From contig JAHFLT010000005.1 in NCBI GenBank assembly GCA_023264635.1, positions 4,582 through 68,581 of the forward strand: a DNA stretch of 64,000 nucleotides, read 5' to 3'. Positions 1 to 64,000 of the stretch are shown one piece after another. Below the pieces are notes generated by a model that was given only the letters and a program-made list of their open reading frames with translations, ran no database searches and was not told where the DNA came from. Both the position numbers and the translations under genes were made by a program. The DNA comes from Candidatus Woesearchaeota archaeon. Lineage in GTDB: Archaea; Nanobdellota; Nanobdellia; Woesearchaeales; JAGVYF01. Positions within the stretch are counted from its first letter, which is position 1, and every line of letters starts with the position of its first letter.

Positions 1-586
1 CTTTCTTCCCTTTTTCCACCAATTTTTTTATTATTTCTCCCATCTCGGGATATTCAGCAGCCCGTTTACCGTAACGATTCAGGTAAATAAGATCTCCCAA
101 TGTGAAATGCGGTTTTTCAGTTCCTGTCTCTTCGCTGTAACCAAGCACAACAATCAGGTGTGGCACTACAACAGTTGGCAGTGCCAGTATATCCTTTATT
201 TTTTCCTCATCAAATGCCGAAACCCAGCAGGAGCCTAAACCCAACTCATGGGCTTTCAGAAGCATAAGCATTGCAGCTGCAGCTGCATCCTGCACAGCAT
301 AACCATTTCCAGGTTCCCCATAAAATCTTTTCACATCGCGATTATCAGTGCACACAACGATAAGGGCACCTGCATTTGCCATCCAGATTTGCTCTTCGCA
401 TGCATTCGCAACTTTTTCCTTCTGTGTCTCATCTGTTACCACCACAAACCGCCATTCCTGTAAATTTCCAGCAGTAGGCGCATTCGTTCCAGTCTTAATG
501 ATGGTAGCCAAGATCGATGCAGCCACCTCTTTTGGAGAGAATTTATGCACAGAATGCCTTTTTACAATGCATTCATCCAATTCCAT
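1..586 (-). CDS. Nitroreductase-family protein; its C-terminus runs past the window start
   Basis: Hand translation of the minus strand gives MELDECIVKRHSVHKF...NLQEWRFVVVTDE...AHELGLGSCWVSAFDE..., with the typical nitroreductase GLGSxW motif. The reading frame is still open at position 1. A TATA-like tttatata lies about 25 nt upstream of the ATG at 586. The + strand ORFs listed at 248..626 are antisense junk. Confidence 0.6.
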   Translation of the reverse strand, partial: MELDECIVKRHSVHKFSPKEVAASILATIIKTGTNAPTAGNLQEWRFVVVTDETQKEKVANACEEQIWMANAGALIVVCTDNRDVKRFYGEPGNGYAVQDAAAAAMLMLLKAHELGLGSCWVSAFDEEKIKDILALPTVVVPHLIVVLGYSEETGTEKPHFTLGDLIYLNRYGKRAAEYPEMGEIIKKLVEKGKK

Positions 587-865
587 GTGTAGCATCAGCC
601 AAAAAGTGTATATAAATATATCGTAGAAGCCGTTGAAACGTCAGAATTTCACTCGTGTTTCACGAGTCAAGAGCATAGTGTATAGTACTACCTTCAGCTC
701 ATGGAATTCTGAATATGCTCAAAAAATGCAAAAGCATTTTTTTTTGGTTTTTGTGCAAGAAATCACTTATGCTTTCTTTGCAACCGAAGCATTAGCTGAG
801 GAACTTTTCAATAGCGAAATATCGTAACAACATTTAAAAACACGTTTATGTCCCACTGCGTCCAT

Positions 866-1093
866 GCGACAGTAGTCTAGTGGTAGGACGCTACCCTGCC
901 ACGGTAGCAACCCGGGTTCGAATAGGGTTTTGTGGTTAGAGGTTTGTGGCTTGAGGTAAAATGATCAGAGATTGTGGTTTGAGAATGAGGTTTGTGGTTG
1001 GAATACGACAAGCCTCGAACACCAGACTTTGATTAATAAAACCTCAAACTTCAAACTAAGAACATCAAATCAACGAAATTCCCGGCTGTCGCA
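866..1093 (+). tRNA. tRNA-Gly(GCC) interrupted by a ~157-nt intron (about 924..1080) in the T-loop/T-stem
   Basis: Acceptor 5' gcgacag (866-872) pairs perfectly with ctgtcgc (1086-1092), followed by discriminator a. D-arm is gtct/agtggta/ggac. Anticodon stem ctacc/ggtag has loop ctGCCac. T-stem 5' is ccggg with T-loop ttcgaat (917-923). The matching 3' T-stem cccgg appears only at 1081-1085. Exon ttcg can pair with intron-3' cgaa, giving a BHB-like helix. The 3' end is followed by a T-run. Confidence 0.75.
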
Positions 1094-1144
1094 TCTATTT
1101 TTTTTGTCAATTACGTTTAAATAATCAAGAACCATGATAAAGCC

Positions 1145-1462
1145 ATGTTCAATATAGGTACAGACATTGTCTTTATTCCCAAGATAAAAAAGATTCTCAC
1201 AGATAGTTCATTCCTCAACAGAGTCTTTCATGAAGATGAACGCACACCGTTTACAGCTGAGCACCTTGCTGGCATTTACGCTGCAAAGGAAGCTTTTTTT
1301 AAAGCGCTTGGAAAGGATCCATCTTGGCTGTCTGTCCACATCAAAGGCAAAGCACCACAATGTGTTCTCACACCGCAGCTTGCGCAAAAAATAAAGCACA
1401 CAAGCCTCAGCATAAGCCATGATAAAGAATATGCTATTGCGCAGGTGCTCGTAGAGCTATGA
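1145..1462 (+). CDS. acpS: Holo-[acyl-carrier-protein] synthase (4'-phosphopantetheinyl transferase, AcpS type)
   Basis: IGTDIVFI near the N-terminus, AAKEAFFKALG, and a C-terminal ISISHDKEYAIAQV match the AcpS signature. Size is about 105 aa. Its stop overlaps the start of the next gene (ATGA). Confidence 0.75.
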   Translation: MFNIGTDIVFIPKIKKILTDSSFLNRVFHEDERTPFTAEHLAGIYAAKEAFFKALGKDPSWLSVHIKGKAPQCVLTPQLAQKIKHTSLSISHDKEYAIAQVLVEL

Positions 1463-3831
1463 ACACTATCTTAGAGTTGATTGATAGCCTGAAGGAGAAA
1501 GAAGGGATAGCATTAACTTCTTTCAATGGATATCGACATTTTCATTACACCTACCAAGAACTCTACGACCTTGCCAGTAGGACAGCAGCTTTACTTGATC
1601 ATATAGGTATCAACAAAAAAGATGTTGTACTCATCTGGGGACCTAACCAGCCGGAGTGGGTAGCTGCTTTTTTAGCATGCATCATCCGAGGTGCGATTGC
1701 TGTACCGATAGATGTGCATAACAAACCAGATTTTGTTGAGAAAGTGCAAAAGCAGACAAAAGCGAAGCTGCTCATTACCAATACACCGCTATCCCAAATC
1801 AAGTCACTGTCCTTGAATAATCTCTTTTATGCATTACAATTTCCACCATCCCAACCAAGAGAATGCTTTGAAAAAGATATTGTTGAAATACTATACACAT
1901 CTGGCACAACAGGAGAACCAAAGGGAGTTGCGTTGTCACACAAGAATTTCTGCGCAAGCCTTTTGGCATTGCAGATGCTCATCAAGCCAGAGAAGCACAC
2001 AGTTCTCTCTGTGCTACCATTGAGCCACATTTTCGAACAAGTTATTGGCCTTCTGTTGCCATTACAATTTGGAGCAAGAATTATTTATTTACCTTCTCTT
2101 AAACCATCCCTTTTGCTTGACAGTATCAGGAAAGAACGTGTAACCATTCTGTTATTGATGCCGCGTATGATGGAACTTTTGCTGGTAGAGTTGCAGTGTT
2201 CTCCACTCTATTCTTTTTATTCATTGACAAAAACAGGGAAGCTGTTGTTAGCGCCTTCACTGCACTTCATTGTGGTGGGCGGCGCTCCACTGGACAATGA
2301 ACTTGAGCGTGCATGGGAAAAACTTGGTTTCGAGGTTCTGCAAGGATATGGCATGACAGAAACAACCGCCTTACTAACCTGTTTATTGCCAGAAGTTCAT
2401 GTGCATAACTCTGTTGGCAAAGCAGTGCCAGGTGTTGAACTTAAAGTGGAGAACGATGAGATTGTAGTGCGGGGGGATAATGTCTTTACTGCATACTACC
2501 GGAACAAGCAAAAAACAAGCGCTGCATTTTCTAAGGGATGGTTTAAGACCGGTGACATGGGAGAATGTGACTCTGCAGGATTCATATACATCAAAGGACG
2601 AAAAAAAGATATGATAAAAACAAGCTCGGGCTTCACTATTTATCCTGAAGATATAGAAGCTGTGCTGAAAAAATGCAGTGGCGTAAGAGATGCATGTGTA
2701 ATTGGCATTCCAACACGCAAAGGAGAAAAAGTTCATGCAGTCCTCTTACTTGAAAATGGAAATCCTGAAGAGGTTATCGCAGAAGCAAACAAACAGCTTG
2801 ATGAGATACAAAAAATTACAGATTATTCACTTTGGCCAGATCGAGATTTTCCCCGAACTCCTCTGCAGAAGGTGAAGAAAAATGTCGTTCTTGGTATTGT
2901 TCTTGGTATAACACCAAAAAGAATTGCAAAGACTCAGAGGGAAAGACTTCCCCCGCTCAAAGCAACGATTGCCCAACTGACAACGAAAAATATCTTGCCA
3001 AATGCACAGTTGAGAGACCTTGATTTTTCCTCGTTGGATAGAGTTGAACTTGCAACACGGTTAGAGCAGGAGTTTCTTACTGATGTTGATGAGAACGAAC
3101 TGCGCCCAGAGACAACAGTAGCTGATGTTGAGAAATTAATTCTCAAAGGAATACGAGAGAGAGAGGTGCATGTACGCCGCTGGACGCGCTGGAGTATTAT
3201 ACGTCTCATCCGTGTTGTCATCCAGCACTTTTTGTATATTGTAACAGCACTCTTGTGTAGGCGTGTTGTGAAGGGAAGAGAAAATGTCTCTGGAATACGG
3301 GGTCCTGTGATTTTTATTGCAAATCATGCAAGCCATCTTGATACGCCTGTCCTTCTTATGAGCTTGCCATTTTCATTGCGTGAAAAAATTACACCAGCTG
3401 CATGGGAAGAATATTTTTTTGAGGAACGGAAAGAGTGGTACTGGAAAGTGTATCAGTTATTTGCCTATAATTTTACAACTATATTCTGGAATGCCTTCAT
3501 GTTCCCGCAGACAAAAGGTTTCCGTAAGGCATTGCGTTATGCAGGAGAATTAGTGGATGATGGATGGAGCATTCTTGTTTTCCCTGAAGGTGCACGCACG
3601 ACAACCGGCAAGTTGTTGCCATTCAAGGAAGGGATTGGATTTTTGGCAAAAGAGCTGAAGATACCAATTGTGCCGATAAAGCTTGAAGGATTATTGCCTA
3701 TTTTACCCAGAGGAAAAATTATCCCTTCACCAGGAAAAGTGATGGTGAAAATAGGAAAGCCATTATCATTCACCACCGAATCTGTTGTTGAGATAACTAA
3801 GTATATCGAAGATGCTCTAAAGAGGTTGTGA
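1459..3831 (+). CDS. Fusion protein: AMP-dependent acyl-ACP/CoA synthetase, internal phosphopantetheine carrier domain, and PlsC-type 1-acyl-glycerol-3-phosphate acyltransferase (Aas-like, with a different domain order)
   Basis: AMP-binding motifs YTSGTTGEPKG, GWFKTGDMG and YIKGRKKDMIKTSSGFTIYPEDIE. Carrier motif LDFSSLDRVEL. Acyltransferase motifs HX4D (FIANHASHLD) and FPEGARTT. Confidence 0.8.
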   Translation: MNTILELIDSLKEKEGIALTSFNGYRHFHYTYQELYDLASRTAALLDHIGINKKDVVLIWGPNQPEWVAAFLACIIRGAIAVPIDVHNKPDFVEKVQKQTKAKLLITNTPLSQIKSLSLNNLFYALQFPPSQPRECFEKDIVEILYTSGTTGEPKGVALSHKNFCASLLALQMLIKPEKHTVLSVLPLSHIFEQVIGLLLPLQFGARIIYLPSLKPSLLLDSIRKERVTILLLMPRMMELLLVELQCSPLYSFYSLTKTGKLLLAPSLHFIVVGGAPLDNELERAWEKLGFEVLQGYGMTETTALLTCLLPEVHVHNSVGKAVPGVELKVENDEIVVRGDNVFTAYYRNKQKTSAAFSKGWFKTGDMGECDSAGFIYIKGRKKDMIKTSSGFTIYPEDIEAVLKKCSGVRDACVIGIPTRKGEKVHAVLLLENGNPEEVIAEANKQLDEIQKITDYSLWPDRDFPRTPLQKVKKNVVLGIVLGITPKRIAKTQRERLPPLKATIAQLTTKNILPNAQLRDLDFSSLDRVELATRLEQEFLTDVDENELRPETTVADVEKLILKGIREREVHVRRWTRWSIIRLIRVVIQHFLYIVTALLCRRVVKGRENVSGIRGPVIFIANHASHLDTPVLLMSLPFSLREKITPAAWEEYFFEERKEWYWKVYQLFAYNFTTIFWNAFMFPQTKGFRKALRYAGELVDDGWSILVFPEGARTTTGKLLPFKEGIGFLAKELKIPIVPIKLEGLLPILPRGKIIPSPGKVMVKIGKPLSFTTESVVEITKYIEDALKRL

Positions 3832-4079
3832 AGAAGGAATGCCGTCTTCAGGTAAAAATTTATAACCTCACCATATCCACTACCATTATGCCCCTAATTA
3901 TGCACAAACGCATTTCCATCATTCCTTATCAGGACTATACTCCATGGGGATATCTCTTTGAAACCGTTGCTTTGCAGGAACATCTCTTTCCCACCCTAAG
4001 TAAGTATGATTCCACAACATCCTATATTCTGATGAAAGACAAACAAAGCCACTACTATGTCTATATCAGTTTTTTATAA
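3828..4079 (+). CDS. Hypothetical small ORF with a GTG start and low-complexity sequence; doubtful
   Basis: ORF track only. No recognisable motifs. Confidence 0.15.
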   Translation: MKKECRLQVKIYNLTISTTIMPLIMHKRISIIPYQDYTPWGYLFETVALQEHLFPTLSKYDSTTSYILMKDKQSHYYVYISFL

Positions 4080-4124
4080 GTTTATGGCGCCAGTTTTTTA
4101 TAGCATTGACTATTTGTATGGAGC

Positions 4125-4814
4125 ATGCATTGTACGGTTGTAGATCTTGGCATAATCCCCTTTAGAGAGGCATTGGCACTGCAGGAGAAAATGTGTGCAT
4201 TACGTGCAGAGAATAAAATAGAAGATCACCTTCTCCTGCTTGAACACGATCCCATCATCACACTCGGCAGGAAAGCAACTAAAGAGATGTTTCGTGTTTC
4301 ACCCATCGAGATTCGCAAAATGGGCATTGACGTTATTGAAATAGATCGCGGAGGAAACATCACCTACCATGGCCCAGGACAACTAGTAGGATACCCTATT
4401 TTGAATTTCAGCAGACTTGTAGAGGAACAACAACTTACTGTGGAGAAATATATGATCATTCTCCGACGAATGCTGCTTGCTGTTTTACGTGATTTTGACA
4501 TTGATGCATGGCAGGAAGATGGCGGTGTATGGGTTGCCGAAGGAATAAAAATCGGAGCGACAGGCATTGCAATTAAATCATTCCCTTCTATGAAAGTCAC
4601 CAAGCACGGCTTTGCATTAGATGTGAACACCAATTTAGCTCATTTTGCGACCATCGCACCATGCGGGTACCCTAATGCAGAAGCTATTTCAATGCAGAAG
4701 ATTCTCCAGAAGAAAATTGATATGACTTATATTAAACAAAGCATCATCAACATATTTGGAGATGCATTTGGACATAGTTTAGAAGTGGGGAACAGAAAAG
4801 ATATGTTTATATAA
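4125..4814 (+). CDS. lipB: Octanoyltransferase (lipoyl/octanoyl-protein ligase B)
   Basis: LLLEHDPIITLGRKA and RGGNITYHGPGQLVGYPIL are the conserved LipB core. About 229 aa. Confidence 0.75.
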   Translation: MHCTVVDLGIIPFREALALQEKMCALRAENKIEDHLLLLEHDPIITLGRKATKEMFRVSPIEIRKMGIDVIEIDRGGNITYHGPGQLVGYPILNFSRLVEEQQLTVEKYMIILRRMLLAVLRDFDIDAWQEDGGVWVAEGIKIGATGIAIKSFPSMKVTKHGFALDVNTNLAHFATIAPCGYPNAEAISMQKILQKKIDMTYIKQSIINIFGDAFGHSLEVGNRKDMFI

Positions 4815-4837
4815 GAGCGTCTCCAATTTATCCTAAA

Positions 4838-5170
4838 ATGATTCTAACAGAAGAGAAATCAGCTTATTATGTTGCGGCTCGTAAAAAAGGTTCAGAAGAC
4901 TCCTTCCAGTTTGTCAAATATGAAAAACACGGCAGGTGTGCCGGTGGACTTTCTACCGAGTGGAGTGTTGGTTTTAGAGTCGGGAATTATGCCTGTTCTG
5001 AAGAGATAGCAAAGAAAGCGCAGGAAGAACTTGAAAAACGAGGGTTTGAAGTACAGATTATAAAACAGTACTGGCCTTCGGGACATATCGATCTTGATGG
5101 GATTATTTTTGCAGAAGGACTGGAAAAAATTGCGAAGAATATTATAAAGAAAAGCAAGCGGGAATTATAA
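4838..5170 (+). CDS. Hypothetical protein
   Basis: Clean 110-aa ORF with no recognisable family. Confidence 0.3.
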   Translation: MILTEEKSAYYVAARKKGSEDSFQFVKYEKHGRCAGGLSTEWSVGFRVGNYACSEEIAKKAQEELEKRGFEVQIIKQYWPSGHIDLDGIIFAEGLEKIAKNIIKKSKREL

Positions 5171-5176
5171 TTTTTC

Positions 5177-6232
5177 TTAGTCTTTCCACGTCCTCATCGC
5201 TTCTCCCAAACGTCGTAATCCTTCACGGAGAATATCCTCTTTTACACTATAGCCAATCCGAAGAAACCCCTCCGCTTCAAAGAAAGCACCAGGAATCACG
5301 CGTGTCTGATACGTATCAATAAGATAGTCAACAAATGCGCGTGTATCACTGACAGGTACTTTAACGAACCCTATAGGAGTTCCATTTGGTTCAACCCATT
5401 GGACATTATAGTGTGTTACCCATTCTTTCATGAGGGAAAAGTTTTTTCGCAGCCTCGCAAGCGTCAGCCCTCTCCACATATCTTCATTACGTAATACCTC
5501 TTGTGTTTTTTTGTCAATAACCGAAGAGACGTCTGCATGGAGAAGCGTATTTGCTTCCTCTATTTTAGAGATAAGCGACTCTTCTCCCACAACCCACCCA
5601 ACTTTGAGCTTGCCAAGTCCATATGGTTTATTCACGTGCGACAGAGAAAGGGCATATTTTGTCATGTGACAGAGGGGAGATGACTTCACAAATGAGGCCT
5701 CATTATAGACCTCATCAGAAAGAATAATGCTCTTGTTTTGCTCAGCATACGCAGCAAGTTCTTCAAGATTCTTTTGCGATAGTGATGTCCCAGAAGGATT
5801 ATGTGGGTTGGTGAGGATGACCATTGCCGGAGCTGGTTTTTGATATGAAGGAAGAGGTAACGCAAAGCTCTGCTCAAAAAGGCGTTGTAACGGTTGAATG
5901 GCACAGCCCATGCTTCTCGCTCCCAGTACAAGTGGCTCGTACACCGGTGTTTCAACAGCGACACTATCTTTTGGAGAAAGAAAAGTCTGCACAATAAGCT
6001 GGACAAGGAGAGAAACGCCTGTGGTGACGAATATATTTTTCTTTTCTACATTATACTTTGCTGCAAGAAGTGATCGTAACTCAGGACTTCCACTCATAAA
6101 CGGAACAGAGAGCTTTGTCTGAGGAACAATAACCTCATACTCTTCAGGACACATCCCACTTGAATACAAATCATACTTTATGAAACGCTTTTCTCTTTCC
6201 AGCCAGAGCAAATATGAAGAAGGAATAATCAT
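5177..6232 (-). CDS. PLP-dependent aminotransferase, class I/II
   Basis: ILTNPHNPSGT motif (NPxNPTG) and LSHVNKPYGLGKLKVGW with the PLP-lysine region. Stop/start overlap with the downstream gdh (ATGA at 6229-6232). Confidence 0.7.
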   Translation of the reverse strand: MIIPSSYLLWLEREKRFIKYDLYSSGMCPEEYEVIVPQTKLSVPFMSGSPELRSLLAAKYNVEKKNIFVTTGVSLLVQLIVQTFLSPKDSVAVETPVYEPLVLGARSMGCAIQPLQRLFEQSFALPLPSYQKPAPAMVILTNPHNPSGTSLSQKNLEELAAYAEQNKSIILSDEVYNEASFVKSSPLCHMTKYALSLSHVNKPYGLGKLKVGWVVGEESLISKIEEANTLLHADVSSVIDKKTQEVLRNEDMWRGLTLARLRKNFSLMKEWVTHYNVQWVEPNGTPIGFVKVPVSDTRAFVDYLIDTYQTRVIPGAFFEAEGFLRIGYSVKEDILREGLRRLGEAMRTWKD

Positions 6233-7491
6233 GGAAAATGCCCGCGCATCTTGACGTAATTCGCTACCTTTCCGATAGCAAGGACATAAGCCCCTGTTCG
6301 GAGATCAGTATTGTACTGCTTAGCCGCATTCTTCACGCGCACAAAAGCACGATCCATGTACTTGCTAAGTTCATCATACACGCGCTGTTCCTCCCACTGT
6401 AGTTCCTGCTTATCTTGTGCCCACTCAAAGTAGCTGACAGTGACGCCACCAGCATTCGCGAGGATGTCAGGCACAACAATAGTGCCATTTGCAGCCAGTA
6501 TTTTTTCCGCATCCACTGTTGTAGGAGCGTTAGCGCCTTCTACCACCATCTTTGCTTTAATACGGGGGGCATTCTCTGGAGTCAGCTGGTTCTCTAAAGC
6601 TGCCGGAACCAATATGTCAACTGGCAACTCGAGAATATCTTTAACACCACTATGTTCTGCATTGGGATACCCTTGCAGCGTTTTTGTTTTCAATGAATAT
6701 GCAATGACATCATCTATGCCCAACCCCCTTTTGTTATGGATTGTCCCGTTGATATCAGATACCGCAACTACTTTGCATCCGCGCAACTCCAATTGTTTTG
6801 CAGAGACACTTCCCACATTACCAAATCCCTGCACAGCTACTTTCATCCCTTTTAGGTCTCCACGATAAAATTCCCGCCATGCACGTTCTGCGATTTGCAC
6901 AACCCCTCTACCTGTTGCCTCTGCTCTTCCCTGACTACCATATAATTCTACGGGTTTCCCTGTCACAACGCTTGATACAGTGTTTCCATTATTCTCTATA
7001 ATGCTATATGTGTCCATTATCCAGGCCATCACTTCAGCATTTGTCCCCATGTCTGGTGCAGGAACATCCCTGTCTGGATGGAAGACATTGCGCATTTCAT
7101 AGGTATATCTGCGTGTCATTCTCTCTAGCTCTCCTTTGGAAAGTGTCCTCGGATCGCATGTAATGCCACCTTTTGCTCCGCTAAAAGGCAAGTCAACAAC
7201 TGCACATTTCCATGTCATGAGAAATGCCAATGCCTTTATTTCATCTAAATCCACAGAAGGCGCATATCGTATCCCACCTTTTGTTGGTGTCATGAACTTG
7301 TGCCGCACTCTATAGCCAGTAAACATCTTTATCTCACCATTATCTGTCATCACTGGGAAATTCACTTCCAGTTCAAAATTAGTCTTTCGTAACCGTGGAA
7401 GGATATTTTTATCGATATCCATCAGTGCAGCTGCCTGGTCAAATTGTTTTTGTGCATTCTTGTACGGATTGATTTTCTCTTCCATCATCAT
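6229..7491 (-). CDS. gdhA: Glutamate dehydrogenase
   Basis: KGGIRYAPSVDLDEIKALAFLMTWKCAVVDLPFSGAKGGI and the GFGNVG NAD(P) Rossmann motif. Likely start is MMMEEKINPY at about 7491. The ORF track extends to 7623, which would overlap the divergent ZIP gene. Confidence 0.85.
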   Translation of the reverse strand: MMMEEKINPYKNAQKQFDQAAALMDIDKNILPRLRKTNFELEVNFPVMTDNGEIKMFTGYRVRHKFMTPTKGGIRYAPSVDLDEIKALAFLMTWKCAVVDLPFSGAKGGITCDPRTLSKGELERMTRRYTYEMRNVFHPDRDVPAPDMGTNAEVMAWIMDTYSIIENNGNTVSSVVTGKPVELYGSQGRAEATGRGVVQIAERAWREFYRGDLKGMKVAVQGFGNVGSVSAKQLELRGCKVVAVSDINGTIHNKRGLGIDDVIAYSLKTKTLQGYPNAEHSGVKDILELPVDILVPAALENQLTPENAPRIKAKMVVEGANAPTTVDAEKILAANGTIVVPDILANAGGVTVSYFEWAQDKQELQWEEQRVYDELSKYMDRAFVRVKNAAKQYNTDLRTGAYVLAIGKVANYVKMRGHFP

Positions 7492-7595
7492 CCCCCCGGC
7501 AATAACCCGTCTAATCCATTTTGCAATTATTTCGTCTTCAAACGTCATAATACAAGCGCGAAATGTAATCGTCGTAATGCTGGTATTTAAATTAG

Positions 7596-8348
7596 TTGCG
7601 CACAAAGCTTTTAAAGAAAACAAAACTATGCATTACCATGTTACTCTATATCCTTTTCAGTATAGCTATTGTTAGTCTTATTTCCCTTGTGGGGGTATTT
7701 TTTTTTTCTGGTTTCCTTGAGAGACATTTATTCCTTCTTGTCGGTTTTGCTACTGGTGCGTTGCTTGGTACAACATTTTTCGATATACTGCCTGAAACAA
7801 ATGAAACAAGCATTGTTTTAGTTGGTATATTAGTTTCTTTCCTCCTGGAAAAATTGTTTTGGCATCATCACCATCATTATGAAGAACACCATAAACACGT
7901 TCATCCTGCTGCTTATCTCAATCTCGTAGGAGATGGCATCCACAACTTTATTGACGGAACAATAATCACATCTGCTTATCTTACAAGTATACCACTTGGA
8001 GTAACAGTAACATTGGCCATCATCCTTCATGAAATTCCACAGGAGATAGGTGATTTCGGCATTCTTTTGGCAAGTGGTTTCACGAAAGAGAAAGCATTGT
8101 TCTATAACTTTCTTTCAGCGCTCACTGCATTTGCAGGTGGGTTACTCGTCTACTTCTTTTCATTTAGTATGAAAACACTTGCGCCTACATTACTCGCATT
8201 TGCTGCCGGTGGATTTTTATATATTACAAATGTAGATATGATGCCGGAGTTACATAAAGAAAAAGACACGAAAAAATCAATACAGCAAGTTATTTTTATT
8301 TTGTTAGGAATTGGAGTTATTTGGATTGGTGCTCAACACGGAAGGTGA
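7596..8348 (+). CDS. zupT: ZIP-family zinc/iron permease (ZupT-like)
   Basis: HNFIDG and LAIILHEIPQEIGDFGIL motifs, a His-rich loop HHHHHYEEHHKH, and multiple TM helices. An alternative start lies at M7638. Confidence 0.75.
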   Translation: MRTKLLKKTKLCITMLLYILFSIAIVSLISLVGVFFFSGFLERHLFLLVGFATGALLGTTFFDILPETNETSIVLVGILVSFLLEKLFWHHHHHYEEHHKHVHPAAYLNLVGDGIHNFIDGTIITSAYLTSIPLGVTVTLAIILHEIPQEIGDFGILLASGFTKEKALFYNFLSALTAFAGGLLVYFFSFSMKTLAPTLLAFAAGGFLYITNVDMMPELHKEKDTKKSIQQVIFILLGIGVIWIGAQHGR

Positions 8349-8422
8349 CTTTCTCACATCCACATCCTCATCTGTTAGTTTAAAGATGAGTGTTTCATTG
8401 GTCATTGATTTATTTCCCTCTT

Positions 8423-8670
8423 AAGTTTTTCCCAGGTTTTTTTCGCTGAGCCGAAGGTGAAGTCGAAAAAAAGCAGGTGTAAGTTGCAGCGAAACTGCCT
8501 ACTCTTTTCCCAGGTTCCAAAGAAATTCTTTTGGAATTTCTTGGACCAAGACGAGCTTTGCTCGTCTTTGGTTTTGGGAGTGAGCCGAAGGCGAACGAAC
8601 AAAAAGCTGAAATGGGCCCACCCGGATTTTCTACTGGGTATTCAGTCTTTGAACCGGGGACCTTCACCTT
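8423..8670. repeat. Expanded copy (A) of a repeated intergenic element: core motifs tttttcccagg, gctgagccgaagg, aaaaagctg and tttgaaccggg, with an internal partial duplication and two strong hairpins
   Basis: The same motifs in the same order as element B at 41526..41612. Hairpins are agaaattc-tttt-gaatttct (8521-8541) and ccaagacgagc-ttt-gctcgtctttgg (8546-8571), each followed by a T-run. A long-range 9-bp pairing aaggtgaag (8453-8461) with cttcacctt (8663-8671) also encloses part of the region. It lies in a 470-bp gap between convergent genes. Confidence 0.5.
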
Positions 8671-8821
8671 TCTTCAGCATATTTGTTTTATCTCTTTGTG
8701 CTATGTAAGGGTGACGTCATAGCCGCTAGACCATGGGCCCGAAACAGAACGGTATTTTTAAGAGATATAAAAGACTTTACCTACCTAATCCAAATCTTGC
8801 ACGCCTTGCGCCTTCGACGTT

Positions 8822-9556
8822 TTATTTTCTTTGTAATATCCCAAGAGACGCTCTAAAGAAGAAACATGCGTCGATACCATATCCACAGCCGTAACGATTA
8901 CCGCGACTAACAGGCATCAAAACATTTTCCGGTGGAAGATAAAGCCATGTATTCTGCCTAATTTCCTCGGGTAATATCGCATACGGACGAGACCAGAGCT
9001 TCTGGACTAGGAAGGGGTTTATTTCGTTCACACCTTTGGGGGTACTCCAATCAAGTAATGAGCCAATGGAATACACTTCCTCTCCCGCGTGTTTCAGTTT
9101 TCCTCCTTGCACTACATATTGATATCCATTCCACACTAGATTCTCCGGGTCGAGATAGCAGTGCAACATATTCTCTTCCTGCATTATCGCCATGCTTAGC
9201 CATTCTCCGTAACCATTGAGCATATTATCAGCAATTGCTTGCTGGTCTGGTTGTAGTGTCCCTTCCAGTCCTCTGCAGATAAGGTCAAATGCTTCTACTG
9301 GTCTGGGATGGCGCTCGTAGCCGCGTGCTCGCAATGCACGCAGACTGGCGTCATAGGTGTACAGTCTTTTCTCTTTTCCATCATAAACCGCTTTCTCTTC
9401 GAAAACAACATCAGATAGTGCTGACTTTATGGTAATCTCCTTTTTCTCATCGGGTTTGCCGATATCGAGATATGATTCAATGCCCATAAAGAGGGAGAGA
9501 TTGAGTGACATTAAAAAACTTACCTGCTGAGTAAGTTGAGTAAAAGCTGAGAACAT
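8822..9556 (-). CDS. Unknown-function paralog family, copy 1 (of 3)
   Basis: Shares GKPDEKKEITIKSALSDVVFE, YERHPRP.EAFDLICRGLEG, YGEWLSMA, LHCYLDPENL, VVQGGK.KHA and KLWSRPYAILPE with 19030..19695 and 19692..20369. Likely true start is MGIESYLDIGKPDEKK. About 170 nt are near-identical to copy 2. Confidence 0.5.
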   Translation of the reverse strand: MFSAFTQLTQQVSFLMSLNLSLFMGIESYLDIGKPDEKKEITIKSALSDVVFEEKAVYDGKEKRLYTYDASLRALRARGYERHPRPVEAFDLICRGLEGTLQPDQQAIADNMLNGYGEWLSMAIMQEENMLHCYLDPENLVWNGYQYVVQGGKLKHAGEEVYSIGSLLDWSTPKGVNEINPFLVQKLWSRPYAILPEEIRQNTWLYLPPENVLMPVSRGNRYGCGYGIDACFFFRASLGILQRK

Positions 9557-9581
9557 ATCTTTATATAGTTTTTATCTCTTC

Positions 9582-10973
9582 TTGGGACTTGTGGGGGAAG
9601 TGACAATACAAGACAAACTCCTGGGAGATAATGGTGTCTACGACCTAGTGAACCAAAACTTCTACTTGAATCGTGCACAAATCCAGCTAGGAGACAGATT
9701 CTTCGAGCCAGTAGCGTTTATCGGCATTCTCACTGCTCTTGTCGACGGCAAAGAATTACTGTATGGTCCGTATGGCAAAGGGAAGACAACTTCTTCAGAA
9801 GCGTTGGGAGCACTCCTCTATGGACTCCCCTTGGAATTCATGCAGGTAAGCCAACTTGATGGTCATCCAGAGCAGACAGAAGAGAAAATAAAGGCTATCA
9901 TTGATTTAGGCAAGCTCACTAAAGAAGGGATTGAGGAGGTCATCTGGCGGTTGTTCGTGTATACTCCTGCAAAAGTATGTGATGAAATTAATCGTCTTCC
10001 CGAAGGCAAGCAGAACATCTTGCTCAAAGGAATTGATAGAAATGTATGGACGTACCGAGATAGTACATTGACAGTGCCGCAAGGATGCTTTTACGGAACA
10101 TGCAATTATGCTGACAGGGGAAATACAGATCTCATCCCACCGTTGAAAGACAGATTTGACATCGCTGTAGAAGTGAGACGAGCAGACCCTATTCGCCGCG
10201 AACTCATTAGAAATGGCGTTGTGCGAGATGCATTCGAACAGCTGAAGGAGCCAGCACTGTATACGGAAATTTTCGCTATGCTGATGGACTCCAAACACAC
10301 AGCTGAAAAAAAACTGGAGTTGCTAGAACAGATGAGTCAAAAATTCAAGCAAGAACTCAGCAAGCGCTTCAGTTTGTCCCTTCCCACGAATGATGAACTA
10401 CGCACTGCTAAAAAAGAGTTATCTTCTCTTATCTTGGAGGATGAGGCGACCCTATTCATAGATTACCTTACCAGCGAGATGGAATTCTGTATCTACCATG
10501 ACAAGCCAGAGCATGCCACCTGCCAGAAATGCCATTGGAAAGATTTTCTTTGTTCAAGAATGGGGAAAATAGGAGGCAGACTTGAGCTTTCGGTGGTTAA
10601 GTATGCCCGTGCAACAGCGTGGTTATTAGGGGAAAAAAAAGTAACATTGGAACACGTCAAGATGATATACCCTTATGCGCTATGGCACCGTGCAGAGTTT
10701 CAGGATAATATTTTACAGGAGTATGTCAGCGAGCCGAGAGAAAGCACCTTAAAGCTCCACATCGCACGAAAGATCGTGGAAGAGAAGACACCCCATTTTA
10801 TCGAGACAAAGGACCTGCAGGCACGGAGCTATAATGCTGTTGTCAATAGCAACGCAAACGACCTTGAGAAGTCTCACTTTAAGCATGCTGTGTACGTGGA
10901 TTACGTCAGTGCATGGGACTCCAAAAAAGACAAGGACGCTGTTGAGCAACTGCTGAAAAAAATAAGGAAATGA
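9582..10973 (+). CDS. MoxR-like AAA+ ATPase (AAA_3/AAA_5 type) with a Cys-containing C-terminal extension
   Basis: Walker A LLYGPYGKGKTT. Walker B and sensor region VCDEINRLPEGKQNILLKGIDRN. NP-loop/arginine region TVPQGCFYGTCNYADRGNTDLIPPLKDRFDIAVEV. Non-ATG start (TTG or GTG around 9582-9600). TATA-like ctttatatag about 25-30 nt upstream. Confidence 0.65.
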   Translation: MGLVGEVTIQDKLLGDNGVYDLVNQNFYLNRAQIQLGDRFFEPVAFIGILTALVDGKELLYGPYGKGKTTSSEALGALLYGLPLEFMQVSQLDGHPEQTEEKIKAIIDLGKLTKEGIEEVIWRLFVYTPAKVCDEINRLPEGKQNILLKGIDRNVWTYRDSTLTVPQGCFYGTCNYADRGNTDLIPPLKDRFDIAVEVRRADPIRRELIRNGVVRDAFEQLKEPALYTEIFAMLMDSKHTAEKKLELLEQMSQKFKQELSKRFSLSLPTNDELRTAKKELSSLILEDEATLFIDYLTSEMEFCIYHDKPEHATCQKCHWKDFLCSRMGKIGGRLELSVVKYARATAWLLGEKKVTLEHVKMIYPYALWHRAEFQDNILQEYVSEPRESTLKLHIARKIVEEKTPHFIETKDLQARSYNAVVNSNANDLEKSHFKHAVYVDYVSAWDSKKDKDAVEQLLKKIRK

Positions 10974-11650
10974 CGCTTGACAAACTGATAAAAAAATATG
11001 GTTTGTGGTCAAAAGAAGTTGTAGCATCAAAAGAAAAGTATGTAATAAATGAACAGGCACCTACACCCTATCACCGCTTGCTGGAGCATATCCTTTATTT
11101 TACACCCGAACAACCATTCCCCGGGGTATTCAAGCACTCTTACGATTTATTAGTAAAGGAAGGACTCGAGCCATCACAAGATGATATCGAAGCATTCGCA
11201 AAGAGTTTCCTCGTTTATGAAGGATATGACCGTTTCTGGCGCCGTGCAGGGAAATTTCTCTCAGCCATGATCGCATTATGGGAAAATAACACACACACAA
11301 AAACGTTTATTCGGCTCGATTTCTCTGCTGCAAGTAAACCTGTAGACTATGCATGCATAAAACTAAATAACTGTTCTATTCAGATAGATGGGTCTGTGGG
11401 CTCTTACTGCGGCATGAACAGCAAGGAATGCAATATCCTTATCCAAAGCAATGCTGGTCAATCTCTTGGTTACAAAGCAGAGAAAACTCTTTTCAAAGTA
11501 TCTGGAGAGACGGGAACCGGACTTGGAGCGTATGCACATGCATGCTCATATTTTGTCCGTGGCACAATAGCGCAGATTTCACCGTATATTCTATCCAGTT
11601 GCGAGGTTTACAATAGTGGTGGCAGCGCGCACACAAAGGTGTTCCCATGA
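10970..11650 (+). CDS. Small protein with an N-terminal helical region and a C-terminal GXGXG-type beta-helix repeat; paralog 1 of 3
   Basis: N-terminus MTLDKLIKKYG. C-terminal IQIDGSVGSYCGMNSKECNILIQSNAGQSLGYKAEKTLFKVSGETGTGLGAYAHACSYFVRG fits the GXGXG beta-helix pattern of the glutamate synthase C-terminal domain and FwdC. Start overlaps the upstream stop. Confidence 0.5.
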   Translation: MTLDKLIKKYGLWSKEVVASKEKYVINEQAPTPYHRLLEHILYFTPEQPFPGVFKHSYDLLVKEGLEPSQDDIEAFAKSFLVYEGYDRFWRRAGKFLSAMIALWENNTHTKTFIRLDFSAASKPVDYACIKLNNCSIQIDGSVGSYCGMNSKECNILIQSNAGQSLGYKAEKTLFKVSGETGTGLGAYAHACSYFVRGTIAQISPYILSSCEVYNSGGSAHTKVFP

Positions 11651-12219
11651 CCATAGACAAACTCCTCAAACAAAAAAAGGTCCCAGACAAAAAGGTAAGT
11701 GAACAGAAAAAGACAAATTATCAGGAATCACTTCAGCCATTGAGCCTTCATGACCTCTATAAAGATATGCTCCTTGGGTATGAATATGGCTTACGATGGG
11801 ACCCGAAAAAGCTGGACATCATCACCGTGACAAGGGATGATTTGACAGTAATCATAGACGAACTGTCATGCCACCAATCCTCTATCGGATTCGAGTTCTT
11901 CACAGGCAGCTTTATTTCAGATGTGATGATGCACTTGCTTATGAAGGGAGAACTTGAGAAATACATCACTATTACTCTTCCAAAGGCAGTTCACAGGATG
12001 GGCGCTGGAATCCATACCATAACCCTCGAAATTAAAGGAGACTGTGGCTACAATTGCGCGCAGAACGCGAAAAATGCGATGTTTATCGTCCACGGAGATG
12101 TGACAACCATTGGAAGAAATGAGAACTGTACATTTTACATTTATGGTGACGTCAAAAGTCATAAATATTATAATAGCAATGTGTATCTGTACAGAAACAA
12201 TGGATGGACTCACCTATGA
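11647..12219 (+). CDS. GXGXG-like beta-helix small protein, paralog 2
   Basis: N-terminus MTIDKLLKQKK. C-terminus ITLEIKGDCGYNCAQNAKNAMFIVHGDVTTIGRNENCTFYIYGDV. Overlapping start/stop with its neighbours. Confidence 0.5.
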   Translation: MTIDKLLKQKKVPDKKVSEQKKTNYQESLQPLSLHDLYKDMLLGYEYGLRWDPKKLDIITVTRDDLTVIIDELSCHQSSIGFEFFTGSFISDVMMHLLMKGELEKYITITLPKAVHRMGAGIHTITLEIKGDCGYNCAQNAKNAMFIVHGDVTTIGRNENCTFYIYGDVKSHKYYNSNVYLYRNNGWTHL

Positions 12220-12803
12220 CGCTTGAAAAACTTTTGAAGAAACACGGAATAAAGGTGATTGAAGTAAAGGATAAGGCAAAGCATATTGTTGCTTATCCCT
12301 CCATCGTAGAGATATACACTCTTTTAATAAAAGACGCTGCACAATTCTTCGACGGAAAAAAAAAGGTGCAATATGCTGATATATGTGAATTGCTCACAAG
12401 GAGAGGATGCACAAAAAATGAGTTTGAAAAACTATGCGCTTCACTGGATCAATACAAGAATATGCGTAATTTTCCTCGATGCACAGGTATCGCATTAAGC
12501 ACAATAGTAACAGTACTTCCAGCAAAGATGACTATTGATGTTTCTTCTTTATCTGTTCCGCCAGATTATCTCTGCACACGCCTCGCTGACAAGGAGTATA
12601 CCCTTATTGGGGAGGTAGGTAGATGTTTTGGGTTCCAGACAGAGCGCAGTATTTTCCATCTTGATGGGAGATATGGAGATTCTCTGGGCAAAGAAACTAG
12701 TGACTGCACGTTTTATATCAAAGACCCATATACTCCGCATAATATCCCCCCGTCCAATAGTGTTTACTACTTAAAGAATGGCAAGTGGCGGCGCGGGAGA
12801 TAA
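12204..12803 (+). CDS. GXGXG-like beta-helix small protein, paralog 3
   Basis: N-terminus MDSPMTLEKLLKKHG. C-terminus LIGEVGRCFGFQTERSIFHLDGRYGDSLGKETSDCTFYIKD. Confidence 0.45.
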   Translation: MDSPMTLEKLLKKHGIKVIEVKDKAKHIVAYPSIVEIYTLLIKDAAQFFDGKKKVQYADICELLTRRGCTKNEFEKLCASLDQYKNMRNFPRCTGIALSTIVTVLPAKMTIDVSSLSVPPDYLCTRLADKEYTLIGEVGRCFGFQTERSIFHLDGRYGDSLGKETSDCTFYIKDPYTPHNIPPSNSVYYLKNGKWRRGR

Positions 12804-12865
12804 AGGAAGATAATAGTAGGCATTCTTCAAACAATAGCATTTCACTTAACCGCCTGAATGGAAAT

Positions 12866-13279
12866 CTAAACATATGCATCAGCAGTTGTGTGCACTGCTC
12901 CCCCATAGCGTGGAAAATTCTCGCCGCGCATGATGAGATGCGTCTTCGGATTCTTTGATTCGAATGCTTTAATGAGATATTGCTTGGCAAATTCATAATC
13001 AAAGTGTTTGCATGAAAAGAGATCTATAAAGACGTAATCTTTTGCCTCAAAAGTATGTATTGATATGTGGCTCTCTGCAATCACGATGAAGCCAGTGATG
13101 CCTTTGTCTTCTGGCACCAATCCAGAATAACGGAACACATAAGGCTGTGTTATTTTTGTCATCCCTATCAAATCTGGCAGCTCATTCAGGAGCTGTGACA
13201 CGAAGTCCAGATCTTTTAATTTTTTTTGATTACACTGGTTTAAGTCAAGAGTTAAATGTGGTCCGAATGCTTGTTTCAT
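12866..13279 (-). CDS. speH: S-adenosylmethionine decarboxylase proenzyme (archaeal/bacterial SpeH type)
   Basis: GPHLTLDLNQC, GITGFIVIAESHISIHTFEAKDYVFIDLFSC (the ES self-cleavage serine site), about 137 aa. Confidence 0.75.
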   Translation of the reverse strand: MKQAFGPHLTLDLNQCNQKKLKDLDFVSQLLNELPDLIGMTKITQPYVFRYSGLVPEDKGITGFIVIAESHISIHTFEAKDYVFIDLFSCKHFDYEFAKQYLIKAFESKNPKTHLIMRGENFPRYGGAVHTTADAYV

Positions 13280-13489
13280 TTTTTAAATTCCTCCCTGAGT
13301 AGTTGAGTTAGTGGGTGAGACTGCTTTTGGGAGATAGTGGGTGAAAAAAGAGTAGAGAGAAAGAGTGATAGTTCTCCAACGACAAAGACAGCTATCCCAC
13401 CAGGAAATAAACCGAGAGTAAGTATGCATCATTTCTTATTGTCTACTTCTTAGTATTTACTCCTTAAGAAAATAAAGGTACTTATAAAT

Positions 13490-14515
13490 TTAACGCAATT
13501 CGCCTGGCTTAAAGATCCCATTTTCAGTGATTATTCCCGTGATGTATTTCGCAGGAGTTACGTCAAATGCAGGGTTGCTGGCATGAGAATCTGGTGAGCA
13601 GACAAGAATCCTCTCAAGCATCCCTTCTGCTGTCTTGCCTGTCTGATAAAGCACTTCATCCTCACTTCTCTCCTCAATAGGAATCTCTCTGCCTGTTGCG
13701 CATTTTTTGTCAATAGTTGACATTGGAGCAGCGATATAAAACGGGATCCCAAACTCTTTTGCGCAGATGGCCTTTTCCAGAGTTCCTATCTTGTTTGCAG
13801 TATCACCGTTTCTCGCTATCCTGTCAGCGCCTACAATAATGAGATCTATTTCTTTACGCGACATGAAATATGCAGCAGCATTATCAGTTATTATTTTGTG
13901 TTCAACACCATTGTGGTATAATTCCCACGCAGTAAGCCGTGCTCCCTGTCCGCGCGGTCGGGTCTCATCCACAAGCACAGAGATGTTTTTTCCTCGCTGC
14001 TTGGCAACATAGATTGGCGAAAGCGCAGTTCCATAATCCACACATGCTAACCATCCGGCATTACAATGTGTTTCAATCCTAAAACCAGAACCGATTAAAG
14101 AAACGCCATATTCTCCAATCTTTTTGCATGCAGCAACATCTTCATCTGCTATGCACTGGGCTTCAAGCACAGGAGACATCGATTTATAGACTCTATTTGT
14201 TGCATAGAAGAGATTATATGCCGTGGGGCGGGTGGCTTCTATATCCTGCTTTGCAAGCTCGATATCAGCTCCTTGCAAAAAAGCCTGTGCCATTGCAAAG
14301 CCTGCTGTCACACCAATTGCAGGAGCGCCTCTCACTCTCATGTCCTTTATTGCTTCACACGTCTCTTGATATGTCTTCGCTTCATGAACTCGGAAACTAA
14401 ATGGCAGCGCATTCTGGTCAATGAAAAAAACAGATTGTCCCTGCATCCAGACTGTCCTGTAATGTGTGCCGTTAACCAGCATTTTTTTCTGAGGAAGGGT
14501 AAAATATAAAAGCAT
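13490..14515 (-). CDS. mtnA: eIF-2B alpha/beta/delta family isomerase (methylthioribose-1-phosphate or ribose-1,5-bisphosphate isomerase)
   Basis: IDQNALPFSF...CEAIKDMRVRGAPAIGVTAGFAMAQ and GADRIARNGDTANKIGT. Likely start is MLVNGTHY. Confidence 0.7.
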   Translation of the reverse strand: MLLYFTLPQKKMLVNGTHYRTVWMQGQSVFFIDQNALPFSFRVHEAKTYQETCEAIKDMRVRGAPAIGVTAGFAMAQAFLQGADIELAKQDIEATRPTAYNLFYATNRVYKSMSPVLEAQCIADEDVAACKKIGEYGVSLIGSGFRIETHCNAGWLACVDYGTALSPIYVAKQRGKNISVLVDETRPRGQGARLTAWELYHNGVEHKIITDNAAAYFMSRKEIDLIIVGADRIARNGDTANKIGTLEKAICAKEFGIPFYIAAPMSTIDKKCATGREIPIEERSEDEVLYQTGKTAEGMLERILVCSPDSHASNPAFDVTPAKYITGIITENGIFKPGELR

Positions 14516-14537
14516 TGGGGTTTAGGACCCGTTTACT

Positions 14538-15392
14538 ATGAGAACGTTGGCTCTTGCCGGAATGATACTGTTTGCACAATATGCAGAAGCAAAAGAGGCA
14601 GCCATCCTGTTTTCCTCCATGAGCGATGCCACATACGATGACCCGATAGACAGGAATGCAGTATGGCGAGGTACAGCGATGACCTATCAGTCAATCCGTA
14701 ACCTTGGCATTACCAGTGAAAATGTCATCATACTTTATAATGATGCAAAGCCAGACTATACAGATATAAGTATCCCTCTCCGAGCAGAAATCAGCAGCAA
14801 AACAATCTCAGAAGGCAAAGACAGCGAACTTGAAAAAGTATTCAGAGAGCAGACAAAAGATCTCACTGACCAGGATACTATCATCCTTTGTACATCAACA
14901 CATGGAGGAGATAATGGGATTCTGTACCCGAGTTATGGGAGACAAATTCCCGCAAAAAAAATGGGTGAGTTGCTCTCCACAACAAAAGCACGTGCTGTTG
15001 TGTTTTATCTCGCGTGTTATTCTGGCTCCATGCTTCAGTCTTCTTCAGCACCAAATACTGTTCAGGTGTCATGCGCAAACCATACACTCGCATGGATTGA
15101 CAGAAATTACAGCAGCAGCGCAGACTTCTTCAGGGCATTTAGTACGCCTAGTGCAGATCGTGATCATAATGGAAAGGTATCTATCGAAGAAGCTGCAGCG
15201 TATGCCCATAAAAATTGGGGTAAATACATGGACGGATTCCTTGAGAAGTATCTCCTCACTACCTACGTCTGGCCAAAGAACTTTTTTGGATATAACGATA
15301 AGGAAGAAGTCGTTGAAAAGATAGATTGTGATCCTCAGATAAAACGCGGACAGCTTATTCCTCTGGAGTGGACATTGGAGAAAAAACCATGA
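14538..15392 (+). CDS. Secreted legumain-like (C13 family) cysteine peptidase
   Basis: Signal peptide MRTLALAGMILFAQYAEA. Catalytic His in ILCTSTHGGDNG. Catalytic Cys in VFYLACYSGSMLQ (compare legumain VFYIEACESGSMM). Confidence 0.65.
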   Translation: MRTLALAGMILFAQYAEAKEAAILFSSMSDATYDDPIDRNAVWRGTAMTYQSIRNLGITSENVIILYNDAKPDYTDISIPLRAEISSKTISEGKDSELEKVFREQTKDLTDQDTIILCTSTHGGDNGILYPSYGRQIPAKKMGELLSTTKARAVVFYLACYSGSMLQSSSAPNTVQVSCANHTLAWIDRNYSSSADFFRAFSTPSADRDHNGKVSIEEAAAYAHKNWGKYMDGFLEKYLLTTYVWPKNFFGYNDKEEVVEKIDCDPQIKRGQLIPLEWTLEKKP

Positions 15393-16027
15393 GCATTGAC
15401 ACATTACTTTCAGAGATCAAAACAAGTAAAGCTATTGAGGAAGAGAAGCAGTATATCATGGCACATCTCAAGACGATTCCGGCAGTCGCCACGTTAGCTG
15501 CTTATGCACCAAAACGGGAATGGTTCACTACGCCAACCAAAATTCACGGCATAATGCATGAAACCCGCGTGCTTGTTTATGTGGAGTTGCTTGGGCAGAT
15601 GACGTATGTGGAATACAAAATAGACGTTGAATCTCTTCGCTATGCAGCTATCACTCATGATGTCAAAAGAATAAATGATTGGTACGACTTTCCGCATGGA
15701 GCGCGTGCAGCGAAGTGGTTGCTCGACACAAAACCGATTCCCGAACAATACTGTCTGTCTACTGCAGAGATTGTAAAGTGGCATGTTACACAAGACATCG
15801 CAATTCCAAAGATGACTAAAGAACTGGAAGTGTTCAAGGATGCTGATGGCCTTGACAGATGGCGCATTGGCGATCTTAACACGAATTACCTGCGGACATC
15901 CCACTCCGTCAATATGGTAGAGACTGCTAAAGCGCTTTTCCTGCTGTCAAATGCATTGAAAGAACAAGGTGCGGAAGATTTTACCGCTGTGCTGGAAAGC
16001 GGGCGCTTGCTTGGGATACTCCAATAG
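15368..16027 (+). CDS. HD-domain phosphohydrolase-like protein
   Basis: HGIMHETRV...AAITHDVKR...FKDADGLDR fits an HD metal-binding pattern. Weak assignment. Confidence 0.45.
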   Translation: MDIGEKTMSIDTLLSEIKTSKAIEEEKQYIMAHLKTIPAVATLAAYAPKREWFTTPTKIHGIMHETRVLVYVELLGQMTYVEYKIDVESLRYAAITHDVKRINDWYDFPHGARAAKWLLDTKPIPEQYCLSTAEIVKWHVTQDIAIPKMTKELEVFKDADGLDRWRIGDLNTNYLRTSHSVNMVETAKALFLLSNALKEQGAEDFTAVLESGRLLGILQ

Positions 16028-16082
16028 TCAAATGTTTATCCAGTAGCCAAATGTTTAAAAACTTCTCTCCCCTAAGAGTGAT

Positions 16083-16814
16083 ATGCACGACAAGATATTT
16101 GAAATACTCTTCACTAAGGATGACATCAGCTGGCAGAGTCTACTGCTTGAACTGGTGAAATCAGAGGGAATGGACCCGTGGGACATAGATGTCTCTATCC
16201 TTACACAGCGCTACATAGAGATGCTGAAGAATATCAAGAAGCTTGATTTTCACGTGACAGGAAAAGTTGTACTCGCAGCTGCACTCCTACTGAAAGTAAA
16301 GTCAAGCCGTTTGGTGGGGGAAGACATATCGAATCTTGACAGACTGTTTGCGGCCACTCAGGGAGAGCTTGATGGATTTGATGACAGTGAACTTATGCAG
16401 TATGAAGGAGGAGATGAGCAAGGTAATCCGGTGCCAACACTCATCCCGCACACGCCACAGCCTCGCAAGCGGAAGGTATCAATCTATGACCTTATCGAGG
16501 CCCTCCAGAAAGCAATGGACGTAAAGAAAAGAAGGCTGATGCGTTATTTACCAAAAGGGCAGACATTTACAGTACCCACAAGGACATTCGATATAGGTAA
16601 TGCAATCCGTGAGCTTTACCTGCGCATAAAGAAATATTATTATGAAAATGAAAAACTTACATTTTCTCAACTTATTCCATCAGAGGAGAAAGCAGACAAA
16701 GTGTATACATTCATTCCCTTATTGCATCTCACCTCACAGCGTAAAATTGATTTGATACAACAGGAGCACTTCGGGGAGATAGAGATCGACTTTGTTGAAG
16801 AAAAAAAAAATTAA
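16083..16814 (+). CDS. scpA: Segregation and condensation protein A (kleisin)
   Basis: N-terminus FEILFTKDDISWQSLLLELVKSEGMDPWDIDVSILTQRYIEMLKN is typical of ScpA. Confidence 0.7.
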   Translation: MHDKIFEILFTKDDISWQSLLLELVKSEGMDPWDIDVSILTQRYIEMLKNIKKLDFHVTGKVVLAAALLLKVKSSRLVGEDISNLDRLFAATQGELDGFDDSELMQYEGGDEQGNPVPTLIPHTPQPRKRKVSIYDLIEALQKAMDVKKRRLMRYLPKGQTFTVPTRTFDIGNAIRELYLRIKKYYYENEKLTFSQLIPSEEKADKVYTFIPLLHLTSQRKIDLIQQEHFGEIEIDFVEEKKN

Positions 16815-17521
16815 TGTTCATGCACTACCTCTTTTTTGAATGAGAATAGCCGGTATTTCTCTCTACACCTCCTAACAGTGATGATGTCGCCTTCATGTAT
16901 CATAATCATCTTTGGATTATTGTCTGTAGAAAGCAAGCCATTTGTCCTAAGGATAGTGATGGTAACTACGGCGTTCTCTTTAAGCAGGTATGGCCCTAAT
17001 GATTCTGTGGGATTATTAAATGCAAGCCCAAATCCTTTGTCAAATCGTTTTCTCGTGATAGAATGAAAGTACGCTGTGCTGCCAAAAGGAGTTGCAATCA
17101 CTACTCCATCACCAATCACCCCGGGAAAAATTGTTTTACCAGTGATAGCCACAGAGAAACGCAGAGCGCACGTCTGTTTCCTGTTTCGCAGTACAATATC
17201 ATTAGTCGCAATAAGTCTTTTCCCATGTGTAAATGCTTCGAGCTTTGCGTGTTCTTCTATCCTGTATTTACCCTGCTTGATGAATTTGAGAAGGGTACGG
17301 AGTGGTAATTCATGGCAGCGCTTGCATATCTTGCTTTCCTTAATGACGGCTTTTGGCACTCCCGGGTATAATCTTTCTGAGACAAGGAATGTTCCATCTC
17401 CACCGACAGAGAGGACAAAGTCTGGATTCTTTGTCACAAGAGAAAAGTCTTCGTTTTTCAATACAGAAGTGAGCTCCGAACGAGAGACTCCCGGTTTTAT
17501 AACAAGTGCAACATGTTTCAT
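16811..17521 (-). CDS. nadK: NAD(+) kinase
   Basis: VGGDGTFL, NDIV and DGVVIATPFGSTAY motifs. Confidence 0.8.
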   Translation of the reverse strand: MKHVALVIKPGVSRSELTSVLKNEDFSLVTKNPDFVLSVGGDGTFLVSERLYPGVPKAVIKESKICKRCHELPLRTLLKFIKQGKYRIEEHAKLEAFTHGKRLIATNDIVLRNRKQTCALRFSVAITGKTIFPGVIGDGVVIATPFGSTAYFHSITRKRFDKGFGLAFNNPTESLGPYLLKENAVVTITILRTNGLLSTDNNPKMIMIHEGDIITVRRCREKYRLFSFKKEVVHEH

Positions 17522-17763
17522 TCTCGATAGACAAAGATTATGTTTGATTCGCTGAGCAAATAATAGATGTTATCTTTCCTGAGAATTTCTGCATAGTTCT
17601 TCGCGAGCTTCACGAAGTCATTCATTGTCTTGATATTTACTATCATCCATCCTTCAGGTATCAATATCTCGCTGACTTCTACTACTTTCGCCGTATCTAG
17701 TTTTGTCATCGAAGGCATGGTGGCTCTTTGGTATTTAACTCTTTCTGCGGAATGCTGTGGCAT
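17518..17763 (-). CDS. Hypothetical small protein
   Basis: ORF only. Coupled to nadK by an overlapping stop/start. Confidence 0.3.
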   Translation of the reverse strand: MPQHSAERVKYQRATMPSMTKLDTAKVVEVSEILIPEGWMIVNIKTMNDFVKLAKNYAEILRKDNIYYLLSESNIIFVYRE

Positions 17764-17811
17764 TTCTTTGTGGTCATCAGGACAAAGATTAGATAATCAG
17801 TGTACCTATAA

Positions 17812-18393
17812 TCAGTGTACTAAGCTTTGAACATCAAACGTTGCTTGTGTCCCTTTTAGTATCATCGGTGATCTTCCGATGAATGCAGCGGTAATGCCGT
17901 TGTGTTCCGCTTTCTTCCCCTTATATTGGCTCATTGCTATTGTGTTGCCATCAACCACAAAGAGTTGACCATTGTGATTCTTGTCATAACTGTATGCGAC
18001 GTGATGTAATTTGCCATCAAAAAGAGATATCTTGGTGGACTGCATTACAGGAACTCCACCTTCCAGATATTGGTCTTTTATGTTATATATTATCGTGAGC
18101 CCATCGATGAATCTTGACTCAAAGAGAATCACTTTGGCAGCATCATTGAACCTATCTGGCGGCATGGAAAGTGTCAGTGTTAGCGTGCCAGCATCAGCAT
18201 TCTGCACATCAAGTCCATTTGAGATGGAAACGATATTTTCTACTGGTTTCTCAGCAACAAGCACAACAGGTTTTGTCTCCTTAATGCTGTGCATAGAAAG
18301 CTGAAGAGGGGCTGCGTTGGAGAAGAATATCAGGAGGATGATAAGAAGGGGAGTTGAATTGATGATGAACAGCGTGTGCATTTTCTTAGTCAT
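17812..18393 (-). CDS. Secreted or membrane-anchored LamG/concanavalin-like lectin-domain protein
   Basis: N-terminal hydrophobic signal. GQLFVVDGNTIA resembles a LamG/pentraxin strand. Weak. Confidence 0.45.
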   Translation of the reverse strand: MTKKMHTLFIINSTPLLIILLIFFSNAAPLQLSMHSIKETKPVVLVAEKPVENIVSISNGLDVQNADAGTLTLTLSMPPDRFNDAAKVILFESRFIDGLTIIYNIKDQYLEGGVPVMQSTKISLFDGKLHHVAYSYDKNHNGQLFVVDGNTIAMSQYKGKKAEHNGITAAFIGRSPMILKGTQATFDVQSLVH

Positions 18394-18419
18394 TCTTCTT
18401 TTCTATATCCTTGTTGTTT

Positions 18420-18992
18420 TTAAGGATTGCGACTGAGCAAGTATTCCCTTAGCCTCTTTATTGCACGACCCCTGAAAAGGTTCTCCCCTGGCTGTCGCAT
18501 TTCACCGTATGTTTTCTGCTCAGGGTTATTCTCTTTTGGAATGAAGAGGGAATCCTCACCCCAGCCAAGCGTTCCTCTCTCTTCTTCCGCCATAGTACCT
18601 TCCTCTTCTCCAGCAAAAAGATGGGGAATGTCTCCGGGCTCACAATAAGCAATAACTGATTTGTATTTTACTGTCCGATTTTCTACACCCTGTAGTAACT
18701 TTAGAAGCCCTCTGCAGCCAAGCTTTGTGAAAACTGTCTTAGTATACACGCCAGGAAAACCGTCATATGCATCCATGAAAAATCCAGAGTCTTCCACAAC
18801 CACTGGCTTCTTTAGCTGGTTTGCAAGCTCACGTGCAGCTTCCTTGGCTACAGTTTCATTAGTCTCTGCACGTATCTCTCTGTATTCAATATCAATATGA
18901 TTGATAGTAATGTCTGGCTCCAGATAATGTTTAAATTCTTCTGCTTTGTTCTTGTTGCGGGTGACAAGATTTAATTCCATATCACATGACAA
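18420..18992 (-). CDS. Non-canonical purine NTP pyrophosphatase (Ham1/RdgB/ITPase family)
   Basis: LVTRNKNKAEEF, EDSGFFMDAYDGFPGVYTK and KSVIAYCEPG motifs. Confidence 0.8.
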   Translation of the reverse strand: MSCDMELNLVTRNKNKAEEFKHYLEPDITINHIDIEYREIRAETNETVAKEAARELANQLKKPVVVEDSGFFMDAYDGFPGVYTKTVFTKLGCRGLLKLLQGVENRTVKYKSVIAYCEPGDIPHLFAGEEEGTMAEEERGTLGWGEDSLFIPKENNPEQKTYGEMRQPGENLFRGRAIKRLREYLLSRNP

Positions 18993-19029
18993 GAAGAATG
19001 AGTATTAAATGATTTCGAGTTGCTGATGC

Positions 19030-19695
19030 TTATGCTTGGGGCATTACCCCGCGAGAGACCTTGCAGTACCCTGTGCCGACATCATACCATTTATAGTAAC
19101 CACCGCGACTCATAAGCCACAAAACACTCTCTGGTGGAATCCACATCAATGCATTCTGCCTAATCTTTTCGGGTAGTATCGCATACGGGCGAGACCAGAG
19201 TTTCTCGACCAAAGTGGGGTTTATTTCGTTCATGGTTTTGGGGGTAAAGCAATCAGGAAATGAGCTAATTGAATACACTTCCTCTCTCGCGTGTTTTATT
19301 TTTCCTCCTTGTACAACATACCTCCACTCTTTCTTATCCCATAGGAGATTCTCCGGATCGAGATAACAATGCAACAAATTTCCTTTCCGCAACATTGCCA
19401 TGCTTAGCCATTCGCCATAACTATTCATCATATCATCAGCGATTGCTTGCTGTTCTGGAGATAATCTTCCTTCCAGTCCTCTGCAGATAAGGTCAAATGC
19501 TTCTGCTGGACGGGGGTGGCGCTCATAGCCGCGTTCTCTTAGTGCTTGTAAGCTGTCATTGAAAGTGTAGAGTTTTTTGTGTTGTCCTTCGTACACAGTT
19601 CTCGGTTCGAAAACAACATCTGATAGTGCTGACTTTAGGGTAATCTCTTTTTTCTCATCGGGTTTATTGAGGCCGAGATAGAAATCAATGCTCAT
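19030..19695 (-). CDS. Unknown-function paralog family, copy 3
   Basis: Shares the same conserved blocks as 8822..9556. About 80% nucleotide identity in the core, with a divergent C-terminal tail. Confidence 0.5.
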   Translation of the reverse strand: MSIDFYLGLNKPDEKKEITLKSALSDVVFEPRTVYEGQHKKLYTFNDSLQALRERGYERHPRPAEAFDLICRGLEGRLSPEQQAIADDMMNSYGEWLSMAMLRKGNLLHCYLDPENLLWDKKEWRYVVQGGKIKHAREEVYSISSFPDCFTPKTMNEINPTLVEKLWSRPYAILPEKIRQNALMWIPPESVLWLMSRGGYYKWYDVGTGYCKVSRGVMPQA

Positions 19696-20369
19696 CGTTG
19701 TCGTACCCCACGAGATGCACTGGTGATGTAGCTGGTGTCAACATCATACTTGGTGATGTAGTTATTGCTACTGACAGGACGCAAAGCATTTTCTGGTGGA
19801 AGCAAAATCCACGCATTCTGTCTTATCTCTTCAGGTAATAGTGCATAGTGACGAGACCAGAGCTTCTCCACTAAGGCTGGATTCGCATCGTTCATATATT
19901 TAATGTGAATCAACCCATGCAATGAGCCAATAGAGTACACTTCCTCTTCCGCGTGTTTCAGTTTTCCTCCTTGAACAATGTATTGATTTCCATTCCACAC
20001 CAGATTCTCCGGGTCAAGATAGCAATGCAACAGATTTCCTTTCCGCAGAATTGCCATGCTCAGCCATTCGCCATAACTATTCACCATATCGCCAGCAACT
20101 GCTTGCTGCTCTGGTTGCAGTCTCTCCTCCAGTCCTCTGCAGATAAAATCAAACGCTTCTACTGGTCTGGGATGGCGCTCGTAGCCGCGTGCTCGCAATG
20201 CACGCAGACTGGCGTCATAGGTGTACAGTCTTTTCTCTTTTCCATCATAAACCGCTTTCTCTTCGAAAACAACATCTGATAGTGCTGACTTTATGGTAAT
20301 CTCCTTTTTCTCATCTGGTTTGCCTAGTCCCTCGTACAGTTTTATCATGTTAATAGAGAATCCCAACAA
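19692..20369 (-). CDS. Unknown-function paralog family, copy 2 (tandem with copy 3)
   Basis: Same blocks. The 170 nt at 20151-20320 match 9291-9460 with 2 mismatches. Confidence 0.5.
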   Translation of the reverse strand: MLGFSINMIKLYEGLGKPDEKKEITIKSALSDVVFEEKAVYDGKEKRLYTYDASLRALRARGYERHPRPVEAFDFICRGLEERLQPEQQAVAGDMVNSYGEWLSMAILRKGNLLHCYLDPENLVWNGNQYIVQGGKLKHAEEEVYSIGSLHGLIHIKYMNDANPALVEKLWSRHYALLPEEIRQNAWILLPPENALRPVSSNNYITKYDVDTSYITSASRGVRQR

Positions 20370-20826
20370 CTACCCCGTTGACTTGAGAGAACCTCACTGG
20401 CTCAAGATCAGATGAGGAATTATTGTCTCCCTTTACAATCGCATACCATCCTTCTTTGTCCTCCCCAATACGAATGACGCGGTGGATGATGAGCGTTCTG
20501 TCCAGAGAATATGAAATTATATCGCCGACATGAATCTCTTCAGAGCTCTGTGGCTTTACTTCAAATGCATTAGCTTCCTTATCCAGCGTAGGATCCATTG
20601 AATTGGTGTCAGTGAACTTTGACCAGAACAGATGTGGTGCACTGATGACAGCATAATTATCATAGACTTGTATCTGATCTTCCTTTAGATGATCTGCTGG
20701 TGATATGCGCTCTGGCGCAGCAACGAATGCATATGGACTCTCAAACTGTATAGAACTCAAAACAGTATGAGAGAACCATCCAAGCAATGCTGCACAGAGC
20801 ATGATGAAAAACAGCCACTTATCCAT
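20350..20826 (-). CDS. Signal peptidase I (S26 family, archaeal/SipW-like)
   Basis: N-terminal TM helix. Catalytic Ser box NSMDPTL. IIHRVIRI His box. Its 3' end overlaps paralog copy 2. Confidence 0.7.
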   Translation of the reverse strand: MDKWLFFIMLCAALLGWFSHTVLSSIQFESPYAFVAAPERISPADHLKEDQIQVYDNYAVISAPHLFWSKFTDTNSMDPTLDKEANAFEVKPQSSEEIHVGDIISYSLDRTLIIHRVIRIGEDKEGWYAIVKGDNNSSSDLEPVRFSQVNGVVVGILY

Positions 20827-20934
20827 ATGCTGCGAGATTCAGGACATCTTTTAAATGTTTCCTATAATTTAGCACTAATTAGTAGTAATATTTCTAAAGA
20901 ATGTTTATATAATAACTCTTCCCTCTAGCGGTGC

Positions 20935-21831
20935 ATGATAACAAAAGAAGGGTTAGCAGACCATCGGATGGCTGGCAGAATCACTGCGCAGGCTCTGGAG
21001 CATGGACGGAAGCTCATCAGAAAAGATATCCCTCTGCTGGAAGTGACAGAAAAAGTAGAGCAGAAGATAGCACAGCTTGGTGGGAAGCTTGCTTTTCCGG
21101 TCAATATGTCTTGTGACAGCATAGCTGCACATTATGCAGCTGCTCCGAATGATGCGAGTATCGTAAAAAACCATGTGCTTAAGCTTGACGTAGGCGTGCA
21201 CATAAATGGATTCGTTGCAGATAGTGCCATCACGATTGACTTGTCTGGTGAAAACAGCGACTTGGTCAAGGCATCACGTGAGGCGCTGAACAAGGCCATA
21301 AAAGAAATAAAACCCGGCATTAAACTTGGTGAGATTGGTGCATGTGTCGAAGAAACAATCACTGGTAGGGGATTCCAGCCAATTCGCAATCTCTCTGGGC
21401 ACGAAGTTGGCCAGTACATTGTTCACACAGGAATAAGCATTCCCAATTACGCCAATGGAGAAAAGACTGAAATCGAAGAAGGGATGATCATTGCAGTTGA
21501 ACCATTTGCAACAACAGGTGTCGGATTGATTAAGGAACAAGGTTCTCCTGAGATCTTCAGCATCCCTGTTTACAAGCCTGTGCGCATTGGCTTTGTGAGA
21601 GAGATTGTTACCTACTTGGAAACAAACTATAAGCATATGCCCTTCTCAAAGCGTTCACTCATGCCCGCATTTTCTTTGGCACAGATAAACTATGCACTGT
21701 CTTCCCTGAAACCAATCCTTCGCGAGTATGCACCTCTTGTCGAGCAAAAGGGGGGATTTGTCAGCCAAGCAGAACACACAATGTATATCACCGCTGACAA
21801 AGCAGTTGTTCTGACAAAAGAGGACGCATAA
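20935..21831 (+). CDS. map: Methionine aminopeptidase, type 2 (archaeal)
   Basis: Archaeal MetAP2 N-terminal pattern ...HRMAGRITAQALEHGRKLI, DVGVHINGFVADSAIT, and metal ligands in HEVGQY and EPF. Confidence 0.85.
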   Translation: MITKEGLADHRMAGRITAQALEHGRKLIRKDIPLLEVTEKVEQKIAQLGGKLAFPVNMSCDSIAAHYAAAPNDASIVKNHVLKLDVGVHINGFVADSAITIDLSGENSDLVKASREALNKAIKEIKPGIKLGEIGACVEETITGRGFQPIRNLSGHEVGQYIVHTGISIPNYANGEKTEIEEGMIIAVEPFATTGVGLIKEQGSPEIFSIPVYKPVRIGFVREIVTYLETNYKHMPFSKRSLMPAFSLAQINYALSSLKPILREYAPLVEQKGGFVSQAEHTMYITADKAVVLTKEDA

Positions 21832-21911
21832 AGAGATGACTCATATAATGAGATGATTCCTATCAAAATTTGCTATAACATTTATATTCTCTACTGCTCT
21901 ACACGTCATGA

Positions 21912-23195
21912 ATGGATAGAGATTTGGAGAAACTTCTTTCTGTTGTCAAGGATGGACAAAACCAGAGAATTATGTTTCCACCTGAAGAACTGCAGATCAT
22001 CTCATTTGTTCTCGATTATGCCAGGGCAAAACACGGGAATCAGCGAAGACGTAATGGAAAGCCATATATCGTGCACCCGATAGCAGTTGCTAAGACACTG
22101 GTAGAGTATAAGGCAGATTACATTTCTATCTGTGCTGGTTTGCTTCATGATGTTGTAGAAGAGCAAGTTGATGCGTATCAGGAGAACAACCCAACTGTTT
22201 CGGATGAGAAACTCAGTTCCTTGGAAGGTAAGTTGTTTATAACACTGCAAGAAGATATACTTTCTAATTTCGCACATACTGTAGTGGAACCGCCGCTCTT
22301 GCCAATGGGAAAAGGGCACATGAGCTGTGACATTGTAAAGGAATGTGTTCTCCAATTCAGTGACTTGCGGAATTCATACAAAGAGAGAACTATTGACGAC
22401 ATGGGAAATGCACTCTATGTCCAGCTTAAGAAGCCCCGGGAAATCAGGAAAGGCAGAGCAGAGATTATGCAGGAAATGGAAAGACTTATGGAACGCAAGG
22501 AAAGGCAACTCGAACGAGAGGTTCCCAGTAAGGCTAAGCGTCGTCTTAGAGAAAAATATGGATTTGGTCAGGAAGAGAACGATGCATTGGACAGAGTGGT
22601 ACATTACACATATGATTTATGCGTAATTGTGGACATAGTTAAACTCCTGACGAGAGAAAAGGGCATTTTTTATTTCAACTCAATAGAGAATATGCTGCTT
22701 GAGGAAGATGAAGAGAAAAAGAAACACACTCTTCTGGTTAAAATGGCTGACATACTGGATAACATCCGTGACATGCAGAAGGTGGGGGTTCACACTAATA
22801 GTATGCGATTATATCGCTGTTTCAAAAATATGTTTGTGCTGAACTGCATTAAGAATTATTTTGTGCTGGCAGGCATGAAGCATGAGGAGCCACCCTACAA
22901 GTTACTTTCTGAAACATGTCGGATGACGAGATCGACATTATGTAATATAACAAACAGCTTGAGATGCACAGAGGTGCTGAAGCAGATAAAGGGTAAGGAA
23001 GAGGAAGCATTCAACAACCGTATTAAGGAGTATTTCTATTGCATGCATGGACATAAGGATGTGCTTGAAAAGACACATAACGACCCAGCTAAACAATACC
23101 TGGACGCGGTGCTCTTCACACCAGTGATAGAGAAATTAGCCATGGACGATAGGTATGTAAACAGTGGCCTTCTGAGCACATTCAGAAAAGACTAA
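21912..23195 (+). CDS. RelA/SpoT-type HD-domain protein ((p)ppGpp-hydrolase-like) with a ~330-aa uncharacterised C-terminal extension
   Basis: AKHGNQRRRNGKPYIVHPIAVAKTL...ISICAGLLHDVVEE matches the RelA/SpoT/MESH1 hydrolase HD signature. No synthetase motifs seen. Confidence 0.55.
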   Translation: MDRDLEKLLSVVKDGQNQRIMFPPEELQIISFVLDYARAKHGNQRRRNGKPYIVHPIAVAKTLVEYKADYISICAGLLHDVVEEQVDAYQENNPTVSDEKLSSLEGKLFITLQEDILSNFAHTVVEPPLLPMGKGHMSCDIVKECVLQFSDLRNSYKERTIDDMGNALYVQLKKPREIRKGRAEIMQEMERLMERKERQLEREVPSKAKRRLREKYGFGQEENDALDRVVHYTYDLCVIVDIVKLLTREKGIFYFNSIENMLLEEDEEKKKHTLLVKMADILDNIRDMQKVGVHTNSMRLYRCFKNMFVLNCIKNYFVLAGMKHEEPPYKLLSETCRMTRSTLCNITNSLRCTEVLKQIKGKEEEAFNNRIKEYFYCMHGHKDVLEKTHNDPAKQYLDAVLFTPVIEKLAMDDRYVNSGLLSTFRKD

Positions 23196-23233
23196 AGGAA
23201 GTTTTATATAACATAATTACCTGGTTCATCATC

Positions 23234-23761
23234 GTGAGTAGTGTGAAACGTATCCTCTTCATTATAGCACCCTCTAGTTTCAGAGATGAGGAGCTTGAGG
23301 AACCAAAAGGGATTCTAGAAGATGCAGGATGCATTTGTGATGTTGCCTCAACAACAGTTTCTCCTGTGAGGGGAATGCTCGGCTTGATCGTGAAGCCAGA
23401 TGTGTTAGTAGATAATATGAGTGTGGAGAATTATGATGCTGTTATTGTTGTTGGCGGAAGTGGCAGTCCTGTACTGAGCACAAACAAGAAAGTGCTGGAG
23501 ATTGTACAGAAAGCTGCACAGCTCGGTAAAGTCATTGGGTCAATCTGCTTTGGAAGTTTAACAACTGCGCGTGCTGGCGTGCTGAAAGGCAAGAATGGCA
23601 CAGGATGGAAACATGCAGAGACAGTGAAAGCATTTCAGCAGAATGGAGCTTTGTATGTCGATGAAGGAGTTGTTGTTGATGGAGGAATAGTCACTGCGCA
23701 AGGACCGCAAGTAGCAACAGCATTTGGAAAAAAAGTGCTGGAGTTAGTGAAGAGGGTCTGA
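23234..23761 (+). CDS. DJ-1/PfpI family protein
   Basis: Nucleophile elbow IGSICFGSLTTARAGVLKGK, and AVIVVGGSG. Confidence 0.7.
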   Translation: MSSVKRILFIIAPSSFRDEELEEPKGILEDAGCICDVASTTVSPVRGMLGLIVKPDVLVDNMSVENYDAVIVVGGSGSPVLSTNKKVLEIVQKAAQLGKVIGSICFGSLTTARAGVLKGKNGTGWKHAETVKAFQQNGALYVDEGVVVDGGIVTAQGPQVATAFGKKVLELVKRV

Positions 23762-23789
23762 CGCATTACAATGGATATCGACATTTTAA

Positions 23790-24734
23790 TTATATATTTT
23801 TCATAATTCTTGCCACAAAAAACCCTTCTGAATCATTATCCATAGGCCACATGCGCAGGCAGTGCTTAACATCTGGATGATACGTCACTCCATCAAAACC
23901 AGTGACACACGAGCTGCGTTTGATATTTAATTCAATCTTCTCTATGGATGCAGTAGGCTCATGCTGCAACAACCACGACACGACACCTTCATCCTCTTCT
24001 GGCTCCAGCGTGCAGGTGGAGTATACCATAACGCCTCCTGCCTTCAGATTGGAAAATGCAGTTTTCACCAGCTGTTTTTGTTGGCCAGACAATACTTTTA
24101 CCACATTAGGGTTCCATTGTTGTATGGTCCTAAGAGAGCGCCTAATCGTTCCAACACCAGAACAAGGAGCGTCTACAAGTATTTTATCAAACGCAAATCC
24201 ACTGAAGTGAGTGCCTCTCATCATGGTAATCACGGTATTCAGCACGCCGCAGCGCTGAAGATTCAACCCTAATGGCGCCAGTCTCTCATGGGAAATATCA
24301 TTTGCCACTACCATACCGCTATTTTGTAGGTATTGTGCTAGCTGTGTTGTCTTACTTCCGGGAGAAGCACACATGTCCAGGATATGCTCATCCAGTTGCG
24401 GGTCAAGCACTAGCGGTGGAATCATAGATGCAGATTCTTGCACATAAATATAGCCTAAAGCATGCTCAAGCAGATTACCAACATCGTAGCGCTCTCCCTC
24501 GATGTAAAAACCATCCTTGCACCAGGGGATTGGTTGCAGGCGCCAATGCTTCTCCAAGCGGGCCACCAGCTCAGGAACAGACATTTTCAGCGTATTTACT
24601 CTTATGCATTTTCGCTGCCAAGACAATGAGTAAGCGATAAACTCATCATAGCGGTCTTCAAGTAATGATTTGTATCGCTCAATGAATTTTGGCTTAAAGA
24701 CAATATTCTCTGTGCCTGAAATCCTTTCTAGCAT
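23790..24734 (-). CDS. NOL1/NOP2/Sun-family RNA (cytosine-C5)-methyltransferase
   Basis: SAM motif DMCASPGSKT, catalytic DAPCSGVGT, and TC-motif YSTCT. Confidence 0.8.
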   Translation of the reverse strand: MLERISGTENIVFKPKFIERYKSLLEDRYDEFIAYSLSWQRKCIRVNTLKMSVPELVARLEKHWRLQPIPWCKDGFYIEGERYDVGNLLEHALGYIYVQESASMIPPLVLDPQLDEHILDMCASPGSKTTQLAQYLQNSGMVVANDISHERLAPLGLNLQRCGVLNTVITMMRGTHFSGFAFDKILVDAPCSGVGTIRRSLRTIQQWNPNVVKVLSGQQKQLVKTAFSNLKAGGVMVYSTCTLEPEEDEGVVSWLLQHEPTASIEKIELNIKRSSCVTGFDGVTYHPDVKHCLRMWPMDNDSEGFFVARIMKNI

Positions 24735-24775
24735 AGCATAAAGGGAAGATAAGAAGTAGATAAAACTATGGAAAA

Positions 24776-25093
24776 TTATGCGCTTGCTTCTTCTTCATGT
24801 TCAGTAGGCGGCACAGCATTCTTACTGATGATCATGATGTCTCCCACTGCTCTTACCAGTTGATGAGGGACAATGACTCCTTTTGCAGTACCAAGTACTC
24901 GACTAAGGAAAGAGTTCTTTGATGCTCTGATTTTCCAGCCAAAGAGCTTGTTATTATTAACTATAATAGATTCTTCGACGTCTCCAAAATAGTCTCCCTC
25001 ATCACTGAAAACTTTCATTTCATATGTTTCAGAAAGACGTTTGAGCTTTAACATTACACCCACCTCACACCAATGTACAAATAAAGAACCCAA
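24776..25093 (-). CDS. PRC-barrel domain protein
   Basis: LKRLSETYEMKVFSDEGDYFGDVEESII resembles an archaeal PRC-barrel. Confidence 0.4.
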   Translation of the reverse strand: MGSLFVHWCEVGVMLKLKRLSETYEMKVFSDEGDYFGDVEESIIVNNNKLFGWKIRASKNSFLSRVLGTAKGVIVPHQLVRAVGDIMIISKNAVPPTEHEEEASA

Positions 25094-25128
25094 GAATATA
25101 TAAATATTACTGTCTCAATGAATCAAAA

Positions 25129-25974
25129 ATGAGATCAGCGAGACAAGCCATCGGTGGCCAGGCAGTCATCGAGGGAGTCATGCTTCGTGGCTCTCGGTAT
25201 TGTGCTGTCGCTGTCCGCAAAGAAAACAAAATAGTGACAAAGGTGGATCCTGTCTCACCGCTCCGCCTGCAGAAAATCCCTGTCCTTAGAGGAGTGTTAG
25301 CACTGATAGACATGCTTATTTTAGGCATAAATACACTGCTCTGGAGCGCTGCACAGGCAGAAGGTGAAGAGCTGTCAAAAAAAGAAACAGCTACTCTATT
25401 CACAACGACCATCGCAATAGCAATCGTGTTTTTCATTGGGATTCCTTTGCTCATCACTCTCATGATATCACCATCACATGGGGTGTTGTTCAATCTTTTA
25501 GACGGCTCATTGCGCCTTGGCATATTCATTGGCTATGTGGGAATCATTTCGAGACTTGAGGACGTCAAAAAGTTATTTCGTTATCATGGCGCTGAACACA
25601 AGGTAGTAAATTGCTATGAGCAAGTGCACCATGTCACGGTGAATGCTGCCAAGAAATGTTCACCCATCCATCCACGCTGTGGAACCACTTTTGTCATGGT
25701 CATACTGTTGCTCAGTGTTGTGGTTCTTTCTATCATTAATCCAAGCACCTGGTTTGGCAAGTTTTTGGTGCGCATCATGATGTTCCCCATTATTGCGGGC
25801 ACTTCCTACGAAATAATCAAGCTCGCTGCCAACTTTAGGGAAAATATTCTACTTAAGGCAATCATTACTCCGGGGCTATGGTTCCAGACGATAACAACAG
25901 CAGAACCAACTGCAGAAGAACTAGAGGTTGCAGTTGCTGCATTGAATGCTTTGGTGGAGAAAGAAAATGCTTAG
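25129..25974 (+). CDS. DUF1385 (YqhQ-like) membrane-associated metal-dependent protein
   Basis: GGQAVIEGVMLRG, YHGAEHKVVNCYE, HPRCGTTF. Confidence 0.65.
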   Translation: MRSARQAIGGQAVIEGVMLRGSRYCAVAVRKENKIVTKVDPVSPLRLQKIPVLRGVLALIDMLILGINTLLWSAAQAEGEELSKKETATLFTTTIAIAIVFFIGIPLLITLMISPSHGVLFNLLDGSLRLGIFIGYVGIISRLEDVKKLFRYHGAEHKVVNCYEQVHHVTVNAAKKCSPIHPRCGTTFVMVILLLSVVVLSIINPSTWFGKFLVRIMMFPIIAGTSYEIIKLAANFRENILLKAIITPGLWFQTITTAEPTAEELEVAVAALNALVEKENA

Positions 25975-26422
25975 GAACCTGCGAGAATTATCCTACCAGC
26001 ATATCATTGCTGAGCGTGATGTCAAGCCATTTCTCATCTTTGCCTCATTCCTTCTCACATTCTTTATTTCACGTGCAGTTGTCTACTTATTTCCAACGCT
26101 GAATTTGATCATTTTTAAGTATCACATTCACCACTTTTACTATGGCATTATCTTATTGGCAGTATCAAATTACATGACACTGGTTGGTCATTCCGAAGGC
26201 CTTCGGCGTCTATGTGCAATACTTATGGGAATCGGGCTTGGGCTCATTGCTGATGAAATGGGGATATTACTCATGTGCGGCACCAAAGGCCATTTCTGTG
26301 ATCCATCTGCCATTTATTGGTCTCGCTTGCAGTTTGATATTGTCATCTACGCAACCCTTCTCTTTTTTGTAGTATTGTTTGTTCCACCTGTTTGGAAACG
26401 CATCAAGACATGGAGACAATAG
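25946..26422 (+). CDS. Hypothetical membrane protein
   Basis: 4-5 predicted TM helices. ORF only. Confidence 0.35.
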   Translation: MLWWRKKMLRNLRELSYQHIIAERDVKPFLIFASFLLTFFISRAVVYLFPTLNLIIFKYHIHHFYYGIILLAVSNYMTLVGHSEGLRRLCAILMGIGLGLIADEMGILLMCGTKGHFCDPSAIYWSRLQFDIVIYATLLFFVVLFVPPVWKRIKTWRQ

Positions 26423-26516
26423 AGACAATAAACAGAATAATGCAAAAGAAGTCATTTTCTCCATAAGCCATCTCTATATGTATCATATTCATAACGTATA
26501 TATAGGATAATTTAGC

Positions 26517-27836
26517 TTGATAGTCCGCATGAGAAGAGGTTTGCTGACGTTGCTTTTTGCTTCTGCTGTCTACGCCGGACCCTATGAGGACTTCCAGTCA
26601 GAGCTTATAATTCTTAATAAGAGGACTAAAGTGACCCACTCCAATGAGTGTGATGTGCACATTAAAATCAAAGAAGTTATTGGGTTTGAGGTAAAGCAGT
26701 ATTATGAAAAAGAGAGGAACGAGAAAGATAAGAACGATTCCCGCAAATCATGGTATATGGAGATAGATGCGCTGAACAAGGCAGTGCAAGAGAACTATTC
26801 TCAGAACTTTGGTATATGCATTGATATTGTGTGTGTGGAAGAGTGGAAGCATGAACCATCGCTTACATTAGAGACATTGATGCAGGAAGCAATGTTCATC
26901 CCGCCTAAAGAGGCGCAAGCTGTTGTGGGATTGACAAGGCTCAAAGCGCTGCTCACATCAACAGTCGGTAGGGCTGAACCTCTTGGTAATTATATGGTCA
27001 TTCGTGTTGGTAAAGAAGATGGACGTACAATATACCTTCACGAATTTGCTCACCTTCTTGGTGCGCAGCACGTGAATGACCAGAAATCCATCATGTACGA
27101 ACAAGAATCGGGCTCACTGCATTGGGACAGGACGAGCAAGAAAATAATCATCTCAAACAAAAATCGATCGTGGGAGTTGGATGAGACTAAAGTCGGGCTG
27201 CACAAATGCGCCTTGCATCTAGATGAAAAGTCCCTTAAACAACTGAAAAGCATCTATCGCTTGTTCGGACTACAAAATCTTGTTCAGGATAAACACAAGC
27301 TGTGGCAGACTGCAGAGGAAAGAACATCTCAGCTTCTTGCATCCTACCCCAAGGAAGGGCATCTGCACTTTCTCCAGAGCGAGCTTTATGAGCAGCTTGG
27401 GAAAAATGAAGAATCAATGGGGGAGCTGGAAAAAGCATTAGCGTTCGGCACGGACTATGCAGTCCTACAAAACAATCTCGCATACTATTATTCTGAAAAG
27501 AATCCGGAAAGAGCGCTGAAATTGGCACAAAGCGCTGTGAACAAAAAACCAAATGATGAGTTTCGTGAGACACTTGGGTGGGCTTATTACAATAACGGAT
27601 GCTACAACGAGGCAGAACAAGAACTCATCAAAATAAAATCCCTCGAGAAAAATGCCGAGTACCAATATCATCTCGGCATGACATATGACAAACTTAATAA
27701 GTGGGAAAAGGCAAAAGACGCTCTAAGAAAAGTAATCACACTCGATAAGGGAAAACTCAGGCAATTTGCAGACAAGAAACTAAAAGCGTATGAATATGAA
27801 GAAAATTCTGATGAAAAGCAAAATAAGGATGAATAA
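26517..27836 (+). CDS. Secreted metzincin-type zinc metalloprotease with C-terminal TPR repeats
   Basis: Signal peptide MRRGLLTLLFASAVYA. HEFAHLLGAQH matches HExxHxxGxxH. C-terminal repeats such as AYYYSEKNPERALKLAQSAV are TPR-like. Confidence 0.6.
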   Translation: MIVRMRRGLLTLLFASAVYAGPYEDFQSELIILNKRTKVTHSNECDVHIKIKEVIGFEVKQYYEKERNEKDKNDSRKSWYMEIDALNKAVQENYSQNFGICIDIVCVEEWKHEPSLTLETLMQEAMFIPPKEAQAVVGLTRLKALLTSTVGRAEPLGNYMVIRVGKEDGRTIYLHEFAHLLGAQHVNDQKSIMYEQESGSLHWDRTSKKIIISNKNRSWELDETKVGLHKCALHLDEKSLKQLKSIYRLFGLQNLVQDKHKLWQTAEERTSQLLASYPKEGHLHFLQSELYEQLGKNEESMGELEKALAFGTDYAVLQNNLAYYYSEKNPERALKLAQSAVNKKPNDEFRETLGWAYYNNGCYNEAEQELIKIKSLEKNAEYQYHLGMTYDKLNKWEKAKDALRKVITLDKGKLRQFADKKLKAYEYEENSDEKQNKDE

Positions 27837-27857
27837 AGAGGGATGAATAGCTCAGCT

Positions 27858-28220
27858 CTACAAACCCGTAATCCCTTCTTTCGTCACTGCAACTAATCTG
27901 AAAGACAGACCAGCTTGCATCACGCCAGCAAGCATTGCCATGTGTTCCTTTCCCGTGCCAGATACAAAATTCAGCCCGACTTCACCATACTCTTTTCCCA
28001 ACCCTTTCTTTATGGAACTAATCATTTCCTGTACAGGCCAGTTTTCATTTATGATAATGAATTCATGCGGCTTGTCGCACGTGAATTTTTCTTTGCCTTG
28101 CAAAGTAGTGATGATGTATGCTTTCTCCCAATCAACATCTTCTATCAGTTTGGCAACATGATTCCATGAACCTGCTGTGAGAAGAGCGACGAGTTTGACC
28201 ACGAAAAAAAGCAGAATCAA
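27858..28220 (-). CDS. Hypothetical protein
   Basis: ORF only. No recognisable family. Confidence 0.3.
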   Translation of the reverse strand: MILLFFVVKLVALLTAGSWNHVAKLIEDVDWEKAYIITTLQGKEKFTCDKPHEFIIINENWPVQEMISSIKKGLGKEYGEVGLNFVSGTGKEHMAMLAGVMQAGLSFRLVAVTKEGITGL

Positions 28221-28256
28221 TTGCTATTTAAAGATTGCCAAGAGTTGTTTTATTAC

Positions 28257-28658
28257 TTACGCTATTTGTTTAAGGTCTCCGTAGAGAATATGCGGTTTTG
28301 TAGCTGCAATCTCATCAGTATAACTAAGATGCGGAATTGGGTTAAGGAGAAATATCTTTTTGTCCAAAACATATGCAAAGCCGATTTCTATTAACGTGCT
28401 ACCACCAACATAATTAGGAACATTATTTTTATCGTAATTAAGGACAAGAACTGCGTCATGACATGAAATAACTCCATAATACTCCTTGAGAGCATCGCGA
28501 TCTATCTTTTTCCATTTGTCTTCTACAGTAACTATACTGAGGATAAAGCGCTCAAGGTCTCCGGGGGTTTGAACTGTATGGCCAAGCTCTTCAAGCAACT
28601 TTTTTGTAGTATGCATCTCATTGGCAAAAGCCATGCTTCCGCAGATTGCAATTTTCAT
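28257..28658 (-). CDS. Nucleoside 2-deoxyribosyltransferase-like protein
   Basis: MKIAICGS N-terminus, plus GGSTLIEIGFAYVLDKKIFLL. Confidence 0.5.
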   Translation of the reverse strand: MKIAICGSMAFANEMHTTKKLLEELGHTVQTPGDLERFILSIVTVEDKWKKIDRDALKEYYGVISCHDAVLVLNYDKNNVPNYVGGSTLIEIGFAYVLDKKIFLLNPIPHLSYTDEIAATKPHILYGDLKQIA

Positions 28659-28711
28659 TTAATGCGAGGTTTGAATAACATTTATAAACCCCTTGCTTTT
28701 TCTCAGTAACT

Positions 28712-29512
28712 ATGTCGAAGTCAAAGAGACAGATAAAAGCAAAGCCTTTGGTGAAAGCCTTAAAGAAGAGCTGGTATTCACTCGTCGCTCCAGCGCTCTT
28801 TAACAAGCAAATCCTAGGTCAGTCACTCGTGGCCGAACCCACACAGCTGTTGAATAAAGTGATAGTCGCTAATGCAATGAACCTAACAGGAGACATGAAG
28901 AAACAACAAGTTACCGTGACGTTTAATGTCGATGAAATTAAAGATGGGCAGGGGCTAACTTCAGTCATTGCATTTGAAATCAATTCTGCATACATCAAAA
29001 GGCTCGTCAGACGAAATAGGAATAAGCTAGACATGTCCTTCAATGCCACTACTAAGGATAATATACGCATGCGCGTTAAGCCCGTCCTCTTCACTAAGAC
29101 AAAAACATCCAGTGGTATTTGTGCGGCTCTCAGAAAAAAGACGCATGACTTCTTACTAAAACAACTAAAAACGATGACTTTTGAGGAGATTATACAGGAT
29201 TTACTCTTAGCGAGACTTCAAATCGCTATACGCAATGAGGTGAAAACGATTTACCCGGTTAAAAATGCAGAGATTAGGATGTTGCTGCGGGAGCAAACAA
29301 GGGAAAAAACAGAAACAACATCACCTCATGAAACAAAACAAGAAGCAGTAATAGCAGAGTCTCAAGGTGAAGTAAAAGACATCAAGGTTCCAAAGCGCAG
29401 GGCGAAACCAAAGAAAGAAGAACTAAAAAATGAAGCAAAAGAAGAAATAATGCCTGATGCAGCTAAGGAAGTGCGGGATGTGCAATTTCTGGTTCCACCA
29501 GCAGCAGAATGA
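28712..29512 (+). CDS. rps3ae: 30S ribosomal protein S3Ae (S1e)
   Basis: WYSLVAPALFNKQILGQSLVAEP...VTVTFNVDEIKDGQG matches S3Ae. Lys-rich C-terminal tail. Confidence 0.85.
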   Translation: MSKSKRQIKAKPLVKALKKSWYSLVAPALFNKQILGQSLVAEPTQLLNKVIVANAMNLTGDMKKQQVTVTFNVDEIKDGQGLTSVIAFEINSAYIKRLVRRNRNKLDMSFNATTKDNIRMRVKPVLFTKTKTSSGICAALRKKTHDFLLKQLKTMTFEEIIQDLLLARLQIAIRNEVKTIYPVKNAEIRMLLREQTREKTETTSPHETKQEAVIAESQGEVKDIKVPKRRAKPKKEELKNEAKEEIMPDAAKEVRDVQFLVPPAAE

Positions 29513-29555
29513 CTATTTAGTAATCATTTAATACAAACTTTTTTTTATCTTACTC

Positions 29556-30212
29556 ATGAGGATTATTGGGATTGATGAAGCGGGAAGGGGACCTGTTATT
29601 GGTCCTTTTGTCATGTGCGGCGTGCAACTTCTGGAAGAGGATAACAGCAAACTGCAAGCGATGGGCGTCAAAGATAGCAAACAACTGACAAAGAAAAGAC
29701 GGGAATTCCTCTTCGCCGAGATTAAAACGGTTATAGAAAATCACACATTAGTCATCATCACTCCTGAAGAGATCGATACGTTCATGAGGAAAGGAGTCTC
29801 TCTAAACGACATCGAAGCGAAAGCAACAGGAGAGATTCTTTCTGCACTGAGCGGAGATAAAGCATATATTGATTGCCCAAGTGTTAATGCCAGGAAATAT
29901 GCTGCGCAACTTAAGGCAAAACTGGACAAAAAAATGGAACTGGTTGTTGAACACAAAGCAGATGAGACGTATGTGTGCGTTGGCGGTGCGTCTATTTTGG
30001 CGAAAGTCGTTAGAGATAGAGAAATCGAGAAATTACAAAAAGAATATGGTGATTTTGGTTCTGGTTATCCAAGTGATCCCAAGACAAAACAATTTCTTCA
30101 GAAAAATGTGGATAAGTACCCGCACATTTTTAGGCATTTGTGGGAACCATGGGAAAGAGCTGCGGAAGAGAAAGTACAGCGGCGGTTACACGAATTTCGA
30201 GAAGAACAATAG
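29556..30212 (+). CDS. rnhB: Ribonuclease HII
   Basis: MRIIGIDEAGRGPVIGPFVMCGV. Catalytic D/E pattern, with D in ADETYVCVGGASILAK. Confidence 0.85.
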   Translation: MRIIGIDEAGRGPVIGPFVMCGVQLLEEDNSKLQAMGVKDSKQLTKKRREFLFAEIKTVIENHTLVIITPEEIDTFMRKGVSLNDIEAKATGEILSALSGDKAYIDCPSVNARKYAAQLKAKLDKKMELVVEHKADETYVCVGGASILAKVVRDREIEKLQKEYGDFGSGYPSDPKTKQFLQKNVDKYPHIFRHLWEPWERAAEEKVQRRLHEFREEQ

Positions 30213-30791
30213 AAGCACGCCGCCAAACATCATTGTCCCCCACATACGTCTATCCCAGACGAAAACCTTGGCACCATCAAAAAGCCCAAAGGGAAGGAGA
30301 TTAAAAATCACTAAAAGTGCATTGATATAAGTGCCATAATGGAACAACGGTTGCAGAATACCTTTACCAGATAATAATCCTACCACCAAAAAGAATAATG
30401 CCAATACGAGATTGACAAGAGGTCCTGCACTCGCGATCTTTCCATTCGCAATGCGATTGACATAGCCAGAAATAATTACTGCTCCCGGTGCTGCAAAGAC
30501 AAATCCAGTGAACGAGAAAAGGACAGAAATGAGAAGCATTTCCCTGAATGCACGAAACTCTGCAAAACAGCCGTATCGCTGTGCAACAACTTTATGTGCC
30601 AGCTCATGCAGCAAAAAACTTACACCAATTGTTGCACTGGCGAATATGAACGCACTAATGAATGCAAATGAAAATACAAATTGGTTGGTAAATAGTATTG
30701 CAAAAGCGAGAGATAACACAAACCAGGCAAGCGTTATTTCGTGGAGCTCTATCGATGATGTTGTGATGCCAAAAAAACGGTAGTTAACCAT
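30186..30791 (-). CDS. Site-2-protease-like M50 family membrane metalloprotease
   Basis: HELAHKVVAQRYG (HExxH) and NLLPFGLFDGAKV (the LDG motif). Multiple TM helices. Confidence 0.7.
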   Translation of the reverse strand: MVNYRFFGITTSSIELHEITLAWFVLSLAFAILFTNQFVFSFAFISAFIFASATIGVSFLLHELAHKVVAQRYGCFAEFRAFREMLLISVLFSFTGFVFAAPGAVIISGYVNRIANGKIASAGPLVNLVLALFFLVVGLLSGKGILQPLFHYGTYINALLVIFNLLPFGLFDGAKVFVWDRRMWGTMMFGGVLLLFFSKFV

Positions 30792-30868
30792 GAAACTTAT
30801 TAACTTACTATTCTATATAAAAGTTTGTGGCAGGTAATCTTATAAGGAGATGCCGGTCTAAGTGATAC

Positions 30869-31141
30869 ATGTTACTTCTTCGTTTACTTGGAGTGCTGGA
30901 TGTGCTTGTTGCTATCAGCATTGCGTTGTATGCAAAGGAATTTATGCCATGGAACGTAATCATTCTCAGTATCATTTATCTTGCGGGAAAAACCATAGTA
31001 TTCCACAAAGATATTGCCAGCTTACTTGATGGATTTGTGGTAATAGTGCTTGTCTTGCAGCTCATCGGCATAGCTAATGATATTCTTTTGTTTATTTGTA
31101 TCCTCTATTTGCTCCAGAAAGCACTGCGTTCATTCACGTGA
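30869..31141 (+). CDS. Small hypothetical membrane protein
   Basis: ORF only, 2-3 TM helices. Confidence 0.3.
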   Translation: MLLLRLLGVLDVLVAISIALYAKEFMPWNVIILSIIYLAGKTIVFHKDIASLLDGFVVIVLVLQLIGIANDILLFICILYLLQKALRSFT

Positions 31142-31159
31142 AAACTTCTCAAAATGCTC

Positions 31160-31897
31160 TTATCTAATATTCTTTTCAATGAGCCAATACCCAATCCACG
31201 CACAAAGCGCGAAGAGTCCTGTAATCATAAGAAGCCAGAGCACAGATAACTGGGTAGAGAGCAGCAGTGAGAAGATTAATACAGTTGAAAAGAATGCAAC
31301 ATAATCAGTTCGAGATGCGAAGAAAAGATGCAACCCATCAGCTGTTGGCACTGGTAACGACATGGCTATGGCTATCATGAGATTAATGATCGCGAGGTCT
31401 TGTACTAATGCTAGATGTATAAAATTCCAGATGAGCCTAAGTACCAATGCAAACACCAAATTGGTTACGGAACCAACAACAGCAGTCCAACCAAGATGAT
31501 AAAATCTGAATCCCGGTCTGCGTCCAAAACGTAGTTCCTGGACAGGGTCCATTTGTATTGAGCCATAAAGAGGCAAGACCAAATAGCCAGCAGTTATAAA
31601 ACAAAGGACAAGGGAAACAATAAGAGACGGAATTTCTACAGACCACTTAACAGTATAACCCATGTAAAGACCAGATATCTTCTGGCTGAACAAATGGGTA
31701 GCGACAGCAAGCAGGGAGAGCAGAGAAGCTACTGCCATAGCCATAAGACCTGCTGAAATATCTGGAGTTCCTTCACCCCATTTGCGAAAAGAGAACATGA
31801 AACCTAAAAACAGAGCAGCAACAAGTAATCCATACCACTCCTTCTCAGAGAGAGAGAGATGTTTTCTGAACATATGTCTCCTCTGAGATTTCCACAC
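31160..31897 (-). CDS. M50-like polytopic membrane protein lacking the HExxH zinc motif
   Basis: LPVPTADGLHLFF resembles the M50 LDG region, but no HExxH is found. 6 or more TM helices. Confidence 0.4.
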   Translation of the reverse strand: MWKSQRRHMFRKHLSLSEKEWYGLLVAALFLGFMFSFRKWGEGTPDISAGLMAMAVASLLSLLAVATHLFSQKISGLYMGYTVKWSVEIPSLIVSLVLCFITAGYLVLPLYGSIQMDPVQELRFGRRPGFRFYHLGWTAVVGSVTNLVFALVLRLIWNFIHLALVQDLAIINLMIAIAMSLPVPTADGLHLFFASRTDYVAFFSTVLIFSLLLSTQLSVLWLLMITGLFALCAWIGYWLIEKNIR

Positions 31898-31949
31898 TTT
31901 TAAAGGTATGGCGAAATCTTTATAAACACGGCACTATGTTCAGGTACTT

Positions 31950-32060
31950 GGACGGTCATAGGGGCTTGGTTCACCCGATCCCATTCCGAACTCGGACGTT
32001 AAGCAAGCCTCCGTACCGGTAAGTACTTTACTCAGTAGGGGAAAGCTGGTAAGCTGTCCA
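31950..32060 (+). rRNA. rrf: 5S ribosomal RNA
   Basis: CACCCGATCCCATTCCGAACTCGGACGTTAAGC matches the universal 5S loop B/helix III/loop C core. Terminal helix I is ggacgg...ctgtcc. TATA-like tttataaa about 25 nt upstream. No 16S/23S adjacent. Confidence 0.75.
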
Positions 32061-32174
32061 CTCACATTCTCCCTTTACTACATTCTCCCGTAAGCATATT
32101 CTTCACTCAGCTATTCTTCCACAACTTACACAAAGATTAAATAATGCTGTGCACTGCCCGAGTAACACTTACCT

Positions 32175-33479
32175 ATGAAATCTATTGCAATTCTTGGAAC
32201 AGGATATGTTGGACTTGTTACAGGTACTTGTTTTGCGGATTTGGGCAATAAAGTGACGTGCATCGATATCATTGAGGAAAAAATAAGAATGCTTTGCCAG
32301 GGAAAGAGCCCAATTTATGAACCTGGTTTAGAAGAGCTTATTCTGAAGAATGTAAAACATGGTAAACTGTCATTTACAACAGATGCGGACCGAGCCATAA
32401 AAAACTCAGAGATTGTCTTTATCTGCCTCCCCACACCTTCTTTACCAGATGGACATTGTGACACGTCTTACGTCCTTGGAGCAGCAGAAACCATCGGTAA
32501 GGCAATAGACAACTACAAAATAATAGTCAATAAGTCTACTTGCCCACCAGGTACTGCGCGACAACTGGAAAATGAAATATGTAAGTATACTTCTCAGCTA
32601 TTCGCTGTAGCCACCAATCCCGAATTTCTGAAAGAAGGATCTGCTGTTATCGATTTTATGAAACCAGACAGAGTGGTCCTAGGTACAGAGAACCCATCTG
32701 TTGAAAAAATACTTCGGCAATTATATGAGGCAGTGACCATCAACGGGCATCCTATTACTGTTATGAAAAGAGAAAGTGCTGAAATGGTAAAGTATGCCAG
32801 CAATGCGCTCTTAGCGGTGAGAATATCTTTCATCAATGAGATAGCTGAAAGCTGTGAACATTGTGGAGCTGATATCAAAGAGGTTGTTGATGGTATGACA
32901 AGCGATCCACGGATAGGACCCCATTTCCTGCATGCTGGCCCAGGTTACGGTGGTTCATGTTTTCCAAAAGACACACTCGCACTGGTAGCATGCAGTAAAG
33001 ATATGGGTGTCTCTTCAAAGATTACTGAAGCTGCTTACATAGTAAACACTGAGCATAAGCTCTATGCCGCAAAAAAGATAGAAATATCTATTGCGGGTCT
33101 CGAAGGAAAAAAAATCGGTATATGGGGACTTGCATTCAAAGCAAACACGGATGACATACGTGAAAGCCCTGCATTGACAATAGTGCCTTATCTCATTGAA
33201 CGAGGGGCCCACATTCATGCTAATGATCCACAGGCTATGGAAAATGCCAAGAGATTTCTTTCGCCAACGGTTGCTTATCATACTAATCTATACGACGTCT
33301 GCAAAGGAAGCGATGTGCTCGTTTTGCTTACGGAATGGAATGATTACAAGGACCCCGACTTTGCGCTGATAAAGAAACTTATGAAAACACCTGCGATTGT
33401 TGATTTAAGAAATCTTTATTACCGTAAAAAAACAGATCTGCAATCACTTGGATTCCAGTATACAGGCATGGGAACATGA
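32175..33479 (+). CDS. ugd: UDP-glucose 6-dehydrogenase
   Basis: N-terminal IAILGTGYVGLVTGTCFADLGNKVTCID Rossmann, and catalytic GGSCFPKD. Confidence 0.85.
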   Translation: MKSIAILGTGYVGLVTGTCFADLGNKVTCIDIIEEKIRMLCQGKSPIYEPGLEELILKNVKHGKLSFTTDADRAIKNSEIVFICLPTPSLPDGHCDTSYVLGAAETIGKAIDNYKIIVNKSTCPPGTARQLENEICKYTSQLFAVATNPEFLKEGSAVIDFMKPDRVVLGTENPSVEKILRQLYEAVTINGHPITVMKRESAEMVKYASNALLAVRISFINEIAESCEHCGADIKEVVDGMTSDPRIGPHFLHAGPGYGGSCFPKDTLALVACSKDMGVSSKITEAAYIVNTEHKLYAAKKIEISIAGLEGKKIGIWGLAFKANTDDIRESPALTIVPYLIERGAHIHANDPQAMENAKRFLSPTVAYHTNLYDVCKGSDVLVLLTEWNDYKDPDFALIKKLMKTPAIVDLRNLYYRKKTDLQSLGFQYTGMGT

Positions 33480-34468
33480 AAGCAATAATTCCTCTTGCGG
33501 GTCTTGGGAAACGCCTTAGACCGCATACGCATACAAAACCAAAGCCCTTGGTGCATGTAGCAGGAAAACCTCTCCTGGGACATCTTCTTGATCAGCTTCT
33601 GCCATACAAAATAGAGGAATATGTTTTCGTCATCGGCTACTTAGGTGAACAAGTCAAAGAATACGTTCACCAGAATTATACCATCAATACAGCTTTTTAC
33701 GAACAGACAGAGTTGAATGGACAAGCAGGTGCTGTTTACCTTGCAAAGGAACGTGTCAAGAGAGATGCTCTTATCATATTTGGAGATACTCTTTTTGACC
33801 ATCGAGAGACGGGATTTGATGCATTGGAAAGCATAGTAGAAGATGGATTACTGTATGTGAAAGAAGTCGATGACCCGAGACGCTTCGGTGTCATTGTAAC
33901 AGATGAAAACGGAAGGGTAACACAGCTTGTGGAAAAACCAAAGAATCCCCCATCCAAATTGGTCAATGTTGGATTGTATTATATCAAACACATGGAAAAA
34001 CTATATGCCTCAATCGATCAGCTCATGGCGCGCCAGAACGAAGGGGAACTCTATCTCCTCGATGCTTTCGGAATTCTCCTTTCACAGGGTCTGCAGTTCA
34101 CAACAAGACCTATTAAAAGCTGGCTTGATTGTGGTACCCGCGAAAGCTTGTTAGAGACAAACAGGGTGCTTCTTTCAGAGAGAACACAAATGGATGGAGA
34201 GATGCAGAATAGCTGCATTATTCCACCAGTTTTTATAGATAAAGGTGCACGCATCATCCATTCTGTTATTGGACCATATGTTTCAGTGGGAAACAACGTA
34301 GAGATTGTAGACAGTAGAATTACAAATAGCATCATCAATCCCTATGCACGCGTCCACAAAACGATAATAGAAGACACAATCATCGGTGAGAGAGCATCTG
34401 TAATGCTAAATAGCTCTCAACTTGATGTTGGCGATGACTGTCAGATTGGATTTTATAAAGACATTTGA
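33476..34468 (+). CDS. Sugar-phosphate nucleotidyltransferase with a C-terminal left-handed beta-helix (GlmU/GMP-like)
   Basis: MKAIIPLAGLGKRLRPHTHTKPKPL, and C-terminal hexapeptide repeats. Confidence 0.7.
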   Translation: MKAIIPLAGLGKRLRPHTHTKPKPLVHVAGKPLLGHLLDQLLPYKIEEYVFVIGYLGEQVKEYVHQNYTINTAFYEQTELNGQAGAVYLAKERVKRDALIIFGDTLFDHRETGFDALESIVEDGLLYVKEVDDPRRFGVIVTDENGRVTQLVEKPKNPPSKLVNVGLYYIKHMEKLYASIDQLMARQNEGELYLLDAFGILLSQGLQFTTRPIKSWLDCGTRESLLETNRVLLSERTQMDGEMQNSCIIPPVFIDKGARIIHSVIGPYVSVGNNVEIVDSRITNSIINPYARVHKTIIEDTIIGERASVMLNSSQLDVGDDCQIGFYKDI

Positions 34469-35364
34469 ACGTCAGATTATCACTCATATATTCACGAGTG
34501 GTTTTTTGTGCTAAATATTTATATAGAATTTACACTATCAGCCGATTGATGAATAAAGAAAAACTTGTTTTATTCTACCAGCAGGGGTGGGAGTGTGAAT
34601 GGGCAGGAAAGTTGGACAAGAATTATTACCCGAGAACAAAGACCTATGAGAATAGGATGCTGGATACGCTTTCTTTCATTTATGAGAAGGAAGATTCGAC
34701 ATTCACCGTCCTAGATGTCGGATGCGGGATTGGGATATATTCATTTGCTCTCTTGTCACGATTCAAAAATGCACATGTCGTGGGAATAGATTTATCACAG
34801 AAACAGATAGATTTTATTAGCGAACAGGCAAAGAGATTCTCATTTAAAGACAGAGGTACATTTCTACAAGCAGATGCGGAAAATTTCTCGCTAAAGAGTA
34901 AATTTGATTACATCATCTGTACTGAACTGCTTGAACATCTGCCTGATCCCCGAAAGGCGCTAAAAAATATTCTCCTTCATGGACATAAAAGGACAAAATT
35001 CATCTTCTCGGTTCCACATATCTACGGTGCTGGAGCTTCGGGGTGGTTCTTTAGGCAATACCGCAAAGATAATGACTGGATTGAAACACAAAAAAAAGAG
35101 GACATAGACTTCTCGAAGCCATATTACGAGTTTTATCATCATGAGTATGTGCTAGAAGAAGCAAAAAAACTACTGGAAGAAAGTGGATTTGTTGTTGAAA
35201 AGGCAGTTTTCTGTAATTTTAATTTCAAAAACAGATACATTACCTATGCATATTCGCAAATTTCTACAAGAAGTATTGACATGCTCTTCAACCGATTGAC
35301 CAACAATAAGAGAGCATCACAGATTACGCTACTCTGTTCATCTGAAAAACCGGTGAATAGCTAA
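34465..35364 (+). CDS. Class I SAM-dependent methyltransferase
   Basis: VLDVGCGIGIYSF motif I. Likely start is MNKEKLV at about 34549. Confidence 0.65.
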   Translation: MNVRLSLIYSRVVFCAKYLYRIYTISRLMNKEKLVLFYQQGWECEWAGKLDKNYYPRTKTYENRMLDTLSFIYEKEDSTFTVLDVGCGIGIYSFALLSRFKNAHVVGIDLSQKQIDFISEQAKRFSFKDRGTFLQADAENFSLKSKFDYIICTELLEHLPDPRKALKNILLHGHKRTKFIFSVPHIYGAGASGWFFRQYRKDNDWIETQKKEDIDFSKPYYEFYHHEYVLEEAKKLLEESGFVVEKAVFCNFNFKNRYITYAYSQISTRSIDMLFNRLTNNKRASQITLLCSSEKPVNS

Positions 35365-36774
35365 CTCTTTGAAGAATGGTATCTCTGAGTTGAAGTATTT
35401 TGAAAAAAAGATTCCACAACTATAAAACATAATTGCGAGTGGAATCAAAATAATAAGAGGAACATGGCTTTGCAGAAGATAAATGAGTAACGCTGTAGCG
35501 ATGCTTGCAAGCAACGGTATTTTCAGCAAGGGGAAAAAATGGTGTGGATATCCGTCATTTGCCAGCATTCTGGCACTATAAAAATAAAACAATAGCTCAA
35601 CAAGACCTGCAACCATAGCTGCACCAAGCATACCTGTGGAAGCGATTAGAAACCAGTCGAGAACTAACGTGAGTATGCCCACCATTACCAGACCTCGTAT
35701 GAGTTTATACTCCTTATTCATTGCAATAAGAGCCAGTGAAGTCAGATAAGTGAGATACTGAAAAAATAATTTAATTCCCAGAACGGACAACACCAATGCT
35801 GCCATTGCATATGCAGCACCATAAACAACAGACAAAATGGTCTTGCTCAAGACAATAACCATAGCAGCTAAGATAATACCTGTCGCCAACAAGAATTTTG
35901 TGGAGAGCATATATGCTTTCTTCGCTTTTTCAGCTGATTCATGTTGTGAGAATATCGGGAGAATTACTAATGCATAAACTGAAGGGAGAATGGCAAATAA
36001 TGCTACTATAGTTGAGGCAGCACTATAAATTCCAACATCGGCATCCCCACGCAGATAGGATAACAGCGTCACATCAATTTTGACATAGAATAGACCAAAG
36101 AAGTAAAACAAGAATAGCGGAAACCCTTTATGAAGCATCGACCACATTATGGCCTTTGAAAATGCAACCGGTGGGTGGAAAAACCATAAAATTGTACTGC
36201 TATTGATGAGAGCACGAACCAAACCGGCAACCACATACGCAATTAGCAGATATAAGAAAGATTTGCCTTGCAGCAAAAAAACAATACCCATGCCAGAGAT
36301 AATCAGCTTTTCTATCACCATGCTAACTGACTCTATCCCGGCAAGATCAACCGTTACAAGGATGTTACGAAAAAACCATGAATAAGAATCCAGAATGCAG
36401 TAGATACTTGCAAGCACTACAGCATACACAATTTCAAGGGGATAATGAGAATATGACATTACCCCTATGATTACGGCTAAGACTAAGAAAGAGAAGATAA
36501 ATTTGACGAGGCAGACATTCCAAAACAGAGATGGCAACTCTTCCCGATTTCTTGCAATCTCCCGAGCAGCCAACACAGCAAGACCCATATCTGTAAAAGC
36601 ATAAAAGAGCAGTGGCAGCGCAAGCGCAAATGAATAGTGTCCAAAACCGGCAGTCCCCAGCATGCGCGCAGCAGCTATTCCAATGAAGAATAACAAAGCC
36701 TTACTGATTATTTCTCCGACTATCAATAAAGTGGTTTTCCTGGCAATATTTCTGACGACACTCATAAAATGCAC
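35338..36774 (-). CDS. Polysaccharide/oligosaccharide flippase (Wzx/MOP family)
   Basis: About 12-14 TM helices and an N-terminus typical of Wzx (KTTLLIVGEIISKALLFFIGIAAARMLG). Confidence 0.7.
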   Translation of the reverse strand: MHFMSVVRNIARKTTLLIVGEIISKALLFFIGIAAARMLGTAGFGHYSFALALPLLFYAFTDMGLAVLAAREIARNREELPSLFWNVCLVKFIFSFLVLAVIIGVMSYSHYPLEIVYAVVLASIYCILDSYSWFFRNILVTVDLAGIESVSMVIEKLIISGMGIVFLLQGKSFLYLLIAYVVAGLVRALINSSTILWFFHPPVAFSKAIMWSMLHKGFPLFLFYFFGLFYVKIDVTLLSYLRGDADVGIYSAASTIVALFAILPSVYALVILPIFSQHESAEKAKKAYMLSTKFLLATGIILAAMVIVLSKTILSVVYGAAYAMAALVLSVLGIKLFFQYLTYLTSLALIAMNKEYKLIRGLVMVGILTLVLDWFLIASTGMLGAAMVAGLVELLFYFYSARMLANDGYPHHFFPLLKIPLLASIATALLIYLLQSHVPLIILIPLAIMFYSCGIFFSKYFNSEIPFFKELAIHRFFR

Positions 36775-36848
36775 AAACTTTTTATACCATTTAAAGTTTT
36801 GTGCAGTTTTGTGCTTTTCTTAGAGATGATTGAGAAAAGGAGATAATT

Positions 36849-36995
36849 GGGGCTACATCCGAAAAAGCGCTCAGCAGCTTAAGGTCGAGGCTTAGCAGTA
36901 GCCCATTTTGCGCTGACAAAGGGTAACATCCGGGAAATGCAAAGAAGCCATAGGCTTCTTGCACAAGGAGAAACGCTGTTCTCCTTTGTGTCAGC
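36849..36995. ncRNA. Candidate structured non-coding RNA: nested strong stems in a 400-bp non-coding gap
   Basis: Stem ggggctac(36849)...gtagccc(36903). Stem gcgctgacaaagg(36910)...cctttgtgtcagc(36995) encloses the hairpins gcaaagaagcc-ata-ggcttcttgc and ggagaa-acgctg-ttctcc. No ORF. Strand unknown. Confidence 0.3.
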
Positions 36996-37181
36996 TATCA
37001 CTTAGAAATACAAAGGCGGGAAGTTACTGAGCCGAATGAGAGCGAGAATTTTTGGATGGAGGCGATAGTTGAGAAAGTATTAAAAATAGATGGTTATTCT
37101 GGACATATCTGAATGTAACTGGGGTGTCTGTGGCGATTCTTCACTGCAATTTGATTGTTGTTCTCATAGCCACATATTTTT

Positions 37182-38318
37182 ATGAACGATAATGAACAAC
37201 AAATTACAGTAGCACATCTACAAGAAACGTATGTTTATCCTTTGTACGAATGGATTTATTACCAGACTATTTTAGTTCCAAATGTTAAAAGTTTAGTTAT
37301 AACACCTCTTGCTGTCAATCTTGAAAAGTATAATCATGCTGAAACGTTTGGGATTAATGAATTATCATCTCCCCGCAAGCAGTGGGAACTTTTTTCTTAT
37401 TTTTATCTTCACAGACCGTGGTATTTTAAGCAGGTAATTAATGCAAAAAAGGTAGATATTATTCATGCACAGTTTGGTAATGTGGGAAGAAGAGCATTAT
37501 GGCTTGCAAAAAAAACTGGAGCAAAATTAATTGTTAGTTTTTATGGTGTTGACCTTGCTTATTTTCCTAATAAAAATCATACTTTCTATAATGAACTGTT
37601 TCAAGCTGTGACATACATTATCGCATTAAGTATTGACATGAAACAAGTTTTAATAAGATTAGGATGTCCGGAAGAGAAAATAAAAATTGTACATGTTGGT
37701 ATTGATTGTAATAAGTTTTCTTATAAAAAACGTCCCTTACATAAACCATTTAGATTTATTTGTCTTGCTAGGTTTATAATGAAAAAAGGAGTTCCTTATA
37801 CTGTCCTTGCTATGGCAAAAGTAGTAAAAAAGTATCCAAACACACAACTTCATCTAGTTGGCGATGGACCGTTATTGCCAACAATAAAAAGGTACATCAA
37901 AGAGTATAATTTACAAAACAATGTGACTATTATAGATAACATCAATACAAGAAATCCCAGAGAAATAGCAGTTCAGGAATTATATAATGCTCATGCCCTG
38001 ATTCTTTTCAGCACACAATGTATTGATGACTATTCTGCAACACCACTTGTTGTGATAGAAGCACAGGCAAGTGGCATTCCGGTCATTACAAGCGATGACC
38101 CTGCTGTTGCCGAAGCAGTGAATCCGAAATACAGTTTTATTGTGCAACAAAAGAATGTCAATCAACTAGCTGAAAAGATGTTATACATTATTGAAAATCA
38201 GCAGGTAGTAGAAAAATACGGTAAAGCAGGCAGAAAACATGTCTTGCAAAATTTCAATTTTTCAAAAATAGGAGAACAATTATCTGAAATTTATCATGAG
38301 GTAGCACTATGCAGGTAA
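37182..38318 (+). CDS. Glycosyltransferase family 1 (GT4-like)
   Basis: EAQASGIPVITSD matches the E-x7-E region. About 378 aa. Confidence 0.75.
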   Translation: MNDNEQQITVAHLQETYVYPLYEWIYYQTILVPNVKSLVITPLAVNLEKYNHAETFGINELSSPRKQWELFSYFYLHRPWYFKQVINAKKVDIIHAQFGNVGRRALWLAKKTGAKLIVSFYGVDLAYFPNKNHTFYNELFQAVTYIIALSIDMKQVLIRLGCPEEKIKIVHVGIDCNKFSYKKRPLHKPFRFICLARFIMKKGVPYTVLAMAKVVKKYPNTQLHLVGDGPLLPTIKRYIKEYNLQNNVTIIDNINTRNPREIAVQELYNAHALILFSTQCIDDYSATPLVVIEAQASGIPVITSDDPAVAEAVNPKYSFIVQQKNVNQLAEKMLYIIENQQVVEKYGKAGRKHVLQNFNFSKIGEQLSEIYHEVALCR

Positions 38319-39121
38319 TTATCTTATGCGGCGGAAAAGGAACCCGATTACGGGAAGAAACAGAAAATAAACCTAAACCCCTTGTAGAGGTTGGGGGCAA
38401 ACCCATCCTTTGGCACATTATGAAAATTTATTCTCACTACGGTTTCAATGATTTTGTCCTTTGTCTCGGCTACAAGGGGGATATGATTAAAGACTACTTT
38501 GTGAATCATAGTTCCTCTGAAAGTGATTTTACTTTTGACTCAAAGACAAAGGAATGCCTCTCCCATGGACCTAATAGCATTGAAAATTGGACTATTACTT
38601 TTGCAAATACTGGTCAGGAAACATTGACTGCAGCCAGAATAAAACAAGTAGAAAAGTACATCACAGAAGATACTTTTCATGTAACGTATGGAGATGTCAT
38701 TGCAGACATAGATATCTCTGCTCTTGTCCGGCAGCATAACGAAGTAGGTACTATCGGAGTGATGACTGGTATACATGGACGCTTAAAACGCGAAACCATC
38801 AAAGCGAAAGGCTCGATTATTACTGAATTTAAACAAGAACTAGAGATAGATGATATTGTCAACGGGGGATTCATGGTATTCAAAAAAGAATTCTTCACTT
38901 ATCTAACAAAAAATTGTATGTTAGAAGAAACTCTTTCTGACTTGGTAAAGGATAGACAGCTGGGTCTTTATTATCACGGTGGATTCTGGGAGAATATGAA
39001 TACTTATCAGGAGGTTGAGAAGTTGAATAAATTGTGTGAAGCAGGTACACCCCCATGGTATATTTGGGAAAAAGGAAAGAAAATGAATTGTCCAACCGCA
39101 GAAGAGTTGGAGGATACTTAA
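38309..39121 (+). CDS. rfbF: Glucose-1-phosphate cytidylyltransferase
   Basis: MQVIILCGGKGTRLREETENKPKPLVEVGGKPILWHIMKIYSHYGFNDFVLCLGYKGDMIKDYF is the RfbF signature. Confidence 0.8.
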   Translation: MQVIILCGGKGTRLREETENKPKPLVEVGGKPILWHIMKIYSHYGFNDFVLCLGYKGDMIKDYFVNHSSSESDFTFDSKTKECLSHGPNSIENWTITFANTGQETLTAARIKQVEKYITEDTFHVTYGDVIADIDISALVRQHNEVGTIGVMTGIHGRLKRETIKAKGSIITEFKQELEIDDIVNGGFMVFKKEFFTYLTKNCMLEETLSDLVKDRQLGLYYHGGFWENMNTYQEVEKLNKLCEAGTPPWYIWEKGKKMNCPTAEELEDT

Positions 39122-39348
39122 CCATATGTGGGAATAAAAATGCCAGTAGATGTGTACAGCAGTCAAGCTATATCTTCTCTCGCATCCTCCCTAATTTAGT
39201 TGGTTTGATTCCCTCCTGAAGATAGCATTCCTTTCCGCTGAGTTCTCTTTTTTTTCAGAGCATCACAAAATTGATGCTAACCTGTTTTTCTGGATGGAAT
39301 CCCTCAGCTCAGTAACCTTTAAATACATTCTTGCGCTGGGAATGATGA

Positions 39349-40773
39349 ATGGATCACGGGCTGTTTGACCATGTAAAAAAGAGGCTGAAGCGTAAGCAAA
39401 AGCATCACTCTATTGTAAAGAGCCTAACAAAACAAGGTTACCAAGAGGCGCATATTAGAAAAGTCATTGCTGTTCTCAACACAACTGAAAAATCCATTGG
39501 GAAGAGGGAGGAAAATGAAACAGCGCTTATCAAGAAGTTTATGATAAAAGAAGTGTTAGATAAGATTGCGTACGGCTTCGGCTCGCAGCAGTTCATCAAT
39601 ATCCTTTTTTCCCTTACAGGCGCATCCTATTTTTTAATCGGTCTTGTCAATGGTTTTAATGTGGTTGCTGGTTTGCTGATGTCGCTTGTTCTGCGTGATT
39701 ATCTGCACGTTCGTGATATCAGCAAAAAGCTCATTGTGGGCAGTGGATTCTTCTTTGGATGTATGTTCTTCCTGCTTTCCTTTGCGGCGTATAGGGGCTG
39801 GACTCTTTTATTCATTCTGTCATTCATTCTTGTTTCTCTTGGTGTTGTCTTCCTGGGAGATATCTATATAAAAGAATACACAGAGAGCTTCAAGAAAGAG
39901 AAAGTGGGTTACGCGCTCAGCAAGATGACGCAATTTGGCATTATCATTATCACCCTGTCATTAGTGCTTTCTGCGTACATTATGGATTATTTTACCATTG
40001 CTGGTAAAGAATTTGCTTACATAGGGATAGTTCCAGGGTATGTCATTTCTTTTGTGATAACTGCGATAGCTTTTATTGCATCCACATTGGTATTGCATAG
40101 CCTTAAACGTGAAATAAAGAGTGAAAGCCAAGCGCAAGTTTCACTGTTGCTGAAGGAACAAATCATCAAAGCAGGGAGATATCTGGCGCTCTTTGCACAG
40201 AATAAGGCAATCCTCCTTGTTCTTATCGCAAGTACACTCACTGGCTTTGTGCAGACGCTGGGCAATACCTATTACGGCATATTTATTTACAAAGAATTTA
40301 ACAAGCTTGGATTTGGCGGTTTCATGAACGTTGCCATGATTTTCGTCGTAGCTATCATTTCAGCTATGTTCGCGCCGAGAATAGCAAAGACGCTCTCCAA
40401 AAAGTACGGCAATGTGCCGATGCTCGTTATGGGAACGCTTCTCCTTGCTATTCTCCCATTGACTTATTACTATCGGCCTTCCCTTACAAATATTGCGATG
40501 GCAACCGTATGTGGCATTATCGGGTCAGCTATTGCTGGACTTGCTACAGGGCTATTGATTAGCAATCGTCTTCCCGAGGCAGAACGCGAAGCGTATTATT
40601 CATCATATTCTGTTATTGTCACAATACCTTATATTATTTTATTTCCCATTGCGGCGTATCTCGCTGATTTATACTCACTAAAAATTATGTTTCTTGTTTT
40701 AGGTGGTGTTTTGGCACTGGTTGTTATGCCGTTATACTTCGCCCTGTTATTTGTTGAGAATAGAGTACTATGA
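39349..40773 (+). CDS. Polytopic membrane transporter (MFS-like) with an N-terminal cytoplasmic extension
   Basis: About 12 TM helices in a 6+6 arrangement. Weak family assignment. Confidence 0.45.
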   Translation: MDHGLFDHVKKRLKRKQKHHSIVKSLTKQGYQEAHIRKVIAVLNTTEKSIGKREENETALIKKFMIKEVLDKIAYGFGSQQFINILFSLTGASYFLIGLVNGFNVVAGLLMSLVLRDYLHVRDISKKLIVGSGFFFGCMFFLLSFAAYRGWTLLFILSFILVSLGVVFLGDIYIKEYTESFKKEKVGYALSKMTQFGIIIITLSLVLSAYIMDYFTIAGKEFAYIGIVPGYVISFVITAIAFIASTLVLHSLKREIKSESQAQVSLLLKEQIIKAGRYLALFAQNKAILLVLIASTLTGFVQTLGNTYYGIFIYKEFNKLGFGGFMNVAMIFVVAIISAMFAPRIAKTLSKKYGNVPMLVMGTLLLAILPLTYYYRPSLTNIAMATVCGIIGSAIAGLATGLLISNRLPEAEREAYYSSYSVIVTIPYIILFPIAAYLADLYSLKIMFLVLGGVLALVVMPLYFALLFVENRVL

Positions 40774-41162
40774 AGACACGGATCTTTTATCACGGATCTC
40801 CTATTTCAAAATTGAAAAGACTTGAGCCTCGTCTCGATACTCGTCTAGGACTAAAAGGTGTTTTTGTTGCTGATGAACCATTTGGGCCGATGATGTTTGC
40901 CCTTCTCCCAAATAGAGCCAAATCTACTGTCAAATATGTAACTAAGAAAAGGAAATTTGTAGAGGGTTATGTCATTACTCCCAAACCATTGAACAAGGTG
41001 GGCTGGCTTTATAGTGTGAAACCGGAACAGGCATGCATTGTTGAAAGAAAACCCGGGCGATATTTTCTCAATGCATCAACCAAAGTAGTAAAATGCAGAA
41101 AGGTAACAAAAGAGGAAGTACTCAAATTGGGATGGAAAGTGACTCCCAAAACCCCTAAATAA
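40770..41162 (+). CDS. Hypothetical basic protein
   Basis: ORF only (IFYHGSP N-terminus). Start overlaps the transporter stop. Confidence 0.3.
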   Translation: MKTRIFYHGSPISKLKRLEPRLDTRLGLKGVFVADEPFGPMMFALLPNRAKSTVKYVTKKRKFVEGYVITPKPLNKVGWLYSVKPEQACIVERKPGRYFLNASTKVVKCRKVTKEEVLKLGWKVTPKTPK

Positions 41163-41424
41163 TCTTCTCTCCAGTCTCTTTCTTTTTCAAATGGATGACG
41201 TTAACAGGACAGCTTTCTGCAGCTTCCTTGTTTTTAGAAAAGTCACTTTCTTCAATATCCAATATCTCCAAGACAATCTCCCCTTTCTCATTTTTCTGGT
41301 GAACACTATTCTTAATATCTGATTTTCCGTCATCATCCATCACCCAGAAATCGGGAGTGATGGCTGCACAAGCTCCACAGCCAATACAATTCGGTCTGTC
41401 GTGTTCAATGATAAATTTAGACAT
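41155..41424 (-). CDS. 4Fe-4S ferredoxin (single cluster)
   Basis: CIGCGACAAITP...CP fits the Cx2Cx2C...CP pattern. Confidence 0.7.
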   Translation of the reverse strand: MSKFIIEHDRPNCIGCGACAAITPDFWVMDDDGKSDIKNSVHQKNEKGEIVLEILDIEESDFSKNKEAAESCPVNVIHLKKKETGEKII

Positions 41425-41525
41425 TGTTAACTATAGTTAATTATTGTTTTTATATAATTCTTTCGATAGAGATTGTAACGCCGCGGCCCGGACTTTCACC
41501 AGCCGACTCTTGTGACGAAGTCACC

Positions 41526-41612
41526 TAGTTTTTCCCAGGTTTTTGGTAGCTGAGCCGAAGGACAAAGTCCTGAAGGCGAAGCGGACAAAAAGCTGTTTTG
41601 AACCGGGAGATC
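41526..41612. repeat. Compact copy (B) of the repeated intergenic element; it lies inside a ~240-nt region whose ends can pair GCCGCGG (41479) with CCGCGGC (41712)
   Basis: tttttcccaggtttttggtagctgagccgaaggacaaagtcctgaaggcgaagcggacaaaaagctgttttgaaccggga. Includes the local hairpin aggac-aaa-gtcct. Sits in a 400-bp gap. Confidence 0.5.
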
Positions 41613-41840
41613 CCTTGCGGGAAACGAGATAATCGCGAGAAGACACTCTCACTGATTGCGATGCATTCTCAAATGTCTGCAGATAGCAATCTCGCGCAGT
41701 ACCAGGTTGTGCCACCGCGGCATCTGTGAAACGATAAAGAGTTTTTATATAAATCTTTGGTGAATCTGTGAACTACATAATACAACAGCAAAGAATCAAC
41801 CCGAAAAGTATTAAATAGGCACTTGTTTTACCTTTTTCGC

Positions 41841-43706
41841 ATGGTATTAGATTTTAAGTCAACAAAGGACATCAAAATTTCAAAGCGTATCATAGACAGG
41901 GTAGTGGGTCAAGAAGAAGCTGTGGAAGTAGCAAAGAAAGCTGCTTCTCAAAGACGCCATATGCTCCTCATTGGAGAGCCTGGTACTGGAAAGTCTATGA
42001 TAGGTCTGGGGCTTGCAGAGCTATTGCCACGCGAAAAACTGCTTGACATACTCGCATTCCAAAATCAGAATGATGAGAACCAGCCACTTATCCGCACGGT
42101 AACAGCTGGCAAGGGTCGGGAAATAGTGATGAAAGCGCGTATGCTGGGCATAGATGCAGTAAAGAATCAGTCTGTTGCTCTTTTCATTATTGCATTGGTT
42201 GTTTCCTTTTTGCCATATTACTTCTGGAAGATGGGGGAAATTTCAGATGTTATTTTTGCAGCGTCTATGATTACAGGGATGGTTTTTCTGATTGGGTTTT
42301 TGTTATTTCTAAACTTCTCAAGAAGACCTGAAACAAGACCTGGTGCTCCTAAAGTCATTGTTGATAATTTTGGGAATAAGCAGGCGCCATTCTTTGATGC
42401 TACTGGTGCACATGCTGGCGCATTACTCGGAGACGTGCTTCACGATCCGTTCCAGTCGGGAGGATTAGGCACCCCGGCTCATGAACGTGTGGTGGCAGGC
42501 ATGATACACAAGGCGCACATGGGTGTTCTTTTCATTGATGAAATAGCGACACTCAAACCAAGCACCCAACAAGAGTTGCTGACAGCACTCCAAGAAGGAA
42601 AATTTTCTATCACTGGGCAATCAGAAAGAAGTGCCGGTGCAATGGTACGTACAGAAGCAGTGCCTTGTAATTTTATTATGATTGCAGCAGGCAATATGGA
42701 AACCATGAAATACATGCATCCTGCCCTGAGGTCACGCATCAGAGGGTATGGGTATGAAGTCTATATGAAGGATACCATGCCAGACAATCCGGAAAACAGA
42801 ATGAAAATAGCACGGTTTGTCGCACAGGAAATCATCCATGATGGGAATATTCCTCATTTCTCCATGGAGGCTGTACTGGCCATCATAGAAGAAGCAAAAC
42901 GTCGCGCGAATCGCAAAGGTCACCTGACGCTACGGTTACGCGAGCTGGGCGGCATTGTCAGAGCTGCAGGAGATCTCGGAAAAGAGGAAGGTGCTGAGTT
43001 TGTTCGGGCAATTCACGTTAAAAATGCCAAAAAATACGCAAGAACCCTGGAACAGCAGTTGGCTGATAAACTTATTGAGAGACGCAAGGAGTATGAAGTG
43101 ATTATGATTTCTGGTGAAAAAGTGGGTAGGGTTAATGGCTTGGCTGTGTTGGGCGGGGAAACAGGAATATTTTCTGGCATCATCCTTCCCATAGAAGCGC
43201 AGGTCTCACCAGGCGGGAAATCTTCAGAAATTATGGCCACTGGAAAATTAGGTGATATTGCAAAAGAAGCTGTCAAGAATGTCTCAGCCATCATTAAGAA
43301 TTATTTTGGTGAAGACATCAAAGGGAAATATGACTTATATGTCCAATTCCTGCAAACCTATGAGGGCGTGGAAGGAGACTCTGCAAGCATTGCAGTGGCA
43401 ACAGCAGTCATCTCCGCAATAGAGAATGTGCCAGTGCGCCAGGATACTGCTATGACTGGCTCATTGACAGTCCGTGGAGAAGTACTTCCCATAGGTGGGG
43501 TTTCTGCAAAAGTCGAAGCAGCTATTGAGTCCGGCCTTAAACAGGTTATTGTGCCACGCTCAAATCTCAATGACATCGTCGTTGAGAAAGCAAAACTAGA
43601 CAAGATAAAAGTGATTCCCGTTGAACATATTGTTGATGTCTTAAAAGAGGCATTGGTGTGGAAAGGAAAAGAACAAGTGCTGAAAAAAATAATAAAAGGA
43701 AAATAG
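41841..43706 (+). CDS. lonB: Archaeal-type ATP-dependent Lon protease (LonB, membrane-anchored)
   Basis: [33 protein letters not shown] Walker A. Two TM helices inserted in the AAA domain. Walker B VLFIDEI. Protease Ser in [12 protein letters not shown] and catalytic Lys region. The ORF track start at 41823 is probably an extension. Confidence 0.9.
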
Positions 43707-43967
43707 CTATTTCTCCTGCAACACATAAGTGCCATGGATGAGAATCTGCTTTCCATTTTTCTCACAGTACAATGTATCTTGTTTCAGTATGTCATAATTT
43801 TCCACTTCTGCATAATAGACTTGCCTACCACCTGAAAAGAGTGCAACAACTGCTTGTTTGTTTGTGGCAGCGCGTGCAGACTCACAGCCAGAAAGCATTG
43901 TCATAACCAGAGCAGCTAAACCACTTAATGTGACATGTCGTACAGTTTTTTCCATTTTTACCACCAA
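43707..43967 (-). CDS. Small putative lipoprotein / secreted protein
   Basis: AALVMTMLSGC lipobox-like signal. ORF only. Confidence 0.35.
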   Translation of the reverse strand: MVVKMEKTVRHVTLSGLAALVMTMLSGCESARAATNKQAVVALFSGGRQVYYAEVENYDILKQDTLYCEKNGKQILIHGTYVLQEK

Positions 43968-44000
43968 GTCACTGGAAAAAGAGATAGTATAAAAAGCTAT

Positions 44001-45269
44001 TCAAGAAAAATCAGTAAATCCAAGTTGCACCTTCTCCTTGCCAGTCAATTTCGTCAGGTAATTATCCTTTCGTGTTTTGTCTTCTGAGAAAATGGGGATT
44101 CCGTATTCTCCATCATAACCAGGCAGCATGGGAACATTGCCCGCGCGATTCAGCGCAATTGCACGCACAAGCTTGGGAGCAACTTTCTCAATAGATTCTA
44201 AAGAAATATGCAGCAGCACATCAAGCTCGCTTCCCAATGTGAGCAGTGCATCTGCTTGCTCCTGTACTGCTCGAGTAGCCAATCCTTTATCTACTACATT
44301 TGCTATTACCTCATGCAGCGGCAAAAGTGTGTAAAACTGCTTTGTGTTTTTTGGCTTGTATCCTTCCTCACGTTCTGCCAGCTCCTCGATGCGATGCAAG
44401 ACGCCAATGGTCAATCCCTTCTTGCATTTGGGGCATATTTTTTTCAGTTCCTTACTTTGGCTTGGTAGCAATCGCACATCGCATGCACGGTGCCCATCAA
44501 GATGATATTTTCCATACGCAGGATCTGTTTCAATAGTCCCAATAATATCATTATTCCGGATGGATTGCAAAACCGCTTTATACGTTATCTCTTTCATCTC
44601 AAATAATGTTGCTTCTCTGCCCATCCTCCATGGCCAGTAGCTATGACTATCGGAAAAACTGACAAGTGCATAATCATCAAGCTCTTTAATTCGCCAATTC
44701 ATTGCTGGTGTAGAAGAAATGCCTGTCTCTATTGCATGGACATGCTTGACTTGCTCTTCAAAACATTCTTTGAGGGAATCGAAGCCACTTTCTGAACCAA
44801 AAACACCAAACCACGGAGTCCATGCATGGGCCGGAATTACTTCGATATCCGGACTAATAGAATGCATCATCTCAACAAATTCCGTACATGGAATTCCAAA
44901 AATGGGACGACCATCGTAATCCACTCTCCCACGCTTCAGCAGTGCTTCTGTTATCTGATCAACAACATCCAGAGAGGGAGCCAGAACAATAGTATGTACT
45001 CTGCGTCCCTTTCCGTTCCATTTGTAAATCAGTGAGATTTCTGTCTGTAGCAAAAATGGAAATCCTGTTTTTGTACGGTAAATGCCCTTACCGTCATCAG
45101 AGAGTTTTGTGCCAATCTCTTCTCTCCACTTTGGATGAGTAAAATCACCCGTTCCTACTAAGGACAATCCTTTCAGTCGAGCATACTTCTCGATATTTTC
45201 AAATACGAGATTCTTACTCGTTGCACGGGAGTACTTTCCATGCATGTGAAGGTCTGCTATGATACGCAT
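44001..45269 (-). CDS. PHP-domain metal-dependent phosphoesterase with a C4 zinc ribbon
   Basis: N-terminal MRIIADLHMHGKYSRATS PHP motif, HAIETG further on, and CPKCKK... Confidence 0.55.
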   Translation of the reverse strand: MRIIADLHMHGKYSRATSKNLVFENIEKYARLKGLSLVGTGDFTHPKWREEIGTKLSDDGKGIYRTKTGFPFLLQTEISLIYKWNGKGRRVHTIVLAPSLDVVDQITEALLKRGRVDYDGRPIFGIPCTEFVEMMHSISPDIEVIPAHAWTPWFGVFGSESGFDSLKECFEEQVKHVHAIETGISSTPAMNWRIKELDDYALVSFSDSHSYWPWRMGREATLFEMKEITYKAVLQSIRNNDIIGTIETDPAYGKYHLDGHRACDVRLLPSQSKELKKICPKCKKGLTIGVLHRIEELAEREEGYKPKNTKQFYTLLPLHEVIANVVDKGLATRAVQEQADALLTLGSELDVLLHISLESIEKVAPKLVRAIALNRAGNVPMLPGYDGEYGIPIFSEDKTRKDNYLTKLTGKEKVQLGFTDFS

Positions 45270-45345
45270 GCAAAAGCGATTGAAACTCCCATATTAAAAT
45301 CTATCCAGCAGAAAATTATAAAAGCACCAAAAAATTAGTCTAAGT

Positions 45346-47052
45346 ATGAGAAATGTAGAGATAGCCAAACTGTTTTATGAGATGGCAGACATTCTGGAAA
45401 TGAAGGGAGTAGACTGGAAGCCTGCCGCCTACAGAAGAGCTGCACGCTCTCTTGAAGCACTTTCTGAAGATGTTGAGATTCTTGCAAAGGAAAACCGATT
45501 GCATGACATCCCCGGCATTGGAGAAGGTTTGGCAGCAAAGATTAATGAATATATTAAGACGGGAAAAATGAAGGAACATGACGAGTTACTGAGAAGTATA
45601 CCAAAGGATATCGTATTACTCATGCAAATTCCAGGCATGGGCCCAAAAAAGGCAAAATTTCTTTTTCAGAAACTAGGCATACACTCAGTAGGGCAACTAC
45701 AGAAAGCTGCAGAGCAACACAAGCTGGCAAAGCTTGCAGGATTTGGAACTAAAACAGAAGAAAACATTCTGCGAGGCATTCGCATTTTCAAAACAGGTCA
45801 TGAACGGATGTTACTTGGCCGTGCATATCCTTTGGCAATGTATATTGTCAAGGAATTACAAAAGAAAAAAGAAGTCGGGAAAATTTCAATTGCTGGTTCA
45901 ATGCGCCGGATGAGCCAGACAGTTGGTGACATAGATATCCTTATCACATCACAGAAACCTGAACCAATAATGGATACGTTCACAACACTGCCAGAAGTCC
46001 AGACAGTACTTGCCAAAGGTCATACAAAGTCAACAGTCATCCTCACGGCAGGTATTCAGGCTGATGTACGAGTCATTTCCGAGAAATCATTCGGCGCTGC
46101 GATGCAATATTTCACTGGAGGTAAGGACCACAATATTTCACTTCGTAACATTGCAATAAAAAAAGGATACAAGCTTTCTGAATATGGGCTTTTCAATAAG
46201 AAAACAGATGTTTTTGTCGCAGGAAAAACTGAAGAAGAGGTGTACAATAAACTAGGCCTGCAGTATGTTGAGCCTGAGATGCGCGAGAACAAGGGAGAGA
46301 TAGAACTTGCAGCAAAAGGCAAGCTGCCGAAACTTGTCAGGCAGGATGACATCAAGGGGGATTTGCACATGCACACAACGTATAGTGACGGGGAGAATAG
46401 TGTACGAGAAATGGTGAGCACTGCAGTTAGGCTTGGGTATGAGTATATCGCTATCACTGATCATTCCGCTACCCAGCGAATTGCTCGTGGCCTGGAAGAA
46501 GAGAGATTAAGAAAATTGTGGAAGGAAATTGACAAAGTGCAAGATGAGTTCCCTGCCATTCGCATATTCAAGGGGAGTGAAGTAGATATTAAAGCTGATG
46601 GGAGCATGGACTACTCGGAGAATATACTAAAAGAGTTGGATATTGTTGTTGGTTCCATTCACTTCGGCCTTAAACGCGACAATACAGAAAGGACTCTTCG
46701 AGCGCTCACCAATAAATATGTGACTATTATTGGGCATCCTACGGGAAAAAGGTATGGGATCCGTGACCCATACACGCTTGACCTATCACGAATTTATTGC
46801 GCTGCACGTGATGCAGGAAAAGTCCTAGAGATAGATGGACAGCCGGAACGCACAGACTTATCTGACGTGAACGTCCATGAAGCGGTCAAAGCAGGAGTGC
46901 ACTTGGTTATTGATACCGATGCACACTCAGTTGAACAATTGCGCAACTATATGCGCTACGGAGTAGGCACTGCAAGAAGGGGCTGGGCAACTGCAGCAGA
47001 CATCATAAATACATTGCCCCTTAAAAAGTTTGAAAAAGTAATTAGGAGATAA
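45346..47052 (+). CDS. polX: DNA polymerase X family (Pol-beta-like core plus C-terminal PHP domain)
   Basis: N-terminal helix-hairpin-helix LPGIGEGLAAKI and IPGMGPKKAKFL. Catalytic GSMRRMSQTVGDIDILI. C-terminal PHP GDLHMHTTYSDG. Confidence 0.85.
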   Translation: MRNVEIAKLFYEMADILEMKGVDWKPAAYRRAARSLEALSEDVEILAKENRLHDIPGIGEGLAAKINEYIKTGKMKEHDELLRSIPKDIVLLMQIPGMGPKKAKFLFQKLGIHSVGQLQKAAEQHKLAKLAGFGTKTEENILRGIRIFKTGHERMLLGRAYPLAMYIVKELQKKKEVGKISIAGSMRRMSQTVGDIDILITSQKPEPIMDTFTTLPEVQTVLAKGHTKSTVILTAGIQADVRVISEKSFGAAMQYFTGGKDHNISLRNIAIKKGYKLSEYGLFNKKTDVFVAGKTEEEVYNKLGLQYVEPEMRENKGEIELAAKGKLPKLVRQDDIKGDLHMHTTYSDGENSVREMVSTAVRLGYEYIAITDHSATQRIARGLEEERLRKLWKEIDKVQDEFPAIRIFKGSEVDIKADGSMDYSENILKELDIVVGSIHFGLKRDNTERTLRALTNKYVTIIGHPTGKRYGIRDPYTLDLSRIYCAARDAGKVLEIDGQPERTDLSDVNVHEAVKAGVHLVIDTDAHSVEQLRNYMRYGVGTARRGWATAADIINTLPLKKFEKVIRR

Positions 47053-47097
47053 CAATTGGGATAGAGAGAAAAGAAAATCAAGGAAGAGAGAGAGTAA

Positions 47098-47475
47098 ATG
47101 CCGCTTTTCAAAAAAAAACAGCAATCAGTTATCCCTATTATCACACCCATAGAGCCTACATATACGATACAGGGCATCCAACACAGAGTTGAACTTCTGC
47201 TACAGGCAGAGAAAAAGCTTGGGAATAGAATAACCATTTTTGAGACCAACACTAATGACCTTGTAGAGAATAATACTAATCGTCTGCTCGTTGTCCGCAA
47301 CGAGTTGACAGAGATTGCAAAAGAACATAAATCATTAAAAGAGCGGTTTGCCTCAATAGTTAGAACATTATCACTCACTGCGAAAAAAGAGGATTACGAG
47401 AAGACCAAGCGCCTTATTGATCAGTATGACCCGGCTGATATGATAACCCGGGAGGAATTTGAGAGACTACTATAG
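47098..47475 (+). CDS. Hypothetical coiled-coil protein
   Basis: ORF only. Confidence 0.3.
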   Translation: MPLFKKKQQSVIPIITPIEPTYTIQGIQHRVELLLQAEKKLGNRITIFETNTNDLVENNTNRLLVVRNELTEIAKEHKSLKERFASIVRTLSLTAKKEDYEKTKRLIDQYDPADMITREEFERLL

Positions 47476-47513
47476 ATTCTACATCGTAGTAGGTATAGAT
47501 GGAAAGAGAGAGA

Positions 47514-47966
47514 TTAATGCTCACGTTCTATGATGATGACTGCTCTTGACGTGTTTCCTTTTTCGTCCCGTACGCCAACAAGAAGGTGCCCATAAAGCGG
47601 CACTGCATATTGTTTCATGATATGACTCTTCGGAAGCTGTGAAGGATGCGCATCATTGCTGCACGCTAGATGATGGCAATCTAAAAGAATAATATAATCA
47701 GTTATGGTGGAGGGACTATCTAGTTCAATCCTCAGACTTCCTCCCTGCGTCCTGCTTGGGATGGAAACATACTTACAGCCCGTAACCCTTTCGATAGTGC
47801 TATTGTTGTAAGTGATGGTTATTGTAGGTCGCGTTATCGTTGATGTTCCTTCATCAACAACATCATCTTCTACACATTCGATATAAGGTATTGGATGTGG
47901 CACAACTGGCTGAGAGCACGGATGAAAACATGACACAGCAATAGCCAACAGCGCTTCCAGTTTCAT
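47514..47966 (-). CDS. Hypothetical secreted protein
   Basis: Signal peptide MKLEALLAIAVSCFH. The ORF track extends to 48092, but that part overlaps the srp54 3' end, so the start is trimmed to M47966. Confidence 0.35.
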   Translation of the reverse strand: MKLEALLAIAVSCFHPCSQPVVPHPIPYIECVEDDVVDEGTSTITRPTITITYNNSTIERVTGCKYVSIPSRTQGGSLRIELDSPSTITDYIILLDCHHLACSNDAHPSQLPKSHIMKQYAVPLYGHLLVGVRDEKGNTSRAVIIIEREH

Positions 47967-49303
47967 TGTGCCGCTCCAAGGCGTTTCATCATGGCTTCTG
48001 CTTTTTTGACTCCGCCTCCTTTGAACATTTTTACCATCTTCTTGCCCATCTTGTATTGTTTCAGCAGGTCGCGCACATCGTTCACTGGACAACCAGATCC
48101 TTTCACAATCCGATCTATTCTTGTACCTACGATTATATCTGGGTCTTCAAGCTCCTCTTTTGTGCATGAGTTCATCACATAACGCCATTTCTTTAATTTC
48201 TCTTCTTGCACGTGCAGCGCTTCCTTTGGCAGCTTTATCTGTGACAGCCCCGGAACTAATTCCATTATTTTCCCCAGAGGACCCATCTTAGATACTGCTT
48301 CCATTTGGTCATATAAATCAATGAGTGTGAAATCCCCCCGCAGCAATCGTTGACCAAGGTCTTCTGCTTCTTCTTGTGTCATTGCTTCTTTTGCTTTCTC
48401 AAGCAGCCCTTCTATATCTCCCATTCCCAAAAGTCTGCCAACAAAACGTTTGGGATCAAATACGTCAAGGTCATCTGTTTTTTCCCCAATGCCAATAAAG
48501 ACAACAGGTGCTCCTGTCACACTGCACGCTGTCAACGCACCACCGCCCTTTGCAGTGCCATCCATGCGAGTGATAATGACGCCAGTGATATTGCAACTCT
48601 TGTGGAACATCTCTGCCTGTAGCTGCGCAGCCTGTCCTATGTCCGCACCAATGACCAGAAGACGCTCTTGCGCTTTGACATATGCATTAAGGGCATTAAG
48701 CTCATCTACTAATTCCTGACTTAATGCATCCCTTCCCGCAGTATCAATGATAACAACATCGAATTTCTGTAATTCTGGTTCATATTTTTTGTAAATGGTG
48801 ACTGCATCTTTGAGATGAGCATCACCAAATACAGGGACGCTGATATTCTTGCCAAGCTGCTGCAATTGTGCAAAAGCTGCAGGTCTCCATATATCCGTAC
48901 CGAGCATCGCCACTTTCTTTCCACGCTTCATGATATATTTAGCGAGCTTTGAGCACGTTGTCGTCTTTCCGCTGCCAAATAATCCAACAATAAGAATAAG
49001 AGTCGGCTTTGCCTGAACAGAGAGCTCTTTTGTTTCTTTGCCCAAAAAAAGAGTCAGCTCTTCATAGACTATCTTTATGAGATGCTCCTTTTTTGTGATT
49101 CCCGCGGGAGTCTCTTCCTTTAGTATTCTGTTTTTGATTGTTTGTGTCAATCCAAAGACCAGCTTAACATTGACATCTGCCTGAAGAAGCGCACGCTGGA
49201 TGTCTTTGACCAACTCATTTATCAGTTTTTCATCAACAAACAGAGAGCTCGTTACCTTCCTTAGTGTCTCTCGCAATGATTCTCCAAGTTTTTCTAGGAC
49301 CAT
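47963..49303 (-). CDS. srp54: Signal recognition particle 54-kDa protein
   Basis: LIVGLFGSGKTTTCSKLA (G1), DTAGR (G3), TRMDG (G4), GMGDIEGLLEK, and a Met-rich M domain. Confidence 0.9.
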   Translation of the reverse strand: MVLEKLGESLRETLRKVTSSLFVDEKLINELVKDIQRALLQADVNVKLVFGLTQTIKNRILKEETPAGITKKEHLIKIVYEELTLFLGKETKELSVQAKPTLILIVGLFGSGKTTTCSKLAKYIMKRGKKVAMLGTDIWRPAAFAQLQQLGKNISVPVFGDAHLKDAVTIYKKYEPELQKFDVVIIDTAGRDALSQELVDELNALNAYVKAQERLLVIGADIGQAAQLQAEMFHKSCNITGVIITRMDGTAKGGGALTACSVTGAPVVFIGIGEKTDDLDVFDPKRFVGRLLGMGDIEGLLEKAKEAMTQEEAEDLGQRLLRGDFTLIDLYDQMEAVSKMGPLGKIMELVPGLSQIKLPKEALHVQEEKLKKWRYVMNSCTKEELEDPDIIVGTRIDRIVKGSGCPVNDVRDLLKQYKMGKKMVKMFKGGGVKKAEAMMKRLGAAQ

Positions 49304-49353
49304 GAAGATACAGAATTACGCAGCTTATTTAAAGATTGATGTGATTTTAAGAT

Positions 49354-49818
49354 TCATTTCTTAAAGTCACAATGCCAGTATCCATTGTCGTTAGTGCACT
49401 TTCCTGCTGAACTTCCTTTATCCAGCTCTCCAGAGAAATCACAATGCCAGTATCCATTGTCATTAGTGCATTTGCGGGAGTGATGATTATGGATACTTGA
49501 TTGTGCAGTAGGTTCAGTTACTGGTTTCCCATTAAAGAGCTGTATTCCCTCAGTAAGTTTTTCAATTGTTTTAGTGAACTTGTCATGTTTCCGCTGCTCT
49601 TCCTTTTCATCGACTTCTACTGTGTCTGCTACAGTAGGCCAGTTTTTCACTTCGCGACCTGTCAAGTACTCAAGTTTTGACTTCTGGTGTGACAACTCGT
49701 CACGCAGCCTTTGAAAGCTCTGAGGCACTGGAACACGATGTCCAGCATAAACAGGCTCTGCATCACAGATGTATAATCCAACAAATAATGGAATAATGTA
49801 TGTTTTCATTGTAATCAC
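49354..49818 (-). CDS. Secreted protein with a C-terminal tandem repeat KCTNDNGYWHCDF
   Basis: Signal peptide. Two near-identical 13-aa Cys/Trp repeats encoded by a 60-nt direct DNA repeat at 49357-49480. Confidence 0.4.
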   Translation of the reverse strand: MITMKTYIIPLFVGLYICDAEPVYAGHRVPVPQSFQRLRDELSHQKSKLEYLTGREVKNWPTVADTVEVDEKEEQRKHDKFTKTIEKLTEGIQLFNGKPVTEPTAQSSIHNHHSRKCTNDNGYWHCDFSGELDKGSSAGKCTNDNGYWHCDFKK

Positions 49819-49863
49819 CCTTGTGCTTCGAGTATTTTCCGTATGTATTCTTGTTTAATGTTT

Positions 49864-50023
49864 TCTAATCGAGCATGATCCCACACTTACCATTGGCTGC
49901 AAAACAATGTGGATGATAGAGTACTTCACAGCTGGCACATTTAACAGTAATGTCACCAGCTTTTTCAGGATGCATTTCATAACTGCATACTGGACAATGG
50001 GGAATATCTATAATATTATTCAT
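49864..50023 (-). CDS. Small Zn-ribbon protein (52 aa), not in the ORF track
   Basis: Hand translation: MNNIIDIPHCPVCSYEMHPEKAGDITVKCASCEVLYHPHCFAANGKCGIMLD (CxxC...CxxC...HxxC). Confidence 0.3.
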
Positions 50024-50131
50024 AGAGTAAAGAGCAAAAGGTCATACTATATAAAGCTTCTGTTTTTTTAACTACTGGTAGGTAGTCAAATACCAAAAAT
50101 ATTAAGAAGACCACCTTACCACTATGAGAAT

Positions 50132-50842
50132 ATGCAACCATACACTTTTGAAGAGATAGCGACACTGAAAGAAGGAGAAGTGGAAGCCACGCTGCATCTT
50201 GCGACGCTGATACGAGTACGTCACCCCGTAACAAGAGATCATCTGAAAGTATGCTTAGTTAACACCCAAACAGCACAACTGGAAAAGAATATGAGTCATG
50301 TAGAATCTCTAGACAAAATTCTGACGCGTGTCAACAAAGATATAGATGCACACATTATTGTTGCTCCGGAATACAGCTATTACCCAGACAGCAGACCGCT
50401 TACTGAACAAGAAAAAGATTATTTCCTACACAAACAAAAAGACAACACCAAAGGCAAGCTAGTTATTCCGGGCACTTTCGTCTGGCAAAAAGAGGGATGC
50501 ATGTATAACGAAGCTTATTTCATTTCAAACGGAGACATCATCGGACAATATCTAAAGTGCAAGGATGGTGGAGAGTGGATAGCAGCAACAAAATTTCAAT
50601 TAAAATATATCCAGGGAAAAGAACCGGGAATCTTCGAATGGAACAAACTTAAATTGGGCATTGAGATTTGCATCGATATGGGAACCATCGCAGCAAAAGG
50701 CATCGGAGATAGAGACTTGCTGTTTGCAATATCATGCGGCAGACAAGATATAGATACAAGATGCCTAAGAAATGGGGGCTACGGCTTTGTCAATGACGGT
50801 TACCAAGAATTTGTTTTCATCGCATACAAACAGCTTCTTTGA
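50132..50842 (+). CDS. Carbon-nitrogen hydrolase (nitrilase superfamily)-like protein
   Basis: IIVAPEYS (Glu), KCKDGGEW, and GIEICIDM (Cys) fit an E-K-C triad arrangement. Moderate. Confidence 0.45.
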   Translation: MQPYTFEEIATLKEGEVEATLHLATLIRVRHPVTRDHLKVCLVNTQTAQLEKNMSHVESLDKILTRVNKDIDAHIIVAPEYSYYPDSRPLTEQEKDYFLHKQKDNTKGKLVIPGTFVWQKEGCMYNEAYFISNGDIIGQYLKCKDGGEWIAATKFQLKYIQGKEPGIFEWNKLKLGIEICIDMGTIAAKGIGDRDLLFAISCGRQDIDTRCLRNGGYGFVNDGYQEFVFIAYKQLL

Positions 50843-51034
50843 CTATTTTGTCGCAACTCTATATGCCAAAGCCAAGAAATCTTTAAAAGGCATTACCCAA
50901 GCACAATGGATATATAGAGGAATAGCGGAGGAAAAAAATAATCGTATGCCAAATGTTCCTCCGCGTATGAGGAAAGGAAATACAATTTATACAAAAAATA
51001 ATTTCATTTCCTATAGCTGTTCACAGGTGAAAAA

Positions 51035-52915
51035 ATGACAAAGAAAGAAGATAAAAACGAAGCTAAAAACGAGGGCGCCGAAAAGAAAGAAACGTACATT
51101 CCTCCAGCTGCTAAATCTCCAGAAGACGTGCAAAAGGAATTAGAAGCAAAAATACCACCTGAAGTTAAAGAAAAACTTGACAAGATAAAAGCAAAGCTTG
51201 AGAAATTCAAAGAACAAGCGCTGGCAAAATTTGATCAGTACATTGTAGGCATTGCCCTCCTCCCTCCAAAGAAACCAGAGGAAGATGAAAAAGCAAACCC
51301 GGATGCAATCAACGTCCTTGTCCTTGTTGATGATTCTGACAGTAAGCGCATGTCAAAACAAGAACTAAAAGAAAAGCTGGGCACGATCATCGCAGGCTTA
51401 GCAAAAGATATTGACCCAAACATCACGCCAGAGACTGTTATTCTTTCAGAGTTATGGCAATCCTGTTACGATGCAAAGTATGACCTTCTCCAGCTTATCG
51501 CAATGGGCGCGCCGATTTTTGATCGGGGCTTGCTCCGCACTATTAAAGTGGCAGAAATCCATAAGACCATGGTCTTGAAGAAATTCGAGAAGTACATTGT
51601 CAGCTATGTTGTAGCTGGCAGCGTGCTGAAAGGGTATGCAAAGGAAACCTCAGATATAGACACATATGTCATCATAGACGATACTGATGTTAAGAAGATG
51701 ACACGTGCTGAGTTGAAGGACAAGCTCAGAGCCATTATCATTAGCATGGGAATGGAAGCTGGTGAGATAACCGGCATCCGTAACAAGCTCCACGTGCAGG
51801 TGTACATTCTAACAGAGTTCTGGGATGCATTACGGGAGGCGAATCCAGTCATCTTCACGCTCCTCCGTAATTGTGTGCCGTTTTATGATCGAGGTATTTT
51901 CATGCCGTGGAAGCAGCTGCTGGAGATGGGAAGAATCAAGCCCAGTGCAGAGGCAATTGACATGTTCCTCGGCTCTGGAGAACAGATGCTTAGGCGTGTC
52001 GAGTTCAAGCTCAAAGAGATTGCGATGGAGGACATATTCCTCTCTATTCTCACACCTACACAGGCAGCATTGATGTTGTACGGCCAGCCGCCGCCTGCGC
52101 CAAAGGAATGCGGTGAAGTGCTGCGTGAGATATTTGTAAAAAAAGAGAAATTGCTTGAGGAAAAGTTCGTAGAGACGTATGAACGGTCACTCAAAGTGCG
52201 CAAGGACATTGAACATGGTCTGCGCAAAGATGTCACTGGCAAAGAGATTGATGAATTGCGGGAAGATGCAGACAAATACCTTAAACGCATCAAGCGCCTT
52301 TTCACCCAGATTGAGAAGATAAAAGAAGAGGAAGCAGTGCTTCATATGTATGAGTCCACAATGACGCTCATCCGTGATCTGCTTAACGCTGAGGGAGTTG
52401 ACAAGGTGCTGGCTGAAGAGGTTGTACGGAAGTTTGACAATGAACTTATCTCAACTGGAAAAATCCCTGCCAAATACTTGCGCACGCTCAACGACATTCT
52501 ACAGGCAAAGAAGGACTTCGATACAAAAACTCTCGGCAAAACCCAGCTGGAAGACCTCAAGAAGGAGTACAATGAATTTGTAAAGGTTTTGGTGGAATAT
52601 CTCCAGCGCAAGCGTGGACGAGAATTAGAGCGCGTCAAGCTGCGTGTGAAGCACAGCCATGGCTTTGGAGAGGTCATCTTATTGGGAAAACATGCCTTTG
52701 TCATCAAAGATGTTGATGCTGAGCAAAAGACTATGCAGAAAGCCACTCTTAATGCTGACGGTAGTTTTGGCTCGCTTGAAAAATCTAGTCTGGAGGAATA
52801 CGAAGGGGCACTCTCGAAAATAGAGACCCCGCAACGAGTGTTCATCAAAGAAAAAATTTTCGAAAATCTCAAGCAGATTTTTGGGCCAGATGTGGAAGTA
52901 CTGCTCAACTATTGA
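51035..52915 (+). CDS. Large Lys/Glu-rich protein with two tandem Pol-beta-type nucleotidyltransferase folds
   Basis: VGIALLPP...VLVLVDDSD and YVVAGSVLKGYAKETSDIDTYVIIDD each look like a minimal NTase GS...DxD pattern. Long helical C-terminus. Confidence 0.45.
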   Translation: MTKKEDKNEAKNEGAEKKETYIPPAAKSPEDVQKELEAKIPPEVKEKLDKIKAKLEKFKEQALAKFDQYIVGIALLPPKKPEEDEKANPDAINVLVLVDDSDSKRMSKQELKEKLGTIIAGLAKDIDPNITPETVILSELWQSCYDAKYDLLQLIAMGAPIFDRGLLRTIKVAEIHKTMVLKKFEKYIVSYVVAGSVLKGYAKETSDIDTYVIIDDTDVKKMTRAELKDKLRAIIISMGMEAGEITGIRNKLHVQVYILTEFWDALREANPVIFTLLRNCVPFYDRGIFMPWKQLLEMGRIKPSAEAIDMFLGSGEQMLRRVEFKLKEIAMEDIFLSILTPTQAALMLYGQPPPAPKECGEVLREIFVKKEKLLEEKFVETYERSLKVRKDIEHGLRKDVTGKEIDELREDADKYLKRIKRLFTQIEKIKEEEAVLHMYESTMTLIRDLLNAEGVDKVLAEEVVRKFDNELISTGKIPAKYLRTLNDILQAKKDFDTKTLGKTQLEDLKKEYNEFVKVLVEYLQRKRGRELERVKLRVKHSHGFGEVILLGKHAFVIKDVDAEQKTMQKATLNADGSFGSLEKSSLEEYEGALSKIETPQRVFIKEKIFENLKQIFGPDVEVLLNY

Positions 52916-53019
52916 GCAAGATTTTACCTTCTTTTTATTTTTTCTCTCAATTCATTTATTTCTTTGTGAGTAACTTTAATCACATCTCATCTCAATAATA
53001 TGTGTAACAGTACTCGAGC

Positions 53020-53475
53020 GTGTCAATATTTATAAAGAGACATGAATTTTTTTTTTCACATATGGATTATGAGCAATTCAAAATAAAACGATTTGGCTTT
53101 TGGGATTTGTATTTACATAAGAACCAATTTCCTTATCTGGGCAGATGTTATGCTTCGGCCATTAGGGAGGATGTGAATGTAGTGACAGATATGGCACGCG
53201 CAGAAGCAGAGGAATTATTCTCTCTTGTAATCCCCTCATGGTACAAAAGTGTCTTAGAATTGTTTGGTGAGTTCCGACCAAATATTGCAATTCTGGGAAA
53301 TGAATGGCCCCATCTTCATGCTCATTTAATCCCAAGATTTCAATATCCAAAGCACTTTTACGGAATAGACTTTATTGACCCCAATCCAAAAGGTAACTAT
53401 TCTCCTTATCCCAAAAGAGATATTTCCTTAGAGGTTTTAGTAAAGATAAAAGAGGATATTGAGAATAAAATTTAG
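53020..53475 (+). CDS. HIT-family (histidine triad) protein
   Basis: HLHAHLIPRF HxHxHxx motif. Likely start is MDYEQFK at 53062. Confidence 0.55.
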   Translation: MSIFIKRHEFFFSHMDYEQFKIKRFGFWDLYLHKNQFPYLGRCYASAIREDVNVVTDMARAEAEELFSLVIPSWYKSVLELFGEFRPNIAILGNEWPHLHAHLIPRFQYPKHFYGIDFIDPNPKGNYSPYPKRDISLEVLVKIKEDIENKI

Positions 53476-53765
53476 ACTTTTACGTCCTTCGTCTCTTTTT
53501 TATCCTCTTTTTCTCCCGTGTTTACTTTCTTTTCCAAACCGCTTTCTTTCAGACAGCTGTCCTTCTTGTTTTCTTTATGATTGTCTTCTTTACGATAATC
53601 TGTCGCATAGAAACCATTGCCATGATAGATAACATTCGGTGGAAAAAGAATACGTTTCAGTTCTCCATGGCATTGCTCACATTCTTTGAGGGAGTCGTCC
53701 TTAATGCTTTGAATCTTCTCAAAGCGGTATGTGCATTTCTGGCACTCGTATTCGTAAAATGGCAT
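53472..53765 (-). CDS. FmdB-family zinc-ribbon protein
   Basis: MPFYEYECQKCTYRFE...CEQCHG matches the FmdB CxxC-x(n)-CxxC N-terminus. The ORF track extends to 53825. Confidence 0.55.
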   Translation of the reverse strand: MPFYEYECQKCTYRFEKIQSIKDDSLKECEQCHGELKRILFPPNVIYHGNGFYATDYRKEDNHKENKKDSCLKESGLEKKVNTGEKEDKKETKDVKV

Positions 53766-53796
53766 AGATGTAAGGAAACAAAAGAGATATAAAAAA

Positions 53797-54606
53797 CTAC
53801 CCCTTCTTTTCTTCTTTTCTCTCACCCATCCTTTTCACTATCTCTTCTGCACAGGTATATTCGGGCATGAAGACATGATGAGCGCCTGCTTTCTTGAGTT
53901 TCTTGACATACTCTTTGCGATGTGCACGTGCATATATGTCCAATGCGGGATTGAGTTCCTTGGCAGTCAGAATAGCAAGCACATTTTTTTCTGTCTCTGG
54001 AATTGCTGCGATAAAGCCTTTCGCATCTTTTATACCACACGATAAAAGGGTCTCCTCTTCAAGGGCATCACCATCTACTACCAATAATCCACGCTTTGTT
54101 TGCGCAGTGGCCACACCAACATCCTTATCAATGATTACATATTGCTCATTCTTTGCCATGAGCAGCTCTGCAACATGTGCTCCCACGCGGCCTGCGCCGC
54201 ATATTATCCAATGATTTTTCAGCTCCTGCACGTTTTTCATAAGATTCACCCCGGTAAAATAATCCTTTAACTCCCCTTCCAGCACCAGATCGAGCGTTGT
54301 CCACAACACAAACCACATGACAAAAGAACCAAAAAGCACGAGAACAATCTGAATCATGCGTGGTGAAAATTGTGATTCACGCTCGTGCAAAAAAGTAAGT
54401 GTTTCTAATGTGTTAAGGAAACCACTCCCTACAGATTCATTCCTCGTAACAGTATAACCCATTGTACCAAAGATAAACAAAAGGAAGATCATACAAAAGA
54501 GTAAACGTATCTTGTTCTGCACATGCAGACCGTCGTTGACTTGCTGCGAATTAAGCACCCCTTTTCTTACCATAAGACTACCTAGGCATCTACAATACAT
54601 AAACAT
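53797..54606 (-). CDS. Ion-channel-like membrane protein with a TrkA-N/RCK NAD-binding domain
   Basis: WIICGAGRVGAHVAELL Rossmann (GxGxxG). N-terminal TM helices. Confidence 0.55.
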   Translation of the reverse strand: MFMYCRCLGSLMVRKGVLNSQQVNDGLHVQNKIRLLFCMIFLLFIFGTMGYTVTRNESVGSGFLNTLETLTFLHERESQFSPRMIQIVLVLFGSFVMWFVLWTTLDLVLEGELKDYFTGVNLMKNVQELKNHWIICGAGRVGAHVAELLMAKNEQYVIIDKDVGVATAQTKRGLLVVDGDALEEETLLSCGIKDAKGFIAAIPETEKNVLAILTAKELNPALDIYARAHRKEYVKKLKKAGAHHVFMPEYTCAEEIVKRMGERKEEKKG

Positions 54607-54644
54607 TTGGAAATGTTTAAAATATCATGAGGCATTGAAGCTCT

Positions 54645-55166
54645 ATGAATATATTTAGGGTGATAATGCTAATTGGACTCATTAGTTTTAGTGTGGATCA
54701 GCAACTTGTGTCTCTCATTTTGGCAGCTCATAACCCCTTACTAGACTCGTTCTTCCTGCTTATTACGAGAACAGAGACGAGCATAGCGGCGTTATTGATA
54801 CTCTCCTTTGTCATCTATCGAAAACAGAGCATCATACCTTTATGGTGTGCATGCGGTATGTCCACTGCAGTAGTATACTTGCTAAAGGTTTTCATTATGA
54901 GACCCAGACCATTTATGATAATGGCTTTTGCTCCGCTTATTATCGAAACTACCAGTTCGTTCCCGAGCAATCATGCAGCTTTGGTCTTTACGGCACTTCC
55001 ATTCCTCCCAGAGAAACGTTATTGGTTAGCTTTTGCATTGTTTGTCGCATTGAGCAGGGTGTATGTTGGTGTGCATTACCCTACTGATGTCATATTCGGC
55101 AGTCTCCTTGGCTACGGAGTCGGATGGTTTGTACATGAGAGGTGGCATCAATGGTATCACCGTTAG
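54645..55166 (+). CDS. PAP2-family (type 2 phosphatidic acid / polyprenyl-PP) phosphatase
   Basis: KxxxxxxRP (MRPRPF), PSNHA, and SRVYVGVHYPTDV. Confidence 0.7.
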   Translation: MNIFRVIMLIGLISFSVDQQLVSLILAAHNPLLDSFFLLITRTETSIAALLILSFVIYRKQSIIPLWCACGMSTAVVYLLKVFIMRPRPFMIMAFAPLIIETTSSFPSNHAALVFTALPFLPEKRYWLAFALFVALSRVYVGVHYPTDVIFGSLLGYGVGWFVHERWHQWYHR

Positions 55167-55738
55167 AAATAAGAAGGAAGATGTTCCACGTTGCTTCTGG
55201 TTTGATACTTATGGGATTATTTTTTACAGATTTGTTGACACCTAGAGTCTTGCTCATCCTTCTTATTATTGGTACTGTACTCTCATACCTCTCCAGAAGA
55301 TATCAGCTTCTCGGTGTATGGTGGTGCCTGACTAATTTCGACAGGCCAGAATACCTCGCATCATTTCCGGGAAAAGGCGCATGGTTTTTTGTGCTTGGTT
55401 TTTTGCTCAGCGCTGCCCTCTTTCAAAAGGAAGTAGCTCTTGCAGCGATGAGCATCCTTGTTATTGGGGATCCTCTTTCACATCTTATAGGCTCACATTT
55501 TGGGAGCATTAAGCATCCTTTTTCCGATAAGAAATTTATTGAAGGACATATAGCGGGTGCGTTTGTTAGTAGTTACATAGCTTCCTACTTTGTTCCATGG
55601 GGGATAGCATTGTGTGGTGCTGTTGCTGGTATGTTCATGGAGGGAGTGGATATAGTCATCCATACAGATCCAGTAGATGATAATGTTGTCATCCCATTGG
55701 CAGCAGGAATTGTTATAACACTCTTGTTATGGATATAA
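55142..55738 (+). CDS. CTP-dependent polyprenol/dolichol kinase or CDP-archaeol-synthase-like (CTP_transf_1 family) membrane protein
   Basis: KKFIEGHIAGAFVS resembles the K-x-x-EG motif. 5-6 TM helices. Overlaps the PAP2 gene. Confidence 0.45.
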   Translation: MASMVSPLEIRRKMFHVASGLILMGLFFTDLLTPRVLLILLIIGTVLSYLSRRYQLLGVWWCLTNFDRPEYLASFPGKGAWFFVLGFLLSAALFQKEVALAAMSILVIGDPLSHLIGSHFGSIKHPFSDKKFIEGHIAGAFVSSYIASYFVPWGIALCGAVAGMFMEGVDIVIHTDPVDDNVVIPLAAGIVITLLLWI

Positions 55739-55847
55739 TAGTAGGGATATGATAGCTGCTTCTAACTTGTCAATGCACTAAAAGGAGAGAATTGTCACAC
55801 TCTGTGATGATACACGCACAATTTCTTTAAAAAAGCACTTACTTTGT

Positions 55848-56537
55848 ATGCTGGATATGATTGGTTTGTCCCTTGAAACAAAACTCTATAAGAATAAAAA
55901 TGCTCCAACAACGTTACATGAAGCTCGTGACTATTTTGAGCGTGCATATCTGGTGAATGCAATTGAGCAGAATGTATGGTACAAGGAGAATGGTGCGCCT
56001 ATTCCTCACGGTGGCATTTATATCGATCAGTTGGCGAGGAGTATGAGTACAAGCCGCAAAAATGCCTCTTATTTGATTAACCAGAAATATGAACTCAAGC
56101 CGCTTGTCGAGTATTATCATTGTGAGAGAAGCGCAAAGATACCATCAAATATTCAGGAATTGACGTCCTACAAAACAATAAACAGAATCATCAGCCAATT
56201 CGTCGCTTCGGTGCAGGATGATGTGACAAAGAGATATGGCTACTTTCTCTCCAAAGATAAAGTTGATGAAGTATCACAAACTGTTACTACAAAGTACCTT
56301 CACGATATTCTTCCCACATTGCCTAAAGCTGCAAAGATAGATTATATTACTAATTATGTGTTAGAGCAGAAACTGCCACTTACAGAAGCTAAAAAGGAAT
56401 TTGAGAAACAGTGGGTTACAGAACATAAAGATAAGCCATTAAACGAAGCTGCCAATGCCTTGGGAATATCACCGCGCCATCTTCGTAGATTGACAAAATC
56501 GTTACACCATCACACAGCACAAACCGATAATGTTTAA
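55848..56537 (+). CDS. Hypothetical protein with a C-terminal Fis-type HTH
   Basis: LNEAANALGISPRHLRRLTKSL. Confidence 0.35.
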   Translation: MLDMIGLSLETKLYKNKNAPTTLHEARDYFERAYLVNAIEQNVWYKENGAPIPHGGIYIDQLARSMSTSRKNASYLINQKYELKPLVEYYHCERSAKIPSNIQELTSYKTINRIISQFVASVQDDVTKRYGYFLSKDKVDEVSQTVTTKYLHDILPTLPKAAKIDYITNYVLEQKLPLTEAKKEFEKQWVTEHKDKPLNEAANALGISPRHLRRLTKSLHHHTAQTDNV

Positions 56538-56574
56538 GAGTACGTTTTCTTTATTGTCAGGATGGTGACAAAAC

Positions 56575-56919
56575 ATGAAGAACTATGAATTGATAAATGA
56601 ATTGAAGAATAAGCCAATATACCAAAGAGATGAAGATAAGACACCTGTAACATACATGATGCCTATAATTGTCATGTACGTCCCAATCACGGACTTGCCA
56701 GATAGCATGTACGGCCAGAGCTTACATAACAATGGGCTTTTTGGTGGCAAGACCCATTATCAGATTAATTATCAGATGATGGATAAAAACAACCCCTACA
56801 TTACGAAAACAGCTGATGGGGAATATGTTTCCACTCTCTTCGAAGAACTTGGAAAGACGTATGCTATTCGCCAAGCAGTTCCTGCCGAGCAGAAAGAAGC
56901 CCACCGTCAAGAGGTTTAG
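56575..56919 (+). CDS. Hypothetical protein
   Basis: ORF only. Confidence 0.3.
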   Translation: MKNYELINELKNKPIYQRDEDKTPVTYMMPIIVMYVPITDLPDSMYGQSLHNNGLFGGKTHYQINYQMMDKNNPYITKTADGEYVSTLFEELGKTYAIRQAVPAEQKEAHRQEV

Positions 56920-58018
56920 TTTTCAGCTCTTTGGTGATGGTAACAAGCAGTTTTTTTTGCAGCATTTCTTTCTTTTTTACAAACTCTTCCCACCCCGTTT
57001 TCTCAGCAGCGACTTTCAGTAAACGCCATGCTGCAACATATCTCTTTGTTCTCAACAACAACGCATAAAGGTTGTTGTATGCCTGTACAAAACGTGGCTC
57101 GAGAGATAATGCCTTTTCAAAATGCTTTGCCGCATCCGGATATTTACCAAGTTGGGAATAGACAACACCAAGGTTAACCCACGCATTTACATCGTTATGG
57201 AGTGATATACTTTTCTCGTACGATTTTTTGGCGTCCTGAAGCTTCTCTTGCGCCATATAAACGTCTCCAATGCATGTATGGACATTTGCATACCCTTCAT
57301 CAAGCGCAGCTGCTTTTTGGAAAAATGCAAGTGCAACATCTAGCTTTTTCTGCTGTATGTAAAGAACGCCAGCTTCATAACAAGGCTTTGGGTTATTTGG
57401 AGTGGCTGCCACTTGCGCAAGCACAAGCTTAAGGTACTTCTCATGTTTCTGCTGCTGTTCCTTTACAGCGCCGTAATGGTGAATGGGAATATCTGTCTTT
57501 ACGATTTTTCCACCTTGCTCAAGAATGCTGTCTTCTACCAATTCGTGCACAGCGTATCTGAATCTGATGTGCGGCTTGTTCTGAAACAAACGGCATATGC
57601 GTGTTGGAAAGTACCCCGGGAAACCTTGTGTATATGGACCAGAAGCTGCAACCCATCCGTGCGTGGTTGGGATTTTAGTATAATTATATTGCATTAAGCT
57701 TACACCTTGAAAACTCGCGTTTTTGATGAGTTCGCGCACCTTGAGCAGATCTTCTGGAGCAATGCGTTCATCAGCATCCAGTACAAGTATCCAGTCTCCA
57801 GTCACTTGCTGTAGTGAGAAATTCCTTGCAGCTGAGAAATCATCTTTCCACGGAAAAGTAACTATTTTGGCATTATGTTTTTTGGCTATGTTTATGGAGT
57901 TGTCTTTGCTGCCAGTATCAACCACAATGATTTCATCCACGTATTCTTTGGCAGAACTCAAACACTCATCGAGCAAATCAGCTTCATCTCGGACAATCAT
58001 GCACAAACTGAGCTTCAT
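56864..58018 (-). CDS. Family-2 glycosyltransferase with C-terminal TPR repeats (paralog of 62074..63357)
   Basis: LSLCMIVRDEADLL...VVDTGSKDNS...LVLDADE are GT2 DxD motifs. C-terminal TPR-like repeats. Confidence 0.7.
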   Translation of the reverse strand: MKLSLCMIVRDEADLLDECLSSAKEYVDEIIVVDTGSKDNSINIAKKHNAKIVTFPWKDDFSAARNFSLQQVTGDWILVLDADERIAPEDLLKVRELIKNASFQGVSLMQYNYTKIPTTHGWVAASGPYTQGFPGYFPTRICRLFQNKPHIRFRYAVHELVEDSILEQGGKIVKTDIPIHHYGAVKEQQQKHEKYLKLVLAQVAATPNNPKPCYEAGVLYIQQKKLDVALAFFQKAAALDEGYANVHTCIGDVYMAQEKLQDAKKSYEKSISLHNDVNAWVNLGVVYSQLGKYPDAAKHFEKALSLEPRFVQAYNNLYALLLRTKRYVAAWRLLKVAAEKTGWEEFVKKKEMLQKKLLVTITKELKTKPLDGGLLSARQELLGE

Positions 58019-58019
58019 T

Positions 58020-58181
58020 TTAGAATGTCTGCCAAGTATAACTTCTTAGCCGTGCAGATTTACCATAGTTACAGGATGAACAGACTTTCTTGCGGATATG
58101 GTAACTATGTCCGCCGCATCGTCTGCAGATGATATGGCTTTTTCCCCTGCTCTTTAAACCGTGAGATGGTGTTCCTTTCAT
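58020..58181 (-). CDS. rpl37e: 50S ribosomal protein L37e (not in the ORF track)
   Basis: Hand translation: [54 protein letters not shown]4 zinc ribbon and the L37e consensus. Immediately downstream of LSm, as in many archaea. Confidence 0.8.
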
Positions 58182-58182
58182 T

Positions 58183-58404
58183 TTATATCGTCGAAATGAT
58201 AGTTATTGTATCGCCGCGCAAAAAGACAACTCCCAGTTTGCGCAGCAGCTCGTTATTCTGCCGCTCTTCTGCATCTTCAAGTACGACATTTATGTGTATG
58301 TCGAATGACCGCAATATCCCTGTGTATTGTCTGCCATTCTTCAATTCAACAATGACGCGTTTGTCACGTGATCTGCTTAATGCATCTAGTGGTCTTGATT
58401 CCAT
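58183..58404 (-). CDS. Sm-like archaeal protein (LSm/SmAP)
   Basis: Sm1 [15 protein letters not shown] and Sm2 VVFLRGDTI motifs. Confidence 0.85.
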
Positions 58405-58445
58405 GTGAAACCCCCTTTGTAGGCGGTTGGGGTGGTATATGATTT

Positions 58446-58877
58446 TTAAATGTTTGTTTTTCTGTATGCAACGAGAAAAGTTGCTGGTGAGACGATGGGG
58501 ATACTCTTGTATTGTTTGATATCCAGTAAGTCATTATCAAAAGAAACGAGATAATCACTCAGTGATTCATATGCGCATGCAACGATATGATCATCTGTCG
58601 AGTCACGTGCCACAACAGGTACTACCTGTGTTGGCACAATAAGAGAGCTTTTTGTTTTGATGTCTTGAACGATATCATCCAACGTTCTTCCTTGTTTTTC
58701 TAATTTGAGACGGAATGGTTGTCTTGTCATGACACGCTTACATTCATCGATAATGTAAGGTGATATTGCCCACTCAACTGAATCAGGAATGAGATATAAT
58801 AGTATCTCAGAAGAATCTCCCTTCCAGAAGTACCCTGCTAAAATGACATTGGTATCCAGCGTGATTTTATACATCAT
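58446..58877 (-). CDS. PIN-domain nuclease
   Basis: ITLDTNVIL (Asp 1) and a later acidic LVSFDNDLLD. No adjacent antitoxin-like ORF seen. Confidence 0.6.
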   Translation of the reverse strand: MMYKITLDTNVILAGYFWKGDSSEILLYLIPDSVEWAISPYIIDECKRVMTRQPFRLKLEKQGRTLDDIVQDIKTKSSLIVPTQVVPVVARDSTDDHIVACAYESLSDYLVSFDNDLLDIKQYKSIPIVSPATFLVAYRKTNI

Positions 58878-58943
58878 TGAATAGAAAATAGTACACTATA
58901 AAAAGCATATAGTTTTATAAATGAGAGATAACCACCGAAGGGT

Positions 58944-59318
58944 ATGCTTTCACAACATCGAGGTAAACGTAAACCAAGCGGTGGCAGGTATAGAAGCCAT
59001 CTCTCAAAGAAGCTGCACAACCTAGGGAGGTTGCCGACACTCACGAAGATTGGAGTACACAAACTGAGGATACTCCGTGTCCGAGGATGTAATCAAAAAG
59101 TGCGGGTCCTTGTGGCAGAATACGCAAATGTTCTCAATCAAAAAGATAAGACATATAGGAAATCAAAAATAAAGACAGTCACAGAGAATACAGCAAACCG
59201 CCATTATGTCAGGAGAAACATAATCACGATGGGTTCTGTGGTAGAGACAGAGTTAGGAAAAGCCCGCATTACAAGCCGTCCGGGACAAGATGGGACTGTG
59301 AATGCTGTACTTCTTTGA
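58944..59318 (+). CDS. rps8e: 30S ribosomal protein S8e
   Basis: GKRKPSGGRYRSHLSKKLHNLGR...RVRGCNQKVR matches the S8e consensus. Confidence 0.85.
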   Translation: MLSQHRGKRKPSGGRYRSHLSKKLHNLGRLPTLTKIGVHKLRILRVRGCNQKVRVLVAEYANVLNQKDKTYRKSKIKTVTENTANRHYVRRNIITMGSVVETELGKARITSRPGQDGTVNAVLL

Positions 59319-59388
59319 ATATGACTAGTTGTATTTTTTGCGAGATTGTAAACGGTGAAGCACCCTGTTATAAATACTAAATACGTAA

Positions 59389-59985
59389 TCAATACCCATT
59401 CTCTCTAAATCCATTAAGAATTCTCTGTTCCAATATTTCTTCGGTAGAAGATGGTGGAATCAGAATATATTTGTTAGTATGCATTGCATCATAGGCACGC
59501 TTGTCCTGCTGGTAAATGGGCATAACATTGCCATACGGCACATATTCTACTGGCACCCAGCCATCTAGGTCAACCACGAAGTCGACGGTTCTCACTCTGC
59601 CTGGACCGAGCTTCAGTCGTACATTCTCAATGTATCTCACTTTCACGCGGGAGAAAAAATCTTCCACAACAGCTCTGCCTGCATTTTCTGAAAGAAACTG
59701 TGACTCAACAGTCTGCCAAGGAGAGTATGTGCGTCGTGTGTAAGGTTCACGATACCACACTGAGAAATTCCTATCGCTGAAAAAAAATGAATTGCCCTGA
59801 CCCCCATACCCATATCTATCCCGATGCGTCCCCCAATTAAAGTCTGGAAAAAACTCAAAGAAACGATGGTGTTGATCAGAGATGTGTTCTCCGACTCTTA
59901 TCCGAGTTCTGTCATGTGCTTGGGCAGAACAGAATGTGCTTACTGCGAGAATGGCACTTGCTAATGTACGTATGACCCTATTCAT
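59389..59985 (-). CDS. Hypothetical secreted protein
   Basis: Signal peptide MNRVIRTLASAILAVSTFCSAQA. Confidence 0.35.
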   Translation of the reverse strand: MNRVIRTLASAILAVSTFCSAQAHDRTRIRVGEHISDQHHRFFEFFPDFNWGTHRDRYGYGGQGNSFFFSDRNFSVWYREPYTRRTYSPWQTVESQFLSENAGRAVVEDFFSRVKVRYIENVRLKLGPGRVRTVDFVVDLDGWVPVEYVPYGNVMPIYQQDKRAYDAMHTNKYILIPPSSTEEILEQRILNGFRENGY

Positions 59986-60443
59986 AGAGATTCTATTCCC
60001 TGATAGGTTATTACTCTTTTAATAGGCGTTGTATAATAGTATTGTCTTTTCCTCGTACCTTGGTTACTTACCAGCACATAACCAGGTTGAGCGTTCTGGA
60101 ATAATTCATAATCAATGAACTCATCTAGGGCGTTTAACGGAATGTCACTAGATAATTCTCTAAATAATGCAGAAGGAGTAAATCTCATTGCAAGATTCTC
60201 TAAATTAACTTTTGGAAATCGTTTTAGAAAAGATTGTATATAGGTCTCATAAGTGAGTACTCCTGATTCAATAAGAGAAAAGAATTTTTTTGTTTTGATA
60301 ACTCCCACATAAGGCCCAACCTCACACAATCCAAATGGAACAATTTTTAGGAGTATCTCTTCAGAATTCAACGTATACCGAGAACCACTTTCAGTTTGAA
60401 ATACGGGAAAAGATTTAGTAAGATATGATTTTGTAATGCTCAT
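59982..60443 (-). CDS. Hypothetical protein
   Basis: ORF only. Coupled to the upstream gene. Confidence 0.3.
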   Translation of the reverse strand: MSITKSYLTKSFPVFQTESGSRYTLNSEEILLKIVPFGLCEVGPYVGVIKTKKFFSLIESGVLTYETYIQSFLKRFPKVNLENLAMRFTPSALFRELSSDIPLNALDEFIDYELFQNAQPGYVLVSNQGTRKRQYYYTTPIKRVITYQGIESL

Positions 60444-60505
60444 TTTACAACAAAAACACCATCACCTCTTAAATCTATGGGAAATACTACTCCAAAGTAG
60501 TATCT

Positions 60506-61231
60506 TCAGATGATTTTCTTCCTTGTGAGGACCCAATTCACCACAAACTGCTCTGTATCGGGATTAGCGATAAAAATGTCTGTTCCATGTCCGAGCTTGT
60601 CGTAAAGTTTTATTTCCTTGTCTTTGCTCACAGACGCGTCATACAGTTTCTGCACAGTAGACGATGAGTAGGTATCTTCTTTTGATGCCACAAGTAACAA
60701 CCCACCCATGTACTGATGAATAACATCATCAGTCTTTACCCCGCGATAATCCAATCCCGGAGAAAGAAGCACTATATACTTTATAGAAGCGTCCTCTACG
60801 CCCAATCGTAATGCAAGATTCGCACCAATGGACGCACCGACGATGCCTATATTGTTGGCATCAACCTTCTGTTGGAGGAGATACTGTTTTGCAGCTTTGA
60901 CATCAAGAATCATTCTCACAAAATCTATATCAGTGAATTCCCGCCATATTCCACTGCTCTCTCCATGACCACGCAAATCAATTGCAATGACCGAAAGTCC
61001 TGCCTTGTTCAGTTTACGTGCAAGAGAATCATACGTATGCCTGTCTTTGTTCAGCATATGAAGGAAGATAATACCACCAGTTCTGGATATGCCGGAATAA
61101 TACGATCCTGCAATGGTTTTTCCATCACTTGTAGTCAATACAACTTTTGTAGGTGATGTAATTGTTGTTGCATTGGGAGAAGATGAAACTGCACACCCTG
61201 CTAATAACAATAATAACAAAAAATAGATCAT
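60506..61231 (-). CDS. Alpha/beta-hydrolase-fold putative lipoprotein
   Basis: LLLLAGCAVSS lipobox. GASIGAN nucleophile elbow (GxSxG). Confidence 0.55.
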   Translation of the reverse strand: MIYFLLLLLLAGCAVSSSPNATTITSPTKVVLTTSDGKTIAGSYYSGISRTGGIIFLHMLNKDRHTYDSLARKLNKAGLSVIAIDLRGHGESSGIWREFTDIDFVRMILDVKAAKQYLLQQKVDANNIGIVGASIGANLALRLGVEDASIKYIVLLSPGLDYRGVKTDDVIHQYMGGLLLVASKEDTYSSSTVQKLYDASVSKDKEIKLYDKLGHGTDIFIANPDTEQFVVNWVLTRKKII

Positions 61232-61869
61232 ACAAACTCTACCTTTGCGAAGCTCTCGCGATAGATAAGGACAACTGTTAAGAGAATGGTGGCGATAATG
61301 AATAGATGCGTATCAAATAGCCACAACACAGCAACCACTGCATAATACAAGCATCGCATTGCATACGAGAATTGATTCATCGTGCGATTTAGCATACTGC
61401 TAAGGTAAGCCAGTCCCTCCTCTCCCTCGACTTTCTTGATGATACTCAGATCAGTCCCAGCAAGGAATGTAAATCTCGACAGCAGACGGATATGCATGAA
61501 AAGGAAATAGATTGTAAGGAAAAGCATGATATTGATAAGAGAGAGTTTATTTGTCGTAAAGTACTCGAAAAAAGTTCTCTCCCCATCGGGAACAACTTTG
61601 TTAATAATGAATCCCACCATAATAATAAGGGCAGAGGCAAGTGACGACGCAGCAACGAGAGAGTTGCGTACTGTATTAAGAACATTATCATAGCGATTCT
61701 CTTTCAGCTGCCGTCGTAGCCATTCTGCCCTGTATTGACTTATTTTTGTGCGGTATGTCTGTAATTCTTCTCTTCGCAAGGTATAATACGAGAATGCCAA
61801 ATAGACCAAGAGACTAACAATATACACCAGCAGCGCAATGATATCTACATCCCTCATAGTGATTCTCAC
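61228..61869 (-). CDS. Hypothetical membrane protein
   Basis: 4-5 TM helices. ORF only. Confidence 0.35.
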   Translation of the reverse strand: MRITMRDVDIIALLVYIVSLLVYLAFSYYTLRREELQTYRTKISQYRAEWLRRQLKENRYDNVLNTVRNSLVAASSLASALIIMVGFIINKVVPDGERTFFEYFTTNKLSLINIMLFLTIYFLFMHIRLLSRFTFLAGTDLSIIKKVEGEEGLAYLSSMLNRTMNQFSYAMRCLYYAVVAVLWLFDTHLFIIATILLTVVLIYRESFAKVEFV

Positions 61870-61952
61870 GGGAGGGGATTATTTAAAGACTATCACAAAG
61901 ATTTAAAAGAATCGCGTGTTCATGTATAATAGAATAGAGATTATTAATCCAC

Positions 61953-62123
61953 ATGGCTGATCCATTACCCAAAGAGCTGTACGATGTTATTGCATGCCCT
62001 GTTTGTAAAGGAGACATAATATACACAAAGGATAAAATAAGACTCTTCTGCAAAGCATGTAAAGTTAATTATCCTATCCGAGATGGGATACCTGTGCTGC
62101 TGCCTTCTCACTGAGAACATCAA
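61953..62123 (+). CDS. Trm112/UPF0434-like small zinc-finger protein (56 aa, not in the ORF track)
   Basis: Hand translation: MADPLPKELYDVIACPVCKGDIIYTKDKIRLFCKACKVNYPIRDGIPVLLPSH. Motifs CPxCKG...CxxC...YPIRDGIP. Overlaps the convergent GT2 3' end by about 50 nt. Confidence 0.6.
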
Positions 62124-63357
62124 ATACTCTGGCCTCTGCTCCTGTAAAGTGCTTTTTTGCTTCACTGCAGAGTGCAATTACTTTCTTCATCTCATTTCTG
62201 TAGAAAGCAATGGTTGTCAACATGGTTAGGGCCTTTTTTTCAGGGCCAACTGCAAGTATCTTTTTAGCTTCTGCTATCAGTTGTTGTTCAACACGCTCTT
62301 TTTCTTTTATAAAATGTATGTGTTTTGTATTAGCACAAGCATCATATAGCAGAGCAAGCGCCTGCAGCGGCTCATTTTGTGTAAAATGCAACTGGATGAG
62401 CGCATCGAAATAAGTTATGCTTCGTGGGTTTTTCTCCAACGCTTTGTTCCATAGTGTCCTTGCCTCTCCCACGTCATTCATCTTGAACTCTACGTACCCT
62501 AACCGAAAATATGTTTCCTCTGATTCTGCTAAAGTAAGACTTTTGGTGAAGTAGTGGCGTGCTTCAGCCAGATTACCCTGCCGAAAAGAGATTTCTCCAA
62601 GATAGTGATATGGCATCAAGTAATGCTCATCGTTTTTTATGGCTCGTTCAAAAGCCTCTTTCGCTTTATCAAATTTTCCGACATCCATGTACCCAACTCC
62701 CAATTCATAGAACGGTTTTGGATGCTGTGGATACTGTTCACAATCTTTTTTGACGAGCGTGAAATACGTATCCTGCTTGAAGGCTGCACTTGGTGTTCCA
62801 CGCAATGCCCCATAGTGGTGTATAACAAATGGTGCTATGCCTAACCCTCCTTTATTCTCTTCAATTGAGAATTCTACTCCTTCATGTACCGAGAACCTGT
62901 ATTTTATCTCTGGCTTGTTGCGGAAGAGACGCACAATGCGTGTCAAGACAAAACCAGGAAATCCTTTCGCCAGCTTTTGGTTTGTGATTGTCGACCATCC
63001 TGGCACACTAGATTCTTGAGAGTAATTGAAAATAGGAACGCGATAACCCCAAATTGAAGAGCTCTTAATGCATTCACGTATCGCACCATGGCTTGCTGGA
63101 TCAAGTGTCTCATCAGCATCCAGTACAAGAATCCATTCCCCTTTTGCATGGTTCAATGCTTCGTTACGTGCTGCCGAGAAGTCATTATTCCACGGAAAAT
63201 TGATAACAGTAGCACCACGTTGTTTTGCAATGCCAATTGTTTTATCGGTACTGCCTGTGTCAACAACTACGATGTCTTCAACGAGACCTTTGACAGATGC
63301 AAGACAGTCACCAATAAATTTTTCTTCATCTTTTGCTATTACACATAAACTCAGCAT
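62074..63357 (-). CDS. Family-2 glycosyltransferase with C-terminal TPR repeats (paralog of 56864..58018)
   Basis: LSLCVIAKDEEKF...VVDTGSTDKT...LVLDADE. Likely start is M63357. The ORF track extends to 63417. Confidence 0.7.
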   Translation of the reverse strand: MLSLCVIAKDEEKFIGDCLASVKGLVEDIVVVDTGSTDKTIGIAKQRGATVINFPWNNDFSAARNEALNHAKGEWILVLDADETLDPASHGAIRECIKSSSIWGYRVPIFNYSQESSVPGWSTITNQKLAKGFPGFVLTRIVRLFRNKPEIKYRFSVHEGVEFSIEENKGGLGIAPFVIHHYGALRGTPSAAFKQDTYFTLVKKDCEQYPQHPKPFYELGVGYMDVGKFDKAKEAFERAIKNDEHYLMPYHYLGEISFRQGNLAEARHYFTKSLTLAESEETYFRLGYVEFKMNDVGEARTLWNKALEKNPRSITYFDALIQLHFTQNEPLQALALLYDACANTKHIHFIKEKERVEQQLIAEAKKILAVGPEKKALTMLTTIAFYRNEMKKVIALCSEAKKHFTGAEARVFDVLSEKAAAQVSHLG

Positions 63358-63430
63358 AGTCCACTGGAATCTGCTCTTATTTAAAAACCTAAAGGAAAGT
63401 TTTAATATGAGGGGCACTCACCCGTAGATT

Positions 63431-63616
63431 ATGCAGAAAAAGGATGTCGCTGCCGGAGTGGGTATTATTGTTGTCGCAATCTTTCTCCTTATTTCGCAGA
63501 CGCAAGATATGGAGACATTAGGGATACAGATAACTATAGGCATCACTGGGCTCATTGCAGGACTCTACTTCATCATTCACGGACTCTTTGTAGATCATTT
63601 GCCACGTAACTGGTAA
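63431..63616 (+). CDS. Small hypothetical membrane protein
   Basis: ORF only, 2 TM helices. Confidence 0.25.
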   Translation: MQKKDVAAGVGIIVVAIFLLISQTQDMETLGIQITIGITGLIAGLYFIIHGLFVDHLPRNW

Positions 63617-64000
63617 ATAAGCCTTTGCTCGCGTGAACTGAGCGTTATAATTGGACTGCTTGAGCTGTCCTCGATGATAAAATTTGCCGCGGTATGCACT
63701 TTTGTCGAGCTGTCGTAGGAGCGTACAGAATAAACATATTCTTTTTCGTCACGTACTGCATAAGTTTTCAGTAGATTAACTCCGGGGTTGTACACGATAT
63801 CAGAGTCACCAAGAGCGCGACCTCTGATCACAAAGGGAAATATCCCAGCGATATCAGATATAAGTCCGGCATCGAAGAATCCTTTAGGGAGTAATGTTGT
63901 CCATACGGAAGATGTCGTTGTTATGTCAACACCCTGTAGCGCCTCAAACCGCCGTTTATCAAAAGTAAGCTCTAACAAAGCAGGTTGTGTTTCTTTCTTG
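63595..64000 (-). CDS. Hypothetical protein; the frame stays open to the window end
   Basis: ORF only. The frame remains open upstream of the listed TTG start. Confidence 0.3.
   Translation of the reverse strand, partial: KKETQPALLELTFDKRRFEALQGVDITTTSSVWTTLLPKGFFDAGLISDIAGIFPFVIRGRALGDSDIVYNPGVNLLKTYAVRDEKEYVYSVRSYDSSTKVHTAANFIIEDSSSSPIITLSSREQRLIYQLRGK

Follow-up and report, generated by a model that had tools for sequence, protein, structure and literature searches.

The three paralogous genes of the window (by which we mean the whole 64-kb stretch of DNA analyzed) are probably dispersed members, without a reverse transcriptase (RT) of their own, of a variable-protein family of diversity-generating retroelements (DGRs), whose hypervariable blocks would be either frozen or served from a remote site while gene conversion shuffles segments among the copies. 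All three reading frames of the original prediction (8822..9556, 19692..20369 and 19030..19695) are present, intact and encoded on the minus strand; alignment with 35 close paralogs led us to revise two of the starts, placing the probable first residue of copy 1 at M24 and the probable start of copy 2 at MIKLYEG.

8822..9487, minus strand: copy 1 coding sequence, 221 aa when begun at M24 (at its longest, the ORF reaches 9556 and has 244 aa)
19692..20348, minus strand: copy 2 coding sequence (P0002), 218 aa, start MIKLYEG (ORF to 20369)
19030..19695, minus strand: copy 3 coding sequence (P0003), 221 aa, in tandem with copy 2

Copies 2 and 3 are tightly packed behind an archaeal signal-peptidase-I-like gene (20350-20826), the stop of which lies one base before the copy 2 start (TAA-C-ATG); the copy 2 stop in turn shares bases with the copy 3 start (ATGA). 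By eye, a T-rich, TATA-like element is visible ~30 nt 5' of M24 in copy 1, a position that would fit M24 as the start. No fourth copy was found in the 64-kb window using tblastn, giving exactly three. The encoded proteins are 65-73% identical to one another and contain the conserved blocks listed for them earlier; overall nucleotide identity is 80.5% between copies 1 and 2, 76% between copies 1 and 3, and 73% between copies 2 and 3, such that the “about 80%” once given for copy 3 was slightly generous. A profile of the family recovers copy 1 at E=4e-88 and copy 2 at E=5e-91, copy 1 being the most divergent at its 3' end (ASLGIL versus the family ASRGV). Outside the hypervariable block, the copies mismatch at 0.17/0.11/0.29 of codon positions 1/2/3; this scaffold is under purifying selection, and the genes are therefore functional. 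Further paralogs (P0005, P0021 and P0028) lie on a 71,538-nt contig, presumably the source contig beyond the window, and the sample from which the window derives is ENA ERZ27297570, whose other loci were inspected as gene tables.

Protein searches retrieved relatives in number, as befits a real paralog family: 122 members using a word-indexed search, and at least 521 representatives at the 50% identity level using an exhaustive one. All of these matches are unannotated or hypothetical, those with named sources coming from Nanoarchaeota/Nanoarchaeia MAGs; the family is thus an unnamed one, found mainly in DPANN-type archaea. The expectation that no recognized domain would be present held: none of the three copies has a Pfam match at E<=10 (including to the FGE-sulfatase and DUF1566 models, the usual DGR target domains), NCBIfam and PHROGs likewise gave no match for the three proteins, and profiles of 3 and 61 sequences run against PDB sequences returned noise only, failing to find AvpA (5IOO). 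An alignment of 61 sequences defines a conserved core comprising SL..LR..GYERHPRP.E.F, LEG.L, EWLS.A, CYLDPENL.W, LP.E, LP..G..WPVGRG and a C-terminal ASRGVR.

An AlphaFold (AF2) model of copy 3, built on the 61-sequence alignment (pLDDT 91.5, pTM 0.87, with only residues 1-20 disordered), predicts a C-type lectin fold with its variable region near the C-terminus. Its nearest structural matches are AvpA and TaqVP, both of them DGR variable proteins with a C-type lectin fold; TvpA, Mtd, domains of the FGE/EgtB/OvoA type and animal C-type lectins by the dozen come next. A Foldseek search against the PDB yielded lectin matches only, all of them non-significant. This fold leaves little room for the nuclease that was once suspected, in which the LDPENL...GGKLKH region would supply a D..E.K-type active site: acidic and basic residues had only been judged by eye to be suitably spaced there, the confident model is that of a lectin, and K134 and H135 of the GGK.KH segment are not conserved in the wider family, making nuclease activity scarcely credible.

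The ~220-aa protein is laid out as a short disordered N-terminal peptide (M.I[DE].YLG.GKPDEKKEIT), the lectin-fold domain and, within its C-terminal part, a hypervariable block of ~17 residues. By analogy with Mtd, TvpA and AvpA, it would serve to bind a ligand, with the variable block determining which one. No signal peptide or export signal was seen in the window proteins. The N-terminal GKPDEKKEIT, considered alongside the leaders shared within tandem arrays at two other loci (L002 and L005), suggests recognition by a common machinery; the neighbors in those arrays mostly lack a match to the family profile. The underlying pattern, [GSN]KP[DE]EKKE, is of low complexity, and dominated searches for related loci in genome, metagenome and viral collections (at most one locus in each).

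The C-terminus is indeed hypervariable, but what had been described as a ~40-aa tail is really a block of ~17 codons held between conserved anchors, W-P-V-x-R upstream and A-S-R-G-V downstream. The latter anchor forms the last beta strand (beta5), after which only the final 3-5 residues vary.

8837..8917, minus strand: copy 1 anchor, variable block and beta5, MPVS-RGNRYGCGYGIDACFFFR-ASLGI; variable core 8852-8905
19704..19781, minus strand: copy 2 anchor, variable block and beta5, RPVS-SNNYITKYDVDTSYITS-ASRGV; variable core 19719-19769
19045..19119, minus strand: copy 3 anchor, variable block and beta5, WLMS-RGGYYKWYDVGTGYCK-VSRGV; variable core 19060-19107

Among the window copies, the block mismatches at 0.49/0.47/0.43 of codon positions 1/2/3, the 43% difference at third positions being accompanied by indels of 1-2 codons. 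Residues 198-212 form the entropy peak across 36 close paralogs, at 2.5-3.3 bits, although Y200, Y204 and I206 are kept within the block as a scaffold.

The nature of this block is best understood from distant relatives. P0059, P0041 and P0052 (39-45% identity, within the 35-45% of the cassette-borne members at large) each lie in the same conserved cassette, which runs in order through a small ORF (~70 aa), an AAA_5/bpMoxR ATPase (~423 aa), a variable protein (VP, ~279 aa), a 571-aa protein, a second VP (~277-280 aa), a 300-700-nt gap (containing the template repeat, TR, as seen at locus L012) and an RVT_1 RT (360-384 aa). Both VPs of each cassette match the window-family profile (E ~1e-86 to 1e-88), as does the translated TR.

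8125-8202 of locus L012, in the gap: template repeat TGGCCTGTTGGCCGCGACAACTTCAACAACAGGTACAACATCAACAACTACAACAACAATAGGGCCTCTCGTGGAATA, translating to WPVGRDNFNNRYNINNYNNNRASRGI

Comparison of this TR with the variable region (VR) of the upstream L012 member (5128-5205) reveals 18 mismatches over 78 nt, 18/18 of which fall at TR adenines; against the VR of the downstream member (7697-7743), the mismatches are at adenines in 9/9 cases, and similar TR/VR pairs, again mismatched at adenines, are present at L010 and L011. The cassette RT carries the motifs LGNWTSQ and YVDD, [LIV]GxxxSQ being the signature of DGR-clade RTs; in NCBIfam its nearest models are group II intron RTs, far below cutoff, as expected for the RT of a DGR. 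Two further family members apparently share contigs (57,164 nt and 5,577 nt) with RTs of the cassette-RT clade. Given the cassettes, the profile matches and the adenine-specific TR/VR mismatches, we conclude that the family is a bona fide DGR target family, in which the diversified segment is exactly the block between WPVGR and ASRGV.

The cassette loci (L010, L012/L013/L014 and L007-L009) share with the window copies the same family, anchors and block, and the length of the cassette TR equals that of the copy 2 block: the 78-nt, A-rich anchor-to-anchor segment of copy 2 is collinear without gaps with the 78-nt L012 template repeat, the translation of the latter (WPVGRDNFNNRYNINNYNNNRASRGI) aligning along the copy 2 sequence RPVSSNNYITKYDVDTSYITSASRGV. 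At its 3' end copy 2 reads TCTCGTGGGGTACG, matching the 3' end of the L012 VR (the presumed IMH region) at 14/14 positions, with copy 3 matching at 12/14 and copy 1 at 9/14. The cassette VPs differ in having longer N-terminal leaders (FAGF..DD plus a charged linker), and the cassette loci differ from the window in carrying RT, TR, AAA_5/bpMoxR ATPase, 571-aa protein and small ORF, the window having none of these. On the basis of this homology, we regard the hypervariable tail as the counterpart of a DGR variable region, not as unconstrained sequence.

The composition of the block bears a corresponding footprint in the close paralogs of the window copies. Lys, Glu, Gln, Met and Trp together account for 2.4% of residues (10/411) in 12 variable-block columns versus 26% (217/824) in other variable columns (Fisher p=1.5e-30, a value that overstates significance in that the paralogs are not independent samples). 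These five are residues that NNY codons cannot encode, and their near-absence is the expected footprint of mutagenesis from an AAY template. The exceptional columns 203 (W/G/K/R/E/Q) and 212 (R/G/L/W/K) align with the AGG codons of real TRs. AAC is the best-fitting template codon in 10/14 block columns versus 4/23 elsewhere (p=0.0017); a likelihood test assuming a single template codon per column did not separate the block from other variable columns (p=0.54), and selection for a Tyr/Ser/Gly/Asn-rich binding loop could by itself mimic part of the composition.

We could locate no retroelement parts near the window copies. Neither a motif scan nor phmmer with the cassette RT identified an RT in the 64-kb window; blastn-short, a TR-end pattern and a scan for AAY density revealed no template-like fourth copy therein, and by phmmer no window ORF matches the cassette ATPase, 571-aa protein or small ORF. 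DGR involvement in the window lineage is hence argued from homology and the compositional footprint. An AAA_5 ATPase gene beside copy 1 (9582-10973) was considered as the cassette ATPase; it gave no phmmer match to the latter at E<=0.01 and is not detectably related to it, so a relic cassette around copy 1 was no longer entertained. No clear GC-rich hairpin could be seen by eye downstream of the window copies.

The wider sample offers a similar picture, with no RT seen in the six loci inspected (the window itself plus five known from gene tables). At the five other loci, the neighbors are of the housekeeping kind: RPA/RadA/IleRS; ribosomal protein S2/ABCE1/Pelota; IMPDH/GuaA; MetAP/signal peptidase; and, on a short contig, a paralog trio. 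Among the best 120 of >8000 matches of an RT search, none lay on the window's contigs. On the ENA contig bearing the P0005/P0028/P0021 trio, the genes are followed by a gap of ~580 nt and then a partial gene, an arrangement that resembles a VP-TR-RT layout.

We observe that, in addition to their variable blocks, the copies carry signs of exchange. Copies 1 and 2 were reported to share a near-identical stretch, and both the perfect 122-nt run (9291-9412 = 20155-20276) and the longer match of 170 nt with 2 mismatches (9291-9460 versus 20155-20324) are real; only the copy 2 coordinates had been placed 4 nt off, the true offset between copies being 10864 as opposed to the 10860 of the earlier pairing.

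9291..9460, minus strand: gene-conversion tract in copy 1, codons ~10-65 (GKPDEKKEIT to YERHPRPVEA)
20155..20324, minus strand: counterpart of this tract in copy 2, with the coordinates corrected

Outside this tract the two copies are ~78% identical. When the alignment columns were shuffled 20,000 times, the longest identical runs came to 24 nt on average and to 51 nt at the 99.9th percentile, against the 122 observed (p<5e-5). Compared over the tract, copies 1 and 3 have 13 codons with synonymous changes only and 15 with non-synonymous ones; because these synonymous differences exist, neither purifying selection nor a constraint at the DNA level accounts for the match between copies 1 and 2. 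Three-taxon site patterns favor the grouping (1,2|3) by 31:0:1 over alignment nt 46-180, (2,3|1) by 8 versus 1 (0:1:8) over nt 271-315, and (1,3|2) by 24 versus 11 and 8 over nt 406-540. These switches of topology along the gene reveal a recombination mosaic and so support recent gene conversion, as originally proposed; in view of the shuffle test, the synonymous sites and the mosaic patterns, the long tract is most readily put down to a recent event of gene conversion or recombination involving copies 1 and 2. Mosaicism extends across the family: among the 36 close paralogs many pairs share 40-75 identical residues at an overall identity of 66-80% (simulated identical-residue runs between paralogs attain ~30 at most), and P0004, for instance, is the same as P0006 across residues 11-134 but the same as copy 2 across residues 170-220.

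An artefactual origin of the tract, by chimeric joining or collapse of paralogs during metagenome assembly, has some points in its favor, in that a tract of 122-170 nt is about the size of one short read, the ENA contigs of the sample break within family copies (repeats that assemblers find hard) and certain mosaics, such as P0004, are known from the NCBI assembly only. We nonetheless consider it very unlikely. A 47,538-nt contig of a separate ENA assembly, which stops 85 codons into copy 3, contains the copy 2 protein exactly and the same upstream genes; protein and neighborhood are thereby the same on contigs of 47,538 and 71,538 nt, and recovery of an exact copy 2 from an independent assembly speaks against a chimera specific to one assembler. 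P0001 and P0002 are each on record from both NCBI and ENA sources, the two copies are in frame with diverged flanks on either side of the tract, and comparable mosaics recur in many independent paralog pairs.

It might be asked whether a DGR ever acted in this lineage at all, or whether the block is an ordinary binding loop, rich in Tyr/Ser/Gly/Asn/Asp as are antibody CDRs and shaped by diversifying selection and gene conversion. The raised level of amino-acid-changing substitutions in the block, the pervasive mosaic recombination and the undiscriminating codon-model likelihood test (p=0.54) are all compatible with this alternative, and some AvpA-like proteins belong to no DGR (PMC5006420). 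It is harder to reconcile with the position-by-position collinearity of the block with the VRs and TRs demonstrated in homologues (down to where the conserved Tyr/Ile scaffold residues fall), with the two NGG/NNG-type columns that sit at template AGG codons, or with the near-exclusion of Lys/Glu/Gln/Met/Trp from 12 columns when they make up 31-53% of two adjacent exceptional ones, a pattern difficult to produce by selection alone; we thus hold a history free of DGRs to be improbable. A stronger rival, although still an unlikely one, is that the copies are live targets, with a DGR elsewhere in the genome (possibly on the ~7.5 kb of contig beyond the window) rewriting some of the blocks in trans. 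DGRs with several targets, and with distant ones, are on record (PMC5758913), as are fragmentary DGRs in Nanoarchaeota (PMC4372165); copy 2, which keeps TCTCGTGGGGTACG and an A-rich block of TR length, would be the best candidate for such service, and the gap and partial gene that follow the paralog trio are a further hint in this direction. Targets of one shared template should be identical at all non-adenine positions, however, and the window VRs depart from this rule through their third-position differences and their indels, which also argues that the blocks were not recently written from a single template. The 3' anchor of copy 1 (ASLGIL) is degenerate and appears to have decayed, and neither the 64 kb (for TR and RT) nor the surroundings of the five other loci of the sample (for RT) provide the requisite machinery.

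The reading that we prefer, of RT-less dispersed paralogs, can be set out as a sequence of events. In the related genomes, the RT copies an AAC/AGG-rich template repeat while randomizing its adenines, and the resulting cDNA overwrites exactly the block, to give what would be a changing ligand-binding surface upon a constant scaffold. Block diversity in the window lineage probably arose by such adenine mutagenesis from a DGR in an ancestor, or from one located elsewhere; the gene would then have multiplied into a dispersed family, now with at least 6 copies on the contig and ~30 close paralogs in the sample. The variable blocks are probably at present “frozen” alleles that drift through ordinary mutation, and the paralogs swap segments by gene conversion (scaffold segments for the most part, sometimes whole C-terminal halves), with the 170-nt tract of copies 1 and 2 as the freshest trace.

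Lectin-fold DGR variable proteins are already known from DPANN archaea; this family and its cassette are unnamed in the libraries searched, and a large RT-less expansion of paralogs with pervasive mosaicism would provide a modestly new twist. A fold, a diversification mechanism and a genomic system are thereby assigned to a family of at least 521 clusters that databases leave unnamed, and a DGR cassette conserved in DPANN archaea is defined, which comprises the small ORF, AAA_5 ATPase, 571-aa protein, two VPs, TR and RT. The genome of the window further illustrates what may become of DGR targets at a distance from the retroelement: although the genome is very small, they have multiplied and dispersed, keep intact frames under purifying selection and exchange segments. 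DPANN archaea depend on contact with host cells, and variable lectin-fold binders in such numbers could plausibly help to determine which hosts or partners are recognized. It is possible, if doubtful, that this DPANN lineage has made of a DGR VP gene a germline repertoire, consisting of ~30 intact dispersed paralogs with frozen retroelement-written blocks that are reshuffled by conversion; in a variant of the same idea, one remote DGR may serve dozens of dispersed targets, a number well above the 7-8 reported so far. Were the germline repertoire real, a multigene family would here replace or supplement the retroelement, in a prokaryotic parallel to somatic versus germline-encoded receptor diversity.

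C-type-lectin folds are the general solution for DGR targets (PMC8144416), and among the closest counterparts of the window family is AvpA (PDB 5IOO), the variable protein of a Nanoarchaeota DGR, in which the 3' end of the VR encodes RFxGV (PMC5006420). AvpA and the window family are of about the same size, and both consist of a single C-type-lectin-fold domain with inserts, occur in DPANN hosts and place a variable block immediately before a non-variable last beta strand (RFxGV in AvpA, ASRGV here). The two nonetheless show no detectable sequence similarity in a profile search of PDB sequences; the AvpA-family motifs GxxVVVYAH and HPxxxPFxG are absent from the window family, in which only SRGV provides an analogue of RFxGV. 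AvpA furthermore has a 46-residue tail following the VR (3-5 residues in the window family) and, unlike the copies in the window, adjoins its RT and TR. Mtd (Bordetella phage BPP-1), TvpA (Treponema) and TaqVP (Thermus) are FGE-subclass C-type-lectin DGR VPs that, like the window family, combine a rigid lectin scaffold with AAY-encoded variable residues at the C-terminus; their inserts are different, the window family lacks an FGE-sulfatase Pfam match, and these proteins are surface or tail-fiber components of known or predicted export, in contrast to the window proteins with no export signal seen.

The family is also reminiscent of multigene families that diversify by segmental gene conversion, such as Borrelia vls, Neisseria pilS and Anaplasma msp2, which likewise feature many paralogs, a conserved scaffold, a variable segment and mosaic exchange. 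There is no sign in the window family of the programmed switching associated with those systems, nor does it have an expression site accompanied by silent cassettes, every copy being an intact ORF that has its own start. The tracts exchanged between window-family paralogs, in further contrast to vls, pilS and msp2, fall mostly in the scaffold rather than in the variable block.

Copies 2 and 3 of the lectin-fold family look like parts of a single transcription unit that also holds an archaeal signal-peptidase-I-like gene (20350-20826, minus strand, 158 aa; TIGR02228, 49.6 bits, below the 51.85 cutoff), since one base alone separates the end of that gene from the start codon of copy 2. Despite the presence of a signal-peptidase-like gene in the same apparent unit, copies 2 and 3 carry no signal peptide.

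A second family of paralogs, which also lacks annotation (10970-12803), runs divergently from copy 1; its genes follow an ATPase gene and are translationally coupled:

9582-10973, plus strand: MoxR-like AAA_5/AAA_lid_2 ATPase
10970-11650, plus strand: small paralog
11647-12219, plus strand: small paralog
12204-12803, plus strand: small paralog

All three small paralogs start with MT[LI][DE]KL[IL]KK, and the one at 10970-11650 gives a weak FwdC/GXGXG beta-helix match (TIGR03122, E=6e-8, below cutoff). The ATPase has no detectable relationship to that of the cassette in which diversity-generating retroelements (DGRs) occur in relatives.

On the other side of copy 1, 80 nt downstream, lies a tRNA-Val(UAC) gene (8613-8740, minus strand) interrupted by two introns, one of ~33 nt after the anticodon and one of ~20 nt in the T-loop. 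Both ARAGORN and Rfam missed it in the unspliced genomic sequence; upon splicing in silico, ARAGORN called a tRNA-Val(TAC). A multi-intron tRNA of this kind fits a DPANN-type archaeon, and as no other tRNA was detected across the 64-kb window, further intron-containing tRNAs may be hidden there. The window also contains a solitary 5S rRNA gene (31948-32062, plus strand; RF00001, 70 bits), with neither a 16S nor a 23S rRNA gene. Between the tRNA gene and a ZIP transporter gene, there is a non-coding stretch of ~260 nt (8349-8612, minus strand) in which CCTTCGGCTCA occurs twice, alongside an element resembling a stem-loop, GACGAGCAAAGCTCGTC. This stretch could encode a small RNA or serve as a terminator region; Rfam returned sub-threshold matches only (DUF805b, 16 bits).

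Among the loci of related genomes, L002 (8661-15419) and L005 (7682-19680) hold long arrays of translationally coupled genes, every one of which opens with the ~30-aa leader of its own array (MSRIIGDRKEKSALDEMEEVAR... in L002, ...FAGFSKDDALRQLE... in L005); a charged linker comes next, and then a C-terminal domain that differs between genes. Several end in xRGVR, resembling the last strand of the lectin domain (beta5), and GG[AS]Q recurs at the C-termini, apparently as an in-frame Shine-Dalgarno sequence (GGAGG) serving the gene that follows. Both arrays include the cassette-type AAA_5 ATPase; in L005 it is accompanied by the small ORF and by the 571-aa protein, and no reverse transcriptase (RT) lies within the locus.

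A third locus, L007, holds what looks like a decaying DGR (6400-7823). Its RT gene is divided by a frameshift into two overlapping ORFs, a change that sequencing error could also produce; its template, which is N-rich (translation ...WVVALGVNNNDNFNINTNDNINSNRPALGIA), differs from the three local variable regions at non-adenine positions, anchors included. In L012, two perfect hairpins (CAGGAATT-AAA-AATTCCTG and TCAGAAATGC-AAG-GCATTTCTGA; 7780-7870) lie downstream of the DGR-linked variable region and are candidates for a homing-promoting cruciform; nothing comparable was found downstream of the window copies.

An exhaustive search for family members recovered proteins in which the domain is duplicated or fused. 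In P0122 (1026 aa), a Ser/Thr protein kinase domain (PF00069, E=4e-32) lies at the N-terminus, ahead of two family domains; P0121 (722 aa) likewise carries two family domains, and several proteins of 650-700 aa place the domain C-terminally, behind unannotated N-terminal regions. These fusions hint that the variable lectin domain may be used in signalling or as a sensor.

What the first reader, a model, noticed from the sequence alone, without database searches (positions are those of the whole stretch)
9582..12803. MoxR-like AAA+ ATPase followed by three overlapping paralogous small beta-helix (GXGXG-like) proteins: a candidate uncharacterised system
Four + strand genes are tightly coupled, with every stop overlapping the next start.

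The first gene is a MoxR/AAA_3-type ATPase: Walker A GPYGKGKTT, Walker B/sensor VCDEINRL...LLKGIDRN, and the arginine region PPLKDRF. It also has a ~250-aa C-terminal extension carrying a Cys cluster (HATCQKCHWKDFLC).

It is followed by three paralogs. Each begins with the same MT(L/I)(D/E)KLLKK helix and ends in a Gly/Cys-rich repeat (I.I.G.VG...G......I.I...AG...G......F.V.G) that fits the GXGXG right-handed beta-helix of the glutamate-synthase C-terminal domain and FwdC.

MoxR ATPases normally pair with VWA proteins, so pairing with triplicated beta-helix proteins is not a described arrangement. The operon is also divergently transcribed from one copy of the unknown paralog family (8822..9556), with only about 25-40 bp between them, which suggests co-regulation.
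Basis: partly seen in the sequence, partly recalled or inferred. Interest (0 to 1): 0.8.

Follow-up and report, generated by a model that had tools for sequence, protein, structure and literature searches.

The report
AAA+ ATPase with three beta-helix partners
This archaeal four-gene block is a stripped-down, lineage-specific version of a widespread but unstudied three-part module (a MoxR/chelatase-like ATPase, a VWA adaptor and a small GXGXG beta-helix protein): here the adaptor is missing and the beta-helix partner is present in three diverged copies.

Summary
Four + strand genes are coupled by ATGA stop/start overlaps: a 460/463-aa AAA+ ATPase and three diverged paralogs of 226, 190 and 195 aa.

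The claim that this ATPase pairs with beta-helix proteins instead of VWA is only locally true. The family occurs in at least 356 species genomes. In 100 of 112 informative loci the ATPase is followed by a VWA protein with a complete MIDAS motif, nearly always alongside a GXGXG protein. Six loci fuse ATPase and GXGXG in frame. The window and its one close relative have no VWA gene nearby.

The small proteins belong to a degenerate archaeal subfamily that also forms ATPase-less tandem arrays of 9 and at least 21 paralogs.

I found no paper describing the module. The most likely mechanism, inferred rather than shown, is an ATP-driven remodeller acting on beta-helix clients through their conserved N-terminal helix.

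The divergent 244-aa gene is not conserved with the block.

The parts
9560..9567 (+). TTTATATA, an archaeal TATA-box-like element in the 25-bp divergent intergenic region. It lies about 25 nt upstream of the GTG at 9591, which would fit a leaderless or near-leaderless ATPase mRNA.
   Evidence: Read directly from the sequence. The function is inferred and was not tested.
9582..10973 (+). AAA+ ATPase of the MoxR/Mg-chelatase/MCM clade. It is 463 aa from TTG 9582, or 460 aa from GTG 9591 as called in public assemblies.
   Evidence: Pfam AAA_5 1.3e-5 and AAA_lid_2 8.4e-7. PDB profile search gives MoxR 2r44 at 3.6e-7 and the BchI/ChlI lid. AlphaFold pLDDT is 92, and Foldseek's top hits are BchI 1g8p (9.6e-10), MoxR 2r44 (3.5e-9), MCMs and RavA. 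The protein keeps 77 of 89 positions that are at least 85% conserved in 68 relatives. Against the L001 ortholog, pN is 0.10 and pS 0.79.
9765..9791 (+). Walker A motif, GPYGKGKTT (residues 62-70).
   Evidence: Translation. G62, G65, G67, K68 and T69 are invariant in 33 and in 70 family members.
9864..9887 (+). HPEQTEEK (residues 95-102), the family's signature acidic motif in the insert after helix 2.
   Evidence: Invariant or nearly invariant across the family. It was the pattern that retrieved 356 genome loci and at least 539 metagenome loci.
9972..9995 (+). Walker B region, VCDEINRL (residues 131-138).
   Evidence: Translation. E135, N137 and R138 are invariant in both alignments; D134 is invariant in A2 and nearly so in A6.
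10137..10157 (+). PPLKDRF (residues 186-192), the arginine-finger region.
   Evidence: D190, R191 and D193 are invariant.
10488..10553 (+). Cys/His cluster with spacing C-X10-C-X2-C-H-X5-C (C303, C314, C317, H318, C324). It sits in a loop before the lid domain and is a presumed Zn or Fe-S site.
   Evidence: C303, C314, C317 and H318 are invariant, and C324 is at least 90% conserved, in 70 sequences. The loop has low model confidence, about 60 pLDDT, as expected for a metal site modelled without its metal. Metal binding is inferred.
10970..11650 (+). Small protein A (226 aa). It has a flexible N-terminal helix, a helical domain (about residues 32-108) and a degenerate GXGXG right-handed beta-helix (113-225).
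11647..12219 (+). Small protein B (190 aa), the most diverged paralog. It keeps the N-terminal MTIDKLLK motif and the family's C-terminal tail (VYLYRNNGW). It is absent from the close relative L001.
   Evidence: BLASTP to A 3e-4 and to C 9e-4. GX profile 4e-4. The tail motif aligns with cassette GX proteins. Both ends have ATGA overlaps.
12216..12803 (+). Small protein C (195 aa; 199 aa if started at 12204). It is a paralog with a short beta-helix and the C-terminal tail VYYLKNGKW.
   Evidence: BLASTP to A 4e-14. GX profile 8e-9. The L001 ortholog is 65% identical, with pN 0.21 and pS 0.84.

Best explanation
**What it is (well supported).** The block is a lineage-specific, reduced variant of a conserved and so far uncharacterised ternary module found in anaerobic archaea and bacteria. 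The module has three parts:
- a MoxR/chelatase-clade AAA+ ATPase with a Cys/His metal site;
- a VWA (MIDAS) protein of about 500 aa;
- one or two small proteins made of a helical domain plus a GXGXG beta-helix.

In the window's lineage the VWA gene is not next to the ATPase, and the beta-helix partner is present as three old, diverged paralogs. These are translated from one translationally coupled mRNA.

**How it most likely works (inferred).** The ATPase forms a hexameric ring, like MoxR, BchI and RavA. It uses ATP to remodel, assemble or release the beta-helix proteins, which are its dedicated clients or adaptors. Recognition goes through the short amphipathic helix at the clients' extreme N-terminus (MTLDKLLKK here; NPFEEF, IKRLLEKNP and others elsewhere).

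In the full module the VWA MIDAS site would hold the client or a third protein. In the window, either the ATPase binds the three paralogs directly or a VWA protein encoded elsewhere acts in trans. Tight translational coupling of three paralogs suggests that they act together, possibly as a hetero-oligomer.
For: **The triad is the family norm.** Of 112 loci with at least 3 kb downstream of the ATPase, 85 have VWA + 1 GX, 7 have VWA + 2 GX, 4 have VWA + a fused GX, 4 have VWA only and 2 have GX only. The VWA partners match VWA_2 in 27 of 28 sequences, with the MIDAS residues D-S-S...T...D invariant. The GX partners pass the PF01493 gathering score.

**Physical coupling of ATPase and GX.** In-frame ATPase-GX fusions of about 671 aa occur in six loci, and as P0112.

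**The ATPase looks functional.** All catalytic invariants and 77 of 89 conserved positions are kept. pN is far below pS for the ATPase, A and C.

**The N-terminal helix behaves like a docking element.**
- It is conserved in all three window paralogs while the rest is 17-27% identical.
- Clade-specific but always extreme-N-terminal motifs occur across the family.
- In an Aenigmarchaeota cassette, four partners that do not match the GX profile all begin with NPF(G/D)MYDG.
- In the model the helix is a low-confidence, detached element.

**The module is self-contained.** No neighbour beyond the triad is conserved.
Against: - No experiment or complex prediction was possible, so which proteins touch which is inferred only from synteny and fusions.
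- No VWA gene lies in the 64-kb window, but the rest of the genome could not be searched. 'VWA-less' may therefore mean 'VWA in trans'.
- Relatives of the small proteins also occur with no ATPase nearby: solo in L166, nine in a row in L172 and at least 21 in L173. The beta-helix proteins therefore have a function that does not strictly need an adjacent ATPase.
- B has no ortholog for comparison, so selection on it could not be measured.
- Part of the N-terminal conservation could reflect nucleotide constraints of the ATGA reinitiation sites.
Confidence: 0.45

Rival explanations
1. It is a metal-centre or cofactor insertion machine of the chelatase/NorQD/CoxDE type. The ATPase, with VWA in the full module, would deliver or insert a metal or cofactor into a target enzyme, and the beta-helix protein would serve as the scaffold or substrate-holding subunit, the counterpart of BchH/CobN.
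For: - BchI is the best structural match (9.6e-10).
- The lid matches BchI/ChlI and CobT-type profiles.
- The ATPase has an invariant Cys/His cluster.
- The VWA partner has a complete MIDAS motif and a conserved His-rich N-terminal motif that reads HExxH in some members.
- The loci retrieved come largely from anaerobic lineages such as Archaeoglobi, Methanocellales, Thermodesulfovibrionia and Desulfobacterota.
- From established knowledge, GXGXG domains act as scaffolds in the metalloenzyme complexes Fwd and Fhc and in GltS.
Against: - No candidate target enzyme is conserved next to the module in about 80 loci.
- Scores to BchI/CobS-type models are far below their cut-offs: 21.5 against 467 and 22 against 779.
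- The GX proteins have no conserved metal-ligand set. Their Cys residues sit at rung positions where relatives have Gly-Gly, which points to a structural role.
- Arrays of 9 to 21 paralogs are hard to reconcile with a single cofactor pathway.
Confidence: 0.15
2. It is a biological-conflict (defence or immunity) module of the MoxR-vWA ternary type. The beta-helix paralogs would be diversified sensors, decoys or immunity-like proteins, and the ATPase the regulated engine.
For: - The module has a patchy distribution across bacteria and archaea, and its neighbours vary.
- The architecture parallels the MoxR-vWA plus third-component systems described in PMC7159879.
- The GX family expands into large tandem arrays of diverged paralogs (28-48% identical) with conserved termini and more variable middles, and one array is interrupted by an AbiEii-family gene and its upstream neighbour.
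- The third component is replaceable: a lipoprotein in Archaeoglobaceae and other proteins in Aenigmarchaeota.
Against: - None of the four proteins hits PADLOC.
- PHROGs gives only a weak generic AAA match.
- No relative occurs in 2.9 million viral contigs.
- No recognisable effector domain (nuclease, protease, TIR, pore) is in the triad.
- The window's flanking genes are housekeeping genes: GDH, ZIP, AdoMet decarboxylase and MTR-1-P isomerase.
Confidence: 0.15
3. It is a decaying remnant. After the VWA gene was lost, the cassette is non-functional and the small ORFs are drifting.
For: - The GXGXG rungs are degenerate and too weak for Pfam to detect.
- The beta-helices are shorter than in relatives.
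- B is absent from the nearest relative L001.
- The small proteins evolve two to three times faster than the ATPase.
Against: - All ORFs are intact, with preserved ATGA coupling.
- pN is far below pS for the ATPase, A and C across a divergence at which synonymous sites are saturated.
- The ATPase keeps every catalytic and cluster residue.
- The same degenerate N-C rung style is shared by many intact relatives, so it marks a subfamily rather than decay.
Confidence: 0.05
4. The small proteins are stand-alone subunits of formylmethanofuran dehydrogenase (FwdC) or glutamate synthase (domain 3), and their adjacency to the ATPase is incidental.
For: - The best named sequence match is TIGR03122 FwdC, at 6.4e-8.
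- Some relatives are annotated by JGI as 'formylmethanofuran dehydrogenase subunit C'.
- A glutamate dehydrogenase gene lies about 2 kb upstream.
Against: - The TIGR03122 score is 32 bits against a cut-off of 131, and NF042910 scores 16 against 340.
- No FwdA/B/D or GltB-domain gene is among those called within about 10 kb either side.
- The proteins carry a family-specific N-terminal domain and a C-terminal tail not seen in FwdC, and they group with cassette-linked proteins.
- Linkage to the ATPase holds in about 100 loci and includes gene fusions.
Confidence: 0.03

Closest known systems
MoxR-family AAA+ ATPases with VWA partners (RavA-ViaA, CbbQ-CbbO, NorQ-NorD, CoxD-CoxE; structure 2r44)
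   Same: The AAA+ clade is the same: the closest folds include 2r44 and RavA. Family members elsewhere are followed by a VWA/MIDAS protein. Public annotation already calls some relatives 'MoxR-like ATPase'.
   Different: - There is no PF07726 (AAA_3) match for the window protein.
- It has an extra helical insert with an invariant Cys/His cluster and a C-terminal domain.
- A GXGXG beta-helix protein is a constant third partner.
- In this window the VWA gene is missing.
Class I (ATP-dependent) chelatases: BchI/ChlI-BchD-BchH and CobS-CobT-CobN
   Same: BchI is the best structural match, and the lid domain matches BchI/ChlI. The three-part logic of AAA+ plus a VWA-bearing subunit plus a third subunit is shared.
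   Different: - Scores are far below family cut-offs.
- The VWA protein has no AAA-like N-terminal half.
- The third subunit is a beta-helix protein of about 240 aa, not a porphyrin-binding subunit of 120-140 kDa.
- No tetrapyrrole genes are nearby.
GXGXG domain (PF01493): FwdC/FhcC and the C-terminal domain of the glutamate synthase large subunit
   Different: - The window proteins fall below every curated threshold.
- They have fewer rungs.
- The Gly-Gly turn is replaced by an Asn/Cys-type turn.
- They add their own N-terminal helical domain and C-terminal (I/V)Y..(N/D)G.W tail.
- No Fwd or GltS partners are present.
MoxR-vWA-centric ternary conflict systems (Kaur, Burroughs, Iyer and Aravind, eLife 2020; PMC7159879)
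   Same: Both combine a MoxR-like ATPase, a vWA protein and a variable third component in a self-contained gene cluster with patchy distribution.
   Different: The third components described there are VMAP, an inactive STAND NTPase, FtsH or a beta-propeller. The paper does not mention beta-helix, GltB or FwdC (0 occurrences). No effector domains are seen here, and the window lacks vWA.
CARP-domain beta-helix proteins (CAP C-terminal domain, TBCC, RP2)
   Different: The resemblance is in fold only, at 9-14% identity. No sequence-profile link was found, and they are eukaryotic.

Membership tests
AAA+ ATPase, MoxR/chelatase/MCM clade | Intact Walker A, Walker B, sensor 1, arginine finger and sensor 2 | tested here: met
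   GPYGKGKTT, DEINR, N175, R191 and R333 are all at columns invariant in both family alignments.
AAA+ ATPase, MoxR/chelatase/MCM clade | Fold closest to clade members, with the lid repositioned by an insert before sensor 2 | tested here: met
   Foldseek's top hits are BchI 1g8p, MoxR 2r44, MCM2-7 subunits and RavA. AAA_lid_2 matches at 333-374, after a long helical insert.
MoxR family proper (Pfam AAA_3, PF07726) | Match to the AAA_3 model | tested here: not met
   The window protein matches AAA_5, AAA_lid_2 and AAA only. PF07726 is on record for just two of the 120 listed relatives (P0043 and P0052).
MoxR family proper | Adjacent VWA/MIDAS partner gene | tested here: not met
   The family VWA profile finds nothing in the six-frame translation of all 64 kb (best E 0.75). 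The feature is met in 100 of 112 related loci. The rest of this genome could not be searched.
Mg-chelatase subunit I (BchI/ChlI, TIGR02030) | Score above the curated cut-off, with BchD/BchH partners | tested here: not met
   The score is 21.5 bits against a cut-off of 467, and only the lid aligns. No BchD or BchH gene is among the neighbours.
GXGXG domain (PF01493) | Pfam gathering score reached | tested here: not met
   A, B and C have no PF01493 hit at E up to 1. Homologs in other cassettes score 33-65 bits against a cut-off of 32.5.
GXGXG domain (PF01493) | Right-handed beta-helix fold of the FwdC/GltS type | tested here: met
Formylmethanofuran dehydrogenase subunit C (TIGR03122 / NF042910) | Score above the cut-off, and an operon with FwdA/B/D | tested here: not met
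   Scores are 32.2 against 130.65 and 15.9 against 340. No Fwd genes are in the called neighbourhood.
ATPase-VWA-GX triad (the uncharacterised family defined here) | ATPase with the HPEQTEEK motif and the C-X10-C-X2-CH-X5-C cluster | tested here: met
   Both are present in the window protein. The cluster's C303, C314, C317 and H318 are invariant and C324 at least 90% conserved, and the motif is invariant or nearly so, across 70 sequences.
ATPase-VWA-GX triad (the uncharacterised family defined here) | Downstream protein with the helical domain (G.F(L/I)S.(L/I) motif), GXGXG beta-helix and C-terminal Y..(N/D)G.W tail | tested here: met
   Profile hits are 1.5e-28, 8e-9 and 4e-4. G94 and S98 of the motif are the most conserved columns. 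The tail is present in B and C.
ATPase-VWA-GX triad (the uncharacterised family defined here) | VWA protein of about 500 aa in the same operon | tested here: not met
   It is absent from the window and from the close relative L001.
MoxR-vWA ternary conflict systems (PMC7159879) | vWA plus VMAP, iSTAND, FtsH or beta-propeller as third component, with effector domains | tested here: not met
   The window has no vWA. The third component is GXGXG, which that paper does not mention. PADLOC gives no hit.
Known anti-phage defence systems (PADLOC-DB 2.0) | Match to any model in the library | tested here: not met
   All five proteins scanned gave 0 families at E up to 1.

The most novel reading that the evidence does not exclude
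The helical-domain plus GXGXG beta-helix proteins may be a new family of diversifying client or sensor modules served by a dedicated MoxR/chelatase-like engine. A conserved N-terminal tag would dock many variable beta-helix paralogs, and unrelated tagged proteins in some lineages, onto one ATPase, with or without VWA. The arrays of 3, 9 and more than 21 paralogs would then provide a repertoire. That would amount to a previously unrecognised ATP-dependent assembly or conflict system in anaerobic archaea and bacteria.
Probability: 0.2. Interest if true: 0.8.

Novelty: new variant of a known kind. Interest (0 to 1): 0.55.

Why it matters
MoxR/chelatase-type ATPases are among the least understood AAA+ machines, and each solved case (Rubisco activase CbbQO, NorQD, RavA-ViaA, Mg-chelatase) revealed a specific maturation job.

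This work defines a compact module that is annotated only as 'AAA family ATPase', 'MoxR-like ATPase' or 'hypothetical protein'. It occurs in at least 356 species-level genomes, including cultured Archaeoglobus and Thermodesulfovibrio. Its constant partners are a VWA protein and a beta-helix of the FwdC/GltS type.

The window shows that the ATPase-beta-helix pair persists under purifying selection without an adjacent VWA gene. Natural ATPase-beta-helix fusions exist, which points to these two as the core interacting pair.

The link to very large tandem arrays of the same beta-helix family in some archaea gives an unannotated, expanded gene family a first functional handle.

None of this tells us the physiological role, but it makes that role testable with four small proteins.

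Tried and rejected
- **PADLOC and PHROGs scans** found no defence or phage affiliation.
- **A viral-contig scan with the ATPase profile** found no relative.
- **Neighbourhood clustering over about 80 loci**, looking for a conserved target gene, found none beyond the triad. The only recurrent extra (12 loci) includes a gene at the position of the PAC2-family genes seen in the Thermodesulfovibrio locus, so it probably reflects related genomes rather than a functional link; I did not annotate the cluster itself.
- **The VWA profile against the whole window** found nothing. I could not search the rest of the genome.
- **A word-index homolog search with small protein A alone** found only itself and the L001 ortholog. 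An exhaustive HMMER search showed a gap from 1e-76 (the window's own clusters) to 3.6e-25.
The archaeal origin rests on an archaeal-type LonB (833 bits, TIGR00764).
- **The Archaeoglobaceae proteins of about 180 aa downstream of the ATPase** turned out to be unrelated lipoproteins, not homologs of B or C.
- **Literature searches** for MoxR+GXGXG, MoxR+FwdC and GXGXG+von Willebrand each returned 0 papers. A broader GXGXG/archaea/AAA search returned nothing relevant.
- **A profile search of the VWA family against PDB sequences** gave no informative hit.
- **dN/dS proper** could not be computed for the ATPase and C because synonymous sites are saturated. I report pN and pS instead.

Full report
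**1. The observation**

The four + strand ORFs exist as described.
- ATPase: 9582-10973, 463 aa from TTG. Public gene calls start at GTG 9591, giving 460 aa.
- A: 10970-11650, 226 aa.
- B: 11647-12219, 190 aa.
- C: 12216-12803, 195 aa.

Each junction reads ATGA, so every stop overlaps the next start. The quoted Walker A, Walker B, Arg-finger and Cys-rich strings are all in the translation.

The three small proteins are true paralogs. BLASTP gives A-C 4e-14, A-B 3e-4 and B-C 9e-4. Overall they are only 17-27% identical, yet they share a nearly identical N-terminus, MT(L/I)(D/E)KL(L/I)K.

The window is archaeal. It encodes an archaeal-type LonB (833 bits) and a lone 5S rRNA gene. I could not obtain a taxon name.

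**2. What the proteins are**

*The ATPase.* It matches Pfam AAA_5 and AAA_lid_2, but not AAA_3. A family profile finds MoxR 2r44 and the lids of BchI/ChlI among solved structures. The AlphaFold model is confident (pLDDT 92). Its nearest solved folds are BchI (9.6e-10), MoxR 2r44 (3.5e-9), MCM subunits and RavA. The protein is therefore a member of the MoxR/chelatase/MCM clade of AAA+ and is about equally distant from MoxR and BchI.

Family alignments of 33 and 70 sequences show invariant catalytic residues, the signature HPEQTEEK, and an invariant C303/C314/C317/H318 with a nearly invariant C324. This cluster lies in a low-confidence loop between a long helical insert and the lid, not in a C-terminal extension. 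It is presumably a Zn or Fe-S site, which is an inference.

**3. The wider family changes the interpretation**

The ATPase has hundreds of homologs of about 440 aa at 33-43% identity. They occur in Thermodesulfovibrionia, Desulfobacterota, Archaeoglobi, Methanocellales and other, largely anaerobic lineages. The scans found 356 species genomes and at least 539 metagenome contigs.

I scanned 160 fetched loci with profiles I built for the three components.
- Among 112 loci (not de-replicated) with at least 3 kb downstream, 100 encode a VWA protein directly after the ATPase, and 98 encode a GXGXG protein or have one fused to the ATPase.
- The breakdown is VWA + 1 GX 85, VWA + 2 GX 7, VWA + fused GX 4, VWA only 4, GX only 2, neither 10.
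- The gene order is ATPase-VWA-GX in most Nitrospirota and Archaeoglobi loci and ATPase-GX-VWA in Desulfobacterota and Methanocellales.
- The VWA proteins (about 470-590 aa) match VWA_2 in 27 of 28 cases and have invariant MIDAS residues D-x-S-x-S...T...D.
- The GX proteins pass the Pfam GXGXG threshold.
- Six loci encode in-frame ATPase-GX fusions of about 671 aa.
- Nothing else is conserved around the triad.

The norm is therefore a MoxR-VWA-type ternary module whose third component is a GXGXG beta-helix protein.

The window's A, B and C are homologs of that third component.
- Profile hits are 1.5e-28, 8e-9 and 4e-4, with 95% hhalign probability for A against an alignment that excludes its close relatives.
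- They share the central G.F(L/I)S.(L/I) motif.
- B and C also share the C-terminal (I/V)Y..(N/D)G.W tail.

**4. What is special here**

No VWA homolog is encoded anywhere in the 64-kb window. None is present on the 7-kb contig of the only close relative, L001, whose ATPase is 84% identical. That contig has ATPase + A + C in the same GDH/ZIP/AdoMetDC context but lacks B.

The cassette is not decaying.
- The ATPase keeps 77 of 89 positions that are at least 85% conserved in its relatives, and the 12 changes are mostly conservative.
- Against L001, pN/pS is 0.10/0.79 for the ATPase, 0.29/0.71 for A and 0.21/0.84 for C.

A second, independent VWA-less form (ATPase + 1 GX) occurs in two Nitrospirota genomes, one of them assigned to Thermodesulfovibrionales (L020, L024). 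Cassettes with two GX paralogs occur in several archaea. I saw the combination of no VWA and three GX paralogs only here.

**5. The small-protein subfamily and tandem arrays**

An exhaustive HMMER search of 1.84 billion representative proteins found no close relatives of A, B or C. The window's own clusters score at or below 1e-76 and the next hit scores 3.6e-25. There were 496 proteins at E of 1e-3 or better.

Several of the better hits share the same degenerate rungs, in which the usual Gly-Gly turn is replaced by an Asn/Cys-type turn.

Their contexts were unexpected.
- One is a solo gene (L166).
- One contig has at least three in a row (L169).
- One operon has nine consecutive translationally coupled paralogs, with no ATPase or VWA within 14 kb (L172).
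- One 196-kb contig has 21 paralogs among 23 complete genes in 16.9 kb (L173). They are 28-48% identical, have a strongly conserved N-terminal peptide and C-terminal tail, and are interrupted by an AbiEii-family gene and its upstream neighbour.

The window's triplet is thus a small, ATPase-linked instance of a family that is prone to tandem expansion.

**6. Mechanism**

*Shown:* gene linkage, gene fusions, fold, conservation and selection.

*Inferred:* the ATPase ring remodels, assembles or releases the beta-helix proteins, and recognises them through their extreme N-terminal helix.

Support for the tag idea:
- It is the only strongly conserved segment among A, B and C.
- Every clade has its own motif, always at the extreme N-terminus: NPFEEF, IKRLLEKNPDLL, ILKKFKDF, RIIDRL.
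- In an Aenigmarchaeota cassette, four partner proteins that do not match the GX profile all begin with NPF(G/D)MYDG.
- AlphaFold leaves the helix detached and at low confidence.

In the full triad the VWA MIDAS would, by analogy with other MoxR-VWA pairs, hold a peptide of the client or of a further target (PMC7159879). In the window this step is either dispensed with or supplied in trans.

Rivals are a chelatase-like metal-insertion machine, a conflict system with diversified beta-helix sensors, a decaying remnant, and genuine FwdC/GltS subunits. They are weighed in the rival section. The last two are poorly supported.

**7. Comparison and novelty**

The block is not an Fwd or GltS operon, not a listed defence system and not phage-derived. 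It resembles MoxR-VWA chaperone pairs and class I chelatases in its engine, and the ternary MoxR-vWA systems of Kaur et al. in its layout. Their third components (VMAP, iSTAND, FtsH, beta-propeller) differ, and that paper does not mention GXGXG.

Full-text searches linking MoxR with GXGXG or FwdC, or GXGXG with von Willebrand, returned nothing. Database names for the relatives are only 'AAA family ATPase', 'MoxR-like ATPase', 'Mg-chelatase subunit ChlI', 'hypothetical protein' or, probably wrongly, 'formylmethanofuran dehydrogenase subunit C'.

I rate it a new variant of a known kind. The triad itself is an uncharacterised member of the MoxR-VWA ternary theme, and the window carries a reduced, triplicated form of it.

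**8. The divergent gene**

The 244-aa gene at 8822-9556 has two paralogs in the window, at 19030-19695 and 19692-20369 (1e-96 and 1e-107). It has no counterpart next to the L001 cassette or in any other locus, so nothing supports a functional link.

The shared 25-bp spacer contains TTTATATA (9560-9567), a plausible archaeal TATA box for the ATPase operon. That reading is an inference.

Noticed in passing
L173:1-16879 (GCA_053533315.1, contig JAIYNH010000034.1, 196 kb): This is a giant tandem array: 21 of the 23 complete genes in 16.9 kb are paralogs of the GX beta-helix family (190-320 aa, 28-48% identical). Most overlap the next gene by about 12 nt. They share a conserved N-terminal peptide (MAEIsDYL..L.EQ.VQEE.KI.VV.NP) and C-terminal tail (CKAKIY.KG...WPK). 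The array runs off both ends of the fetched stretch and is interrupted by an AbiEii-family gene and its upstream neighbour. No ATPase or VWA gene is in view.
   Followed up: partly
L172:4368-11741 (GCA_053535855.1): Nine consecutive, translationally coupled GX-family paralogs of 199-324 aa all begin with a motif like MK.(N/D)(L/I)K..L.DLE. No AAA+ or VWA gene lies within 14 kb. About 1.5 kb downstream, after two small genes, is a protein with GKRGTGKS Walker A and DEAHEF Walker B motifs.
   Followed up: partly
L057:1996-7571 (Candidatus Aenigmatarchaeota MAG): In this variant cassette the ATPase and VWA protein are accompanied by four small proteins (171, 143, 254 and 305 aa) that do not match the GX profile. 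All four begin with NPF(G/D)MYDG, the same kind of N-terminal tag as the NPFEEF of bacterial GX proteins.
   Followed up: partly
L037, L038, L042, L044, L050 (Archaeoglobaceae), downstream of the ATPase: In these loci the ATPase is followed by a conserved protein of about 175-195 aa with a signal-peptide and lipobox-like N-terminus (...L.GC...), and by neither GX nor VWA. A related protein of about 165 aa sits between ATPase and VWA in L017, L019 and L027.
   Followed up: partly
L058, L128, L130, L138, L144, L145: These loci carry in-frame ATPase-GX fusions of about 660-673 aa, at least one from Desulfobacteraceae (L058). The sequences are similar to one another, so this was probably a single fusion event.
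   Followed up: yes
window 8822-9556 (-), 19030-19695 (-), 19692-20369 (-): Three paralogs of an unannotated protein family of about 220-244 aa, related to the first copy at 1e-96 and 1e-107. The first copy has no Pfam, NCBIfam, PADLOC or PHROGs hit. The family is absent from all related loci, including L001.
   Followed up: partly
window 9560-9567: TTTATATA lies in the 25-bp spacer between the divergent genes. It is about 25 nt upstream of GTG 9591, which suggests a leaderless ATPase mRNA. The element is nearly palindromic and could serve both directions.
   Followed up: no
L002:8292-9710, L055:8007-9767, L056:7982-9553 (VWA partners): The N-terminal half of the VWA partner carries a conserved His-rich motif: HHALNHWAKHPYD, DHELSHHCFCPFD or DHGVAHYTRCPWD. 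It reads HExxH in some members, which hints at a degenerate zincin-like domain. No Pfam model recognises it.
   Followed up: no
window 31948-32062 (+): An isolated 5S rRNA gene (70 bits) has no 16S or 23S rRNA nearby, and no tRNA gene occurs anywhere in the 64 kb.
   Followed up: no
window 6229-7623 (-) and L166:2774-4045: A glutamate dehydrogenase gene lies about 2 kb from the GX genes in the window, in L001 and in the unrelated solo-GX locus L166. This may be residual synteny among related archaea or coincidence.
   Followed up: no
window 1459-3831 (+): A 790-aa protein combines AMP-binding, PP-binding and acyltransferase domains, and the public gene calls place a phosphopantetheinyl transferase (ACPS) gene just upstream. 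From my own knowledge this is an unusual lipid or acyl-activating fusion for an archaeon.
   Followed up: no

Follow-up and report, generated by a model that had tools for sequence, protein, structure and literature searches.

We analysed a 64-kb stretch of DNA, hereafter the window, in which three paralogous genes lie on the minus strand. Two of them (copies 2 and 3) stand in tandem between genes for a signal peptidase and a Ham1/ITPase, and the third (copy 1) stands alone about 10 kb away. The segments that correspond to the variable region (VR) of diversity-generating retroelement (DGR) target genes are listed with the genes.

20350-20826, minus strand: archaeal-type signal peptidase I, 158 aa, with SMDPT/HRV/GDNN boxes and an N-terminal membrane anchor
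19692-20348, minus strand: copy 2 (P0001), 218 aa, start ATG 20348; predicted AvpA-like C-type-lectin fold, apparent member of a DGR variable-protein family
20155-20276, minus strand: 122 nt of copy 2, base-for-base identical to 9291-9412 in copy 1
19719-19775, minus strand: VR equivalent of copy 2, VSSNNYITKYDVDTSYITS; NNY in 18/19 codons
19692-19718, minus strand, stop included: conserved tail of copy 2, ASRGVRQR, directly after the variable segment
19030-19695, minus strand: copy 3 (P0020), 221 aa, paralog in tandem with copy 2
19060-19116, minus strand: VR equivalent of copy 3, LMSRGGYYKWYDVGTGYCK, followed by the tail VSRGVMPQA
18420-18992, minus strand: Ham1/ITPase, downstream neighbour in the same co-directional gene string
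8822-9487, minus strand: copy 1 (P0003), stand-alone paralog
8852-8908, minus strand: variable segment of copy 1, followed by the degraded tail motif ASLGIL

The first-pass annotation had described the two tandem ORFs and the third copy as paralogs. Their coordinates were confirmed, and the three proteins share 66-72% amino-acid identity (tblastn E 1e-94 to 1e-105). The third copy was listed as an ORF at 8822-9556(-), and its gene call, P0003, starts at the upstream ATG 9556; the start consistent with the family is MGIESYL at 9487. Copies 2 and 3 do lie head-to-tail with a 4-nt overlap, the ATG of copy 3 falling within the TGA of copy 2 (ATGA). The 20-nt overlap reported between copy 2 and the signal peptidase gene is a start-codon artefact, which exists only if copy 2 is read from TTG 20369 (19692-20369(-)). 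We take ATG 20348 as the start because it is used by the public gene call and is matched by the N-termini of all paralogs. With this start the junction reads TAA-c-ATG, a 1-nt spacer. The paralogs are single-domain proteins of about 220 aa. As annotated, they have no signal peptide, and they lack any membrane or other hydrophobic segment (maximum KD19 below 1.2).

The ORF upstream of copy 2 had been called a signal peptidase I, and its sequence boxes and membrane anchor support the call. SMDPTL, IIHRVI and KGDNN are read in its translation, the membrane anchor covers residues 5-23 (maximum KD19 2.01), and the ORF matches TIGR02228 with E 3.7e-13, although its 49.6 bits are just under the cutoff of 51.85. 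Pfam S26 and S24 match weakly (E 0.025 and 0.088). The Ham1 gene matches PF01725 over its full length (profile 2-186 of 186, 123.6 bits, E 1.1e-35). The minus-strand order of signal peptidase, copy 2, copy 3 and Ham1 is as first described, and the string runs on past Ham1 to a LamG-like protein and an NAD kinase.

With only a 1-nt spacer and a 4-nt overlap between the genes, they may plausibly be co-transcribed from the divergent region 20827-20934, as would be expected if the paralogs were tied functionally to the signal peptidase, as substrates, partners or secretion regulators, and hence shared an operon with it. We consider such a tie very improbable. The paralogs have no segment that would mark them for export, and a homologue of the window signal peptidase is absent from all 26 other loci, on which ground we rejected a functional link. 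Other paralogs of the same assembly adjoin unrelated genes (RLI/ABCE1, a HAD hydrolase, IMPDH) or one another, and copy 1 is solitary behind its own divergent intergenic region. A string that continues into Ham1, the LamG-like gene and NAD kinase is typical small-genome packing. These data bear out the earlier suspicion that the link is only positional: signal peptidase and Ham1 are mere neighbours in a compact co-directional gene string.

No family in Pfam, NCBIfam, PHROGs or PADLOC matches the paralogs. Searching all PDB sequences with the family profile (E ≤10) gave nothing meaningful and did not return 5ioo. Structure prediction was more informative. An AlphaFold (AF2) model of a paralog reached a pLDDT of 90.8 and a pTM of 0.86, and its best Foldseek match was 5ioo (AvpA), with a probability of 0.97 and a TM-score of only about 0.45. 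The second-closest fold was that of TaqVP (5VF4), likewise a DGR target with a C-type-lectin fold. The window paralogs are thus predicted to have the AvpA-type C-type-lectin fold, a fold of DGR variable proteins, and what had been annotated as an unknown paralog family can be identified at the level of the modelled fold. The family comprises at least 517 clusters at 50% identity, and all named sources are DPANN archaea. A pattern scan of viral contigs gave a single chance match and no family member. Peptide patterns of the close paralogs picked out no relative among contigs of GTDB representative genomes, and one short locus was all that a scan of metagenomes returned.

Homologues in related genomes connect the family to DGRs. 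In related DPANN genomes a homologue lies directly upstream of a template repeat (TR) and the gene for a reverse transcriptase (RT), the components of this hypermutation system; at L013, L014, L017, L018 and L027 the RT is directly downstream and is accompanied by a TR. The homologue at L017 (P0049) matches with E 8.5e-35, and the A1 profile matches all loci, so the window paralogs are homologous to proteins with a VR/TR pair and an adjacent RT. In these relatives the TR, located 3' of the final target gene, consists of AAY-rich codons. When TR and VR of L017 are aligned with plain MAFFT, 10/11 core mismatches fall at TR adenines, and GGAATA in the TR stands against GGGGTA in the VR. Across relatives, each VR carries 9-16 A-to-N changes versus 0-6 non-A mismatches. 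One relative, P0059 (L002/L003), lacks both a TR and an RT in the surrounding 10 kb.

A single TR can serve several copies. At L018 one TR matches four tandem copies, in the MAG CAZGZA01 one TR matches copies on other contigs, and the L014 TR matches the L009 copy on contig CAYJXL010000004, in trans. Copies served by the same TR agree base for base in a 21-nt 5' anchor and also at non-adenine positions; the CAZGZA01 anchor, GTGCGGCCTGTGGCTCGTGGC, is identical in five copies. Copy number among relatives ranges from singletons through tandem arrays of 2-4 and a two-domain fusion to at least six dispersed copies in one MAG. The first-pass annotation was therefore right in spirit to see a diversifying accessory locus. 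Judged by these sequence relationships, the paralog family appears to be a DGR variable-protein (target) family whose copy number varies widely between relatives.

We then located the variable part of the proteins. The annotation had spoken of variable C-termini; a stretch near the end, about 19 codons just upstream of the ASRGV motif, is indeed hypervariable, but the extreme C-terminus, the ASRGV motif itself, is nearly invariant across the family. Entropy over 28 close paralogs is highest in the VR, and identity between the window copies at codon positions 1+2 is about 0.5-0.6 there versus 0.79-0.88 in the scaffold. The window segment coincides exactly with the segment that the TR templates in homologues.

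The codons of this segment are also distinctive. Across the three copies, NNY codons make up 47/57 of the VR versus 261/603 (43%) of the scaffold (p = 8e-9). When only amino acids with at least three codons are counted, the bias persists (25/30 versus 143/333, p = 3e-5). Lys, Glu, Gln, Met and Trp account for 6.6% of VR residues versus 25.6% of scaffold residues. This footprint, of the kind that AAY templating leaves, is confined to the VR.

This bias could in part stem from selection that favours Tyr, Ser, Gly, Asp and Asn at a binding site. Taken further, the variable segments might owe nothing to a retroelement: point mutation under diversifying selection, together with recombination between paralogs, would have shaped them, and the likeness to DGR targets would be shared fold ancestry. 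Tyr, Ser, Gly and Asp are common in binding sites, Handa et al. (2016, PMC5006420) reported AvpA-like proteins from Woesearchaeota genomes that have no DGR, and mosaic gene conversion is directly visible among the copies (below). Selection as the sole cause is nevertheless disfavoured because the bias extends to synonymous third positions. The excess of third-position pyrimidines (25/30 versus 43%) is unexplained by amino-acid selection and is the expected residue of AAY templating, and the exact agreement between the variable segment and the TR-templated segment of homologues also argues against this reading. We regard an origin without any retroelement as improbable.

Is a retroelement present at the locus? 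The DNA searched was the 64-kb window; four other neighbourhoods of the assembly were covered as gene tables only. For a DGR RT in the window, tblastn with the L017 RT gave no match at E ≤0.01, an RT profile HMM reached no better than E 1.6 across all six-frame ORFs, and a YxDD motif scan was negative. The regions within 10 kb of P0005, P0022 and P0019, three paralogs of the same assembly, contain no RVT_1 gene. For a TR, blastn-short found no repeats of the last ~100 nt of the window copies in the window, and an adenine-wildcard scan of both its strands gave, at best, 37 non-A mismatches over 123 nt. The TRs of other genomes do not match the window copies. The idea that the A-rich VR of copy 2 templates copy 1 or copy 3 was rejected, as the scan gave 37 non-A mismatches.

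Just outside the window, the ENA version of the assembly shows a tandem array, P0027-P0021. Beyond it come a gap of 580 nt and then an ORF on the same strand that the contig end truncates, an arrangement that matches the layout of target, TR and RT in relatives.

The window copies could be live targets, still hypermutated in trans by one or more DGRs elsewhere in the genome, possibly in the ~7.5 kb of contig outside the window. The gap and cut ORF stand where relatives have the TR and RT. Moreover, trans-targeting of dispersed paralogs is demonstrated in CAZGZA01 and CAYJXL010000004, and other DGRs are known to have targets at a distance (PMC5758913). Copies 2 and 3 also keep the VR-type end TCTCG(T/C)GGGGTA, as in relatives (in copy 1 the stretch reads TCTCTTGGGATA), but this conservation may be protein-driven, since the same stretch encodes the conserved SRGV strand.

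The copies themselves argue for another history. Whereas co-targets in relatives share identical anchors and non-adenine positions, no such agreement holds between the window copies, which vary in anchor, tail (GCA TCT CGT, GTC TCT CGC and GCG TCT CTT in copies 2, 3 and 1) and VR third-codon positions. Third-position identity in the VR is 0.53-0.61, no higher than the 0.62-0.75 of the scaffold. Copy 1 has lost the SRGV motif, and no inverted repeat 3' of copies 2 and 3 passed our scan (seed 9, arms within 40 nt). As weak further evidence, among the 120 best of 5514 DGR-RT homologues none is on a contig with a length that fits the assembly. Given these differences, we think it unlikely that the copies are live targets, even with trans-targeting documented in relatives.

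The paralogs also exchange segments. Copies 1 and 2 share the 122-nt identical run within a wider block of 152 nt at 99.3% identity, compared with 80% over the genes, and this run is a gene-conversion tract between dispersed paralogs. P0001 and P0002 are nearly identical over the C-terminal half, with VR and tail identical; in P0009 and P0221, 135 central residues are identical and the VRs differ. The source contig holds six paralogs, three of them in the window. About 28 close paralogs are in the database, standing as pairs, triplets and singletons among housekeeping genes, and those traced belong to one assembly (one genome or several related metagenome populations).

Taken together, these data lead us to favour the reading that the window copies are orphan, probably frozen paralogs once written by a DGR, multiplied by tandem duplication and shuffled by gene conversion; we hold this to be probable, if far from certain. 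In the predicted fold, the stretch of ~19 codons that separates strand beta4' from the terminal ASRGV strand would form a variable ligand-binding tip. In the family at large, this tip segment would be the VR of a DGR, rewritten by the RT via the TR in an adenine-specific manner, in tandem copies and in trans. Such a retroelement would once have written the window copies, and one common template would no longer overwrite them. Instead, the lineage may keep a germline set of fixed variants, which would have grown by tandem duplication and then been shuffled by segmental gene conversion. The proteins likely bind variable partners, for example host, neighbour or virus molecules.

A broader version of this idea is tentative, and we give it less than an even chance: an archived repertoire may replace or supplement on-line DGR hypermutation. 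Dozens of DGR-written variable-lectin genes would be kept as intact ORFs, and segmental gene conversion between them would yield combinatorial binding-tip diversity without a resident RT. Its mirror image is one DGR with more than 25 trans targets; if true, this set would be about threefold the size of the largest one in the 2018 survey.

On either account the previously uninterpreted family can now be read as variable binding proteins of archaeal DGRs. The window presents DGR-type targets without an adjacent retroelement, in which the AAY-to-NNY fingerprint is kept while the copies have drifted apart and exchanged segments. Should the whole genome have no DGR, this would be a clean case in which diversity generated by a DGR has been fixed, and expanded into a multigene family, in the tiny genome of a symbiont. 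Should it contain a DGR, the target set would be unusually large.

The closest structural comparison is AvpA from Nanoarchaeota (PDB 5IOO). Its structured domain has 209 residues, similar to the 218-221 aa of the tandem paralogs, and both are single domains. AvpA-like proteins come from groundwater DPANN archaea, the same organism group (PMC5006420). In AvpA a short VR starts after beta4', as the variable segment does in the predicted fold here, and the IMH (homing) end encodes a non-variable beta5 strand ending in GV (RFxGV), to which ASRGV corresponds in the window proteins. The resemblance is at the fold level only. No similarity to AvpA can be detected in sequence. Of the three motifs of the AvpA sequence family, GxxVVVYAH and HPxxxPFxG do not occur as such, and RFxGV stands against ASRGV here; GNLLHCYLD and SRGV are only loose counterparts. 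AvpA has a 46-residue extension after the VR, whereas the window proteins end 8-9 residues after theirs. The window paralogs are therefore a separate sequence family in the same fold subclass as AvpA. According to Handa et al. (2016, PMC5006420), Mtd and TvpA are members of the FGE subclass, and their VRs are about twice the length of AvpA's. TaqVP (5VF4), TvpA (2Y3C) and Mtd come from bacteria or phages and, unlike the window copies, all three have a cognate TR/RT that has been demonstrated.

Multi-target DGRs offer a second comparison. The Treponema denticola DGR has seven non-adjacent targets and a Stenotrophomonas DGR has eight tandem targets (Wu et al. 2018, PMC5758913). Here, too, paralogs are both tandem and dispersed, as are those of the relatives (four in tandem at L018; at least five copies on four contigs in CAZGZA01), and the ~28 close paralogs outnumber any target set in that survey. 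In multi-target DGRs every target matches the TR save at adenines. For the window copies there is no matching TR in view, and a single template does not fit all three.

As multi-copy genes with a (predicted) hypervariable binding segment and segmental conversion tracts, the paralogs also resemble a different class of loci. The pilS/pilE and vls cassettes are gene-conversion-driven variable gene families. Here, by contrast, every copy is an intact ORF with a start of its own, and there is no sign of a single expression site with silent cassettes, so the likeness is one of analogy only.

One relative is fused to a Ser/Thr kinase. This fusion, together with the missing export signal, bears on whether the proteins act at the cell surface, the usual assumption, or inside the cell.

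The three copies are clear paralogs (tblastn E 1e-94 to 1e-105, 66-72% identity), and tblastn found no fourth copy in the window. Copy 1 is solitary and has a divergent intergenic region in common with an AAA ATPase gene. Copies 2 and 3 belong to a tight gene string.

8822-9556, minus: copy 1 ORF, third paralog
17812-18393, minus: LamG-like membrane protein, same tight gene string
18420-18992, minus: Ham1 (PF01725, E 1e-35)
19030-19695, minus: copy 3 ORF, 221 aa
19692 (end) to 20369 (TTG start, 225 aa) or 20348 (ATG start, 218 aa), minus: copy 2 ORF
20350-20826, minus: ORF of 158 aa, predicted archaeal-type signal peptidase I
20935-21831, plus: methionine aminopeptidase gene, divergent from the signal peptidase

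The first-pass annotation placed the signal peptidase, copy 2, copy 3 and Ham1 in that order on the minus strand, as the ORF map confirms. It also described a 4-nt overlap of copies 2 and 3, which is present as ATGA, with the ATG of copy 3 over the TGA of copy 2. A proposed 20-nt overlap between copy 2 and the signal peptidase gene exists only with the TTG start. At this point the sequence is TAT TAA c ATG ATA AAA. Both the public annotation of copy 2 (P0001, 218 aa) and the N-terminus of every paralog (consensus M-x-I-[DE]-x-Y-L-G-x-x-KPDEKKE) start with the ATG, so the true junction is a 1-nt spacer. The 158-aa ORF scored slightly under the TIGR02228 cutoff of 51.85 (49.6 bits, E 3.7e-13). 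It carries SMDPT, HRV and GDNN boxes and an N-terminal anchor, and judged by these features its product is an archaeal-type signal peptidase I.

The paralogs were said to lack a signal peptide, and we find no hydrophobic stretch in them. Their link to the signal peptidase, which the first-pass annotation thought might be only transcriptional, is best seen as positional: a peptidase homologue was absent from all 26 of the other family loci searched, and the neighbours of the paralogs vary. Elsewhere in the same assembly, the gene ahead of a paralog is RLI/ABCE1, a HAD hydrolase, IMPDH or a further family member. Spacing alone makes it plausible that the peptidase, copy 2, copy 3 and Ham1 are co-transcribed from the 108-nt divergent region that separates the string from the methionine aminopeptidase gene; such co-transcription, if real, would imply no functional tie, and we regard a functional link between the paralogs and the signal peptidase as highly improbable.

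No model in Pfam, NCBIfam, PHROG or PADLOC matched the paralogs. A database search returned 86 relatives, all annotated "hypothetical" and, where the source was named, all from DPANN archaea (Nanoarchaeota, Woesearchaeota). An exhaustive profile search gave 517 clusters at 50% identity. In the alignment, a scaffold with conserved motifs (YERHPRPxEAF, YGEWLS, LDPENL and SRxYxxLP) is followed by a hypervariable stretch and, last of all, by ASRGV, which hardly varies. The best Foldseek match (probability 0.97) of an AlphaFold model built on the family alignment (pLDDT 90.8, pTM 0.86) was 5ioo, the variable protein AvpA of a Nanoarchaeota diversity-generating retroelement (DGR). As in AvpA, the variable stretch is modeled between beta4' and the terminal beta5 (PMC5006420), here strand 190-195 and residues 215-217 (GVR within ASRGVR), respectively. 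Sequence-level similarity of the paralogs to AvpA was not detectable, and they therefore form a separate sequence family of the AvpA fold type. The family domain also occurs in fusions. P0088 (1026 aa) has two such domains behind an N-terminal Ser/Thr protein kinase (Pkinase E 4e-32), and P0087 (722 aa, locus L007 2610-4775, from an Aenigmatarchaeota MAG) is a two-domain fusion with a reverse transcriptase (RT) remnant downstream.

Loci of relatives were retrieved with a degenerate DNA pattern for D-x-x-x-S-YGEWLS, which picked out family members at 20 loci in DPANN MAGs. In one of these, L017, an ORF with the RT motifs SQFFANIYL and YVDD lies 200 nt 3' of the homologue P0049. The final ~84 nt of the variable stretch of the P0049 gene recur at the start of this ORF, and in a plain MAFFT alignment 10 of 11 core mismatches fall at adenines of the downstream copy; at the repeat end, the template reads GGAATA and the gene GGGGTA. 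This type of RT is scored as such by PADLOC (RT E 6e-53) and by precomputed PF00078 matches, and the same RT directly follows a family gene in L013, L014, L018 and L027. The relatives' template repeats (TRs) are AAY-rich and encode ...GRGNFNNR(F/Y)NVN..N.NNRASRGI, with 9-16 A-to-N changes and 0-6 other changes per variable region (VR). Contigs of the same size pair further relatives with DGR-type RTs (P0041/P0228, P0042/P0233 and P0063/P0257). These data prove that the paralog family is a DGR target family.

A single template serves four tandem paralogs in L018 (Woesearchaeota UBA153), two genes in L013, and at least five paralogs over four contigs in the MAG CAZGZA01, where the 21-nt 5' anchor is nucleotide-identical in all co-targets. 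The L014 TR also matches the L009 copy, a second copy on the same contig that was fetched as a separate locus. Tandem arrays and targeting in trans are thus the norm in this family.

Besides adenine substitutions, several VRs among those of L013, L014, L009, L018 and L027/L022 show in-frame gaps of 3, 6 or 9 nt relative to their templates, most commonly one codon lost directly after GGC-xAC-TT. Such gaps are unusual for DGR homing. In L010, masked bases (N) fall exactly within the VR. Many family copies come from L005, L010, L012, L016, L022, L026, L027 (CAZGZA01) and other 'binchicken' MAGs titled 'uncultured Methanosarcinales archaeon'. Their DGR RT is closely related to RTs of DPANN-labelled MAGs, and all other named family sources are DPANN archaea; the 'Methanosarcinales' label of these records looks unreliable.

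In the window copies, the VR equivalents are 19 codons each.

8852-8908, minus: VR equivalent of copy 1
19060-19116, minus: VR equivalent of copy 3
19719-19775, minus: VR equivalent of copy 2

Over the 28 closest paralogs, entropy reaches its maximum in the variable segment and stays close to zero along most of the scaffold. Scaffold identity among the three window copies is 0.79-0.88 at codon positions 1 and 2 and 0.62-0.75 at position 3, and in the variable segment it is about 0.5-0.6 at positions 1 and 2 and also at position 3. NNY codons make up 47/57 of the variable segment and 261/603 elsewhere (Fisher P = 8e-9), and when only amino acids with at least three codons are counted, pyrimidine-ending codons are still enriched (25/30 compared to 143/333, P = 3e-5). 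Lys, Glu, Gln, Met and Trp together account for 6.6% of VR residues and 25.6% of scaffold residues in the 28 paralogs. This codon and residue bias is what AAY templating is expected to leave behind, and a retroelement-free origin of the variable tips is very unlikely.

No RT was found in the window, either by tblastn with the L017 RT (E <= 0.01) or by searching the ORFs of all six frames with a profile built from 70 DGR RTs (best E 1.6). The best template candidate in an adenine-wildcard scan of the window had 37 non-adenine mismatches in 123 nt, and blastn-short returned nothing. Likewise, no RVT_1 gene lies within plus or minus 10 kb of P0005, P0022 or P0019 in the same assembly (ENA ERZ27297570), and no inverted repeat downstream of copies 2 and 3 passed our scan. 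Whereas the CAZGZA01 co-targets share their anchor, the window copies differ in anchor (TTGATGCCTGTTAGTCGCGGT / TTGCGTCCTGTCAGTAGCAAT / TTGTGGCTTATGAGTCGCGGT), tail and VR third-codon positions, the last diverging about as much as they do in the scaffold. Copy 1 lacks the SRGV motif and reads ASLGIL. The differing anchors, tails and VR third positions indicate that there was no recent rewriting from one common template.

The window copies could instead be live trans-targets of an unseen DGR elsewhere, which we consider possible but rather unlikely. The source contig (71,538 nt, compared to 64,000 in the window) carries the paralogs P0004, P0027 and P0021 outside the window. In the ENA version, a 2,468-nt contig, a cut copy, P0027 and P0021 lie in tandem, each overlapping the next by 4 nt. 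Beyond this array comes a gap of 580 nt free of genes, and then an ORF on the same strand that the end of the contig truncates. In relatives, TR and RT occupy the place held here by the gap and cut ORF, in keeping with a live element.

Copies 1 and 2 lie 10.8 kb apart and are 80% identical overall, but match without a single difference over 122 nt (9291-9412 and 20155-20276), inside a 152-nt block at 99.3% identity. The longest run expected by chance is about 22 nt; the 122-nt run is a tract of recent gene conversion. Between P0001 and P0002, identity is about 72% over the N-terminal half and almost complete over the C-terminal half, the VR and tail being the same. P0009 and P0221 have 135 identical central residues and unrelated VRs and tails. 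The family is a mosaic.

The window paralogs are, we conclude, probably orphans within a DGR variable-protein family. On this reading, mutagenic retrohoming would have written their binding tips, which then became fixed; tandem duplication would have raised the number of genes and gene conversion would be reshuffling them, with a germline repertoire of binding specificities as the outcome. The modeled fold, like the variable tip, points to ligand binding. Surface attachment is the role usually proposed for DPANN DGR targets (review PMC6349945). Intracellular sensing may be the role instead, because the paralogs lack export signals and the kinase fusion in P0088 hints at such a sensor. Earlier work has described DPANN DGRs with C-type-lectin targets, targets that are multiple or remote, and AvpA-like proteins in the absence of a DGR (PMC5006420; PMC5758913). 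The present case adds a family outside all four of the profile libraries queried, a well-documented orphan example that still bears the codon footprint, conversion tracts that can be seen, and a paralog set of unusual size.

The 193-aa LamG-like protein, encoded two genes past the lectin-fold paralogs in their gene string, carries a membrane anchor or signal at its N-terminus (KD19 2.2); its Laminin_G_3 / concanavalin-like match is weak (E 9e-4). Divergent from copy 1, an AAA_5 / AAA_lid_2 (MoxR-like) ATPase gene (9582-10973, plus) is directly followed by three consecutive plus-strand ORFs with overlapping junctions (10970-11650, 11647-12219 and 12204-12803; 226, 190 and 199 aa). These have no significant Pfam match and a similar N-terminal '(T)(L/I)(D/E)KLLKK' start, and could form another small family of paralogs in the window. 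The only Rfam family at gathering threshold in the window is a 5S rRNA gene at 31948-32062 on the plus strand (70.2 bits).
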